DNA of 64,000 nt, from the NCBI RefSeq assembly GCF_006345805.1, contig NC_043003.1, positions 83,390,001 through 83,454,000 on the forward strand. The letters are read 5' to 3'. This DNA is from Octopus sinensis. Lineage: Eukaryota. The position numbers and the translations under genes are program-made. Shown here one piece after another: positions 1 through 64,000 of the stretch (its first letter is position 1; every line of letters begins with the position of its first letter). The notes under the pieces were generated by a model that was given only the letters and a program-made list of their open reading frames with translations, did not search any database and was not told the DNA's origin.

Positions 1-1065
1 CCCCTATTCACACCCACACACATTTTCACATACACACACGCACGTATGCTCATCTTCGTTTTGGGATCACCAATACTTTATTATCACCCTTCTTTCTACC
101 TCTCCTGTCAAACCTTTTTTCCCAACCAGCCGCCATGCCTAATTGCTAAATCCACAAGTTTTTTTTTTATTCTCTCTCTCTATTTTCACTTACTCCTTTC
201 TCTCGAAGAGCGTAGGCTCAATACATAAAACACTTTCTCACTTTACCGAGCGTCAAACTTATATATCTGTTTGTTGTTCATACAGCCGTCTTCCTTCGTC
301 TTTTGCTTTTCTATGAATTTCAACAATATATATATATATACACACATATATACATATATATATATTATATATATATATATACATATCTGACACCAACTTA
401 CTCTTTTCATTCCTACCCACGCTCTCTCTTCATTGATACCCCTCCATCTACACACCACCAACGCACATTGCACTCCCACATACACAACCTGACCCCCACA
501 TCCCCACTTCATCGCCACATCTTCGCTCCACCCTACACTCCTCCATCACACCAAGCCACCCCACACCTCCACACCACTCTACACACTAGCACTGACCACT
601 TCTCAGCACCCACACCACACACCATCATATGCACACCCACACACAATCATCCGCGCACCCACACACCATCATGCACACACGCACACATTACAGACGCACA
701 CACTTACAAACACACACATCCGCACGTCAGAGCCACTAGCCCCTATTCACACCCACACACATTTTCACATACACACACGCACGTATGCTCATCTTCGTTT
801 TGGGATCACCAATACTTTATTATCACCCTTCTTTCTACCTCTCCTGTCAAACCTTTTTTCCCAACCAGCCGCTATGCCTAATTGCTAAATCCACAAGTTT
901 TTTTTTATTCTCTCTCTCTATTTTCACTTACTCCTTTCTCTCGAAGAGCGTAGGCTCAATACATAAAACACTTTCTCACTTTACCGAGCGTCAAACTTAT
1001 ATATCTGTTTGTTGTTCATACAGCCGTCTTCCTTCGTCTTTTGCTTTTCTATGAAATTTCAACAA
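1..1065 (+). repeat. Tandem direct duplication (1-325 vs 741-1065, period about 740 bp) of a putative PLE 3'-terminal segment; each copy ends in (TA)n
   Basis: Near-identical text ccctattcacacccacacac...caacaatatata starts at 1 and at 741. Both copies carry gaagagcgtaggctc (205-219, 943-957), a motif also seen at about 41171 and 56328. Confidence 0.85.
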
Positions 1066-1086
1066 TATATATATATATATACACAC

Positions 1087-1125
<39 letters not shown>

Positions 1126-1194
1126 TATATACATATATGCATGTATGAATGTATGTATACATGCATGCGTGTATGTATGTATATATATATATAT

Positions 1195-1400
1195 TACGGA
1201 GATGTACTTGCATAGCAAGTGACCTGATCTGAGATCGTGTGCTGGAACGAAAACAATTGCAGCATGGAAGGTGTTTATAAGCCATTTAAGAAATACAAAA
1301 CCTTCTAGATTCACTTCAACATTTAAATTTAATTTGCCAAAATATTTTCGTAGCTTTGAGACCGCGACCTGTTCACTGACAAAATTCCGTGCTGCATCTA
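1195..1400. repeat. Interspersed repeat embedded between TA-rich microsatellites (family not assigned)
   Basis: Complex sequence flanked by (TA)n. I recall it as a high-copy octopus repeat; not verified here. Confidence 0.45.
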
Positions 1401-1516
1401 TATACATATGTATATATACATATGTGTTCCCATGTATATAGAAGAAATAATAAGAAAGGGTTGCGTGTGTGTCTGTGTGCATGGATGTGTGTTGGTGTGT
1501 GTGTGTGTGTGTGTGT

Positions 1517-1565
<49 letters not shown>

Positions 1566-3466
1566 AAAACTATTGCTTTTGCGGTTACAATTTGATCTTT
1601 TGTGTTTAATAATAATGAGGTACATTTTGAAATAAATCGATTGAATATATAGATGTCTTAGAGAAATATTATTACCACCACTAAGCTTATTGTTTTTCTT
1701 CGTCATTGGAATTTTGCTTGGGATATACATTGATCCTTCACTTTTCTAGAGATAACTAGAAGAGCTGGTCGCAGTGTCTTGTCAATGTAAAAGAAATAAT
1801 TAAGCTGGCTGTTGGCCAATTATATTTCCATATAAATTGATGTCAAACAGCAGACGATCAAGTGAGCAGTAATAGGCTTTGAGAATTCAACGAGACATAT
1901 TTTAGAATGAAATCTGAGAAATTTCTCTTAATTTCCAAACACGATGAGTAGATTCTGGCTTGAAATCGCGGAATCTTAACCTGTATAACCTCACTAGCAT
2001 TTCTGTGCCATGTTTGGTCTGGTGCCAGACACATGTTTCCTTCTGTTGTTCAGGGTTATTCGCATGATCATTCATCTTTCCAGGCTGCTTAGAAAATGAG
2101 ATTCACTCTCATAAAAGAAAAAAATATATATAAAGGAATATAGGTAAAGACATAAGAAATCTGTTAGTGAAGTAGATATCTGAAGTTTATAGAAGAGGAT
2201 ATAATGGTTGAACAATAGTTTTCTTTTTTTTTTATTGTTCTGCTTTATTTCTGATTAATTATATTTTTTTGTTTATTTCTTCATTTTGCTTTTGTATTTC
2301 ATTCTATTTTGTTGTTATCCCGTGACCAAAATCCTTGCTCAGAATAAAGCTGCCAAGCATTTTGATGAATCACGTTATTTTCAATTAATCAATCTTCTTT
2401 AGTATTTGAAAAATGGTCAGTAAAATAAATTCTGAAAGCGCCTAGTGAAGAATAACAAAAAAACGATAGATTTACCAAGAAATCAAATTGAAAGAAACTA
2501 CAACAAGCTTGCAAGAGATAACAAAATACAAACTATTAAAAAAAAAAGTGCATCATTGATTTTTGTTTTTTATTATTTTTTCGTTCTTGCAATTTTAGCT
2601 TTTGTACAGAAAATTATCAAAAATAATATAAAAAAGTTGGCTTATGGAATGTTTTCTTTCGGTTAGAACTGATACCCGATAAGAGTACAGTGAATTAGCC
2701 ATCTTTGTTAAAATTCTGCAGAAAATGATTAGATACAGAGCAAAGATTAGTGATTAGTCTTGAGACGTCTCCTGTAAATGATGCAAAGTTTTCTACTTCA
2801 CTTGTACAATGACAATAATAGAATAGGTTCTGACATAGCTCTGTGGTTAAGATGTTCACTTTGTAACTACGTGAGTTTGTGTTCAATTCCGAGAAGGGGC
2901 AACTTGGGAATGTGTCTTTTACCATAACTCTAGATCTACTAAAGCTTTATTAATGTAATTTGTTAAACGGAAATTATGTGTAAGTTTATTGGAGAACCTG
3001 TTCCCGTTTGGGAGCTGTAGGGCTCAATCAGTCACACGATTTAATACCATCACCTCGTCCTTGGATAGCTTTAGCGGATTATTATCTGTTGCAAGCATTT
3101 GATCCAGGTTTTTGCTCTGAAGATGACACATTTCATTTCTTCTACCAATCTCTTATAAGGGTCGCAAGTACAGATGTCCTTTGACTAAGCTATAAACTGG
3201 AATTGTTTCTGTAACATTACTTTCAGAATCTCCAATGATTATATTACAGAGCTCCCCACCACCACCACCCCAAAAATAAGCAAGATACTAAGCCAAGAAA
3301 TCAACAGATCGTTTCCTGCCCCTGACAATGACATTTGATTTTTAACGGTCCAATAATATTTTGTTTTTGTAATTTTTAAACGTTTACTGTAGTAAGAATG
3401 ATTTATAAACAGAATTGCTAAAGTGATTGGCAACATATTTTGTAATATTGAGTTACATCAAGATAG

Positions 3467-3670
3467 CGAGCTGGCAGAATAATTAGCTCGCCATGAAAAA
3501 TGCTTCGCGGCATTTCGTCCGTCTTTACGTTTTGAGTTCAAATTCCACCGAGGTCGAATTTACCTTTCATCTTTTGTGGGTCGACAAAATATATCCCTGT
3601 TAATCACTAGGGTCGTTCTAATCGATTTATCCATTTGCCCGGAATTACTGGTCTTGTGATTAAATTTGCA
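3467..3670 (+). mobile_element. tRNA-derived SINE, family A (gagctggcagaa... head), diverged
   Basis: Aligns with the better-preserved copy at 46706-46935 (gagctggcagaa, gagttcaaattcc, gaggtcga, cctttcatc). Confidence 0.8.
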
Positions 3671-3774
3671 AGCAATAATGATTTACATTTCAGTTCAAAT
3701 ACTAGGATCTTTTGATCCATAGAGTATATTGGCTAAGATACTGGGGTAGGTGACCAGGTCTTTCCCCAGGCCAG

Positions 3775-3859
3775 AGCCGTTTAGCCAGCATACTTACCAT
3801 ATGCTGTTGCCACCCCCGGCACTGCGGTGAGGAGAACGGTTGGATTTTGAAGGGGGAAC
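3775..3859 (-). ncRNA. Candidate HDV-like self-cleaving ribozyme relic
   Basis: Minus strand, in order: P1 GUUCCC/GGGGGU, P2 CCGU/ACGG, UCCUC L3-like motif, GG-CAA, 7-bp P4 CAGCAUA/UAUGCUG, GCUAA. P3 does not pair cleanly. Confidence 0.45.
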
Positions 3860-3916
3860 CCACTGGCTTGACACCATCAAGAGTGACACGGGAATGGCCA
3901 TAGCCAATCTGAAAGA

Positions 3917-5726
3917 AGCGACCGTGTCATTAAATAAAGCAGCTGCACGACTTGTAGCTACTTTTACAGGACGATATTTTTCTACAAATTCAGAAACATA
4001 CTGCCACTTCGCCAACACTGCCTTTAGAGATAGCATTCTCCGCTAAACTGTCCTCCGGGGAAGCAATCTCTTCCTCCGCATCCAAATGCTGCTGCTCCTG
4101 AAGCTGCAGGAGTTCATCAGTCGGCAGCTTCTCTGAGTGCTCCTCATCGAGACCTTAATGTCCTCATCATCAACCTCGAGGCCCATGGACTTGCCAAGAG
4201 ACACTATGTCCTCGACTACAAGTGTCTCAGACTCAAACCCCTCAAAGTTGCTTTCGGATATGCAGTCAGACCATAATTTCCTCCATACAAAATTCAGCGT
4301 TCTCTTCGTCACACCCTTCTGTATTGATGATTTTCAGACAGTTTACAATGTTGTAGTACTCCTTCAAAAACTCACGAAGGGTTAGATTTGTATTTTCGGT
4401 AACTTCAAAGCACTGACGAAACTGGTGATTAGTGTACAATTTCTTAAAATTAGAAAACACCCGTTGGTCTATGGGCTGCCAGATAGGGGTGGTGTTGCAT
4501 GAAATGTACAGAACTTTTATAAATTGAAATTCGTCCGGGATATAATCTTCGAGGTTAGGAGGGTGAACTGGAGCATTGTTGAGGATGAGGAAGATTGTTT
4601 TCCAGAAGGTACTTTTTCACTGCTGGTCCGAAGACAAGGTTGACCCACTCGGGAAAGAATTGCCTGGTGACCCAGGCTTTAACGTTTGCTCTCCACATGA
4701 CCTGCAGTTTCTCCTTCACAATTGTGTGTGACTTGAATGCTCGTGGTTTTTCTTAATGGTAGACAAGGAGTGGCTTAATCTTCAAGTCACCACTCGCATT
4801 GACACAAAGGGCGAGAGATGGCCTATCTTTCATAGACTTGTTGCCTGGCAGTTTCTTCAACTCTGCAGTTATGTAGGTTCTTCTGGGCATTTTTTACCAA
4901 AACAGGCTACTTTCATCACAGTTGAATACCTGTTGTACGATGTTCCAGGGTTCTGCTTCAGGAGATCCCCATGCAGCACTCGTGCTTTCTCGCAGATGAT
5001 GATCTCCTTAATTGTAAGCCCTGCGAATTACTTCTCGATGGTCCACAGGAGAAGCAGCTTTTCCATCCTTTCATGGATAGCTGTGCATTGCTTAGAGAGC
5101 CTGAAAACACCCATTGCTGTTGTAATGGCCTTTGATCTCCTTTTTTTCTTCGGAGTGATGCAGATCGTCGAAGTGCTTCCGTCGTATTGGCGTGCTATGT
5201 CCACTACACTCACACCTCTCACATGTTTATCAATGATTTCCTCCTTCAATTCTATCGGAATCAGCTTTTCCTTCTTCTCAGCACTGTCCTCTGCACTAAC
5301 CATCTAAGGATCCATGGCTAACACAATTATTATAAATTAATAGTAAAAATAGTAAAAATAGTAAATTAATAGTAAAAAAAAATTAATAGAAAAAAATAGT
5401 AACAAATAGTAGAAAAATATAATAAGGTTCCATGGTTAACACTAATTATTATAAATTAATAGTAATAATACAAAAAACTAAACATAAGCATTGAGAAAAA
5501 AAAATAGAGATGCTGCCACAGCGAGTTAAACATGTGAGATGAGCGAGCGGAGACTGCGCTTGTTGGGAGAGTGTGTGCTAACTCAGAGCTGACTAGCGGT
5601 CGCTTGTATGAAACTCACTCGTACTGCAGTTTTCCGCTCGCACTTCAATGTAAAAATTCACACCAACCTCGGCTCTTACAGTAAATTATCCGTACAACGG
5701 TGCACATGTACTGCGAGGTTCAACTG
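3917..5726 (-). mobile_element. Tigger/pogo-family DNA transposon remnant with frameshifted transposase and one intact TIR
   Basis: CENP-B-like HTH N-terminus (ORF 5028-5303). DDE-region motifs LNNAPVHP and NTTPIWQPIDQRVFSNFKK. C-terminal WRKLW...EDIVSLGKSMGLEVD. TA+CAGTTGAACCTCG terminus at 5726. Confidence 0.92.
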
Positions 5727-6084
5727 TATTTATTGATCTATTTGTCAACTCAAACTATCATTCACCTCCTAAAATTCTGGTTTCTAACAGTTACCTCTTA
5801 GTGTGATTAAGTGTGGTAATACTTAATTACATATTAAGTACCATCACCATCTCTGTAACATTGGCAAGTGAAATAAACTGCTCAGCATTAATCTGATCGC
5901 GTCTATCTAGGATATTTGTACTATAGCATGATTAAAGTGCTAAGAATACATAAGTATAGCAATTACGTGGTGTTAGAATCTACCCCCCCCCCCTGCTCGG
6001 CAGTATGTGCGAGTCTCTTCTACTCTGGCTGGCCTATAACTTCTGGGTGGAATTTGGTAAATGTAAACTGTACAGAAGCCAGTC

Positions 6085-6240
6085 CTATAATATGTATGTA
6101 TATATGTATGTATCTATGTACGTATGTATGTATGTATGTATGTATGTATGTATGTATGCTGGTATGTATATATGTATGTGTCTATTTACGTGTGTGTGTC
6201 TGTGTGTTTGCATACATGTGGTTGTGTATGTTGTGACCGT
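6085..6240. repeat. (TGTA)n / (TG)n microsatellite
   Basis: Direct reading. Confidence 0.95.
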
Positions 6241-6700
6241 ATGTATAGATATGTTTGTGTTCGAGGCTTTATTTATAGCTATGCCGGTTTTAAAAATTGA
6301 TGTTGTATATATTGTGTTTTTTAACGACTCAACAAAGATCAATAACGTAAATGGAATGACTACTGGTGTTGCTAAAAATGGTCTATAACCCTGGACGTTG
6401 GTGCCCCAACGTTGACGGTCGCAGTCTGGCACTCTGACATATGCACTCCAGACAAAATATTGACAAATGAGTGAATGACAAAAGAGTGCAATGACAAAAG
6501 AGTACCGACAAAAGAGTACTCACAAAAGAATTGATTATGAAAGACAAAAGCAAAATCTATCAGATTAAATTATCATTTTTGTAAGTTAAAGTGACAGCAC
6601 AATCTTTTGTAAAACATAGTTCCAAAAACGAAAATGCGCACACATTGTTTATTGAGAGTCTTTGTGTTTTCGTACCAATTATTGTATGTTTCACATAATG

Positions 6701-6851
6701 TATGAGGAAGGGCTGAAAAGTTCCTGGCCTTAAGAGTATCATGAAAGGCCCTGTTGGAGGCGCAACCTTTTGAGCTCTTTTACAGGGCTTAGAAAAACTG
6801 AAGGGCCGCTGCGATAAGTGTATGAATCTGAGAGGGGAATACGTTGCATAA
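6701..6851 (+). mobile_element. Mariner-derived MITE-like fragment: TIR fused to the last codons of the transposase
   Basis: TA-TGAGGAAGGGCTGAAAAGTTCC terminus, then GLEKLKGRCDKCMNLRGEYVA*, a mariner C-terminal motif. Confidence 0.75.
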
Positions 6852-6929
6852 TGGTCGATGAAATATAGGTCGATGAAATATATACCAGTTGAGTATCGGA
6901 ATCGACTTAGCCCATCTCGTGAAATTTTG

Positions 6930-7900
6930 TACCAAAATTTGAAACCATTGAATGAGGGGGTAACAAAAACTCAGACAAACAGCAGCGTACTCTTGAAGTG
7001 TATTTGAACGTCATTATGGCAAGATTCCATATGTCTAGTTTGTTGAATTTTTCCCCAAATGCTCTGACTAAAATGATACATGTACCCAGCAATGGTAGCT
7101 GATTGAGCGACGACAGTGTATTTTGTTATGAAAGCCTCCAAGTTACATATAACAGATTGCTTTACTTATGGTCTTTTTATGAGCAAATACTCTCAAGTAC
7201 TCTTCTATATGCGCATCTGCTTCCTGTTGAAGAAATAGTTATGCGGTGTCTCTCCATTGATCATGAATTGTTAATTCAAAGAAATAATGGTGCAATTTTA
7301 AATGTCGCATCAATAAGCAGTTTTCATAATTTACTAAAATTTGGAGATTTTCTTCTGTAACAAAAACGGTGACTCATCATCAGTACGGCGACTCAACATC
7401 AGAACGGCGACACAACATCAGAACGGCGACTCAACATCAGAACGGTGTCTCAACAATCCAGAAATGTTAATTTCAGTCAGATTTTGAGGATTCAGTACCA
7501 GTTCATCATACGACTTCCATTTTCTTTTTCCTAATCCATGAATAAATGCAAATTCCTATTTAAGAAACTTAATTACAGTTTCTTGTAATAGAATATCCTG
7601 TTCTTGTATCAAACGTCTTGGGATTTCTCAATTAATTTATTGCTGTACTTTGCTGAATTGTTAATGATGATTGTTTATCTCCGATTCAAGTAGACTAGGT
7701 ACGTTTGCGATTTCCTCAACACTACTCACGTGTACGCGACCACTTCATATTTTTCGTAGGCTCAACCAAAACTCTATGCCATTTTTAAAACTTTATGAAA
7801 GCAACGATCAAGCCATGCACCAATTTGGGCAGTTTCTCTTCATGGTAAGTAAATTTTATTCATACAAAATGTCGAAATTTCGATTGTCTGTAATTTATTA
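6930..7900 (-). mobile_element. MULE/Mutator-like transposase pseudogene
   Basis: Minus-strand frames give KNGIEFW...SGRVH (FLYWCH-like), VFVTEENLQIL, IDATFKIAPLF (7289-7314; MULE DGTFK motif) and ICNLEAF...MYHFSQSIWGKIQQ (7040-7081; MULE FHFxQxxWRKIQ motif). Many stops and frameshifts. Confidence 0.75.
7366..7460. repeat. 19-bp minisatellite, about 5 copies (acggcgactcaacatcaga)
   Basis: Units start at 7366, 7385, 7404, 7423 and 7442. Confidence 0.9.
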
Positions 7901-8344
7901 AAATTGGCAAGGATGGTAGACTACCAGAATCAGAATTGTTAGAACGTCAGACAAAATGACTTCCACCTTTTTGAGTTCTGAATTCACATACACCAAGGTC
8001 AAATTTACCATTCATAATTAAAAGGTCGATCCTGTTTCCTAAATTTCAGGCCTTGGGCGTGTATTAGCAATTATTAAAATTAATGAGAAACTACTGATAA
8101 TCGCTCAGAATAAGAATCTACGCCGCGAAATAGCAGGAACTATAAAAATATAAATCATCGTGTGACTGGTGCTCTGATATCATTCGGTCTTTTGTTAGTA
8201 GTCTTTTTTCCCCGGTCTGCATACGTCGTATTACTCTGCAGTCCAATGACTGCAACTAGGAAAATAATAAAATCATGCAGAATGCAGTTTTATATTCACT
8301 TCTAACACAAACCCGGAATTAACATATGTGTGTGTGTACATACG

Positions 8345-8578
8345 TTCATCCACAGATACACACACATACATACATAGATACATACATACATACATACATA
8401 CATACGTACAAACATACATACATACACACATACATACATACATACATACATACATACATACATACATACATACAAACATACATATATACATACATACATA
8501 CATACAAACATAATACATACATACATACATACATACATACATACATACATACATACATACATACATGCATACACACAT
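8345..8578. repeat. (TACA)n microsatellite
   Basis: Direct reading. Confidence 0.95.
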
Positions 8579-9212
8579 ATGTAAATCTGACTCACATTTT
8601 TTTTTATTTGTTATTGGGCAACACATAAATACGTAAATATTGTAATGGCACCTATTTTGTTTCGGTTTGTTTGTTTGTCTCCCGAAGAATCCGGATGTTA
8701 CCAAGATAATATTATAGCATATATTATATGCAATTCTAAGCTATTCTGAACCTTGATGTGACGTGTGTAGAAAGAAAATCATCGATCAAGAGCATTGCCT
8801 GAAAAGGCGTTCGTGTTTTAAGTGTTTACGAAAGCGTCGTGTGCGTGTGTGTCTTTGATGAGGTTATGAGTCAGCTACAGCCAGGGAGAGATATATTTTC
8901 AGCAAATCATTTAGTGTTAGTGGACCTGACCAAGGATACTTCCAGCCAAATCATCCTGCTCACTACAACAGACTTGATTTAAAGGTGGAGAAATGGCAAA
9001 ATCAGAGGTAATTAGCAAAATACATTGCAAATTCTGATTACATCCTGTTATCTTCAGGGTTTGTTAAAGAAAAACAAACCCAAATATTTGGGTGTTAATC
9101 TAATCGATTGTTCCTCTCCAAAATGTGTAATGTCATATTAATGATGGGATCTAATATTTAGTTATGTCCACTCTTTTCTAGGGTGACATCTTTCTTTTAA
9201 TCCATTTGGGGT

Positions 9213-9352
9213 CAATAGAAGTGGATTCTATAAATGAAGCTGATAAAATGAGATCTTGTAAATGGGATCGATAAAATGAGATCCCATATATGGGATCCAC
9301 ATAAGTAGATCTGCTAAGCGGATCAATAGAATGAAATCCTATAAGTGGGTTT
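9213..9352. repeat. Degenerate 27-28 bp minisatellite, about 5 copies
   Basis: gataaaatgagatcttgtaaatgggatc (9242) and gataaaatgagatcccatatatgggatc (9270), plus diverged flanking units. Confidence 0.7.
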
Positions 9353-9722
9353 GTATTTAAGTTATGATTCGATATAACAGCTGTATCGTCGAGTTGCGGT
9401 GACAGATACAGGTTGTGACATCTGTGGCAGACCAGTATCCTATCATGTGTTGATTATTTTGGTTCTAGTGAATCTGGAAATAAGCACCAGTTTTGTGTAT
9501 TCTTATGGCTCATTGGTTGTTTTATTGCTCGAGACAAAAACTTGCGTTAATTAATTTGCTCAAATTTTTCCCCAAGAGTCAGCCTTATAAATTCTCTTCC
9601 TTGACGCTCTTCTTTTTTTTTAAATATGTCCAGTTCGTCGCTGATGCACCTGCTGTTTCAGTTGTCGTTGCCGTTGCTGCTTTGTTTGTTTGTTTGTTTG
9701 TTTGTTGAGCGAAGCGGTCTTC

Positions 9723-10060
9723 TGTAGTGGAAGAAGTCCGAAACATGATCTTTTGCTATTCGTAGGACCCGCAGAAGAGAAAACAGGTCAACCCCCGACA
9801 CCGAGAGCATCGACGGATGGATGAAGGCGCATCCAGGCTCAGCGGTTGCGTAGGAAGTTGGGGACAAGAAACAGGAAGAAAGAGTGAGAGAAAGTTGGAG
9901 CGAAAGAGTACAACAGGGGTCGCCACCACCCCCTGCCGGAGCCTCGTGGAGCTTTAGGTGTTTTCACTCAATAAACACACACAACGCCCGGTCTGGGAAT
10001 CGAAACCGTGATCCTCCGACCGAGACTCCGCTGCCCTAACCACTGGACCATTGCACCTCC
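9723..10060 (-). mobile_element. tRNA-derived SINE, family C
   Basis: Head ggaggtgcaatggtccagtggttagggcagcgg...ggtttcgattccc has A/B-box-like motifs. Body is shared with the copies at 43754 and 60507. Confidence 0.85.
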
Positions 10061-10237
10061 TGCCGTTGCTGCTGCTGCGGTTGTTGTTACTCTTGTTGTT
10101 ACTGCTGCTGATGCTGTCTGTGCTTCATTTTTCGACTGCATCTACTAATGGTGGGAAAACATTGTCAAAGGATGTTCAGGCAACCATCACTTGCCTCGAT
10201 TTGGAACCATATTGATATTTGTTGTTTAAAAATTATT

Positions 10238-12486
10238 AACAGTTCGCGACACCATTGAGGTCGTTTTTGTAACACAATGCTTTGATGTTATTGGGAGATA
10301 AATATAGCTTTGACGAGTAAAATAAACTACAGTTTGGTAGTTTTGCAATTCTGGTTCAAAAGTTATGAACATTTATTTTTTATTTTGAGAGAAAATAAAA
10401 GAAACCGGGATACTTTATCATTTATAGAAGTTATCTACGTCACTGTTGCCTGAATTATCACTTTCACTCTCACTGACTTTATCTTTGGACTCTTCATCGT
10501 CTCCAATAGCTCTAATATGCTCGTAAAGCTTGTTCAGATGAGCATTAGCTTTGTAATGCATCCTTGGACTGTCTTGCTCTCCAGATTCTGAAATGATCCA
10601 TACCGTCGCGCTAGCACTTACTCGAAGGTGAAGTTTGTGGTGTACTGTCTTTCCACTTCTCGCTTGTCAATGGTCAATACGCGCTCAATTGGCTACAAAT
10701 CGGAATGATGCGATGGAGAAAAGATGACCTCATGACCTCCTTCTCTTGCCATGGTACAAACAACTGGAAATACATGTAGTCTGTTGTACTCCCTCAGCTT
10801 TTCCTATAGCACACACTTCAGGTATCCAGCTTCGAATGGCATCTCTCATTCTTGACATGCCCCCTGCACTTGAGCTTTCTACCACCATCTTTTTTGTGTT
10901 AAGCCAGTGAGATTAAAGTGATATTTCATATTGTCTGTCACAATGACAGCGTTATTAATACCTCGGTCATCAAGAGCTTTATGAAGGCGCATGGCTCAAT
11001 GGTTAGAGCGTCGAGCTTACGATCGTGAGGTTGCGAGCTCGAAGCCCAGACCGGGCTGCGTGTTGTTTTCTCGAGAATACACTATATTTCACGTTGCTCC
11101 AGTTCACTCAGCTGTAGAAATGAGTTGCGACGTCACAGGGGCCAAGCTGTATCGGCAGTTGCCTTTCCCTTGGATAACACTAGTGGTGTGGAGAGGGGAG
11201 GCCGGTATGCATGGGCGACTGCTGGTCTTCCATAAACAACCTTTCCCGGACTTGTGCCTGGGAGGGTAACTTTCTAGGTGCAATCTCATGGTCAGTGTCG
11301 TGACCGAAGGAGGTCTCAGACAAGATCGTTGAAGAGCTTCTCCATCCACTCAACAAAATATCTGTGGTCGGACATCCCATGATAGTCTTGCGTTTGTTTT
11401 TCTCCTACAAAAATATGCAGAGTGTCCTCCATCAACGAACCACTTGATTTTCATTTCGAGCTTCTTCTGGCACGGCATAGTCAATAATGGCCGCGATGAA
11501 ACAGTATCGCTTTCTTTTGTTGACTTTTCGCTTGGTCCTTTTCATCGTTCGGATCATACAAACTGTCATCATGTCGAGCATAATTCTTGTAAATATAGCT
11601 TTCATACATGTACACAATTCGTCGATTCTTCGCTGAGTTGAAAGAAGCTAATCTGACTATAGAGATCCCGCTTACTAATGTTCTCGACTCGGAGCTTGTA
11701 ACACGTCATTCCTTTTTCTTCTTTCTGCGACGGTATCCTTTTCGCTTAAGGAATCTTTGAACAGATCGCAGAGCTGCTTGACCTTGCTTTGGTTGATCAC
11801 GATCAATAGCAATGAAACCATTTCCGATACAGCAGTGTATCACATCCCGAACAACAGTCCTAGTGTAAGTCGCCTGACGATCTCTGACAAAATTCTGAAT
11901 TACGGAAGTCACAAGATGAAGATCAGGAACTACTGAAGCCTTTGGGTCATCTTCATTTCCGGTCATCTTCAGCTCCGAAATTTCTCCATTCTCAAGAAAT
12001 TTGGTCCAAATTTCGCTGTAGAGTTTATTACTTTGGCCATGGACATTCGCAATACGGTTCGTAGCATCTGTATTCTTCTTCATTCGCCCAAGTCTCTTAT
12101 TATTGTGCAACACGACACGTTCATGACGAAATTTGGCTTGTACTGAGAGAATACTCAGCTTCTCTTCCTTGGTAAGGCTCCCAGTTCGATTTTGTTTTCA
12201 CGAAACTCTCCACAGATTCGAGCAACTGATTATCCATAACCCCATGCTTCTTCTTGGGAGTGTAAGAAACAATATTTCCCTGTGTTTTGTTACTCCTCGG
12301 CTCCATAACACCATCTTCAATTTGATCCTTTTCCTCACTTCTTTCCATAACTTTCGATTTGAAGGCGAAAGAAAAAAATTAATGGTGCAAAAGATAGTTC
12401 TATTCAACGATATAATGGTTTTAAACTAGCTGTAGAAATTGACTGAGTAAAACACCAAAATAGGCTTCAGTGGTGTCGCGGAGTAA
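10238..12486 (-). mobile_element. Sailor-type (DD82E) IS630-Tc1-mariner transposon fossil with both TIRs, interrupted by a SINE
   Basis: Reconstructed minus-strand protein: ALRSVQRFLKRKGY, RRIVYM(D>Y)ESY, RHDDSLYDPND, KRYCFIAAII, QDYHGM, IVTDNMKYH...FSPSHHSDL*PIE. I count 82 residues between the second D and the E. Inverted repeats cgcgacaccattgagg (10245) and cttcagtggtgtcgcg (12465-12480). Confidence 0.85.
10981..11320 (+). mobile_element. tRNA-derived SINE, family D, inserted in the DD82E transposase
   Basis: tRNA-like head ggcgcatggctcaatggttagagcg...cgaagcccagaccggg. Degenerate 10-bp TSD caagagcttt/caagatcgtt. Confidence 0.85.
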
Positions 12487-12679
12487 ATTTTAAATTCTAA
12501 ATCCCAAAATTTGCTCTTAAAGGGCGAATTCTTTCCAGAATAACTCGCTTTACTTGCAGCACGCTGGCTTATGTAGTGAACAGTTCAGTAAGATTTATAA
12601 TACCAACTAATAAAACAACAAATTTTAAAGAAAACTCACAAGCCAAGAGCAAGTGTCCACTCCTTCCAAACACTGATCG

Positions 12680-12826
12680 AAATTGGTACAACGTGATTAC
12701 AAAAGACATGACATTGTAGCAAGAATGGTCCATAGGGATCTCTGTGAAAATCACGGTCTACAAAGAGCAAAGACCTGATATGACCAAACCCCAGAAGGAA
12801 TTACTGAGAATGAAGATTGCATGATA
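12680..12826 (+). mobile_element. R4/Dong-like (RLE-type) non-LTR retrotransposon fragment
   Basis: KLVQRDYKRHDIVARMVHRDLCENHGLQRAKT*YDQTPEGITENEDC matches the KRRHDxVAxxxHWxLC...WYxHxPExVxENE motif. Confidence 0.65.
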
Positions 12827-12879
12827 CAATATCAGGCAGTGGCTCTCGCGGTTTCTGATCTCAACTGATTGGATGTTTT

Positions 12880-13020
12880 CAACTGGTACTTATTTTATCG
12901 ACTGCGAGAGGATGAAAGACAAAGTCGACCTCGGTAGAATTTGAACTTATAACGGGACGATGAAGAAAATGCCGCTAAACAGTTTGTCCGTCGTATTAAA
13001 GGTTCTACCAGCTCGCTGCA
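12880..13020 (-). mobile_element. SINE family A, partial
   Basis: Reverse complement of the gagctggtagaa...gaggtcgactttgtctttcatcc pattern. Confidence 0.75.
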
Positions 13021-13729
13021 TTTGTCCAGTGTCATATTAATCGACCATTTGAACGTGGGATATGTAAATAAATCTTATTCTTTAATATATTTAGAAATAT
13101 AATTGATAACTGTGTAACAGTTGAGACTCTACTTACTTCAACTTTACTCTGCCATATATGAATACCTATTTCCATAAGATTTGATTGGAAATAGTCTATA
13201 TTGCTTGTTGTGTTACTTACTTATATAAATAGCAGTAATTAACTAATTAACAGTGAAGAAATAGACCATTTCTATACAAATAGTAACAGATATTGGCTGC
13301 AGCGCTGATAAACAAGTTTTGTTATGAGATTTGATATTGTTTTGTCTTGTTTGGAGTTTGTTTTTGATTTATTTTATTCTGCGGTTTCATTCAACAAACA
13401 AAAAAATATTATTGCGAGAATTTTATTTTCGTCGACTTTCATTGTATTAGTTCGTGTATTTATTGAAGCACTTATAATTGTCAGTGATTGAGATATTGTG
13501 TTGAGGCGTGTGAATGTAGATGAGTATGTGTGTGTGTGTGTGTGTGTGTAATTTTTACTAAGAAAAATTGTCAGTGAACAAGAAATTGTAGCTCAGTAGT
13601 ATTCATCAAGCTGTTGGTTGCTACTAAGCTAAAACATCGAAGTAACTGTACATACATACATACACACATACATACATTCATACATACATACGAGGATATT
13701 TTTGAAACTTCTACGCCCTAATAAAGAAC

Positions 13730-14262
13730 ATACCGCTCTATGTCACGCTGGTGAGACCCATATTGGAGTACGGGATTCAAGCCTCTTCTCCTTATCTCCT
13801 CAAAGACAGACATCATCTCGAAAGAGTTCAGAAGCTGGCTACCCGTATGGTTCTTGGTCTCAAGCATGTGTCTTATGAAGAAAGGCTGAAGACGCTCGAC
13901 CTTTTTTCTCTCGAAAAATGACAACGCTCACATCATAAGCGGAAAGTGTAACCTATCGAAAGAGCTGAGCTGGTCTTCACTCCTGCTCCAGAGCGTGGGC
14001 TGCGGGGTCACTCCGAAAAGCTCTATCTACGACGATTTCATCTCAATCGAAGGAGAGGGGCTTTCTCCGTCCGGGTTGTGGATCCGTGGAATAAGCTGCC
14101 GGACAAGATAGTGAAGATGCCGACGACCGCTCGGTTCAAAGTCTCTCTTGACCGGAAATGGCCTGAACTCTTTGTATGACCATCCTCCCTGTACATAACT
14201 CCCTGCCCCCCTACATGGCCTTGCTTTTGCTTTTTGAGCCAATAAAAATTAAAATTAAAAAA
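13730..14262 (+). mobile_element. CR1-clade LINE 3' end (RT C-terminus plus 3' UTR)
   Basis: LYVTLVRPILEYGIQASSPYL...ERVQKLATRMV...SYEERLKTLDLFSLEK and LRGHSEKL...FSVRVVDPWNKLP...FKVSLDRKW. A-rich tail. Confidence 0.9.
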
Positions 14263-14529
14263 AATTTAATAAAATAAAAATTAACGATATTGTTGTTTCG
14301 TGCAGACACACTACATGAAAGTAAAGACTTACCAAAGCTAATGTGGTACAGAAATTCTCAGCGCAGCATTGTAAGAAGTAACTCAGTTGTGTTCGCTTGA
14401 TAAAGAAATTTCGAGTTGGGATTTCAAGATTTACCTGTCGGCTTAATCACAATGTATTTCTTTTCCCTCCGTAGCGGGGAATATTGTCCTTAATTAAAAT
14501 GAAAATAAAACGATAAGCGGAACTTCAAA

Positions 14530-15327
14530 TATCACTCACCGGAAAACAATTGACGGTGTGGCCTTTTCATTGATAGACAAAAAGCACAGTGCTTTTATAA
14601 TCCCAAAATTTGAGATCATCACCTTCTCTGCTTTGAAACAGGTGAGGAGGGATGTTTCTACTGCATAGATTGTCATTAAGCCTATGGCTCAAAGTGATAA
14701 AAACAATACTCATCTTGGCTTCAGAAACGTTCAAGGAAACCAGTTGGATCTGCCTCAAACAATATCAGATTATTTTGTGATGTGATCACCCTGGTGCGCT
14801 TCTGATCAGGTATCAGAAACTTTCGTTGTGCCAAGTTCATTATTCAGAATATTCTCAGCTCTCACAGGTTATACTAATAGCATTGGCTATTTGATTTAAA
14901 GTCAATCACCTTTCATTCATCGCCATGTAGTGAACACGATCAACGTTTTCTTCGGAGGTGGCAGTTTCAGAACGTCCAGACTTTGAGTCATCTTCAAGAC
15001 TGCTTGTTCCTTTCCTAAATTCAGCTGCTTAGTTTTGCAGTTGGCAAAGCTGGTATGTCATCTAAAGTACCAACCATTGTCACCATGAATCACTTTGGAG
15101 GGGTGAAACTCCATTTTTACATGTGCTTCATAATATAACGATGCCAAACTTTGTCGATTTCCAAGAGATGTCGCTACTAGTTACTTCTGAAGACTGAACA
15201 GTCGGATGTAAATTTACCTGGAAAGAAACTATACAGTTGTTAATAAAAGAGACTGAAACTTATGCTTGCAAGATTTTACATTTCTCGTATTATTCCTTGT
15301 ACCTACGAAATTTTCAGCCCATCCTCG
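14530..15327 (-). mobile_element. Mariner transposon 5' part (TIR, HTH, first catalytic D), pseudogenised
   Basis: TA-CGAGGATGGGCTGAAAA terminus at 15327. AAEFRKGTSSLEDDSKSGRSETATSEENVDRVH. QDEYCFYHFEP at about 14686-14718. Confidence 0.85.
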
Positions 15328-15334
15328 TATGTAC

Positions 15335-15376
<42 letters not shown>

Positions 15377-15433
15377 CGTTTTGGGATTTGGTTTGCAAGA
15401 TTCTTTATGTGGGTTCGTGTGTTGGAGCTTATT

Positions 15434-15502
15434 CTGTTGTGTCTGGGGAGAGTCATTCTCTTTTAGGCACTAAAAGAGAATGAATCTCCCCAGACACAAC
15501 AG
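15434..15502. repeat. 33-bp inverted repeat with 3-nt loop (fold-back)
   Basis: ctgttgtgtctggggagagtcattctcttttag / ctaaaagagaatgaatctccccagacacaacag; 1 mismatch. Confidence 0.95.
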
Positions 15503-15710
15503 TATATATATATATATATATATACATACATACATGCATACATACATACATACATACATACATACATACATACATACATACATACATACATACATGCATA
15601 TGTGTGTATACATACGTGCTTGTATACTTGTCTGTATATATGTGCTTTTATAACTAAGCTAAGAATATACGGAAGTCTACGTTTACAAGTATGTACACAC
15701 ACAATGCATG

Positions 15711-15744
<34 letters not shown>

Positions 15745-15810
15745 TGTATGTATGTATGTATGTATGTATGTATGTATGTATGTATGTATGTATGTATGTA
15801 TGTATGCGTG
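15503..15810. repeat. (TA)n, (TACA)n and (TGTA)n microsatellite cluster
   Basis: Direct reading. Confidence 0.95.
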
Positions 15811-16451
15811 CACGTATGTCTATATAGTCTACTTGTATCTATATAGTCTAAAATCTACGCATATATTTAATTATTGTTCAGAATTTATAGGCTGTGTTAG
15901 ATTAAAATTTCTGTATTTATATCAGTTTTTATATTTGTCGGTAATTAAAGTGTCATATATAAATTATGCAGATGTTTATGAATGCTTCAAACATTTATGT
16001 GTTCATATATTTTTGAATATCTGTCTGTATGTGTTTATGTTCGTTCTCCCGTCAATGAAACGACAGATATAATACGCTGACTCTGACACGGCCATGTGAT
16101 TGGCCGTGTCATAGTCAGCCCCATTAACTGCTGCTCTGTTGCCATTTTTATATTTCATCCATTTTGCAATGTTTCGGCCTTCTAACAAATTTTAATCTCA
16201 TTTAATGTCACTTACTGTGTGTGCGGTGGGGTTATGTCATTATTCAGTTTTATTTAAAGATTTCTTGCCAGCAGAGAAAGAGCTGCTTTCTAACCTAGAT
16301 CCAAGGCTCGTTCATCGGAATTTCAACAACATCAACAGGGTATTATGTATGTATGTATGTATGTACGTATGTATGTATGTATGTATGTATGTGTGTATGT
16401 ATGTGTGTATGTATGTATGTATGTATGCATGTATGTATGTATGTATGTATA

Positions 16452-16640
16452 CAGGGGTTGGACAAAATAATGGAAGCACCTAGCATCATAGCACCATAAT
16501 TTTGAAATATCTATAAAACCATCAAAAGCTTGTATATTTTTATGTTTTCTTATTTATTATTAGTGTTGCTAAATACATTGTCGCTTCTTTTCAGATATCA
16601 CCAGCAAAAGGTAATTAAAATAAAATTAGAAAAACTGAAG
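16452..16640 (+). mobile_element. Tc1-like transposon terminal fragment
   Basis: TA-CAGGGGTTGGACAAAATAATGG is a typical Tc1-type TIR start. No transposase follows. Confidence 0.65.
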
Positions 16641-17019
16641 GACCGATGCAGCAAGTGTGTGAATCTATTGAAAAAACCATAATTAACTGATCCTCCTGTA
16701 TTTCCTTTTACTCAAACCCAAGAACTTTTCAACACTCCCACATACTTGTACAGATAGAGAATTTGTTTTTTTTTTTTTTAGATATTTCAATGATTATAGC
16801 TTTCTGACAATGGATGGTTAGCCCTAATGAATTTTGAAGGAACAATCAATTACATTTATTGTAGTAATTAACTAGAACTTTATCTATCCCGAGGGGTGAG
16901 AGGATGAAAGAGAATTGAACTCAGGTTGTAAACAGCATTACCAAACTGTTGTAGTATGTTCCATTCGAACAATAATTCTGCAAATTCACGTTACTGGTTT
17001 AATAATTAACTACAATAAT

Positions 17020-17452
17020 TTATTCTGATTTAGGTACAAAGTCAGTAATTTTGAGAGTAATGTTATTAGTCGATACTATACATTTCAGTACTTGACTGGT
17101 GCTTTATGTTATTGACTCCCGATAGGATGAAAGCCAAAGCTGACCTTAATAGAATTTGAATTTAGAACGTAAAGACGTGAAGTTAATAGTGCAAAGTATT
17201 GTGTATGACGCTCAACTGATTTTCCCTATCTAACTATAATTCTTTCTGTTATAGGTACAAGGCCTGAGATTTTGGAGTAGTGGGTTGTCGATTAGATTGG
17301 TCCCATGCTCAATTGATAGTAATTTTATCGATCCCGAAAGGATGAAAGGCAAAGCTGACCTCTGTGGAATTTGAATTCTGAACGTATAGACGGACAAAAT
17401 GCCACTAACAATTTTGTCCGGCGTACTAAAAATCTGCCAGCTCGCCGTAATT
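17020..17452 (-). mobile_element. Two adjacent SINE family A copies
   Basis: Two reverse-complement copies of the head/body at about 17020-17230 and 17250-17452; the second ends ctgccagctcgcc. Confidence 0.8.
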
Positions 17453-17529
17453 TTGTCAACTAAAATAATCATTTCTAATATAGGGATGAGACATGAAATT
17501 TGGGGTAAGCAACAGGATATTAAGTAGTA

Positions 17530-17617
17530 ATGCAGTACGACCGTTTCAAGAGACTCCATTTAATTGAACAATGCAATCATTACACCAATTTAAATGCAGT
17601 GCTATCTTCAGCTGCAC
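17530..17617 (-). ncRNA. Type I hammerhead ribozyme motif with extended stem II (3' end of PLE A)
   Basis: Minus strand: GUGCAG CUGAAGA [57-nt hairpin] GAAAC GGUC GUA^ CUGCAU. Stem I has 6 bp. The base of stem II is degenerate. Confidence 0.65.
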
Positions 17618-18570
17618 AAAATATAGAATTTTTTAACAATTAATATAATTTTCTTCTTTTTTTTTTTCTTAAATATTTTAACAGAGTAAGAAGATGGAAG
17701 AAATTCATGTTGTCGCTATTGTAGCAGAGTGGCTAAGAATAGACTGCAATTTCTTAGAATCGCATGGAACATAGTGGGTTCATAAGGTTGTAAGAGTTGT
17801 AATTCATTTCTAATTTATTTACCTCATTATCATCTATTAAATCTCAGACTCGAAGACTATTTTGAATAAAGAACAAAAGTGAGTTGACAGCTCATGGCTA
17901 GGTATGGTCATAAATATTATCATAAGTATCCCTTTTCCCCAAGAGAAAGAAAATAAGACATTAGGAAGAGCCAATTTGATAGAAGTAACTGTCTATAACA
18001 AAGAGGCAGGGTAGGGGTAGACTTTAAACCATGATGTTAATTACTAGTTAAAGGGGCAAGACACTAAGAAACTTAAGATGCTAATACAGGAAAAATTTAT
18101 TAGGGGCACGATGAGGGAACTTTTATAAACAATATTATTATGTTGTATAAAATAAAATTTAAGAATTCCAAAATGATATAATAACCAAAATAGCTAAAAG
18201 GTGTGTATTTATCAATTATAATCATTAAAAAGAAAGATTATGTAGAATTAGTTTAATAGCAATTCTTGTACTTAATAAATTATTAGGTGGTTTCTATAAA
18301 GACTGCTCAAGGCACTCACATATGGAATATCTGGAAAGACATGCATACTATATATTATTTTTAAGACATGAATAAGAAACGGGATAATGAGATAATGGTA
18401 ATACATAGACATAGTTAAACAAAAGTTATGAAATCTAAAGTATAAAAAATATAAATACTCGAAAAATATGTCCTGATATAAATATGTGTAAAGTGTAAAA
18501 TAATGCATACAGATACATATACAAAGAGTTTTTTTAAGTATACATGCATACACACACATATGTGCATATA

Positions 18571-18642
<72 letters not shown>

Positions 18643-19645
18643 ATACATATACATATATTTATACGCTTATATGAATGTAGTATAAATATCTTGGATAGAT
18701 CTAAGTAACTGAAAAATACCAATTTAAGAACAAGGAATAACAATTTATAAGGGATGAGATTATTAATAAGTAAGGATATCAAAATAAGAAAACAAAGTAA
18801 CAAAAATTTATAGAAAATAATAAGAAATATATATATAACCTACATATAAATAGACAGGGGATTAAAATTAGAAGCAGAGTCAAGATAAAGGTAACCCGAA
18901 AAGAGGAGGTAACAGGTATGGAAGTAGTGAGGGCAGTTACAGGTATTCAAACTGAAGACGTTTTATTATTCGTAATATTACAGGTGTTATTGTATGTATG
19001 ATTTTATAGTTTCTAGGGGAAATATGATTTAGTCAAAGGCAGACTTACTTTCATAAAATCACTACCTAATATGACTAGTAGGGTAGAACATCATAGAAAG
19101 GAAAATAGCATAATCACCAAGTCAGACTAACTAGGTAGGGGTTATCATGGGTTAATATTATATATAGCATACCATATAGCACAACACATAGCGTATAACA
19201 TATGTAATGTAATATAATCCACCATATAACATAATATTTTATATTTATATTTTATACTGGAGGGTAAGTCTATAACGGATACGACACCAAAACATAATTC
19301 ACAGCATTAAAGTTTAAGTATGATAACTATACTTGTTAGTTTCGAAAATACTTAAATGTGCAGGTGATGCTGTGCATGATACCCTTAGGTCTAATCTATT
19401 ATTTATCAGGTTGTTCTTGTCTCTATACTAAAAAATCTCATAAATTTCCATAGAGCAAAGCTCACACACATATCGACTGTCTCTATAAGGCTACGTAATC
19501 CGTATTATATCCCATTCAATGCTAAATCTGGTCCCGCTATCTTTATGTTCCCAAATCTTACTAGATAAAGACGTACTATTAGCATTATGTTTGATTCTAA
19601 ATGATGAAAAATGCTTGTTAATATAGTGTTTTCATATTTATCGAT

Positions 19646-19688
<43 letters not shown>

Positions 19689-19699
19689 CAACTCATTCG

Positions 19700-20221
19700 T
19701 TGAATTTGGGTTTGGATGGTAATAATAATTGTAACACTACTAATGGGAATGGTGTTACAGGATTGGGGACCAATCTTGGATTACCCCAACCTGTTAATAA
19801 CTGTAATTTCAGAAACAGAAATAAATGTGTGTTTGGTAATCAATGCCTCAGAAAGGAGGTAGTTTACCAATGCACTGTGGATACACAATTTAGTAGTAGG
19901 GTGTATATCGGAGCAACTATGAATAGCATGAAACAGAGACTTAATTATCATAGATATACTTTTAGAAATAAAAATAGGATGTACTCTACAGGGTTAAGTG
20001 CATACATTTGGGAACTCAAAAGTGAGAACGTAGATTTTAGATTAAATTGGAAAATACTAACTTCGGCACCTGTGTATAATGGAAAAAATAAAAAATGCTC
20101 TCTATGTATTAATGAAATTTTTTTCATTATCAAAGCGGGTAGGCATATTATTAATAACATAAATGAAAAAATTTTTTTTTGCATTCACAAACTACCATAC
20201 ACTTTCTCTAGATTCAAATAG
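19700..20221 (+). CDS. GIY-YIG endonuclease of a Penelope-like element (Naiad-like CxCx5Cx5C type); 173-codon open frame, TTG start unverified
   Basis: CNFRNRNKCVFGNQCL-EVVYQCTV-VYIGAT-MKQRLNYH-STGLSAYIWELK-WKIL-CSLCINE-NNINE-CIH. Second Cys of the motif is Phe here. Confidence 0.85.
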   Translation: MNLGLDGNNNCNTTNGNGVTGLGTNLGLPQPVNNCNFRNRNKCVFGNQCLRKEVVYQCTVDTQFSSRVYIGATMNSMKQRLNYHRYTFRNKNRMYSTGLSAYIWELKSENVDFRLNWKILTSAPVYNGKNKKCSLCINEIFFIIKAGRHIINNINEKIFFCIHKLPYTFSRFK

Positions 20222-22504
20222 AACACAGCATTTCTACTAGTAATATTTTAACTCCCTTCTGTATCTAATTATACTAGTGGTCTTCTACAATTCTAAAACA
20301 TGCAACTTATAAATTTATAATTTTATATAATTTTGTAGCTACACATGTATATATAAAAAATATATATGTCCAGTATTAATTGTTTTTTGTATGTGTTTTT
20401 TTGTCTTGTTTTATAAGGGAAATACACTACGGCAAGAAATAATATATTCATTTTGGTATTTGCTTTGTAATATGTGATTCTTGAAGTTTTCTCATATTAC
20501 AGAGTGTGCATGAATATCATAGTTAGATACCTGGTTTTAGATACTGTAATACTATTATGTAATATATGAGAGTCTATTTGGGAGTTTGTTTGTTTAGGTT
20601 GAGAATTTGGGTTTTTGTAGGTTTTTATTTGGCAGGCTTGTATATTGTATATTTGGTGTATGGGTGTATCTTTGTACTCACCTAAATTTGTATCTTATGC
20701 TATTTATTAATAAACCTATTCATTTACTCACATTTGGCTTTATAAATATTAGCAGTTTTATATTTAGTCTATATTTGTAATCTGGATTTTTACACAATGT
20801 TATTCATCTTTTCATTTTTTTACTCATTATCTATAGGTATTAATTTACATAATATTAGCCTGTATACTAAGTTTATATAATTACTTTCTTCAATATATAT
20901 CTTATTTACATATATACTCTTTTATGCATATGAGGATATATGCATATTAGCATTACTATATATTAGGTGTACCTGTACCTAGGTATTTATCTGAATTTGT
21001 TTTCTATGGTATCTATCTATTCATTTAGTCATTTACTTATTTATTTATTTATTTATTTACCTATTTAAGTGTAGATATATACATACATACCAATTATTTA
21101 TTTTAATAATATATGGATACATGTATACTGGTTTGTACTTATATTATGTATGTAATTTTAATTATTTCTTCTTATTTATTTTATCACATTTTTAACTTAA
21201 GTATTTACAATTTATTAACTTATAATTAATTTAATTTCTGTTATTTACTCATATACAATTGTATTGGTAAGTCCCCCATTGATATTATTTAATGCCAAAT
21301 CTTGTTAATTATTACATTTGTTATCTATGTGTCCACGGTTGCTTAAAAGTATATTTATATATAAGTACTATGAATGTTTTCACACGAGCCACATATGAAA
21401 ATAGATGGTGCGTTTGTGTATATCTGCTGCTACACATGAGTATGTATATTTGAGTGTAATTCTATTAGTTCGTAGGTTAGGTTCTTTGATGGATAAATAT
21501 TAATATTATAATGGCACTGGATTTATTACGTAGAAAAGATATATATTTATACTATAAAAAATTAATCTATACTTTATAACTTAGCGTACATGCGATTATA
21601 GTAAATTACGGTGAAATCAGTAAACGTTATGTTGACTACAGAAAAAACGGTGTCACATGCTGCGTGTACCCTGCGAAAATAACATTCGATGTCGTGATAT
21701 ATAAATATATGTATCTTTATAACAAATATTTTATGGAAATATGTGAGTGAATCTATTTAGTTAATTTAGTGGCATGGTTATCGTTTTGAGAGGCTGGATG
21801 GCTGCATAGCTAGGATTATACCTCTTTTATTATTTATTTATTTATGTGTTTGACGTTGTTTGTGGATATGTATGTGTATGAGTGTACGAGTGTGTGTATA
21901 CATATAATTATGTATGTATGTGCGATTGATCTGTGGATGTGCGTGTGCGTATGTGTGTTTCTTGACTAACTAACCGTAAAATTTCTTTTGTGATTCAAAT
22001 TTTAAACTATAAGCCAATCGAATTAATCTAGAATAATCAATATCAAGCGGACAGAATAACCAGACTCATAGATATGTCGATGTCCGATGGATGTACTTGG
22101 TACAGACATAATTGTATCTATTATTATTATTATTATTATTATTAATATTAATAATAATTTTTATTGACTTTTACAGGTTTATAATTTTATGAACTGAACT
22201 GTGTTTTTTTATTATTTTTCATGTATAGGTCTGATTTTAATTTAAATGTGAGTGTGCATATATTTTCCTGTGTGTTAGTTTTTAGAACTATTAGCCCAAT
22301 ATGTAGAATAACTGTGTTTATTAATATATATTGATATATATTTTGTTTTATTTTGTTTTGTTCATTTTGTATTATTGTATTAATGAGTATATATATGTGT
22401 GTGTGTAGTATTATGGGTGTCTATGCACACGTTTTTATATTTTATATTTTTATATTTATATGTATATAACAAAAATTTTTTTTGACACTTATAATAAATT
22501 TAAT

Positions 22505-22615
22505 TCTCTGAAGAGGCCGTGGGGCATCCTTGTTAATGTCTCATTTATACCTGCCTTATATGGCTTATAGGTTAAATGAGGCATGCTTGCCCTTACTGCC
22601 GAAACAGCTGTCAGA
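22505..22615 (+). ncRNA. Type I hammerhead ribozyme motif with 86-nt stem II and palindromic stem III
   Basis: UCU CUGAAGA GGC...GCC GAAAC AGCU GUC^ AGA. Core is fully canonical; stem II is a long imperfect hairpin. Confidence 0.85.
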
Positions 22616-22796
22616 TATGATATAATTACATATTATATTTTATATTTTATATTTCTATTTCCTTGTCTAATTATATTTACAGTATATTTTGTATAATGCC
22701 TTTACTGTTATGTAATGGTGTAATAAAGTATTGATTGGGTATCATCTGATGGTTGATGTTTGATTGATTTAAGTATGTTTCTCCATTTTCTAATTT

Positions 22797-22833
<37 letters not shown>

Positions 22834-22974
22834 ATACCAGCTTCTGCTACAATTGTACATTTAAAACTATATTTTGGATTAAAAGAACATCGACCTAATA
22901 CCGGACAATGGCATTTAACTCTACAATTGCAACCGGAAACTTTGCTACTGTTAATATTATTGATAATCTTATCA

Positions 22975-23005
<31 letters not shown>

Positions 23006-23016
23006 GATTATTATTA

Positions 23017-23057
<41 letters not shown>

Positions 23058-23197
23058 TGTTATTATTTATACTTTCTTCATCTATAGTAAAATTTAAATC
23101 CATCTCAGCATCATCAGGTATTGCGTCAGTAACCCTTGTCCTAGTATAAACATCTAATATTATACGTACTAAATGTGTTAGTTACTAGCACATCTAA

Positions 23198-23198
<1 letters not shown>

Positions 23199-23245
<47 letters not shown>

Positions 23246-23291
23246 CATACATATATACATATATATATACATATATACTTATATATATACG

Positions 23292-23322
<31 letters not shown>

Positions 23323-23337
23323 GTATACATACATACA

Positions 23338-23369
<32 letters not shown>

Positions 23370-23370
23370 C
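23199..23370. repeat. (TA)n/(TACA)n tract between the head-to-head PLEs A and C
   Basis: Direct reading. Confidence 0.9.
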
Positions 23371-23556
23371 AGTGTAAGCTATGCCCGTGCAAAGTTTTAA
23401 ATCATGTGCAGCTTGCACAATACCATGAAAACTCTCACTTGCTATACAAAGAATTCCAGAGAAAAGCAAAGTGCAAGATATCCGGCCCTGTAGCTCAGTA
23501 GAGCACTAGCTTTTACATACGATCGAGCCTTTTATTAGAAAAATGTCTTAACAAAG

Positions 23557-23611
<55 letters not shown>

Positions 23612-24470
23612 GAATGAAATACGGAAGATGGAATATGCGAGAATTTATTTATTTATCGTAACCATGTCTCTAACTTTAAGACAATCAATAAGAGACATTC
23701 AGCATCTTTGGCAGATTTTGTATGGTGACTGAAGGAGGATAAAATTGAAGTACAGCATAACTTGGTCCATAGTAAGGCCCACGAAAACCTACAATATAAT
23801 TTCCTGGAGATGCCGTCTTTGCTCCGAGGAATCCCTGTCCATTCTGTGGACTAACGAGAAGATCGTTAATAGAATTTCTGAAAGACTCTCGAGATGCCTA
23901 CACGCATATAAACGTACTGTAGCACAATGCAGTGGGAATGAACTTTGAGTAACCGTTAGCATAATTTACAGTCAGGTATGGATGCCCTAAGCTTACTTTT
24001 AACCTCTCCATTCTTACAAACGCCAAGTAGATAGTTAACTCTATTTCTGATCATGAGTGCACCAAACCTCATGTGTGTGTATGCTCACATTTTTGCTGTT
24101 GCGTGTATGAACGAGTGTACTCGTTTATGCAGCTTGCCCGTGGGCGTTTATACATCCAAAATCCTTAACTGTTATTTTTAATAGTTTTCTCGCTGTGTTG
24201 CATGTTCGTTTCTCTTCTTTTTCATCTGTGATTTTATTTTTGATCTTCCATATAAATGAAGATATTTCCTCCGTCTGGCTGTCTTTCTTTCTACAAAACG
24301 AAAAGTTACATTGGGGAACTGTTATCTTAACAGGTTGTATCTATTTATCACCCGACGAGATACATCTGCACCGCCGGATTCTCCTGAAGCGGTTGTTGAG
24401 TGTCCCACCCATGAGGGACCTATGCAAGATGTGTCGAATCAATTGTTGCGATTAATAAATTCGCATATAT
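23371..24470 (+). mobile_element. Penelope-like element C fragment (RT-thumb end, GIY-YIG split by (TA)n, degenerate hammerhead)
   Basis: [15 protein letters not shown] (thumb-end-like), LEKCLNKDVY|(TA)n|, YRNHVSNFK...SLADFVW*LKED, YSITWSIV...CRLCSEE...NRISERLSRCLH. Confidence 0.75.
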
Positions 24471-24630
24471 TCTATCTTCCGTCATTCATTGCAATATACA
24501 TAACGATCACTGTGAAAGTGACTATGCTTTACCAGTAAGCTACCAGGTAAAAAAAAATCGTTTCACTATCCATTATCTAAAATATATAAGACGAAGAAGA
24601 AGTGTGTGTGTATGCATGTGTGTGAGTGTG

Positions 24631-24662
<32 letters not shown>

Positions 24663-24847
24663 TGTGTGTTAGTGCGTGTGTGTGTGTGTGACCGACCATT
24701 AGGTTGATCCCACGTAAAATCAATATTTTTCATCCGATTTCATTCAGGCTTGGCAAATACGTTACTTATGTTCCACAGGTTTCCTACACTCTTTAGATTT
24801 TTCACTTATGGGGAAATATGGCATAATGAGGCTTCTAGAGAAACTCA

Positions 24848-24972
24848 GAATGCTTCCATCTGCTGCTCTTACTTCATGTCATTAAGGGACCAATCTCCTT
24901 CGACGACCTTCGCACAGTGGACGGCCACTTATGCAGCACTTTCAAAGATGCCTGCTCCAAACGGGAACTTTG
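24848..24972 (+). mobile_element. Helitron RepHel coding fragment
   Basis: ECFHLLLLLHVIKGPISFDDLRTVDGHLCSTFKDACSKREL matches the Helitron YLRLLLxxVxGPTSFxDLRTVxG...FREAC motif. Confidence 0.8.
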
Positions 24973-25049
24973 GATACAAATGATCAATATGATAACGCAC
25001 ACAAACAGACGCACCCTGTCGAACTGGAAATACATTGCTCCTGAATCTT

Positions 25050-25428
25050 CTTGCTGGGGTTGGAATGAGCCATGGGTCAGTTCAGTCAGTTCATTCTGCC
25101 CACGTCGTCCAAACATTACTCGTCAAGCAAAACACACCACTTGTTTCGTCAAGTTTCCTACTACCCAGAATTGGCTTCGTGTGACTCATGGCTATACAAG
25201 GGGCGAAGAATTGAATCAACAGAAGACATTAAGTGTAATTCGACGGCAAAGCTCTACAGCAACCCAAATAGTAATTTCTAGAAATGTTTCCAGCAGTGGC
25301 GGGAAATGCTGGCAGGAGTGTGTAGACACCCAGGGCAAATACTTTGAAGGAGACTAAATCAAACTGGTGAGTTATTTAATATTACTTGTTTCTTGGCCAA
25401 AGGTCGGATAATTTTTGACTACACCGCG
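25050..25428 (+). mobile_element. Mariner 3' fragment with TIR
   Basis: YYPELASCDSWL-KGRRIESTEDIK and WQECVDTQGKYFEGD*. Terminal ggtcggataatttttgactacaccgcg-TA. Confidence 0.85.
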
Positions 25429-25460
<32 letters not shown>

Positions 25461-25463
25461 CTG

Positions 25464-25495
<32 letters not shown>

Positions 25496-25508
25496 ATATA
25501 TATATAAC

Positions 25509-25545
<37 letters not shown>

Positions 25546-26021
25546 CATATATAATATATACTCATATATATACATACATACCATATATACATATATATAC
25601 ATAGACATATATATACATAAATATATAACATATATATATGTACATATACATATATATATACATATATATATACATATATATAACATATATATAGTACATA
25701 TACATATATATACATATATATAACATATATATATGTACATATACATATATATACATATATATAACATATGTATATATATATATATATACAATATATATAT
25801 ATATATATATATTACTCATATATATATATACATACCATATATACATATATATATATATACAAATACATATATATACATATATATATATACTCATATATAT
25901 ACATACATACACACATGCATACATATATGCATATATACATACATATATATATATTATATATAATATATATATATTATATATATATATATATATCTATATA
26001 TATATAATATATATATATATA
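25429..26021. repeat. About 590-bp interrupted (TA)n-rich microsatellite
   Basis: Direct reading. Confidence 0.95.
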
Positions 26022-26859
26022 TCAAGAATTACTTGGAATTATTATATGCTAAAACCTAAAACTGGTAATAAGGTTATAGAGAATTTCTCGGGATCTCAAA
26101 AGTGTCGTTAAATATAGTGAAGGCTAACATTAGCAGCAGGAAGCTGACTCATAAGAAACTTTGTACATATTCAGATAACACGAATAGCAGAGCTCTGCTG
26201 GAGTGGAAATATGTGTGAACCTGTAGTGCATTCTATTTATTTTATTGCCTGTAAAGTCATTATCCTCTACGTTCAATATTAAGCTGTATCTGTACTACGG
26301 TATGTATCGATGTACCGACAGTGTAGTATGTTGCGAGAGAAATCAGAATAGTAGTAAGTCGATGTATAATATATATCGTTTTTACAGTGGCGAAGTTTAA
26401 CTTCAACATATATATTATTTTCATATCAATAGTTCTGTATATATTGTGTTGTCTGTAATAAAGAGTATATAATTAATTTTCGTACAATACATTTCAACAG
26501 TTGGAAACTTTTACTTCGGTATACATGGTTCCGTGTTGATGTGTTTAAATGTGGAGTAGAGAGCACCGACAAAGTTTAGGCTAACGGTCGTCATCCGTAG
26601 CTATGTCTGTTTTACATGTATGTGTGTATATGGGTCTACGTATGTATCTATGCGCATATTTATAAATGTCAGTGTATGTATATGTATGTCTATAAGCACA
26701 CGTGTACCTAAATATATGAGTTTTTGTATATATGTATGACCATCTATGTAAATGTGTGTAGATATATGTATCTATATGTATACATATGTATGTATGTGTG
26801 TATATATGTGTGTGTGTATGATGGATGTATGTATGTGTGTGTATTCGTTTATTTTACTT

Positions 26860-27040
26860 ATTTTAGTCATTTGACTGCGGCCATGCTAAAGCACCGCCTA
26901 GTACTTGTAAGCCTAGTATTTATTCTATCGGTCTCTTTTCCCGAACCGCTAAGTTACGGGTACGTAAACACACCAGCTTCCGTTGACAAGTGATGTTGGG
27001 GTTACAACACAAACACACAAACATACACACACACACACAC

Positions 27041-27091
<51 letters not shown>

Positions 27092-27250
27092 GACGGGCTT
27101 TTTTCAGCTCCCGCCTACCAAATCCACTCACAAGCTTTTGATCGGCCCGAGGCTATAGTAGAAGACACTTTCCCAAGGTGCCACGCAATGAGACTGAACC
27201 CGGAACCATGTGGTTAGTAAGCAAGCTATTTATCACCCACCTACTCCTAC
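26860..27250 (-). mobile_element. tRNA-derived SINE family B with internal (CA)/(TA) microsatellite
   Basis: Reverse complement of the aaccacatggttccgggttcagtc...ccttgggaaagtgtcttctactatagcc...gatttggtaggc...gcagtcaaatgact pattern. Confidence 0.85.
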
Positions 27251-27498
27251 GCTTTGTATATGTAAGTGTATGTAAATGTACGCGTGTATGTATATGCACG
27301 AACACGATAATATTTGTCTAAGTATTACTCTTCCTTTCACGTTCTACTTTCTTTTTCCTCTAAGCAGTTGCAAAATCGAAAGCTGATTACGTCATTTTAT
27401 CCAAACTAGAATGAATGTTTTCCATGTTCCTATTTCAATTTTTTGCGCTTTTACAATATATTTTTTTTACTTATATTCATTCTCGACACTTTTTCAGT

Positions 27499-27543
27499 GT
27501 ATCTGAAGAGACCCAGATTGATGGGTGGAAACATATGTTGTAC
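27499..27543 (+). ncRNA. Minimal type I hammerhead-like motif, slightly degenerate (solo PLE terminus)
   Basis: GUAU CUGAAGA GACCC-8nt-GGGUG GAAAC AUAU GUU^ GUAC, then AATAAAA and (TA)n. Confidence 0.6.
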
Positions 27544-27682
27544 CTAATAAAAGTCTAATACGAAATCCATCTCCTACTATCAATTAATACTATATATATA
27601 TATAGAGAGAGAGAGAGAGAAAGATATATATATATACATACATACATACATACATACATACATACATACATACATACATACA

Positions 27683-27714
<32 letters not shown>

Positions 27715-27911
27715 AGAGGGATGACCACTAAATGGACGTCCATTCGACTTCTGGCATCATGTATATATGTAATATATGTAATATAATTTTTCTGAATCTT
27801 CAGATTTTTCTATCTGCTAGCCCACTGGTTTTAAACTGATATTAATCAAATTAATATTCAATTTTTCACCCTTATTATTATAAATTCATATAGATATATA
27901 TATATATATGC

Positions 27912-27944
<33 letters not shown>

Positions 27945-28047
27945 ATATATATATACACATATGCATATATATTCATATATATGTGCATATATATATATAT
28001 ATATAATATATATATATATAGATAGATGGATAGATATATAGATATAT

Positions 28048-28078
<31 letters not shown>

Positions 28079-28789
28079 TATTTATATGTGTGTGTATTTT
28101 AATTCACTCAGACTGTGGCACCGCCTTTAAAAATTTTAGATGGGTACATCGACTCCAGTATTCATTTCGTATAAACCTTTTACTTTCTATATCGGTCTCT
28201 TTTCCTGAACCACTTGGTAACAGGAATAATACTGTTAATACAAAATAATACTGGTTATCAAGAGGTAGTGGCGCAACAAACACAGTCACAAAGACGCACA
28301 TACACGCATACATTATGTCAGTTGTAACAAATTCATGAAAGGATACTCAATATTGGTTTATGGGTATAAATACTCGCGTAAATTTCAGTAAACCTCTCAT
28401 AACTGGACATTCTTTCAGCTAATGACTTGACTGTATGTGTGTAAGCCAGGTTAAACAAAATTATGCAAAATTATACAATGGATATCATACAGAGATATAC
28501 TAAGTTGTAGAGTAAAACATATATATTTTGTTTTCTCTAAGGTAATATTTAACAAATAATAAAATTATCCTCTTCGGACATACCTGTGCTATGTGTACTA
28601 TAGTGGATATATATTGTGTCGACCCAATAGCAGAGTGCACTGCGTGGCAATATAGAGTGTTAGTAAATATTATAGTGTATATAGAGGTGTGCAGGAAATT
28701 AAGGTTGTTTGTGATATTTAAGTTGACTATAATTTACATTGGGAGGAAAAAGTAACGAAAAGTACAGCACAAAGATGGGGTAGCAAACA

Positions 28790-29190
28790 TAGAGTTGGCA
28801 GCTTGCTTACGAGCCACATGGTTCCGGCTTCGGTCCCACTGCGTGGCACCTTAGGCAAGTGTCTTCTGCTATAGCCTCAGGCCGACAAAAGCCTTGGGCG
28901 TGGATTTGGTAGACGGAAACTGAAAGAAGCCCCTCGTATATATTTGTATATATATGTATGAGTGTGTGTAAATGTTTGTGTCTGTGTTTGTCCCCCCAAC
29001 ATCGCTTGACAACCGATGCTGGTGTGTTTACGTCCCCGTAACTTAGCGGTTCGGCAAAAGGGACCGATAGAATAAGTACTATGCTTACAAAGAATAAGTC
29101 CTGGAGTCGATTTGCTCGACTAATGGCGGTGCTCCGGCATGGCCACAGTCAAATGACTGAAACAAGTAAAAGAGTAAAAAAAAAAGAGTA
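28790..29190 (+). mobile_element. SINE family B
   Basis: ccacatggttccgg...gcaccttaggcaagtgtcttctgctatagcc...gtagacggaaactgaaagaagccc...cagtcaaatgactgaaacaagtaaaagag. Confidence 0.9.
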
Positions 29191-29379
29191 AAAGAGTATT
29201 AGTTTAACACTCAGATAATGGGAAAAAGTAAACAAAAATGCTTTAACGTTTCAACAAATATGCCCTCGTCTTCTTAAAGATAGGCTAGAGATGGAGAGCA
29301 AATAAAGAGGAAAAATTCTTTACTTTCATATATAAACGCAAACAGTAATTGTTTATTATTTATTTTACTGCTTTGATAA

Positions 29380-30285
29380 TGAGTGGTAAAAAATTGCAAT
29401 TGAAGCCAGTGTACGCTTCTTGTAGGAAAATGGACTGAGCGCAAGGACAGGGGCAAAAGAAATTAATGTTGTGCAAGGCCGAGGGAATATCAACGAATGT
29501 GTGGCAAAAAAAAACAGATTCAGAGGTTTCGAGAAAGGTAACATCACCATCGAAGAAAATCAAGGTCGAGGAGACTTTTTGTTGTGGATGATGTGGCCTT
29601 GTTTGAAACGGTTGAACAGCAGCTAAGTGCGCGCACTCGTTGTCGGCAGAACTTCATCTTTCTCAAAGCACCATCAGTCGACACCTCCATAACCTTGGCT
29701 TTGTAAACAGACGCTGTCGAGAAGTTCCTTGCGAACTAATCAATGATCTGTTTCGATGACGTGTAAATATTAGCAAATAACTGCTCGCAAATCCTCGAGA
29801 TGCCCACTTTTGGCATCAAATTGTACCTAGAGATTTTATTTTTGTAATCCTAATAAAAGAAATAAGTAGTTTCATTCCGACCAGGCAGTTTGGACAGAAG
29901 CTCATGTCGTGTTTGATAGAATATCGAGGGGAAGTTGCACTTTGAGCTTATTCTGAATAGTCTTACTGAGAACACTAAATTTATGCCAAACAACTGCAAG
30001 TATGATGGTTTGAAAGCCTGATACCTGACATTGGCCAATCGAAGACGCACATTCCTACATTATAACAATGCCCCAGCACACACTGCCAACGTAACCAAGC
30101 GCAAAAACATGAAGACCTTGAGGGGCTAAAAGTACTGCCTCACCCTGCCTACAGCCCAGATACTGTACCATCAGATTACCGTCTTTTCCGATCCGTGGTT
30201 GATTCCCTGCACAGACGGAGGTTTAACAATGTGGATGAAGTTGAAAATGAGAGCAGAGAGACTTTTTGCCACCAAATCAGCCAAC
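29380..30285 (+). mobile_element. Mariner (DD34D-type) transposase pseudogene
   Basis: SQSTISRHLHNLGFVNRRCREVP; HYNNAPAHTANVTK; VLPHPAYSPDTVPSDYRLFRS...RRRFNNVDEVE. Confidence 0.85.
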
Positions 30286-30287
30286 TG

Positions 30288-30433
30288 GTCGACTTTGCCT
30301 TTCATCCTTTCAGGGTCGATAAACTAAGTACCAGTTATGCACTGGGGTCGATGTAATTTCGACTTAATCCGTTTGTCTGTCCTTGTTTGTCCTCTCTGTG
30401 TTTAGCCCCTTGTGGGTAGTAAAGAAATAGGTA
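30288..30433 (+). mobile_element. SINE family A, 5'-truncated
   Basis: Near-identical to 46796-46935. Confidence 0.85.
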
Positions 30434-30878
30434 TAAGCATGAAATTGAGCTTCTGGTACAACGATGACACCAGACAATAGAATTTTATGGAATAAATTTT
30501 GATGAATAAACGTTTTTTGTGTGTAATTCTTTTTAAACTATTAATTAATGCTTGAAAGGCAAAAAAACTTTTGACTCAACCTGGTATATTATTTATATAA
30601 ATGGCATTTATATATTATATGTACGTCTATATATATATATATTAGTTAATAAATTGTATGGTATACAGCTGGTAGTTTACAGGTAAAGCACGTTCACTTT
30701 CGCAGTGTTCGTTGGGTATTTGATTAATGAGAGACAGAAGATGTTAGATGGGTCGAAACAATTGTAGTGATCAATAAACTTTCTCGTATTTTCTATTTTC
30801 TGTTTCTCATTAATCAAATAGATATGTATATATGTATGTATGTATGTGTATATATAATATATATATATATATATATAT

Positions 30879-30927
<49 letters not shown>

Positions 30928-31089
30928 ATATATACATACACACACACATGCACACATGTATATATATATGTTTACCCATGTCGGCATGAACAACGGTCGT
31001 TAAATGATGATGAGGATGATATATATATACACGTACACATACATATATACGAAGAGGAAGAGTAGGAGGAACACGCATACACACAACAT

Positions 31090-31330
31090 TGGCGTCACTT
31101 GCAAACGAGTGCGACTTGGTAGCATGTACCCTTTCTTCGCTAAATGTAGACCGGGCACCTTCGCAGACTTCTCACACTTCTCCTTGCAGAACATCGAAAA
31201 TGTGACAACGGGTGGAAAGAAGGATTGTACGCATTTTCAGAGAACTGGGTCAACGTGAAGTGTAATAACCCTTGCTCAAAGGTATTACGCACCGTTCGGT
31301 TCAGGAATCGAACCCACAACCTTATCATTG
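31090..31330 (-). mobile_element. Diverged tRNA-derived SINE
   Basis: Minus strand gggttcgattcctgaacc...cctttgagcaaggg head/core pattern. Confidence 0.55.
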
Positions 31331-31367
31331 TGAACCCAACTTCGCTAATATGTAATGTATGTGTGTA

Positions 31368-31435
<68 letters not shown>

Positions 31436-31451
31436 CCTCTCTCTCTCTCTT

Positions 31452-31482
<31 letters not shown>

Positions 31483-31725
31483 GGAATTTTATGCTGAAGG
31501 GAACAATAGGTAATTATGTTTTACTTCAAGTTCGAAACGCGTCAGTAATTAACCACGGCCTTGTTTATTCATCTTAATTCATCTTTTTTCTTTCGCCTAC
31601 GTTAAAAGTGTGTTATTTTCTCGGAGATTTTATGGTAGTGGAAAATACATTAGCGTCTATTTCTAATTCAGTACGTAGCGAGACACATAGCTGACCCCTT
31701 GTTATAATTATGTATATAATTATAA

Positions 31726-31763
<38 letters not shown>

Positions 31764-31913
31764 ATATATATAGTATATGAATGTGATATACTATCAAATT
31801 ACTATCACTAGTGGCAGCGAATACCAGACATACAGACAAAATTAATAAAATAGGCGGTGCTTCAGCGTGGCCGCAGTCAAATGACTGAAACAATAAAAGA
31901 ATAAAAGAATATA

Positions 31914-31954
<41 letters not shown>

Positions 31955-33539
31955 TACATATTTGTATGTAATATAAGGTAAATAATGTTTTGTTAAATGA
32001 CTATCTATATCAGTTCTTAATTATTCCCAAGGTAGCTATTGCTATGGGAATTGTTTCTTTTTTTTTCAATCTCCATTTCTGGTTATCTCACTTTCTAGAA
32101 AATTCTTGTTTTGTTAATAATTCTGTCTGTTGTACGTGTGGTACGTCCTTAATGCTTATAGCTATATTTTTGTTGTATTTGTGCCGTTTGCTCTTTTCTT
32201 CCTATTATATTATTTTAGATGTTCATTTAAATGTCTGATACTGAAAGGGAGAATTTTGGAGAATATATTCTCTTTAATTAACAAATATGTTAGGATAGAT
32301 TCATAGTTACTTTTACGTCAAGGTTATTTTCTCGTCTTATAAATGTGAATGTAGTGGTAGATTTATTTTTTTAGGGTAATGTGTAGCTCTAAATTGTGCA
32401 TGTTGTAATAAAACATATCCTCATTTGGCTATTTATACCTTTTCTGTTTTTATTTACAGGCCTTGAGGAGTACATTTCGATTGCTATTTATTTAGATTGC
32501 TATCAATTTTTATCTCACAAAAAAAAAATGTTCAGCTTCGTTTTTTTTTTTATTATTATATTTATGCACTAAGTTGAAAATACGCATTTCTCTTTTAATG
32601 TCGGGTTGATTGATACGGTACATATTTGTAATATCTGTAATTTTTGTTGGCGTGTACTGTGACTATCTGGTGGTAATTTGACTTATGCTCCGGTGGTGTT
32701 TACACGTCGTATATAATTGACCATTAGTGCAAACATTTACAAAATGTCACTTATATAAGACAAGAAACAATACTACTTCACTTATAAATTAATGTACCTT
32801 CAGCATTTTCCTTATTCTCGTTTTATTTCGTTATTTCATCGATATTAATGGATATTTTTTAGCAGTGAAGTAACATTGTTTGCTTTTCTTTGTCTCTGGT
32901 GCAATATTATTTCTTTCATTGAGCCAATGATAACAATTACTACTTCTACTACAGTTACTACTACTGCTGTTGCTGCTACTACTACTACAAGCAACACCAC
33001 TACCATTATAAGAACTACTGCTTTAGTACTACTACCACTACTACTAATAGGATTTTTGTTATTGTGTGTTGTTGTACTGGTGGTGGTGGTGGTGGTGGTT
33101 AAAACATTAGCTTGGCTGGAGGATGTAACAAAGTGTCAACTGCCCACAATAAGTCAACTAAGGCAACACTCTACGTTCAAATTTCGAGAATTTTGCCGAG
33201 GTTTCGTACGGTTCCACGCAACATTATTTTCTGTTGATGCTCTATCATCGCAATTACTCCCATCTTTTCAGTCCAGTTCATGAGCTTCGAAAGTGAATGG
33301 CAGAATTGGTAGGGCATTGAAGTTACAGTATGTACTGATATTTCTTTACGCCCTCACCTCAAATCCTACTAAGCCTGATTTGGTCCTTTATCTTTTCCTT
33401 ACTGATAAAATAATACGTAACAGTCAAATAGCACAATTGGTGTAATCGACTGCAAAGCTATGCTATCTTGTTCGTAGGTTCGAGATAATTATTGTTGTTG
33501 ATGTTGATGTGACTTTTGCTGTTTTTGCCATTGTTGTTA

Positions 33540-33880
33540 AGTGGCAGAAAGGCAGAATCGTTAGAGTATCGGGGAAAATGCTTTACACTCTGAGTTCAAT
33601 TCCCGCCAAGGCCAGCTTCGGCTTTCATTCTTTCGGTAGTCAATAACATTAAGTACCAGTCAAATATTGGCTTCATATTTTGGCACAAGGCCATCATGTT
33701 GGGGGAGAGGGGCTAAGTCGATTACATACATACCAGTCTTCAACTGGTACTTATTTTATCAACCCCGAAAGAATGAAAGATAATGTCGACTCTGGTTGAT
33801 TTAGAACTCTGAACGTAAGGATGAACGAAAAGCTGCTTAGCATTTCGCCCGGTGTGCTACCGGTTCTGCCAGCTTACCGC
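33540..33880. mobile_element. Two SINE family A fragments in opposite orientation
   Basis: + copy at about 33540-33690 and - copy at about 33690-33880 (ends ttctgccagcttaccgcc). Confidence 0.65.
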
Positions 33881-35443
33881 CTTATACCAGCCATGTATTG
33901 GGATAGATGATGTCGGCTAACTTACATCCTCTCAAAATTAATGACGTTGTACCCAAATTAAATACCACTATTATTGTTATTATTATCACCACAATCATCA
34001 TTATCAGCATTATTATTATTATTAATATTACAAAACTGCTAACGTAACTATATACTGTGTCTTTGAATTTGCTAAGAAATTGTGTCAGTAGGTTCCGCAT
34101 TAAACCATTTCGTTTCTCTATACTTTAGCACTTCAGAATAAAGACCCTGTCTTTAAATGTCAGTATTTTGATTGACCACCGGACATACTGTATGAAACCT
34201 ATTTCTGATTGATATGTCCTTCAGTTTCATTTATTATAAATATAATTTAATAATATATACATGCATACATACACACACACACACACACTTACGCACAGGA
34301 ATAATTTTGTTGTTGTATCTGGCGATGAATTATAGTCTTTAAGTCATATTTTATTTTTATATTGACATACGTTCTCAGACATCTTACTCAGACATTGGAC
34401 CTTGCAGACATCTTTCTTGAAGACATGGCAAGTACAGCATCAAATTATTTTATCGAACTAATGCCAACTATAAATCGATGATCGCAACATTTATGGTAGA
34501 CTTATTCCATCAAGGTTATCAACTGAAAGACAGGTGACATCAGAGCGTTCTCTCATGGCGATGTACCAAGAAATGTTTGGCAACAGGATCGCAAAACTTT
34601 CACACTTAATTAGCTGATAGCCTGAATATACTTCACTTTGACTTAGATCATTCCAGAAGGCATTTTTCTAGGAGAAGAAAACTGTGCCAGACAAAGATGA
34701 TGTCTATGATATGTTTACTATAGTATCATATGAAAATAGTATTTGAGAAATAGGATTTAGTTTTTATTTCAAATATTAGAAACCTATATTGTACCTCTTC
34801 GTTTTGGGGGTTGGGGCCTAATTCAAAGTAGAAAACTTGGATTTATAATCGGAGAAAATAAGACAATGGTCTGCAAAAGTTAATCCATAAAAGTTCGTAG
34901 AAAAAAATTTAAGTTGCTTAATTTGCCGTTAACTTTTGCTCCTCACGGCAAATTAAACTCACTTTAATTTCTTTTATCTTCAAAGTTTTAAAACTTTCAT
35001 AAACGAGTCATAGATCATGAAAGTTAGATATTAACAATTCATTCTCATTTGAGGAATTTATAACTTGGAGAGACAACATGATAAAATGCCGGATTAAATT
35101 AATTGCATTATTTAGTTACCTTGTAATTTAAAATAATGATGTGAATGATTTCGCATTCCATTCCATTTGTTGAAGGGTGATAAAATAAGTACTAGTAATG
35201 AATTCGGGGACATTTAACTGAGTATAATATTCTCAACAAATATGTAACCTTAGATTCTGTTATGTTGCACGTTCGGATGACCTCTACTACTCCACTCGAC
35301 TCTACTCTTCTGTGCTCTCTGATGACGTCTAGACTTCTCGCTCTATATCTACGTATTGGGTTAGCCTACTTCATCGTCTGGGGGCGTCCACACAACACAT
35401 TCACATTTAGAAGTCAAAATTATATACATAACTACGGCGGCGA

Positions 35444-35640
35444 GCTGTTAGAATTGTTATCACGCTGGGAAAAATGCTTTACGGCACATTCTGGGTTCAT
35501 ATTCCGCCGAAGTTGACGTTGTCTTCCCTCCTCTCAGGGTCGATAAAAAAAGTACCAGTTGAGCACCGGGATTGCTGTAATCGACTTTCCACCTCACCCG
35601 AAATTATTGACCTTATGCCTAAATTTGAAACCAATATTAT
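35444..35640 (+). mobile_element. SINE family A
   Basis: ggcgagctgttagaattgttatcacgctgggaaaaatgctt...cgccgaagttgac...gggtcgataaa. Confidence 0.8.
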
Positions 35641-36651
35641 TTTATGTAATTTAAGATGATATAATAGTAGAAAATACTAAGTAGAAGTTACAGTGACGTC
35701 TCTCTCAAAGTATTGGATTCCTCTTTGGTCGACGATTCCGTTGGTCCCTTTTCAGTCTAGGCATCAAGTAAATAAATTTAAGTGTTGATTTAAATTACTA
35801 ATCACTTCTCATACACATATCTGTGACCTTGCCTCTTAGATAGTGATACTTAAAATTATGAGACGTACTTGTAATACGCCTTGAAGTTCAAGTGATTAAT
35901 TTTCTAGTCGGTGTTTAAATGTGCATTTTAGTTTAGTTTTAGTTAGTCCCATACCTCCTATAGAGTGTATCTAAAAGGTTTTATCTATCCTCCTTTTCAC
36001 GCACACCACTGTGAATCCTTGCATATTACCAGAGGTATTTTCATGCACATAAAATTGGGTAGACATGTACCTAATGTCAAATTTGATTCACAGAAATACA
36101 TAACCGTCACTAATCACATTCTTCTACAACTCGACGTTAATAGGGATGACCATTGGTTGATGTATCCCGCCATGGTAAGCAAGATACAGAAAGAGAGTGC
36201 CAAATGAGAGGTGCTAGATTCCCCATGAATCAAGTTTAATAGCCAGCTGCGATTCGCACTCAATATCTGAGCGCCACATTTCATATTTACTCACTGTCTG
36301 AACAGATTTGATCAACTATAGACAGAAAGGATTTCTAAATATCAGTCGATTACATGTATGTATCTATGTATGTACGTACGTATGTATGTATGTATGTATG
36401 TATGTATGATGTATGTATGTATGTATGTATGTATGTATGTATGTATGTATGTATGTATGTATGTTGTATGTATGTATGTATGCAGGTATGTATGTATAAA
36501 TGTGTGTATGTGTGAAAACGCCACTGGATTGGGAGAAAGCGCTAATAATTCGAATGATATGATCTGAATGATATGATAGATATATATGTAAAAAATGTAA
36601 TATATAAATAAATATCTATAAATATGAACCATCCGATCTGATTACCTCATT

Positions 36652-36709
<58 letters not shown>

Positions 36710-36712
<3 letters not shown>

Positions 36713-37248
36713 AGGTCACTTTCGAGTGCTACTGGTAATAGTACAACCTGTTGCATGGTCGGGTCGTCGGCGACTAAACCGGCAACCCCACCAAGCTTGC
36801 TTAGTGAGGAGGGTGTTTATTGGACACCCTGCGGGATGAAAAACAAAACCCGTCAAAGGGCTGAGGAACTCTTGAGAGTCAACGGCCATCCAATAAATGT
36901 GTATTTTTTTCTCTCTCTTAAGGCTTAAGGCTGTATCATGCGCGGAGACATAGAAATAATCGAACTGAATACCCGATCGCGCGGTTAAACCATTGGGAGT
37001 GAAGAACTCCTAGCGTTTGTTAGGGCATCCTTCTAGGAGAAGGTAACTCAGGTAACTGGGATAACTCCGACATAAAACCTGCGGCTCAGTGGTTACCGAT
37101 GATATTGACTTGTTCTTCTCTTCGGATTATGGCTGCTGTTGCTTAGTGAGTGGGATTGACTCAGTGCACAGCCCTTCCTCACTTTAAAAAAAAATCTTCT
37201 TGCACAACCATTGCACGATAACAACATTGATTAAGCTTCAGCCAGCAT
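36710..37248 (+). mobile_element. Non-coding element resembling an RTE LINE 5' UTR, between (TA)n tracts
   Basis: Contains tctaggagaaggtaactc...aaacctgcggc (37032 onward), which resembles RTE 5'-UTR motifs as I recall them. GC-richer than its flanks; TA tracts on both sides. Confidence 0.5.
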
Positions 37249-37497
37249 ATATATATATACCAGTAATACCACAAAGTACAGTAGTAACCACATCACTATA
37301 CTGAAGCAGAAAAATGATAATCCACGTGGAGCTCTAAACTCGTCAGTGGAAATCGTACATCTAAATGCACACACAAAATGTACTATAAGCGTGTGGCTAT
37401 ACATGTATGTATATTATTATATTATATATATATACACATAAATATGTAAATGTTATACATGTACACATGAATATGTGAAGGTTTTTATATATTTGTC

Positions 37498-37900
37498 TGT
37501 GTGGTAAGAAGGTTGCTTCCCAACCACACTGTTCCGGGTTCAGTCCCACTGTGTGGGACTTGGGCAAGTATCTTCTATCATAACCTCAGACCGACCAAAG
37601 CCTCGTGAGTGAATTTAGTAGACGGAAATTGAAAGAAGCCCGTCGTTTATATATGCATATATATATATGTATTTGTGTCTGTGTTTGTCACCCTAACCAT
37701 CACTTGACAACCGATGTTGGTGTGTTTACGTCCCCGTAACTTGGCGGTTCAGCAAAAGATCCCGATAGAATAAGGACTAAGCTTACAAAAGAATAATACC
37801 TGGGTCGATTTTTTCGATTAAAACTCTTTTTAAGGCGGTGCTCCAGCACGGCCGCAGTCAAAATGACTGAAACAAATGAAAGAAAAAAGAAAGAATAAAG
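37498..37900 (+). mobile_element. SINE family B
   Basis: gtggtaagaaggttgcttcccaaccac...ttgggcaagtatcttct...gccgcagtcaaaatgactgaaac. Confidence 0.9.
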
Positions 37901-39164
37901 GAATATGCAATTGGTAGTTCATGTGCCTCTTTTTACCTTTTTCACATAGATTGTATATTATTTATCAGTATTATAATTTCATTATTTAGCTCAATTTTAT
38001 GTGCATATCGAAGTTGATCAAAATTCTCTCGAGATGTTGGCTAAAGGTGAATGATTTAAAACAGTGTTTGGAGAAAATGTCGACAGATTAATGATTCGTG
38101 TTCAAGTTATTTGCTGTATGGACAGAATTCCTTGGTTGACAAATATAAATCTTACTAGTCATTATAACATATTTCAAAAATAAGTGCCATATTTGGATAC
38201 TACGCGCCAATAGTAGTAGAAATAAATTATGGTGAATATATTCAATGTTTCATTATATAGCGATGCTGAGTTGCAAAGAAACTCTGGGTACAGATTAGGG
38301 CACGTATAAAACATAACAGTTTATTGTCTATCTTAATCTACAGACATCCTGAAATCTGCAGCATAAATAGAAAATAAATCCTTCAACGACACGTTCAACT
38401 ACAGCAGCAGATGCAGTAACAAAATTATTGTAAAATAGTAAAACCAACAGCTGCCTATATCACCAAGAAATACATAGAAATACATAACTATCTATCTATA
38501 CAGTTACGCATTACATTCTTATGGTTTATGTTCACAGATATGTATAGCAAATTGCTATGTGACTATAACAATGACATTCCACAAATAGACATTTCATCAA
38601 CCTATATAAATAAACAGTATATGTACGTGTAAGCAGTTATATTATTTTGATATCCATTTATATATTTTGTATATTTATGAACAATAGCATTTGGGGTTAC
38701 AGGCTTACAAGGGCCACACACTGGTTCACTGCATTTACCAATACTAGAGTGACAAGGGAGTTTCTGCGCAGTTCGGGCGGAACAAATATCACGCAAAAGG
38801 TTTTTCGTGCGAAGGCAACGGTATATTGATTTTCTCGTCGATGTAAATGTGTACACAAGGATAAACACACATACGCTTCAATGTACATGATAATGAAATG
38901 CATAAATGTGTGTATATGTGTGTGAGCATGTCTGTGTGTATGTGTATGTGTGTTTGCATATATATATATATACATATATACCTACATACGTACCTATATG
39001 TGTATGTATGTATGTATGTATGTATGTATGTATATATGTACGTATGTATGTATGCTCGTGTATATTTGTGTTCAAAGATAGCTATAGAGATATCCAGATA
39101 TATATATGTTTATATACATCGATACACATATTCATACATACATATAGATAGATAGATAGATAGA

Positions 39165-39269
<105 letters not shown>

Positions 39270-39312
39270 TGTATGTCTGTGTCCATGTGTGCGCAGGGAG
39301 AGAGAAAGGGCG

Positions 39313-39351
<39 letters not shown>

Positions 39352-39476
39352 GAGAAGGAAGGAAAGAAAGTAATAAAGAAAGAAAGAAACGACGAGATTA
39401 TATCTCAGCACCAGATATCGACTTTTTAAGCATATATTTCCTTTACAGTTGTAAAATACATACATATATACATACA

Positions 39477-39539
<63 letters not shown>

Positions 39540-40028
39540 CTCCTGAAGAGCATAACGAGAAACTGCTCTCGTGTACTGAACGTCTCTGAATATCATTACG
39601 ACTCTTCATAGGCCAGAAGGCTTAAGTGAGACTGTTGTGAACGTATATTATTTGATAGAAACTGCGAAGACAGTAAAAGACGGTATATAGATCTATGGTT
39701 AACGTTTGTGCGTTCATATCTGGTAAGAATTGACATTGCTTTTCATCTGCCCGGGATCGATAAAATAGAGATCAGTAATAATGTTCGACCTGTAGCCTCA
39801 TATTCAAATATAATTTGTCATCCTACACTTTCCCTTCATTGATGAGTGCGGTCGCATCAATACAGTATAGTTATATTAAACCACACACGTTGATACATCA
39901 GAAGAGACAGACTTCTGCCATTGGCGTGTATCGAATACTTCTATCGAAGTTTCTAAATGAAAACAACAGACATATATTATATGTTATGTCTCTTTCTTTC
40001 ACTCTTCTTTCTCTCCCTTTCATACATA

Positions 40029-40070
<42 letters not shown>

Positions 40071-40089
40071 CTCTCTGGATATAATAGTG

Positions 40090-40129
<40 letters not shown>

Positions 40130-40145
40130 AAGATAGATAGCTAGC

Positions 40146-40221
<76 letters not shown>

Positions 40222-40229
40222 CAGACAGA
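40130..40229. repeat. (GATA)n microsatellite
   Basis: Direct reading. Confidence 0.95.
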
Positions 40230-40251
40230 TGTATATATATATCCAAACATA

Positions 40252-41092
40252 GAGGGTGCGATGGGTAAATTGTCACCATTTTATATTTTCAGTTTCGCAC
40301 AGTATAGTAGGGTCAGTTGGGCACTACGACGCAATTCACTCTGCCATAAATTTGGAAACGACATGCTGAAGTGCTTGACATTCGCGCCGGAGGCTCAAAT
40401 ACGAACAATACAGAGTACATGAGTGTCAATCAGAGGAGAGTGAAACCTGAGGACATGTACTGAGAGTGATAAAAATCAAACAACCAGTCGACATCATAGT
40501 GTTTGCAGTGATCACTAGTGATTGCGACGTTATGCCTCCATTCATCTTCCCACATGGCTTCAGACTCAACACGAAGGCCTACACCAAGAGCCTGGAGGAG
40601 GTAGAGCTACCCTGAGTCAAGAGGGTTGCTGCTGGAAGATACTATATCTGGTAACAGGATTCTGTACCATGCTACACAAGCAGGAGAACCCAGTCATGGC
40701 AATCAAACAATTTCTGCGACCACATCACTCCTAACATCTGACCACCAAACTCCCCAGACTGCAACCCCCTTGATTATTATATGTGGGGCGTAGTTGAGCG
40801 AGAGACCAACAAAACTCCCTGTAATACCAATGATGAACTGGAGGCAATGATTATGGCAGCATTCACTAACTTAAACAAAGAGACCGTCCAAAAGAGTTGC
40901 AGGAGATTCCGAAGGCGTCTGGAGACCGTGATTCAAGCCAATGGTGATTTTATTGATTTTATTAAATAAATTTACTCTTTGGTATTTCAAGATTTTTTTT
41001 TGTAAATTTCGTAAATATATCTGTTAAAATGAGATATCTGTATTATTTTCATTTTTGCGTAATTTAGACGACAGTTTAATCATCGCAGCCTG
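40252..41092 (+). mobile_element. Internally deleted maT (DD37D) transposon with both TIRs
   Basis: QDSVPCYTSRRTQSWQSNNFCDHITPNI*PPNSPDCNPLDYYMW has 37 residues between the two Ds. TIR-like ends gagggtgcgatgggtaaattgtc and gacagtttaatcatcgcagcctg. Confidence 0.88.
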
Positions 41093-41759
41093 CATATATA
41101 TATTTGATTGACCGCTAACTCCAATTTTTTTTTTTCTCTATCTGTTTATTTCCTTGTGCTCCTTTCTCTTGAAGAGTGTAGGTTCGAAACGTAAAAGATT
41201 TTCTCACCTTCCCGAGCGTCAGACTAATACACCTGTTTGCTGTTTATACATCTATAAATTATTGGATCGTCAGTAGAATACCTCTATATTTAATTTATCT
41301 TTATTATTGGTATCATATGGTATTCAACTGAAGTACCAGTGAATTGGATGTTTAACACACCCCTTTGAAGGATTTCTTTTCCTCAGTTTGCTACATATAT
41401 ATACATATACATACACTCATACACACACACACACACACACACTCGCATACATATATTATGTGTGTGTGTTTGTACCTATGCGTGTTTGTATTTATCTATG
41501 TTTGTATATCATTCTTATACAAAAATGTTGTTGACAGTGACTTCGAAGTTTTGGTCAGCTAAGCCATCGCCTTATGTAGACAAACGGAGGAATAAAGAGA
41601 GCTTAATACTTTCTATGGCCAAATGATTCAAGGAAAATTTTGGTTGATCTACATTTTTTGGCAATAATTTTAATATGCTTTTGTCCTGTTTATGGGAAAT
41701 AGATAACCTATTATCTATACAACTTATATCACTTCAGCAACAAGACTATTGGATATTGT

Positions 41760-42020
41760 TATACACCGCTGGCCACAATGTGCTTTCTTCCATTGTGAAC
41801 GACGACGCCATCCCGCTGGCTAGACTGGCAAACCTGGCGAGCCAACGTTTCCCACTAAACGGTACGCTAGTCCCCTCGTCGGCTTTCCTATTTGAAGCTA
41901 AATGAAGCGGAACAAAATGAAATGAAGTGTTTTGCTCAAGAACACGACACACTGCCGGCCTGGGATTTGAAACTACGATCTTGCGATCGCGAGTGCATCA
42001 CCCGAACAACTAGGATGCGT
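41760..42020 (-). mobile_element. tRNA-derived SINE, family D-like
   Basis: Minus strand gcactcgcgatcgcaagatcgtagtttcaaatcccaggccgg...gttcttgagcaaaacac. Confidence 0.7.
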
Positions 42021-42860
42021 AATATAATTGTGCCATTCACAATAGTCAGAGCTTTTCAGTTGCGCGACGTTGGTGGTACTGTGATGTATTCGTGGCGGTT
42101 ATACAGAAAGAATACGAGAAGTTTAAGTGTACGTACTGAGATAGAAAATTGCATAACACACTAGATTAATGATTTGCTTCAGCATAACCTGGATTCATTC
42201 AGGTGTAAATTACGTTTGGGATCTTTCAGATGCGAATCATTAACAAGCGCGTGTGCACACTTACGCACGTACACACGTGTGCGCACGTACACACGTTGCG
42301 CACGCACGCACATAAGACGTGTGCGTTTGTTATATACAAGTGTGCTTGTTCGTGTTTCTTATATGCGAGTGCACCTGCGTATGTTTGCACATGTATGTGC
42401 ACGCACAAAACTGTTTGTAAATGTACATATTTTTGAGTGTGTATGTAGTTTCTTTCCAAATAGCTTGACGCTTTTCAGCAGCAAATAGCAAATAGATCTG
42501 ATGTTTGAAAGAGTGAGAGAGAGAAAGCGAGAGAGAGAGAGAGAAGAGAAAGAGAGAGAGAGAAAGAGAGAGAGTATGTGTGTGTGTGCGTGAGTGTGTG
42601 TGTGTGTCTCTGTGTGTGTGTTTGTGCATGTGTGTGCGAGTATGTCTGTGTGTGTGATGTTTTTACTCGTGTAGAGTCAATCTCTTGCCACTCTGAGTTT
42701 TACCTGTTGGTGCAGTCTCCAGGTAAGTTACGATTGCCTGAAGAACATGTGCACACACTGGCGAATCTCAAAGTAAAAAGAAACTGGCTCAACCAAAATA
42801 AAATAGTATTAACCTCTTCTATGGTGTCGAGTAGCCTTTTTCCTACAGTCAATACTAATC

Positions 42861-42894
<34 letters not shown>

Positions 42895-43129
42895 ATGTGT
42901 TTGTTCTTGTGAATATGGTATTCAATATATCGGAATGTAAAATATATTTCTTATAAATGACTAGATAACAGTTTTCTAACACCGTTTTAATCTTCGGGTT
43001 TTCTTAAAGCTACTGAAGCACTGTACCATAGGTTGTTAAAATAAGTTAGAGAATATGAGAGATAGAAAGGAAAATGGGGAAAGGGAAAGCTTGAAAGTGG
43101 AAGGTGGAAAGAGATGAAGGGAGAAAAAG

Positions 43130-43430
43130 GGAAGAAAGACGAGAAACGCCGTTAAATCGAAAGGGAGTGGAAGAGGTAAAGACGTTGCTAGGGAAAATGA
43201 TCGTAGAATCTACAGGCGAAGTTGTTGGTTCAGTATGATTTCGATCTCTAAAGTGGTGAAGAAAGTCTATAAATTATCTGTGGCTAATAATTTATGGGCA
43301 AAAGTGACACTTTGAAGTTGATATGGTTGTTAACCAGATAAGTATGTAGTCTTTGTTTAGATGTGTTGATTTTAAGAAATGTAGGTTAGAGCAAACGATG
43401 TATGATCGAAATTATAAAACTGTTGTATGT
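43130..43430 (-). repeat. Dispersed repeat, homologous to 48640-48950 (tentatively a PLE endonuclease C-terminus plus pyrimidine-rich UTR)
   Basis: Shared gctaggga, aagtgacactttgaagttgatatggt and gatgtgttgattttaag blocks. Confidence 0.6.
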
Positions 43431-43753
43431 AGTTGTAAGGCAAGCAGAAAAATATATAGGAATTTACGATCATACTGTTCATATATTATTTATATATGAA
43501 TACGATGTTAATATAGCATTCCTGTCAGTGAGGGCGACTTTGTATTTCTTCCTTTTGGAGTCGATTAAATTGGTACCAGTTGAAAGAGGTTTGAGGACCG
43601 ATAGAAAGTATTAGGTATTGAGTATGTGACTAGTTTATAGGGTTAGGAGTGAAAAAAAGATGAAAGCTGAAAAATCAACAGAAGAGACTGGAGAGGGGAA
43701 TGAAGCATACGCTTGCAGGTATTGACTGAAATATGATTGCATACACAGCCAGT

Positions 43754-44058
43754 GGAGACATATAGCCTCGTGGTTAGAGCAGCGGACTCGCGGTCGAGGG
43801 ATTGCGGGTTCGAATCTCAGACCGGGCGATGTGTGTGTGTTTATGAGCGAAACACCTAAGCTCCACGCGGCTCCAGCAGAAGGTAATGGCGAACTTCTGC
43901 TGACACTTTCGCCACAACTTTCTCTCACTCTTTCCTCCTGCATCTTGCAGCTCACCCGCGACGGACCGGCGTCCTGTCCAGGTGGGGAACCTATACGCCA
44001 AGGAAACCGGGAAACCGGCCCTTATGAGCCAGGCATGGCTCGAGAAGGAACAAACATA
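43754..44058 (+). mobile_element. tRNA-derived SINE, family C
   Basis: gtggttagagcagcggactcgcggtcg...gggttcgaatctcagaccggg...aagctccacgcggctcc. Confidence 0.85.
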
Positions 44059-44211
44059 CACATCCACAGTACCAGGAGTATGAATGGCGGTGAAATGGGT
44101 AGAAAAGTCAGTGTGTCAGATAGAATTCCTTGCAGTATTAGTTTTGGTTCCCAGCATTCTAAATTCAAATCTGGTTCAGTGTACTAGGCTATCTCTCACC
44201 CTTTCTTTCTC

Positions 44212-44289
<78 letters not shown>

Positions 44290-44602
44290 TTATACTTCTA
44301 ACTTATCGGACCAACCTTGTAACATTGTGTTCCCCAATCCGGCCTGAGAATTGTATTAAAGGTAAACATTTTTATGAAATACTCAACCTCGTACAATACA
44401 ATTTCATGTGTGTTTGTGTATAAGACCTAACGTACAAGCTCACAGAATAACATACGAATAAATAGTAAGAACATACTTATATGATCATCTGTAGTTGTGT
44501 GTGTGTGTTTGTGTGTGTGTGTGTATGTGTGTGTGTGTGTGTGGTGTGTGTGTGTGTGTGTCTGTGTGTCTGTGTGTCTGTGTGTGTGTGTGTGTGTGCA
44601 TA

Positions 44603-45570
44603 CATCCACGCGTGCAGACTGTCCGACATCCACAGACGAGATCACAGGTTGCTTACGGATATGGTATCATTGACAAAAACCATGTACACCGATGGATGAA
44701 GAAGTTTACAGAAGACGAAAAGACCCTCCAAGACAAACCGCGCCGTGGAAGAAAGACCGTCAACTGCGACCGCTGAAACGTATTGCCAGCGAGTGGGCGA
44801 TTTGATTCGAGCGGTCAGACGAGCACAAATAAAATATGATCACAAATAAAATATGATCACAAAGTCGTACATAAGAGAGTAGAAGAACTTTGAGTAGAGG
44901 AAAGCGTGTGCGAAGGACGCATCTCAGAAGTCGATACCCGATTTGAAGAAAAGAAGTGCGGAAGTCTAGTTTAATCAACTGAAAACGTTTGAAGCCAATG
45001 AAGACATGTTTTATCCGATCAGATAATCGGGGATGAAACGTGGTCATATCTTAATCCGGAAACAAAGGTTCAGTTCATGGAATGTTATTACACCTCTTCT
45101 CCAAGTTCTAAGAAATTCTAGAACCAGAGATTAGCACAGAAAGTCACGGCGATTGCTTTTGAAGATGACAAAGGCGTCATTTTGCTTCGTTTTTTGGAAC
45201 ATGATCGTGCCTTGAACAACAAGCAGTGTATTGAGACATTCAAAAAGCTTAGAAAAGCCGTTATGAGGAAAATACCGAACAAGAATCTGAAAACTATTCA
45301 TATTTACTATAACAATGCACTTCTGCACGCCTATTTGGCAACAAATCAAGAGATCTATACGGACCGAATCTGGTGCCCTCTCTTTTCCTTCTGTTCGGTC
45401 CAATGAAAACCAGTCTTCGGGGACAACGATCTAATGATACAGATGAGGTGAAAGAGACTGTATGACGTTAGCACAGTAATGCAAACCTGAATTATTTTAA
45501 AGAGAAATCTAGAGGTGCAAGTGCATCACTTGTGATGTGGATGAAAATTACGTCAAGTACCTTTGTAAAT
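44603..45570 (+). mobile_element. Mariner transposase pseudogene
   Basis: VHRWMKKFTEDEKTLQDKPRRGR; GDETWSYLNPETK; DDKGVILLRFLEH...YYNNALLH; FGPMKTSLRGQR. Confidence 0.85.
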
Positions 45571-46705
45571 AGAAATAATTACTCTGCCAATGTGTGCAAT
45601 TTGAACAACTTATACCAGTTTCTAAAAAACTATAGCTAGTTTTGCATTAATTTCAGGAAAATCCTTGTATGTATAAATATATTGGATATATAATTTTTAT
45701 CAAATATATGTAAATATATGTCAAATATATAGCGAAATCAAAATATGGTTACCTAGTTATTTCTATTGAGGATCAAGTCTAACAAATACTGTTATAGACA
45801 CAGGTATTTTACATAGTGATTTCAAATTTTAACACAAGACCAGCAATTTCGTGGGAGGAAGTAAATTGATTACATTGACCCCAGCACTCAGTGAGTACTT
45901 TTTTGTCAACCCCGAAACGCTGCTAAGTATTTAGCTCGTGCTAACGATTCTGCCTTACAGTTGTTTTATATATTGGTAGGAATATAGCTATAGGTACAAG
46001 TAAGATATAGCATTAATTATCTAGTGTTATTATCTGTCTTTTGTTGATAAGAATACCTGAAAACACTAAAATAAAATCAGACCCAAATGAAAGAATATTA
46101 TTGCCCAGATCATTGCATGAAATTGTAGAGGAAAGCTAGGGACAGGCTGGATCTACATGGATTGTATTGTCCCATCTGATTACCTGGTAGTGTTAAGAAG
46201 TATACTTGTAAGGTGAGATATGTGTAAACTAATGGATTATGCCTGTTGCATGCGTGATCGAATTCTTTCAGAAAGTTTTGTGGACATAGGTTTGTGAGCA
46301 ATATTTATATACTTTCAGGCGTACAGGTTTTACGAGGTTGAAATTTTCCATCTCACGAGAAGCACCATATTTTCAAGTCCAATATGTCTTGAAAACACAG
46401 TGTTGCATCTTTAGAATTTCAGAAGGTATCTGTACTGATGATGACGTAGTTTAAAAAGATGCAAAGATGCGTTAGATGATTAGTTAGTTTGTACAGAACA
46501 CTATAACTATACAAATTCTATTTTTCTCTTGGAATTTGAACGTAAGTAAACAGTTTCTCACGTTAAAGTAAGTACTGTTTATTAGTAAGCAGGCTGGTGT
46601 CAGATCGATACAACTTAATGATGTTTAATTTAACGAGTATTTGACCTAAACTTTTTGTGGCAGAACTTATGTTAAATGTTTGTTGTTATTTATGCTGTGA
46701 CAAAG

Positions 46706-47050
46706 AGGCGAGCTGGCAGAATCGTTAGCACGCCGGGCGAAATACTTAGCGGTATTTTGTCTGCCGTTACATTCTGAGTTCAAATTCCGCCGAGGTCGAC
46801 TTTGCCTTTCATCCTTTCGGGGTCGATTAAATAAGTATCAGTTACGCATTGGGGTCGATATAATCGACTTAATCCGTTTGTCTGTCCTTGTTTGTCCTCT
46901 CTGTGTTTAGCCCCTTATGGGTAGTAAAGAAATAGGTAGTTCGCCTGCCGTTACGTTCTGAGTTCAATTTCCGCTGAGGTCGACTTTGCCTTCATCCTTT
47001 CGGGGCCGATGAAATAAGTATCAAAATTTTCAAGACCTTGTGCCTAGAGT
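46706..47050 (+). mobile_element. SINE family A, well preserved, followed by a partial re-duplication of its body
   Basis: Full head-to-tail copy 46706-46935, then the ctgccgttac...ggggccgatgaaataagtatc block is repeated. Confidence 0.9.
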
Positions 47051-47149
47051 AGAAATAATTATTCATAATAATAATTCATTTTTCTAAAACAGCTTGAAAA
47101 AGCTTTTAGTATGCTGGTTTCGGTTGGTACGTAATATGCAGGAGTAAAG

Positions 47150-48400
47150 CAACTGATATTTTTTATCCTGTATCTATGTAACTACCTGCTATTGGTGAAT
47201 CAGTTTAATCTCATTCAATGTGCTTCTGAATCTAGCTTCATCGTAATAAACAGTAAACATTTGTTGATTAGCAAAAAGTTTGAAAGTCAAATTGAGTTGT
47301 TCTTCATTAGACAATTGATAATATGTTTTGTTGGTTAGAATTTTAAACAATGTAAGATAAAGTTCATTTGTACTGACTGTACAAATTTGATATGGTTAAG
47401 CCATGTGTCTAAGAAATTTGCAATAGAGAAGTCGTTCATTATGGTTCATAATTTTGAAGACACATACGTTTTCCTTGGTTACTCTGTATCCTGAGTGGAA
47501 GTAATTTAGTAGTATAAGTCCATCATCATGATATAATCCTCACTCGATAAGCTGAAATTTATATTTTAGATTTGTCAATGAATATTGGCCTACAAAGATC
47601 GTTTGATTTCAACCGAGTCTGTAATCTCACATTCTCATCAAAGAGAATATTTGAATATTTGTTTTTTTAATCCAGGTTTATTTCTTGCAGTTTATGTGTA
47701 TTTTAGAAGCAAGTAAGATCATGTCTGTTTCTTCCTCAGTGGTGTTTGCATTTGATACGGCAAAGTTTAGGGCTTTGACACCCAAGATCTTCGGGATAGA
47801 TGCATAATAGTCTTTGATATCTCGTTATAAAAACTTACAGCGAGATATCAACGTTTTTGTTCGGAAGATATTTACTGTTCGTTCACTACGTGTGTGTTAT
47901 TCCAAAGTGTCAAGTGGATGATCTCTATAGTTTAAGAATAATTTTATCAAATAAATGTTCTCTGATATTTTGGGTTGGTTAATCTAATGTAAGGCTTTTT
48001 ATTAAAACCTATTAAGTGAAGTGTGATGATTTATTTGTGGAGATTCAGTTCCAACACCTATGCATAGATCGGGAGTGTTTCTTTAGCCCTGGTTGTCAAT
48101 TTTGTTGAGGATGTTTCAATTGCTCTTTTTTATGGGTTTTATTGATAACCGACGAAAGATATCTATGATAATTTGTTTGAGTGACATGATGAGGGGTATT
48201 TGGCCTGTTCTGACTGGTTATAAGTAAGGTTTTGGTTCTCGATATCACGAATTTTCGTCTTTTAAGTCTTCTGATAATTATTACTAATATTTCAGAATCA
48301 AAAGCGAATGTGCATCACACGATACTTTTTATGAAACTATCTGTTTTCAGCATTAGGCATTCTACGTAGACATTTCAGTAGGTATGACGATATTTTTAGT
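47150..48400 (-). mobile_element. Penelope-like reverse transcriptase fossil (Naiad-like)
   Basis: RDIKDYYASI (47795-47821), KALNFA...TWIKK, GLYHDDGL (47516-47539), NFLDTWLN, IITLHLIGFNKKPYIRLTNPK. Heavily interrupted. Confidence 0.7.
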
Positions 48401-49393
48401 AGACACGTTGACTTTCTGTTTCTGCTTTCAGTATTGGGTAAATATAGATCTCAACTCTGGTTCATTTATTAATATTGTTATGGATGAAAAGTTAAAGATA
48501 TATATACTTATTAACGACAAGCCAACATCTTTATAATACAACTTCAATCCTGAGAATTTTTTCAAAGTTGGTAAAGCTTTGTAAAAAAAAGTTGAAGAAA
48601 CATGTTAGAGAAGAAAAGAAGGAAAGAAAGAAATGGAAAAGAAAGGAAAAAGTGAAGGAAAATGAGAAGCACACTTGAAAGAAGAGGGGGTTGAATGAAA
48701 GGGGAAGACGATGCTAGGGAAATGACCGAAGAATTTACAGCCAAAGTTGTTAGTTCAGAAAGATTTGGCCTTGGAAGTAGCGGAAGCCTATAAATTCTCA
48801 GTGGCTGATAATTTATAGGCTCAAGTGACACTTTGAAGTTGATATGGTAGTTAACCTGCTAAGTAAATATGGGGGTTTTGTCTGGATGTGTTGATTTTAA
48901 GGAATATAGGTTATAGCAAACAGTGTATGATCAAAGTTATAAAACTGATGTGGAATACAGATGTGAAATAAATAGAGAAATATAGGAAATAAATATTATA
49001 CTGATGAGATTTTATTTAGTCATTAATAAGATAATACATATCATTATTATGATTAAAGTGATATTATGTTAGAGCTTTGAAGACTAATAAAACGTATCAG
49101 AGTTTATATGAAATTGAGTGATTTATAGCGATAAGCGAGAAAGTAAATGTTGAATAGAGGTGAATAGTACAGATAGGAAAGAGTAAGTATCTGTAAACAT
49201 CCACTATATCTACATATACTGGTTGATTGCATACACATCTTCTGGGTGGAATTACACGTGTTAATCTCCAAATGCACTTTTCACAAAGACATAAATCTTT
49301 TCTTCATATGTAGGCACACACTTATATACATATAAACATTTGTATGTCTTTATGTGTGTTCATTTGAAGCTCTAAAAGGTCAGAACTACGAGC

Positions 49394-49441
<48 letters not shown>

Positions 49442-49764
49442 TGGTATAAAAGAGGATAAGCGCATCTACTCTCATGTGTTTTGTTAGGTAAGTAAATTAG
49501 CATCACTACACATAAATATACACTTACCAAAGTACATCTAATTAAATACGGAAATGTTTGTTTAGTTTTGATATTTCTAAGAGTGTAAAAGAACAAGAGA
49601 TAATTCTATTTGCTGAGCTGACATACTCCTTCTTTGTATGTGATGGTCAAAGACCAGGTGTACAGAGATGTGGAACTCGAGGCTTCATATTGTGTTTTGA
49701 GTGCTCAACACCTGCTACGTCTGCGCTTTCTTTACCAGCATATATGATTAATATGTCCTTCTGA

Positions 49765-50520
49765 CATCTTCCATTGGACAAGCTCACACAATATTTGAAG
49801 CATTTACCAACATGGATGAAAACAAAGATTTCAGCATTAAGAGCACCTACGACACTGGATCCTTACCCGTATTTGACTTTTAAATCGGTCATTGAGAACG
49901 GTGACATCATTACCAACTTTTCCTCTGCACATCAGTGCAGTATGCATGTGCAAAGACTGTGTACTTTCAGGACGAGCTCATACGCATCTAATAAAGATAT
50001 ATCGAAACGGGATATGGAGGTCATACATGCTGCATCTGTTCCAGAAGATGCTGAAAGTCGGCCGATACCCTGCATCCATTACTAGTCGCTCTCATAGCAC
50101 CAAGTAGAAGTCTTCCAACACCTGTTAACTTGAATTGCCACGTCATTGAAAGTGACACTGCTGCTACCCGCCAGGACAACCATATCGGAAAGGTAAATAT
50201 ACAGCTTGCATTCTCAGGGCGTTCTCTACAAAAGTACCTATGAAAGGAACGGCTCCGCCCTGACAATAATCTATGTCCATTGGTCAAATGCACCATCTGC
50301 AAAGCGGATACCTGCTTTCGGACCTACGTTGTGTACCAGGTTAAATGTACCTGATGCGGTGAATATTACATAGGCATTCACACGCGCGTATTATCCATGC
50401 GAGCAAACTTTTGACAAATACAAGAACATCAACAAGGATATCGCAGTCCATACATCACATCCGTAACCTACGGTTTAAAGAAGCCATTAAGATGAAAAAC
50501 ACAAACTAGCCCTCAACAAC
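49765..50520 (+). mobile_element. Penelope-like element fragment with Neptune-like CxxC GIY-YIG endonuclease
   Basis: KCTICKADTCFRTYVVYQVKCT*CGEYYIGIHTRVLSMR at about 50286-50402. Upstream LPVFDF is RT-like. Confidence 0.7.
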
Positions 50521-51974
50521 TTATTTGAATTGATTACTGCGCAATAAATGATATGGCTACCCCTTTTCCGTCAACGTATAGGACGATAACTTGCCCTGTT
50601 CTTTCCATATGTGTTACAGCCAATGAACAAAGCTCCAAATTGCACTTATCATACGTAATCTTTTTTACCATAACACGAACAGAATCGGCATACGACTCTA
50701 ATGAATGAATAGCTTTCTTGTTCTCTTAACACATTTGAAAAGGAATAATTTGCTCGAAATATCATAATGATATCTTATCAATGCCTAATTTTCCGTTATA
50801 TTTATATTGTCATTGTATATAATAAAAAAAAAACACTTTTTATTCTAATGATAGCAACTGAGTGAACAGTTAATTAATTCCTCTTTTACCGAGCTTAGCA
50901 CACGCCAACGAATTTATTTTTACTGCTTGCATATACGAAACGTATGTCTTGCAGTCTGTAGGTGTCATTCGGACTTCAGCTCTATGTTCCCACGCACAAG
51001 ATCTATAAGGATATTTTCTTTCCGAGATAGTTGCCGCATAGATGGTCTTTCCAAATCTGAATGGACACAACCGTGTTAAATAGAAATGTACGCATCATTA
51101 TTTTAACCGTCGATGGACAGTCATCCTGTAATAAGTTCATTCCTGCTTAACAAAGCTTATCACTCTCCCGAAAATTTATTTTTGTAGTTAGCGTATAAAA
51201 GCGGCAATTTTTAGGGAAGTATGACCGACAAATTTGGCGTCTGTAATTGATGAAGCGTAACTATGCGTAACTATGCAGAAACATGTCGCTTACTGTCCAA
51301 TAAAGTCATTTATAACCAAGCCCCACGTGGGAATTTTACGTCTTGGACAGTTGCCGTTTCATTGTAAAATAGAAATCTACACAGCTTTGTTTTAATCATC
51401 GATGGTGTATCTTCAATTAATTATTTTCAGCTTAACAAATCTTACCGCAAGTCAGAAAATATTACATTTTGCTGTTTCCATATAAAAACGACAGCTCGTA
51501 TTGTTCTATGAACGACGGATTAGATGTAAGAAGGCTGAAACCGTGTCTTAGAATCCGATGGCCTTAATTATAACCCAGTTGCGTGTTTTTTGTTATGTTT
51601 TGTTTTGTTTTGTTTTTTTGTTTTTTGTTTTTTCTCATACATTAAAAAGAGAATCTTTCCTCTGAGACAGTTGAGACAGCAAGGGCCTTTCCACATGTAC
51701 AAATATACATATACGTGTATGTGTGTGTTGTTGTTTCTACTACTGTTGATTTTTGTCTTTGTTGCTGTTGTTGTTGTTGTTGTTGTTGTTGTTTAAAAGG
51801 ATTCCACTGGGGTGCAAATCATCTTGATGCAGTTACCTTATATGTGATGGAAAAAATCCTGTACCAATCAGAGACACACTTCTAGAAAGATGAAAAAGAC
51901 GTATACATGTAAAACAATAACTCAGTACTGATACTGAGCTCTGCATCTAAATAAATCAAGTAATTTATTTCCTA

Positions 51975-52370
51975 CTAGCAGTATCGCCCGGCGTTGCTCG
52001 GGTTTGTAAGGGAAATAACTATATAAGCATTTTTAGAGATGTAAAGTATAATAGCCATCACAATATGGCTAACCACAAAGCGGGGTGTTACTGTAGCTTT
52101 TTACGTTCTGAGATTTAATAATATATTTTTAGAGAGTTACTTCCCTTATATAATAGCAAAAAAAGGCATTAAAAAATGGGGAAAAATTATGGTAATTTTT
52201 TTTTTAAATCGTAGACTCATCGTACACGCGCGCTAATACCCAGAAGGGCTCGATATGAATCACGACTATAAGATACCCGCTTTTGGTTACACTGCACCGC
52301 AAAATGTGGGAGTAGTTAGGAATCTAAATCGTATGAGACAGACACACAACTTCACTTTTATATATAAAGA
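51975..52370 (-). mobile_element. Non-autonomous Helitron
   Basis: Minus strand starts A|TCTTTATATATAAAAG and ends with the hairpin CCCGAGCAACGCCGGG then CTAG|T. No TSD. Confidence 0.85.
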
Positions 52371-53059
52371 TATAAGTTAAACAAGGAAAGAGATTGACTC
52401 CGTATATCCGTCATTGCGGAAGTAAAGATATCCGTTAAAATGGCGCCTTATACAAGATGTGTGCGTGAGTGTATTTGTGTATGTATGTATTTAGATGGAG
52501 GTGCTGTAGTGGCTCTGATTACGAATACACCAACCTTATGAAGAAAGAAAATACATATACATCGGGAGAAGTGAGAGTTATGTATACTAAATACAAATGT
52601 GATAGACTCTTGCATATGCAATAATGGTGATGAAAAACTTTGATTACTTAAGATTATCCATGTTAGTGCTACACATAATCTTCTATATCTGTACAAAATC
52701 TCAAACAACAAGCAATGGAGATCACTCGGAAAATTTGTTATCAACATATTTATCATTATTTTACCTGTATTGATCATTCTTACTTAATCTTGCTGAGTAC
52801 AATAAAATTTGCTGAAGTGATCTACTAAAACAAAACCTGTACGTTATTTAGCAGAAGACTAGACAAAATAGCTTCCTGCATTTACTATACTTTATAAAAT
52901 TTCAACAGAGTGAAAGATGTAGAGGGAGTGGGAAAGAGAGAAAGAAAGGGACAGATAACAGAAACAGACAGACAGACAAACTGACAGACAGATAGATAGA
53001 CTGGCACACACACGCACACAGATATATATATATATACAGAGAGAGAGAGAGAGAGAAAG

Positions 53060-53339
<280 letters not shown>

Positions 53340-53619
53340 CTCTTACTTTTGCCACCAGAGTATAATAGTCTTCCCTGTGGAGGTATAATACTACCAAAAC
53401 CAGTTGGATTAATTGCTGAATTTTCAAAATTTCAGTTAATTTACTTTATCGGAGTTGTATCCATTGGCTCATTTTCTTTACATTTTAAATAATTCTCTGA
53501 GCTAGATTTTGTCTACCAATAAAATGACTAGCAACAAAACTATTATTCAGCTATTAAGCGAAAGGTTCGGAGTTCATGACCACCCAGGGACACCAAAGCG
53601 GTGCAGTCGAGGTTGTGTG

Positions 53620-53780
53620 GGAAGAAGTATACTTCCCAACTACTTGGCCCTGGGTTCAGTCTCAGAGCGTGGCTCTCGGTCAAGTGTCTTCTGCTATAGC
53701 TTCGGGCCGACCAAAGCCTTATCAGCGGATTTGGTAGACGGAAATTAAAAGAAGCCCGCGTTTATGTATGTGTGTATATG

Positions 53781-53854
<74 letters not shown>

Positions 53855-54075
53855 ATCTGTGTGTCTGTGTGTGTCTTTGTGCCTGTGTTTGTCCCCCATC
53901 ACCGCTCGACAACTGGTGTTAGTAAGTCTCGTCCTCATAACTTAGCAGTTCGGTAAAAGATAACGACAGAATTAGTACTAAGCTTTAAAAGAAAATAATA
54001 TTGTTGTCGATTAGTTCGACTAAAATTACTCAAGGCGGAGACTCAGAATAGCCGCAGTCCAATGAAAAAAAGAAA
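53620..54075 (+). mobile_element. SINE family B with internal (TG)n
   Basis: caagtgtcttctgctatagcttcgggccgaccaaagcc...gatttggtagacggaa...gccgcagtccaatga. Confidence 0.85.
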
Positions 54076-54504
54076 GAAAGAACAAAATAGATTATTTTCC
54101 AGTGAATGAGATACAAAACTGACACATAGTTACACATATTTGGTTACAAACAGCTGCGAATATCTTGTGTAATGTTTCGGTGAAGAATATCTACGAAGAA
54201 GTAATGACGAAACTGCCAAAAATAAAATTAATGATAATAATGATGATGATGGGGATGATGATGGTGGTGGTGGTGATTATCATTATTATTACAAAGGACA
54301 GCTAATACATTCTGATGCTTGTTCTGCTGTGCTATGTAGCGAAGGATTTGTGTAGAAACACGGAAATTCAGTATTAGGTTATATAACGAAGTATTCGTAT
54401 GAAAATTATGAGGATTCTCCAGAAAACTATATTAACATCTCTACAGCAAGTCTATAAGCTATACAGAGGATTTGCAAAAACATTTCAAAGGTTCTCGATT
54501 TTCT

Positions 54505-54790
54505 CGTGTGTGGTTAAGAAGTTCACCTTGCTACTCACTGATTTCAGGTTCAATTCCATCACGCGATGCTTAGAGTAAGTGTCATCTATTATAACCCCGG
54601 GTTAATGAATGCTTCGTGACTGAATTTGGTAAACAGAAACTGTGTGGAAGCTCCTCATACATACATATGTATGTGTGAGTGCATGTCTTTATTTTTGATA
54701 ACCAGTGTTTGTTTACGGCCGCATAACCTAGTGGTTTTTCCAAGAAGACTATGAAAAACGTCCAGTGACTGAACCAAAGAGATATTGGAG
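54505..54790 (+). mobile_element. SINE family B, highly diverged
   Basis: gtgtggttaagaag...tttggtaaacagaaactgtgtggaagc...gtccagtgactgaac. Confidence 0.6.
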
Positions 54791-55113
54791 GAGCCGATGT
54801 GCGTTTATACATGCAGATGGACATTGCACACGCATTCAAACGCATACATATTCTGTGTGTGTGTGTCTGTATGTCTGTGTGTCTGTGTGTGTGTGTGTTG
54901 TGTGTGTGTGTGCGTGTGTGTGTGTGCACGTACTCGTTCGTGTGTCGACCCTCTTTACTCAAACAAGTTAACTTTGTGAACAGCTAGAGATCAACTTTTA
55001 TTGCAAGGCAGTCATAAAGTTGTAGATAAATTTTAAGAAGATCCATGCGTAGGTACGAATACTAGTCTTACATAGACAGGTGTTTTAAGACAGAATATTA
55101 ATTATTTGGCAAA

Positions 55114-55116
<3 letters not shown>

Positions 55117-55160
<44 letters not shown>
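55117..55160. repeat. (AAT)n microsatellite
   Basis: Direct reading. Confidence 0.95.
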
Positions 55161-55181
<21 letters not shown>

Positions 55182-55468
55182 TGATATCTTAAATATTAAT
55201 TGGTTGCTATTCTTTATGTGAGTACATTTCTACTATTTAATAATACTGCTGCTAGATATATCAAGCTTACCACGTTCTTTCAATACAGATGCATCCATTA
55301 TATTGGGAATATAAAAGCTATTATTCAATAAATATGTATTTAAGTATTTCTACAACAGTTGAGATTTTTATGTCTTGCGTCTGAGAATTTGAAATTTACA
55401 AAGGTACACAAGTAAGTCTTACAAGCATACAAATGCCTCTTGGTGACTGAGTGTCAGTACATATACAT

Positions 55469-55534
<66 letters not shown>

Positions 55535-55556
55535 GTACATATATATATATATCATT

Positions 55557-55587
<31 letters not shown>

Positions 55588-55920
55588 CATTACTATTGTA
55601 AATATGAGTAATAAATTAAAATAATTTATTACCAGTAGACATAGATAGATAAATACATACATACATATATATATATAGAAAAAGAAGGTCAAAGTAGAAA
55701 ATGCTGAAATAAATTTATTAATTTGAATACTATGCAAATATTCTTTCAAAACACTTTTGTTTTAATTTTTCCTAAATTTAATTGTTTTCCACAATTGCAG
55801 TTGAAAAAGTCTGAATGACTGAAACCGGTACTGAAATGTTTTTTATAAAATTATTTTAGCATTTTCTACCTTGACCTTTTTACTATATATCAACTCGTGT
55901 GTTCCTTTTCACTTTATATA

Positions 55921-55972
<52 letters not shown>

Positions 55973-56319
55973 CATATAGATGCACGTTTATACATGTTTA
56001 TGTGATTATTCATATAGATACATACAGATACAGGTATACACACATACGACAGTATCGAAGAGGAAGGTTGAATGTTCAACACCGCACTTGATGGATAACA
56101 TGCTTTGGTAGTCTCCAAAATGGTGACGGTTACCAACATTTTGAATGGACACTTGAACAATTGTGAAAATCTTTTCCACATGAAACCATTGGTAACACAT
56201 TTAATCCCCAAATAAAATAAGTATCTATATCTATGCACGCATGTATATATATATATATATATATATCTATATATATATATATATATAATATTTTTCTCTC
56301 CTTGTTTTTTCTGTATCCC

Positions 56320-56435
56320 TTTCTGTAGAAGGGCGTAGGCTCGAACGTAAAAGACTTTTTCTATTCCTGAGCGTTATACTAATACATATGTTTGTTTTGT
56401 ACACCACCTGTCTTCGTCTTTCGTTTTTTTTCGTA
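56320..56435 (+). repeat. Putative PLE terminal segment of the same family as 200-325 and 41165-41250
   Basis: gaagggcgtaggctcgaacgtaaaagac...gagcgttatactaatacatatgtttgtt, followed by (TA)n. Confidence 0.6.
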
Positions 56436-56443
56436 AAATCTCC

Positions 56444-56512
<69 letters not shown>

Positions 56513-58158
56513 TATACATATATATACATATATATATATATATATACGTAGTATATGGTGTGTGTCTGTGTGTGTGTACAGAACCATACCGAGTTGTCTA
56601 TTTTGCATGATTAAAAGAAGCCACATAATAGTTATTGTGAGTAAATTCTTGGGAAGTTGCTGCCGTGTTTCAAATAACTTTTCCACTACAAAACCTTCAA
56701 AAAAGGTTATAAAAATGGAAACATTCTTCCGATACTTCCATTATAATAAGAAGGTGTAAATATTTAAAAGAACTTTTATGTCATCCCTTAATTTTCTAAC
56801 CATTAGGTTTCTGTTTGTCCTACACTTAAAACGTAATTCCGAAAGATATATTTGTCTTTTTCTCTTTCATGCTTGGGTTTTTAAGGCAACTGCTTTTGAT
56901 AATAGTATGCCACGTCAGTAAAGAATATTATGTTTTGGTAAAAATGTTTAGAACTATTTGTCTGTCTATCAATCTATCTATTTTACACTTTGCAGTAAGT
57001 TATCTATTGAGTTACTTCAAAGGGAACTTAGATTTTCTTTTAAATATTTGCATCTTATAATTGTAGTTAGGAGTAAAGAAAGTGTTGTAATGTGGATCCT
57101 CGTACACTTGTATGATATTATCGGCACTGTAATATTCTTGTCGCCACTTTTATGTTGTTGCGGTATTCTGCGTCTTATTATTTTTGACTCGTCTGTCGCG
57201 CTATTTCTGATAGTTGCGCAAGACAATGACTTTGAAAGGTCTACCTTGACAGTAACTCGAACTCGTATATATCACGTACTGACACTGACTCCAACTGAGA
57301 ACTCGTACAACGACTCTACTACTACTGACCTTCTACAACGACTGACAGTCTGACTTTGTCACGTGGGAAGAGGAGTACCATTGCTTTTTGCTTTTTGAGA
57401 AGCAAATAATTTTATTTTACTTTATTCACCTTTCCTCCATTTAACGGCTTTTAAAATTTTTTTTCCAGCTTAATAGTTTTTCTTTTTGGCGTCTATTTGT
57501 AGTAACTCTTTTTTCTTCCTTTTTCTTTCACTTGTACGCGTGAGTTCAACCACCTGTAACGGTATTGGTACCTGGAGTGTGTCATACAGCCATTTCATAG
57601 GTTCTTCTGTTCTGGTTCATTTTCTTTGAATCGCTTCTTCAATTGGTTTGTCTTTTTGCAACACCTTTCCTGCTTCTTATTCTGTACATCCTTTTTTCTA
57701 TATACTTCGTAATTTTGCCTTCTTCCCACTACTGCTTTGCGTTTTTATACGACCTCATATACACCTTATCACCAATTTTTTTCACTTGGCAATAGCGTAC
57801 TTGTTGGGTCCGTTCTCATGCCTACAGCTGCTATTGCTTCTGCCAATGGTCTTACCAGGGTTCGCTATGCATGAACAACCTGCCTCTTCCTGTGCCTTAG
57901 GGGCGCTAACTAAGATGTTCTTAATATTGGGGCACAGCTAAACGAGACCCTAATGTTATGCCTCTTGAAAATGGGCACACACCTATAGGAGCTAGTGAAA
58001 TGCTTGTCTATTAATTTAAGGAACAGTCTACCTACGGGCGTTGTTGTGTTAAAGGAGAAGGGGGTGAAAATCAATTGGTATTTCTGCGGAGCTTCCTTCT
58101 GTTATTGTAAGGGAGAATCGCCATCAACACCAGCCTTCCCAATAGCTTCCCTAACGTC

Positions 58159-58302
58159 CACAGCCGGAAGTTGATAGCCAATGACAAAGGAAAATAATCC
58201 CCTATTGTTTACCTTCGTAGCCTTTTGGATACCGTAAAATGGCAGGCACAGTCGGAAGTCGATCACCAATGGCAAAGGGAGATAATCCCCTATTGTTTAC
58301 CT
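58159..58302. promoter_or_regulatory. Two 56-bp direct repeats, each with CGGAAGT, CCAAT and TGTTTAC motifs
   Basis: 58159-58214 vs 58247-58302, 49/56 identical; AAAATGGC lies between them. Regulatory function is inferred only. Confidence 0.4.
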
Positions 58303-58518
58303 CATATGGAGAGGCTTTCCCCCCTCCATATTTTGAAGGGATATTAGGCCAGCAGGTTTTGGAGTCTGACGATACGCCATAAAGCTAAAACCTTTATAGA
58401 CGGGAAATCCAGCGTAATCCCATAAACCGGCCTTCCCCATTTTAAAAAATATGCACTGCTCTCACATGCACATATGTATACATGCAGACATACATACACA
58501 CATAAATACATACATACA

Positions 58519-58549
<31 letters not shown>

Positions 58550-59360
58550 GTGCGTGTATGTGTGTGTATGTGTTTGTATGTGTTTGTATATGTATGTTTG
58601 TTAGTGTCTGTATGTGTGTGTGTGTATTTAATATTTCTGTTAGTACTATTGCAAACTGCGTGGTTACATTACAAGTGTAGGATTTACCTTCTTAATCTGC
58701 AACTGATCCCATCACCTTTAAAATGGTCTAAAAGAGTTTATTTTTCTTTCTTTACAAACGATCGTAATCTTATTCTCAAACGATTTCTCCTTATACCTCT
58801 GTGCTATTGCACTTCTGATTAATATTAGTCTATTAGATGTAACTATTGAGAATTTGAGCCGTTGGATTTTCTTATCAAGATCTTCTCTTCTTTAAAGATT
58901 GGTGTAGTAGCTTCCCTGGTTTCCATAAAGCAGATCTTATATTTCAATAACGAACTATGACAGCCAGACTCATATAATTTAGAGATTATGTGAGTGTTTA
59001 TCACTGCATCATTACATTCAAGTAAAATTGATCTCTTTGCTTAGTGATTGATTAAATCTTATTCTGATCAGAAATTCATTAAAGTAATTGCAAATATCCC
59101 TTCTAGCTTTCGTGAATCGAAAAGTATCACTTTAGACACCGTTGTTGTTTAATATCAGGTCAACTCTGATTAACCAACTTATAATCAAAGACCATCTCGT
59201 TTGCGTTTTTTTTTTTTTCAAACAAACGTAATGTATCTACAACTACATTAGCCAAAGCACCCTTTACTTTTTAAGGTAAATGTCCTTGCTACTTCTTGAA
59301 ACACCAGCGACCGCATAGAGGCTCTCATTACTTTGTGTTTGGTTACCTGTGTGTGTGTGT

Positions 59361-59399
<39 letters not shown>

Positions 59400-60506
59400 T
59401 GTGTGTTTGTGCTTGTGTGTGTGTGTGTCTGTGTATGTGTGTGTGTGTGCATGATGGTAGGGATGATTTGTCGTCATCTTTCATATCAACTGCAACAACA
59501 ATGTTGTTGTTGATGATGATGATGATGATGATTTAATTTACCACAAGGATATCTGGCGGAGAGAACATTGCAAAGACAGTTTAAAATTTATATAGGAACA
59601 AAGAAATTAAAAAAAAAACGAAAGGTGAGTTAAGATAAGATGATAATATAGTATACAAAATGCATGAACTCCTGATACAAGAACAACACCCATTGTCGGC
59701 CTCCCATAGATCTAGGATCACTTTGATTACCATTGGCATTAGCCCTCGTCCAACTGTTGTTCTCCGCTCTAAGGGCGAATGCTTAAAGTAGTTCCATTTA
59801 CTGTGGAAATTTTTGCTGCAGTCATCAACCTTTTGAAGCTGGAACAATATAAGAAGCATGTAGTCAAACATCGCGGGAAAAATTACGCCCATAACTTGAA
59901 AAACCAAATTTGTTTCTGCGAAGAAGTATTTAATAGATTCTCCGGTCATATCACATTGGAAACACCGGGTTCTCATCTGATCACCGAGTGAAGCAATGTC
60001 GAGCCTAGTTACTATTTACACGGGTCACCGCTTTGAAAACCCAGCATAACCGCAGTCTAATGACTGAAGCATGTAAAACTAAAATATAAAAGATTCGACA
60101 TTCACCACAGATAGTTCATTCACAAAGCAGAATCAAATAAGACAAAAATTAGTAATCAATGTGACGGAACAGAATTTGAAATTATATGCTGTAAACTACA
60201 TCAACTGAAACAAGAACTTACAGTTGATGTAATGTTCGCTAAAAATAAACCATGAATCAACGAAAACAGTTCAAGTTCTGTAAGCGACAGAAAAATTATA
60301 TGAAAGTTTGTGAAAGAAAGAAAGAAACTATATGAATGTAAGAGCTGAAGCAAGGTTGCAATAAACATGTCGAATAAAGTAATAGAATGACAGTGAGAAA
60401 GATCCTTAAAGAAAGTGCCATACAAAACATCCTAGAGCATATTTTTTTATAACGAAATATTAACTCAAAAACCTCACATTTTTAAGTCCTTTTTCACACT
60501 GTATAT

Positions 60507-60887
60507 GGAAGCACTCCGTCGGTTACGACGACGAGAGTTCCGGTTGATCCAAATCAACGGAACAGCCTGCTCGTGAAATTAACGTGTAAGTGGCTGAGCA
60601 CTCCACAGACACGTGTACCCTTAACGTAGTTCTCGGGGATATTCAGCGTGACACAGAGAGTGACAAGGCCGGCCCTTTGAAATACAGGTACAACAGAAAC
60701 AGGAAGTAAGAGTGTGAGAAAGTTGTGGTGAAAGAGTACAGCAGGGATCACCACCATCCCCTGCCGGAGCCTCGTGGAGCTTTAGGTGTTTTCGCTCAAT
60801 AAGCACTCACAACGCCCGGTCTGGGAATCGAAACCGCGATCCTATGACCGCGAGTCCGCTGCCCTAACCACTGGGCCATTGCGCCTC
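60507..60887 (-). mobile_element. tRNA-derived SINE, family C, with 12-bp TSD
   Basis: Head ggaggcgcaatggcccagtggttagggcagcggactcgcggtc. TSD cacactgtatat at 60495-60506 and 60888-60899. Confidence 0.92.
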
Positions 60888-61964
60888 CACACTGTATATA
60901 ATGGGTAGTACAAACTAGCAGTCAGCTTCACTTACTCTTCCCATTCGAAAGAATAGCCAAGTTACTGTCTGAGCATCGTTTATAAGATACACACCGAGGA
61001 CCACAAGGTCTGTAATACATGAGCAATTTGTAACACCTGAGCAATACTGTAACACATGAGCAAAGTAGGAGTGGAAGAAAAGAAGAATGGTTGCGTGTAC
61101 AGAATGCTGTATAATACCAGAAATGATTCAGGAACAGTAAAGAACAGCAGAAACGTTGTGACTATAGTGTGGTCAGAGTATTAGAGAGCTTTCGATAATG
61201 TATCACACAGGCTGATTATCACTGAATCGCAGTTAGCCAGAGTCACACAACTAATAATATCTACTATTCATAACCTAATGACGACACCTTACTTCCGAGA
61301 GGTGAGAACAGACAAATTAAATCTAATGTAATACATTAGCAAACAAAGACATTTGTAATGCGATAGCTTGTCAGTGTCGCTATTTGTTTTCTCGTTAATA
61401 TAGAAACATGATATTTGTGGAAATCGATATTCTCAATCTAGAAACATCCCTCGCCTTTACTTTGTGGATTTTTTCAAGTTGTATGAGTCGCGTATTAACC
61501 ATAAAAACAAATAAATGGATCTCATTATCCAATATTTCACAGACACTGAAACGAAGTTTAGCAGTCCAAATGTGTACGTTGGGTGATAAGATGAAGAAAA
61601 AGTTTGTTCTGCAAAGAAAACTTAAAGTTGAACGGGCATAAAAAAGATATTCGGCTAAATGAGAACTACAAATATCTTGAGCAGAATGAGAATTTCAAAT
61701 ACGATGGACCCGTTTGAAAGAAGTAAAGAAATGACTACCTCATGAGAATAAGGAAAATATGATCTTCAGGTCTGCACAAGAATCACTCTCTCAAAATCGT
61801 AGTAGTTCTTATAATTTTGTCTTTTGAAACGGTTGCACAAAAAAATTAATGTAGGAAATCATCAAATCACAATGTGACACTTTAATTAAGGAAAGAACAT
61901 CTAAGACGATGTAGTTCTACTTTGCCTTCTAAAGACGGGATGATCACAACAGGAACGTCTTTCA

Positions 61965-64000
61965 TCATAGCCTGAAAGATATTTCATCATCCAGGGAGCA
62001 AGAACGGCTCAGTGTGCTGCCCAGGTAGACAAACTTGTCTACGACTTTCAGAATTGTTCCTTCAACCAAGATAGCTGGTTCCACATATGGACTTCCTGAT
62101 GCTGGGTCGAACATTACAATAGTCTTCTCCAGACTAATTCTGAGTCCAAATGCCTTGCAAAAAGCAGAAATACGATTCATATGTATTTGCATGTCATCCA
62201 CTGTAGAGTGACTAAGTCACAGTCATCTGCATAAAGGAGGTCACAAATAAGAGACTGGAAAACTTTTGAATTGGCAGCAAATCGGCGCAGATTAAAGAAG
62301 CGGTCAGAAGATCGATACCTGACATATATTTCCAGAGAACTAACCTTAGCAAAAGCATGAGTAGAAGCAGCAGCAAAGTACACAGAAACGAGAGTTGAGG
62401 CAAGGATGTCAACCTTCTTGACACCATTCTCTATAGGAATGAGTCCCGCTATGCCACCACCAACATTGATCTAAGCCTCCATCCCATCATGAAATGATTT
62501 AAGTATAGATACAAAGTGGTCCGGACATCCAAGTTTTGCAAGTATTTTCCATAGCAAGTCTCTCTTCACAGTATCAAAGGCCTTGGTTAAAAAATGAATG
62601 CCTGGACGTGATCCATATTCTTCTCATAGCACTTCTCCTGCAACTGTCTTGCTGTAAAAGCCGTTATCCATTGTTCCTCTACCAGATCGGAAGCCATATT
62701 GCGATTCAGATAGGATATCATTTACGAGATACCCATTCAGGCTAGTAAGGAGATTTGCCAGCAGCTGGTGGTAAAGCAATACTTCTATATTTACCACACA
62801 TTGTTCTGGCTCCTTTTTCTTTATAGAGAGGGAGAATAATTGCATCCTTCCAGTTTTTAGGCATTGCACCATCCCTTCTGACTGCACTAATAAGTTCATG
62901 ATGGGACTGTATGATGTAATCACCACCAAATCGCAAAACCTCAGCACAAATTCCATCCTTTCCAGGTTCCCTACCAAGATTCAATTTATTTATTGATGTC
63001 ATCACTTCATCTATCGAGGGCGTGGAATTTAAGGAACCAATGATAGGTCTTTGTTGCATAGTATCAATCACTGTTTCATCCCTACTGACTCATGGTTTAA
63101 GAGTTCAGAGAAGTGTTCGATCCAGCGACCTGCGATTTCTGTTGATTTAGTAAATAGAGTGGAAGACTCCTTGGAAAACAAAGGAGCTGATGTGGAGCTC
63201 TTACACCCATAAACTTGCTTCATAAGATGGTAGAGCTTCTTGCTGTCATTTGCATCAGCAACAGCCTGAACATCTCGAGCAAGATCCTCCCACCAAGTGT
63301 TCTGCATCTTCTTTAGAGATCGCTGCAGTAGTGATTTTACACTGCTATAGTGGGCAAGTGCTAGATTTCTCAACACAGCTGAAAGTCCTCTGTGCAGCAA
63401 TACATTGTGGGCATGGTGCTTTACAGCCAATAGGCACCGAACTTCAGCATCATTTTCATCATATCAGTCTCTGTGTCTGGCAGTAGCATATCCCACTGTT
63501 TCAGCAACACATTGAAGAACCTGATCTCGAAAATCTTCGCATGTTGCAGTATTTTCAGTGCTGGACAAACGAGTGTGAAGCTCTTTCCTCAACACAGCAT
63601 TATTTATCTTATGGTCATTCAGACCCCGGGGAATGCTGAATGGCCCTCTCCTCTCTTTCACTGTAATCAACATTCGGAAGTTTGCTCGCACCAGACTCCG
63701 GTCTGTCCAGCATTCCGATCCATGAAAGGACTTGACGTTACAAATGTCATAGATGTCACGCTTGCGGATGATGACATAATCCAGCAAGTGCCAAACTTTA
63801 GACCTTGGTTGCATCCACGTTGTTGTGTGATCACCTTTGTACATAAAATGAGTGCTTGCGATGTAAATTCCATGTTCATCGCAAAGCTCCAGCAGCATCA
63901 GACCATTGCTATTCATTTTCCCTACAACAAAACGTCCTAGAGAGTTCCGTGTTTGCCAGTCTGCTCCAATCCTGACATTGAAATCCCCCAGTAGAATGAT
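61965..64000 (-). mobile_element. RTE-clade LINE pseudogene (APE endonuclease C-terminus plus RT), running off the window end
   Basis: NSNGLMLLELC...TTWMQPRSKVWHLLDYVII; PGKDGICAEVL...WKDAIILPLYKEKG; SESQYGFRSGRGTMD; LTKAFDTV; LLYADD (62222-62233). Multiple frameshifts. Confidence 0.93.

Follow-up and report, generated by a model that had tools for sequence, protein, structure and literature searches.

A GIY-YIG endonuclease fragment interrupted at its Tyr-Ile codons in a probable nest of Hydra-clade Penelope-like elements of Octopus sinensis

The window analyzed here, a stretch of 64 kb of Octopus sinensis DNA, contains on its minus strand the decayed domain of a GIY-YIG endonuclease (EN), copy A, that is interrupted at the Tyr-Ile codons of its YIG motif by an insert carrying a relative (copy B) in the opposite orientation. 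Both junctions consist of TA tracts, which raises the question of whether a TA-directed Penelope-like element (PLE) aims at the active site of its own relatives, as the original prediction held, or whether these codons were hit for a more ordinary reason. The reading favored here, with a probability of roughly 0.7, is that the locus is a nest of dead Hydra-clade PLE copies made by successive TA-directed insertions in a microsatellite-rich genome.

The N-terminal half of the A domain (22831-22949) ends straight in a pure tract of 32 nt, (TA)16 at 22799-22830, that separates it from the insert and into which the minus-strand reading ...CNCRVKCHCPVLGRCSFNPKYSFKCTIVAEAGIF passes directly. The C-terminal half (19359-19649) restarts from a pure tract of 36 nt, (TA)18 at 19650-19685, which lies between this half and the 5′-truncated end of B; after the tract, the minus strand reads tat ata tga tga tcg..., that is, YI, two stop codons and SINMK, and then KHYINKHFSSFRIKHNANSTSLSSKIWE... 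At the DNA level, A and B are too diverged for their comparison to inform, and a protein profile was used instead (150 positions, built from 121 relatives and B). The N-half aligns with profile positions 4-45 (22949-22821; i-E 0.003) and the C-half with positions 52-142 (19634-19359; i-E 1e-21). When 19650-22830 is excised with 7 nt of TA retained, the joined sequence scores as one domain over positions 4-143 (140 residues, 87.9 bits, E 3e-29); of this score, the C-half contributes about 73 bits by itself and the N-half adds about 14. By hand count, the junction lacks no more than about one codon, close to the G of YIG, and a single BLASTP alignment of joined A with B spans it. The predicted split of a PLE endonuclease into minus-strand halves at TA tracts, and the recovery of one domain upon excision and collapse of the TA, were both borne out.

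Target-primed reverse transcription (TPRT), the route by which PLEs insert, is not expected to yield 3′-truncated pieces such as the N-half of A, and the chance that two unconnected fragments on one strand would come together to within a codon is about 2%; for these two reasons, the split of A is regarded as real. The halves might instead be unrelated, the C-half being an independent 5′-truncated copy with a 5′ junction made by TA microhomology and the N-half a piece of a different copy: 5′-truncated copies starting at a TA tract are the family norm (B, copy C and the relatives L002 and L008), and the protein search for intact copies found no uninterrupted family-A protein, so that no relative of A is at hand to confirm that the halves belong together. 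However, the two pieces share a strand, meet within one codon and score higher joined than either does apart, which leaves this explanation extremely improbable. The same applies to an assembly error at the TA repeats, as ordinary sequencing reads exceed the 32-36 nt of these tracts.

The remainder of A is equally fragmentary. Its N-terminal part (22831-23200, minus strand) holds EN positions 4-45, from CNCRVKCHCPVLGRC to AGIF-IY, and an Asn-rich (AAT)n linker at 22951-23067, given by TRF as (TTA)38; its C-terminal part (19326-19649, minus strand) is matched at 19326-19637 by tblastn with 170 relatives, and a short 3′ end on the same strand continues to about 19260, adjoining a degenerate TA-rich stretch (about 19130-19256). 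The 5′-truncated end lies near 23200, and its outer flank (23201-23369) consists of (TA)15 and then (CATA)n; the (TA)15 is consistent with insertion of A itself into a TA tract. A is an EN-bearing copy without reverse transcriptase (RT), and its 140-residue domain contains three in-frame stops.

Copy B (19686-20221, plus strand) is the opposite-strand relative that the insert had been predicted to carry, with profile positions 5-149 at 19787-20218 (E 2e-48). An ATG is lacking; the open frame emerges from the TA tract, is stop-free for 199 codons (19622-20218) in DNA of 31% GC, and encodes in order an Asn-rich linker, a Zn-knuckle (a CNF variant of CxCX5C) and a complete GIY-YIG EN, followed by a stop codon at 20219-20221. 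Since the EN is the C-terminal domain in this PLE family, B is a 5′-truncated copy whose ORF ends at that stop. An AlphaFold2 model of the B EN (pLDDT 94.8) has T4 EndoII and I-TevI as its best Foldseek matches in the PDB (probability 0.72, TM at most 0.64 on the target, with weak E-values of 0.2-0.5), with Hpy188I and UvrC also among the matches, and the modeled fold is consistent with a GIY-YIG nuclease. B shares 30% identity with A; with Octopus bimaculoides A0A0L8FU15 and the UniParc/MetaClust entry P0002, the identity is 61-64%. Its 199 stop-free codons, as opposed to the three in-frame stops of A, fit a younger age for B. The 3′ UTR of B probably runs from 20222 to about 20306-20345, judging by the distances from stop codon to flanking (TA)n in four relatives (63, 104, 189, and 243 bp), and a TA-rich remnant at 20307-20372 on the plus strand (TTATAAAT repeats, TATATATAAAAAATATATAT), 89-154 bp past the stop, probably marks the 3′ end of B proper.

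The Hydra clade of PLEs was described by Craig, Yushenova, Rodriguez & Arkhipova 2021, Mol Biol Evol (PMC8557442). Its elements are short, have a single ORF and are frequently 5′-truncated. The GIY-YIG EN is C-terminal, lacks CCHH and has a CxCX5C linker upstream; its catalytic E and N are accompanied by CxxC and CxH motifs, DKG is changed to DKT, and an RW(K) motif lies near the N-terminus. Insertion into (TA)n is reported for almost all of its families, canonical hammerhead ribozymes in pseudo-LTRs or 3′ regions are a hallmark, and hosts include Mollusca and Echinodermata (PMC8557442). By their sequence features, A and B fit this clade, and the relatives found here come from Octopus, Argonauta and Holothuria. 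The EN is C-terminal in a single ORF: the B ORF stops right behind it, P0002 (the closest relative) has the pre-EN linker module upstream of it, and in relatives of 628-765 aa the EN is preceded by an RT-like part (FYPSI, YRDDG, and FLD motifs); P0147 of Argonauta hians matches RVT_1 at E 0.019. RT is absent from A and B because both are truncated. A profile of the full-length relatives gave no RT match among PDB sequences because the Hydra RT is too divergent. The Cys pair between GIY and YIG is absent from B, from A and from the 122-sequence profile alignment (B and 121 relatives), in which the interval from the GIY Tyr to YIG has the consensus VVYQATVTTEEEEKTYIG, with VVYQCTVDTQFSSRVYIG in B and YSFKCTIVAEAGIF-IY in A. 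The CxCX5C linker has the family consensus CNCRKKEECPLEGKC and reads CNCRVKCHCPVLGRC in A and CNFRNRNKCVFGNQC in B, where the second Cys is lost. Both copies have CxxC ahead of the catalytic E, and CxH past the N is kept in B (KCSLCINE, FFCIHK) and lost by decay in A (VCELCSME); the near-invariant profile columns are C105, C108, E111, N124, C133, and H135. The DKT/RW region is missing from the truncated A and B, and these motifs were scored in full-length relatives only, where SADKT is found in P0146, P0167 and the Argonauta locus L001, QADKT in P0036, and the RW motif as RLRWRAW, RIRWRAI and KIRWMVW. The Pfam GIY-YIG family PF01541 matches 7 of 41 relatives at E 1e-4; Pfam has no match for A or B, the GIY-YIG entry missing even the complete domain of B.

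No hammerhead ribozyme was found in the window by Rfam at the gathering score, by Rfam at E ≤ 5 or by a motif scan; it could have been lost by truncation of the copies. Canonical CUGAUGA...GAAAC cores adjoin or lie inside two relatives, L002 (four tandem units) and L008, and Rfam cmscan reported none of these. Two other PLE groups were considered. A Naiad element was first suggested by the seemingly stand-alone EN ORF, the TA targeting and the reported remnants in cephalopods; it was rejected in view of the RT upstream of the EN in longer relatives, the absence of CCHH and the stop directly after the EN of B, and no RT was found downstream of the B EN on either strand. Canonical PLEs with a C-terminal EN (Penelope/Poseidon, Neptune, Nematis) do not fit, given the missing CCHH Zn-finger-like motif in the GIY-YIG core.

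The original prediction let element B fill 19685-22798, which holds for its left end: only 19686 to about 20345, some 0.65 kb of the 3.1-kb insert, is recognizable as B. The rest (20373-22798) is non-coding DNA of about 26% GC without an assignable element: neither of its strands has similarity to RT or EN, and it has no ORF of at least 100 aa, no Rfam or hammerhead ribozyme match and no other copy within the 64-kb window. No terminal inverted repeats were found in this remainder, and a search of 20220-22798 for tRNA/SINE signals that would delimit B or a second element was negative. With only about 0.65 kb attributable to B, the insert is not shown to be a single B insertion; the other 2.4 kb may stem from a further insertion, from a rearrangement, or from 3′ flank that B brought with it.

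In the case of a 3′ transduction, a read-through transcript of the B source copy and its downstream flank (20373-22798) would have been inserted as one 3.1-kb unit, and the TA-rich patch at 20307-20372 would be the 3′ flank of the source copy itself. Such an event would account for an internal TA remnant at the expected end of B, for the resemblance of the remaining insert to unique DNA, and for outer tracts of similar length (36 and 32 nt), as if one tract had been duplicated; L002 is likewise flanked by TA on both sides, with 23 and 25 nt. However, L008 has unequal flanks of 58 and 35 nt, which rules out near-equal length as a general mark of whole-tract duplication, and microsatellite lengths shift too fast for flank equality to weigh much. 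We know of no report of transduction by a PLE, and this account as a whole is considered unlikely.

A rearrangement would move or invert the B-bearing 3.1-kb segment into A by recombination or repair between the TA tract inside A and other TA tracts, which is conceivable in that (TA)n is its own reverse complement. Pure TA at both junctions, TA tracts at about one per kb and 2.4 kb of insert that does not resemble a transposon and occurs once in the window are all compatible with it. Two exchanges within TA tracts would be required, however, no matching breakpoints or reciprocal products are visible within the window, and the 5′-truncated end of B at a TA tract is the product expected from TPRT, as seen in L002 and L008; a rearrangement is accordingly judged quite improbable.

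Successive TA-directed insertion, the favored reading, finds its targets in abundance: pure TA tracts of at least 12 nt occur 65 times in the window, about one per kb. Such tracts adjoin the 5′-truncated ends of B, A, and C, and in the relative L007 one follows the 3′ UTR. The predicted proteins of several relatives read through (TA)n at copy ends, with five TA tracts in four proteins, all at copy ends and none at YIG, in a sample biased to intact domains. Within the 777 nt of A, the sole run of (TA)≥3 is the junction site, so that any TA-directed event had to land there.

That the EN of B directly recognized the 6-nt TATATA spelled by the Tyr-Ile codons of a relative, amounting to a systematic, self-limiting or competitive knock-out of catalytic sites, would explain a break at precisely these codons in a family that targets TA repeats, and copy C has (TA)23 at or inside its GIY-YIG core. 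The flanks, however, are microsatellites of 32-36 nt rather than 6 nt, and with a single TA run available in A the position of the break adds no information. None of seven intact relatives has TATATA at its YIG codons (TAC TTA, TAC ATA, TAT GTT, TAC TAT, TAC ATC twice, and TAT ATC), and the choice of Tyr codon there matches the background (TAT 44 : TAC 59), with no signal of codon avoidance; the ORFs of full-length relatives have just 0-2 (TA)3 runs each. Direct targeting of the hexamer is thus held to be highly doubtful. Of the proposal that B targeted TATATA, TA-directed insertion survives as the likely cause, whereas the length of the flanking tracts, together with the documented (TA)n insertion of the family, suggests that a microsatellite rather than the hexamer was the target.

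In the favored reading, copy A (minus strand, from 23200 to about 19260) would have entered a (TA)n tract in 5′-truncated form, keeping only linker, EN and 3′ end. At its only TA run, the TAT-ATA of the YIG Tyr-Ile codons, a (TA)n microsatellite would then have arisen, most simply by slippage, and a second TA-directed insertion of 3.1 kb, with the younger, 5′-truncated, plus-strand B as its left end, would have entered that tract. At each insertion, in keeping with what is published on the family, the GIY-YIG nuclease with its CxCX5C linker would nick (TA)n and RNA would be reverse-transcribed from the nick by TPRT, placing target tract on both sides; the outcome would be (TA)n of 36 and 32 nt on the two sides of the insert, with the halves of A left colinear. 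We infer this order of events, the presence of the tract before the insertion and the 3′ end of B; a single locus does not tell growth of the tract ahead of the insertion from later growth.

Farther along, a decayed Hydra-clade EN fragment, copy C (23562-23936, plus strand; profile matches 56-89 and 82-147), spans about positions 46-147 with one frameshift and stops, and starts right behind (TA)23 at 23562-23608. The peptide EKCLNKDVY just upstream of (TA)23 may be the GIY motif of C; a joined alignment covers positions 21-90 with 25.7 bits, a score reached by 2 of 200 shuffles of the upstream segment. A candidate fourth copy (24218-24770, minus strand) was not accepted: it lacks the downstream motifs, and its profile matches (i-E 0.04 and 0.45) are too weak. 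A, B, and C amount to three EN-bearing copies of divergent families within 4.7 kb, each adjoining a TA tract. A TA tract in the EN core is clear in one copy of the window (A) and possible in a second (C). It is conceivable, though at low probability, that the Tyr codons of GIY and YIG (GTx-TAT-A.. and TAT-ATx) are recurrent seeds or microhomology points for (TA)n, which would make the core a preferred site for TA microsatellites, 5′ truncation and TA-directed insertion.

The interruption at YIG is an ordinary result of a known (TA)n preference, and is not evidence of self-limitation. A built-in mechanism of self-limitation or competition finds no support in the sole TA run of A or in the seven relatives without TATATA, and it is a single clear case, one anecdote, on which the idea rests; A is a 5′-truncated copy without RT that now has in-frame stops, so disrupting it would cost no active element anything. 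No new mechanism is revealed, as the preference for TA is on record and nesting is to be expected. The locus does add cephalopod-type examples of a recently defined clade and illustrates how a microsatellite-targeting retroelement builds nested clusters, and it aids repeat annotation in AT-rich, microsatellite-dense genomes, where stubs that lack a Pfam match are easily missed. Should the core prove to be a hotspot throughout the genome, the element's own target preference would have given the whole family a structural weak point, a modest but neat example of such a preference shaping the decay of an element's own copies.

Compared with known systems, the copies resemble the Hydra clade in their C-terminal EN without CCHH, the CxCX5C linker, the CxxC/CxH motifs, DKT and RW (in full-length relatives), (TA)n insertion and 5′ truncation. 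They differ in that the window copies are EN-bearing stubs only and have no hammerhead ribozyme, that the B linker lacks its second Cys (CNF), and that the Asn-rich (AAT)n linkers of octopod copies are long; the Hydra paper (PMC8557442) describes no case of another copy broken at its YIG codons. Naiad PLEs, of which old remnants are reported in cephalopods (PMC8557442), share the GIY-YIG EN, an upstream Zn-finger-like linker and the (TA)n preference. The Naiad EN, however, is N-terminal, is followed by a CxC domain and RT, and keeps CCHH, whereas here the EN ends the ORF and has no CCHH. Nesting in earlier copies is familiar from other target-specific retroelements, such as L1 or Alu inserting into A-rich tails, and the likeness is that a target motif carried or made by earlier insertions is reused, giving clustered and mutually interrupted copies; in contrast to a tail, the motif here is (TA)n inside coding sequence, at codons that spell TATATA.

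The two halves of copy A, a decayed minus-strand endonuclease (EN) copy of a Hydra-clade Penelope-like element (PLE), occupy 22831–23200 (N-half) and 19326–19649 (C-half) and adjoin two pure TA tracts, of 32 nt at 22799–22830 and 36 nt at 19650–19685, both present where the original prediction had placed them. To the right of the right tract, the minus strand reads ...SSKVSGCNCRVKCHCPVLGRCSFNPKYSFKCTIVAEAGIF and runs into the repeat as IYIY...; the C-half emerges from the left tract as YI, two stops and SINMK and, after a 1-nt frame slip, continues as KHYINKHFSSFRIKHNANSTSLSSKIWEHKDSGTRFSIEWDIIRIT, a stop, PYRDSRYVCELCSMEIYEIF and a further stop. Against an EN profile of 150 positions, built from 121 relatives and copy B, the N-half (22949–22821, minus strand) covers positions 4–45, the last two being the Tyr and Ile of YIG, and the C-half (19634–19359, same strand) covers positions 52–142. 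When 19650–22830 is deleted and 7 nt of TA retained, joined A gives a single profile alignment over positions 4–143 (140 residues, 87.9 bits, E = 3e-29, against about 73 bits for the C-half by itself), with about one codon, counted from the sequence, lost near the Gly of YIG, and one colinear BLASTP alignment to B that spans the junction (30% identity, 125 residues). The chance of independent fragments meeting so exactly is about 2%, and 3′-truncated pieces are not expected from target-primed reverse transcription (TPRT). Judged from these alignments, A is genuinely one copy cut in two, as the proposed joining of the halves into one GIY-YIG domain required, and A and B are distant relatives inside one clade. 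No relative closer to A was found in the protein database; its colinearity rests on the profile and B. The 5′-truncated end of A itself adjoins (TA)15 at 23201–23231.

The insert between the halves (19686–22798) carries B at its left end, on the plus strand. A stop-free frame of 199 codons (19622–20218) emerges from the left TA tract, where it opens in an Asn-rich linker, encodes a complete domain of A's kind and closes at a stop codon at 20219–20221; because the EN is C-terminal in relatives, B is a 5′-truncated copy. At four loci elsewhere that carry relatives, the stop codon lies 63 bp (L002), 104 bp (L007), 189 bp (L001) and 243 bp (L008) from the flanking (TA)n, and a TA-rich remnant lies 89–154 bp past B's stop (20307–20372), so B proper most likely ends near 20300–20345. 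The reading of 19685–22798 as a single PLE is thus not supported, since 20373–22798 (2.4 kb) yielded nothing recognizable: no RT or EN similarity was found on either strand (tblastn with 176 proteins; full-length profile), nor an ORF of at least 100 aa, a second copy anywhere in the window, terminal inverted repeats, an Rfam match or a hammerhead. This segment may stem from another insertion that entered the same tract, from flanking DNA brought in with B, or from a rearrangement in which TA tracts exchanged; as (TA)n is its own complement, any two tracts are able to recombine in either orientation.

The 777 nt of joined A include a single run of (TA)≥3, at the junction; any TA-directed event in A was therefore bound to fall there, and the position of the break at the YIG codons is uninformative beyond a preference for TA. 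Such a preference is already published, the documented target of almost all Hydra-clade families being the (TA)n microsatellite (Craig et al., 2021; PMC8557442). The suggestion that B targeted TA accordingly stands as a restatement of a known property and is not new, whereas the 6-nt TATATA of the Tyr-Ile codons fares poorly as the target itself, the flanks being 32–36 nt of pure repeat. In the simplest history, TAT-ATA would have seeded a (TA)n tract in an already defective A, and the grown tract would then have drawn the insertion; it is also possible that insertion into TATATA came first and that the long flanks arose by TA expansion on both sides afterwards.

Target sites for TA-directed elements are plentiful, with 65 pure TA tracts of at least 12 nt in the window (1,530 nt in total, or 2.4%; about one per kb). 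The window is AT-rich, microsatellite-dense eukaryotic DNA (GC 26–43% in 2-kb windows). It also contains a full-length 5S rRNA match at 59938–60058 (plus strand; 54.9 bits, above the Rfam gathering score), which may represent a 5S gene or a repeat derived from one; minus-strand open frames at 62627–64000 that on visual inspection look like a LINE-type element, combining an AP-endonuclease-like part (IILLGDFNVRIGADW...) with the beginning of an RT, and that continue past the window end; and a 116-aa open frame at 4269–4616 (minus strand; …LNNAPVHPP…NTTPIWQPIDQRVF…) whose sequence, again on visual inspection, looks like a pogo/Tigger-type transposase in its DDE region.

The original prediction went on to propose that TA targeting destroys the active site of related copies, as a self-limiting or competition mechanism. 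In seven relatives that are intact or nearly so, B included, the DNA has as YIG codons TAC TTA, TAC ATA, TAT GTT, TAC TAT, TAC ATC, TAC ATC and, in B, TAT ATC; none of the seven has TATATA. The Tyr codon there (2 TAT, 5 TAC) agrees with overall usage in the same ORFs (44 TAT, 59 TAC), and full-length ORFs contain 0–2 (TA)3 runs in their 2.1–2.4 kb. These codons show that the YIG site is no built-in target and give no sign that it is avoided. A, moreover, was not a competitor, because its RT and 5′ end are missing. The mechanism is therefore unsupported: a single nested insertion in a dead copy is no evidence for regulation or competition, and the locus is one of ordinary nested transposons.

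Copy C (23609–23936, plus strand), the third EN remnant of the Hydra clade, with one frameshift and several stops, directly follows (TA)23 at 23562–23608. The nine codons just 5′ of this tract, EKCLNKDVY, resemble the conserved GIY-motif sequence KCLTKSVVY, and C with this segment aligns to profile positions 21–90, so that (TA)23 may have replaced the GIY-YIG spacer; the gain from the upstream segment is small (25.7 bits against a shuffled mean of 23.1, equalled by 2 of 200 shuffles), and C may instead be an ordinary 5′-truncated copy. A, B and C belong to divergent families, all lie inside 4.7 kb (19.3–23.9 kb), and every one adjoins a TA tract. Two further minus-strand pieces match the full-length Hydra-clade profile, an RT piece at 47483–47905 (positions 57–195, E = 3e-20) and, at 57919–58086, one from the linker that precedes the EN (positions 319–376, E = 8e-11); the family is dense in the genome. 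Two very weak, correctly ordered EN-profile matches at 24218–24770 (minus strand; i-E 0.45 and 0.04), separated by a (TG)n tract, were considered as a fourth, heavily decayed copy tail-to-tail with C and not accepted, the downstream motifs being missing. In a weak match at 50280–50408 (plus strand; ...CFRTYVVYQVKCT, a stop, CGEYYIGIHTR), GIY and YIG enclose a Cys pair; it resembles what is left of a PLE endonuclease of the canonical CCHH type, from another clade.

Relatives at other loci show similar surroundings. L008 is flanked by TA tracts of 58 and 35 nt, L006 is a partial tandem (an EN end, then a full ORF), and in L002, a metagenome contig (994–1900 and 1990–2790), a long inverted repeat (palindromic flank) has a (TA)n at its centre in which a 0.5-kb stub lies, bordered by (TA)12 and (TA)13. 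Directly upstream of this stub are four tandem 279-bp units, each with a canonical hammerhead core (CTGATGA-GCTGTTGTACAGC-GAAAC), which look retrozyme-like. A simple motif scan located canonical cores alongside L002 and L008 and none in the window; Rfam cmscan (E ≤ 1) reported no hammerhead family at either locus and, having missed canonical cores, gives a weak negative for PLE-type ribozymes. L001 (5487–7887; Argonauta hians, GCA_054771915.1) is apparently a full-length Hydra-clade element with an intact 628-aa RT-plus-EN frame and RW and DKT motifs, so the clade may have been recently active in octopods.

Pfam recognized neither the A nor the B protein. An exhaustive HMMER search with B returned 4,118 related representatives, the best (61–64% identity) being Octopus bimaculoides A0A0L8FU15 and one UniParc/MetaClust entry; others came from Argonauta hians, Holothuria leucospilota (in a later profile search) and many marine metagenome contigs. 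Most are stubs of 160–250 aa. In relatives of 628–765 aa, the EN is C-terminal; ahead of it lie RT-like sequence (FDVxxFYPSI, YRDDG, FLDV...PYxKPN...SNHP) and a linker that is conserved (IWYNPPY...KLSYSC); the RVT_1 match is weak (E = 0.019, Argonauta protein), and the long-relative profile has no match among PDB sequences. An AlphaFold2 model of B's EN (with 40 relatives; pLDDT 94.8) has T4 EndoII and I-TevI as best PDB matches (probability 0.72), with Hpy188I and UvrC lower down, at weak E-values of 0.2–0.5, and Pfam GIY-YIG is matched by 7 of 41 relatives; a GIY-YIG fold is plausible. Naiad PLEs, which have an N-terminal EN, target TA and have left reported remnants in cephalopods (Craig et al., 2021; PMC8557442), were rejected as the family here because the domain order is wrong and CCHH is absent. 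SADKT or QADKT occurs in the long relatives, as does an RW motif close to the N-terminus, and L001 shows both. In the EN, GIY and YIG enclose no Cys pair, the linker reads CxC-X5-C (consensus CNCRKKEECPLEGKC), CxxC stands directly ahead of the catalytic Glu and CxH past the conserved Asn. The original PLE call was right and can be narrowed to the Hydra clade: feature for feature, the family agrees with the published description, in which the elements are short, the EN is C-terminal, DKT replaces DKG, an RWK motif is present, CCHH is missing, the linker is of the CxCX5C type, and both CxxC and CxH occur (Craig et al., 2021; PMC8557442).
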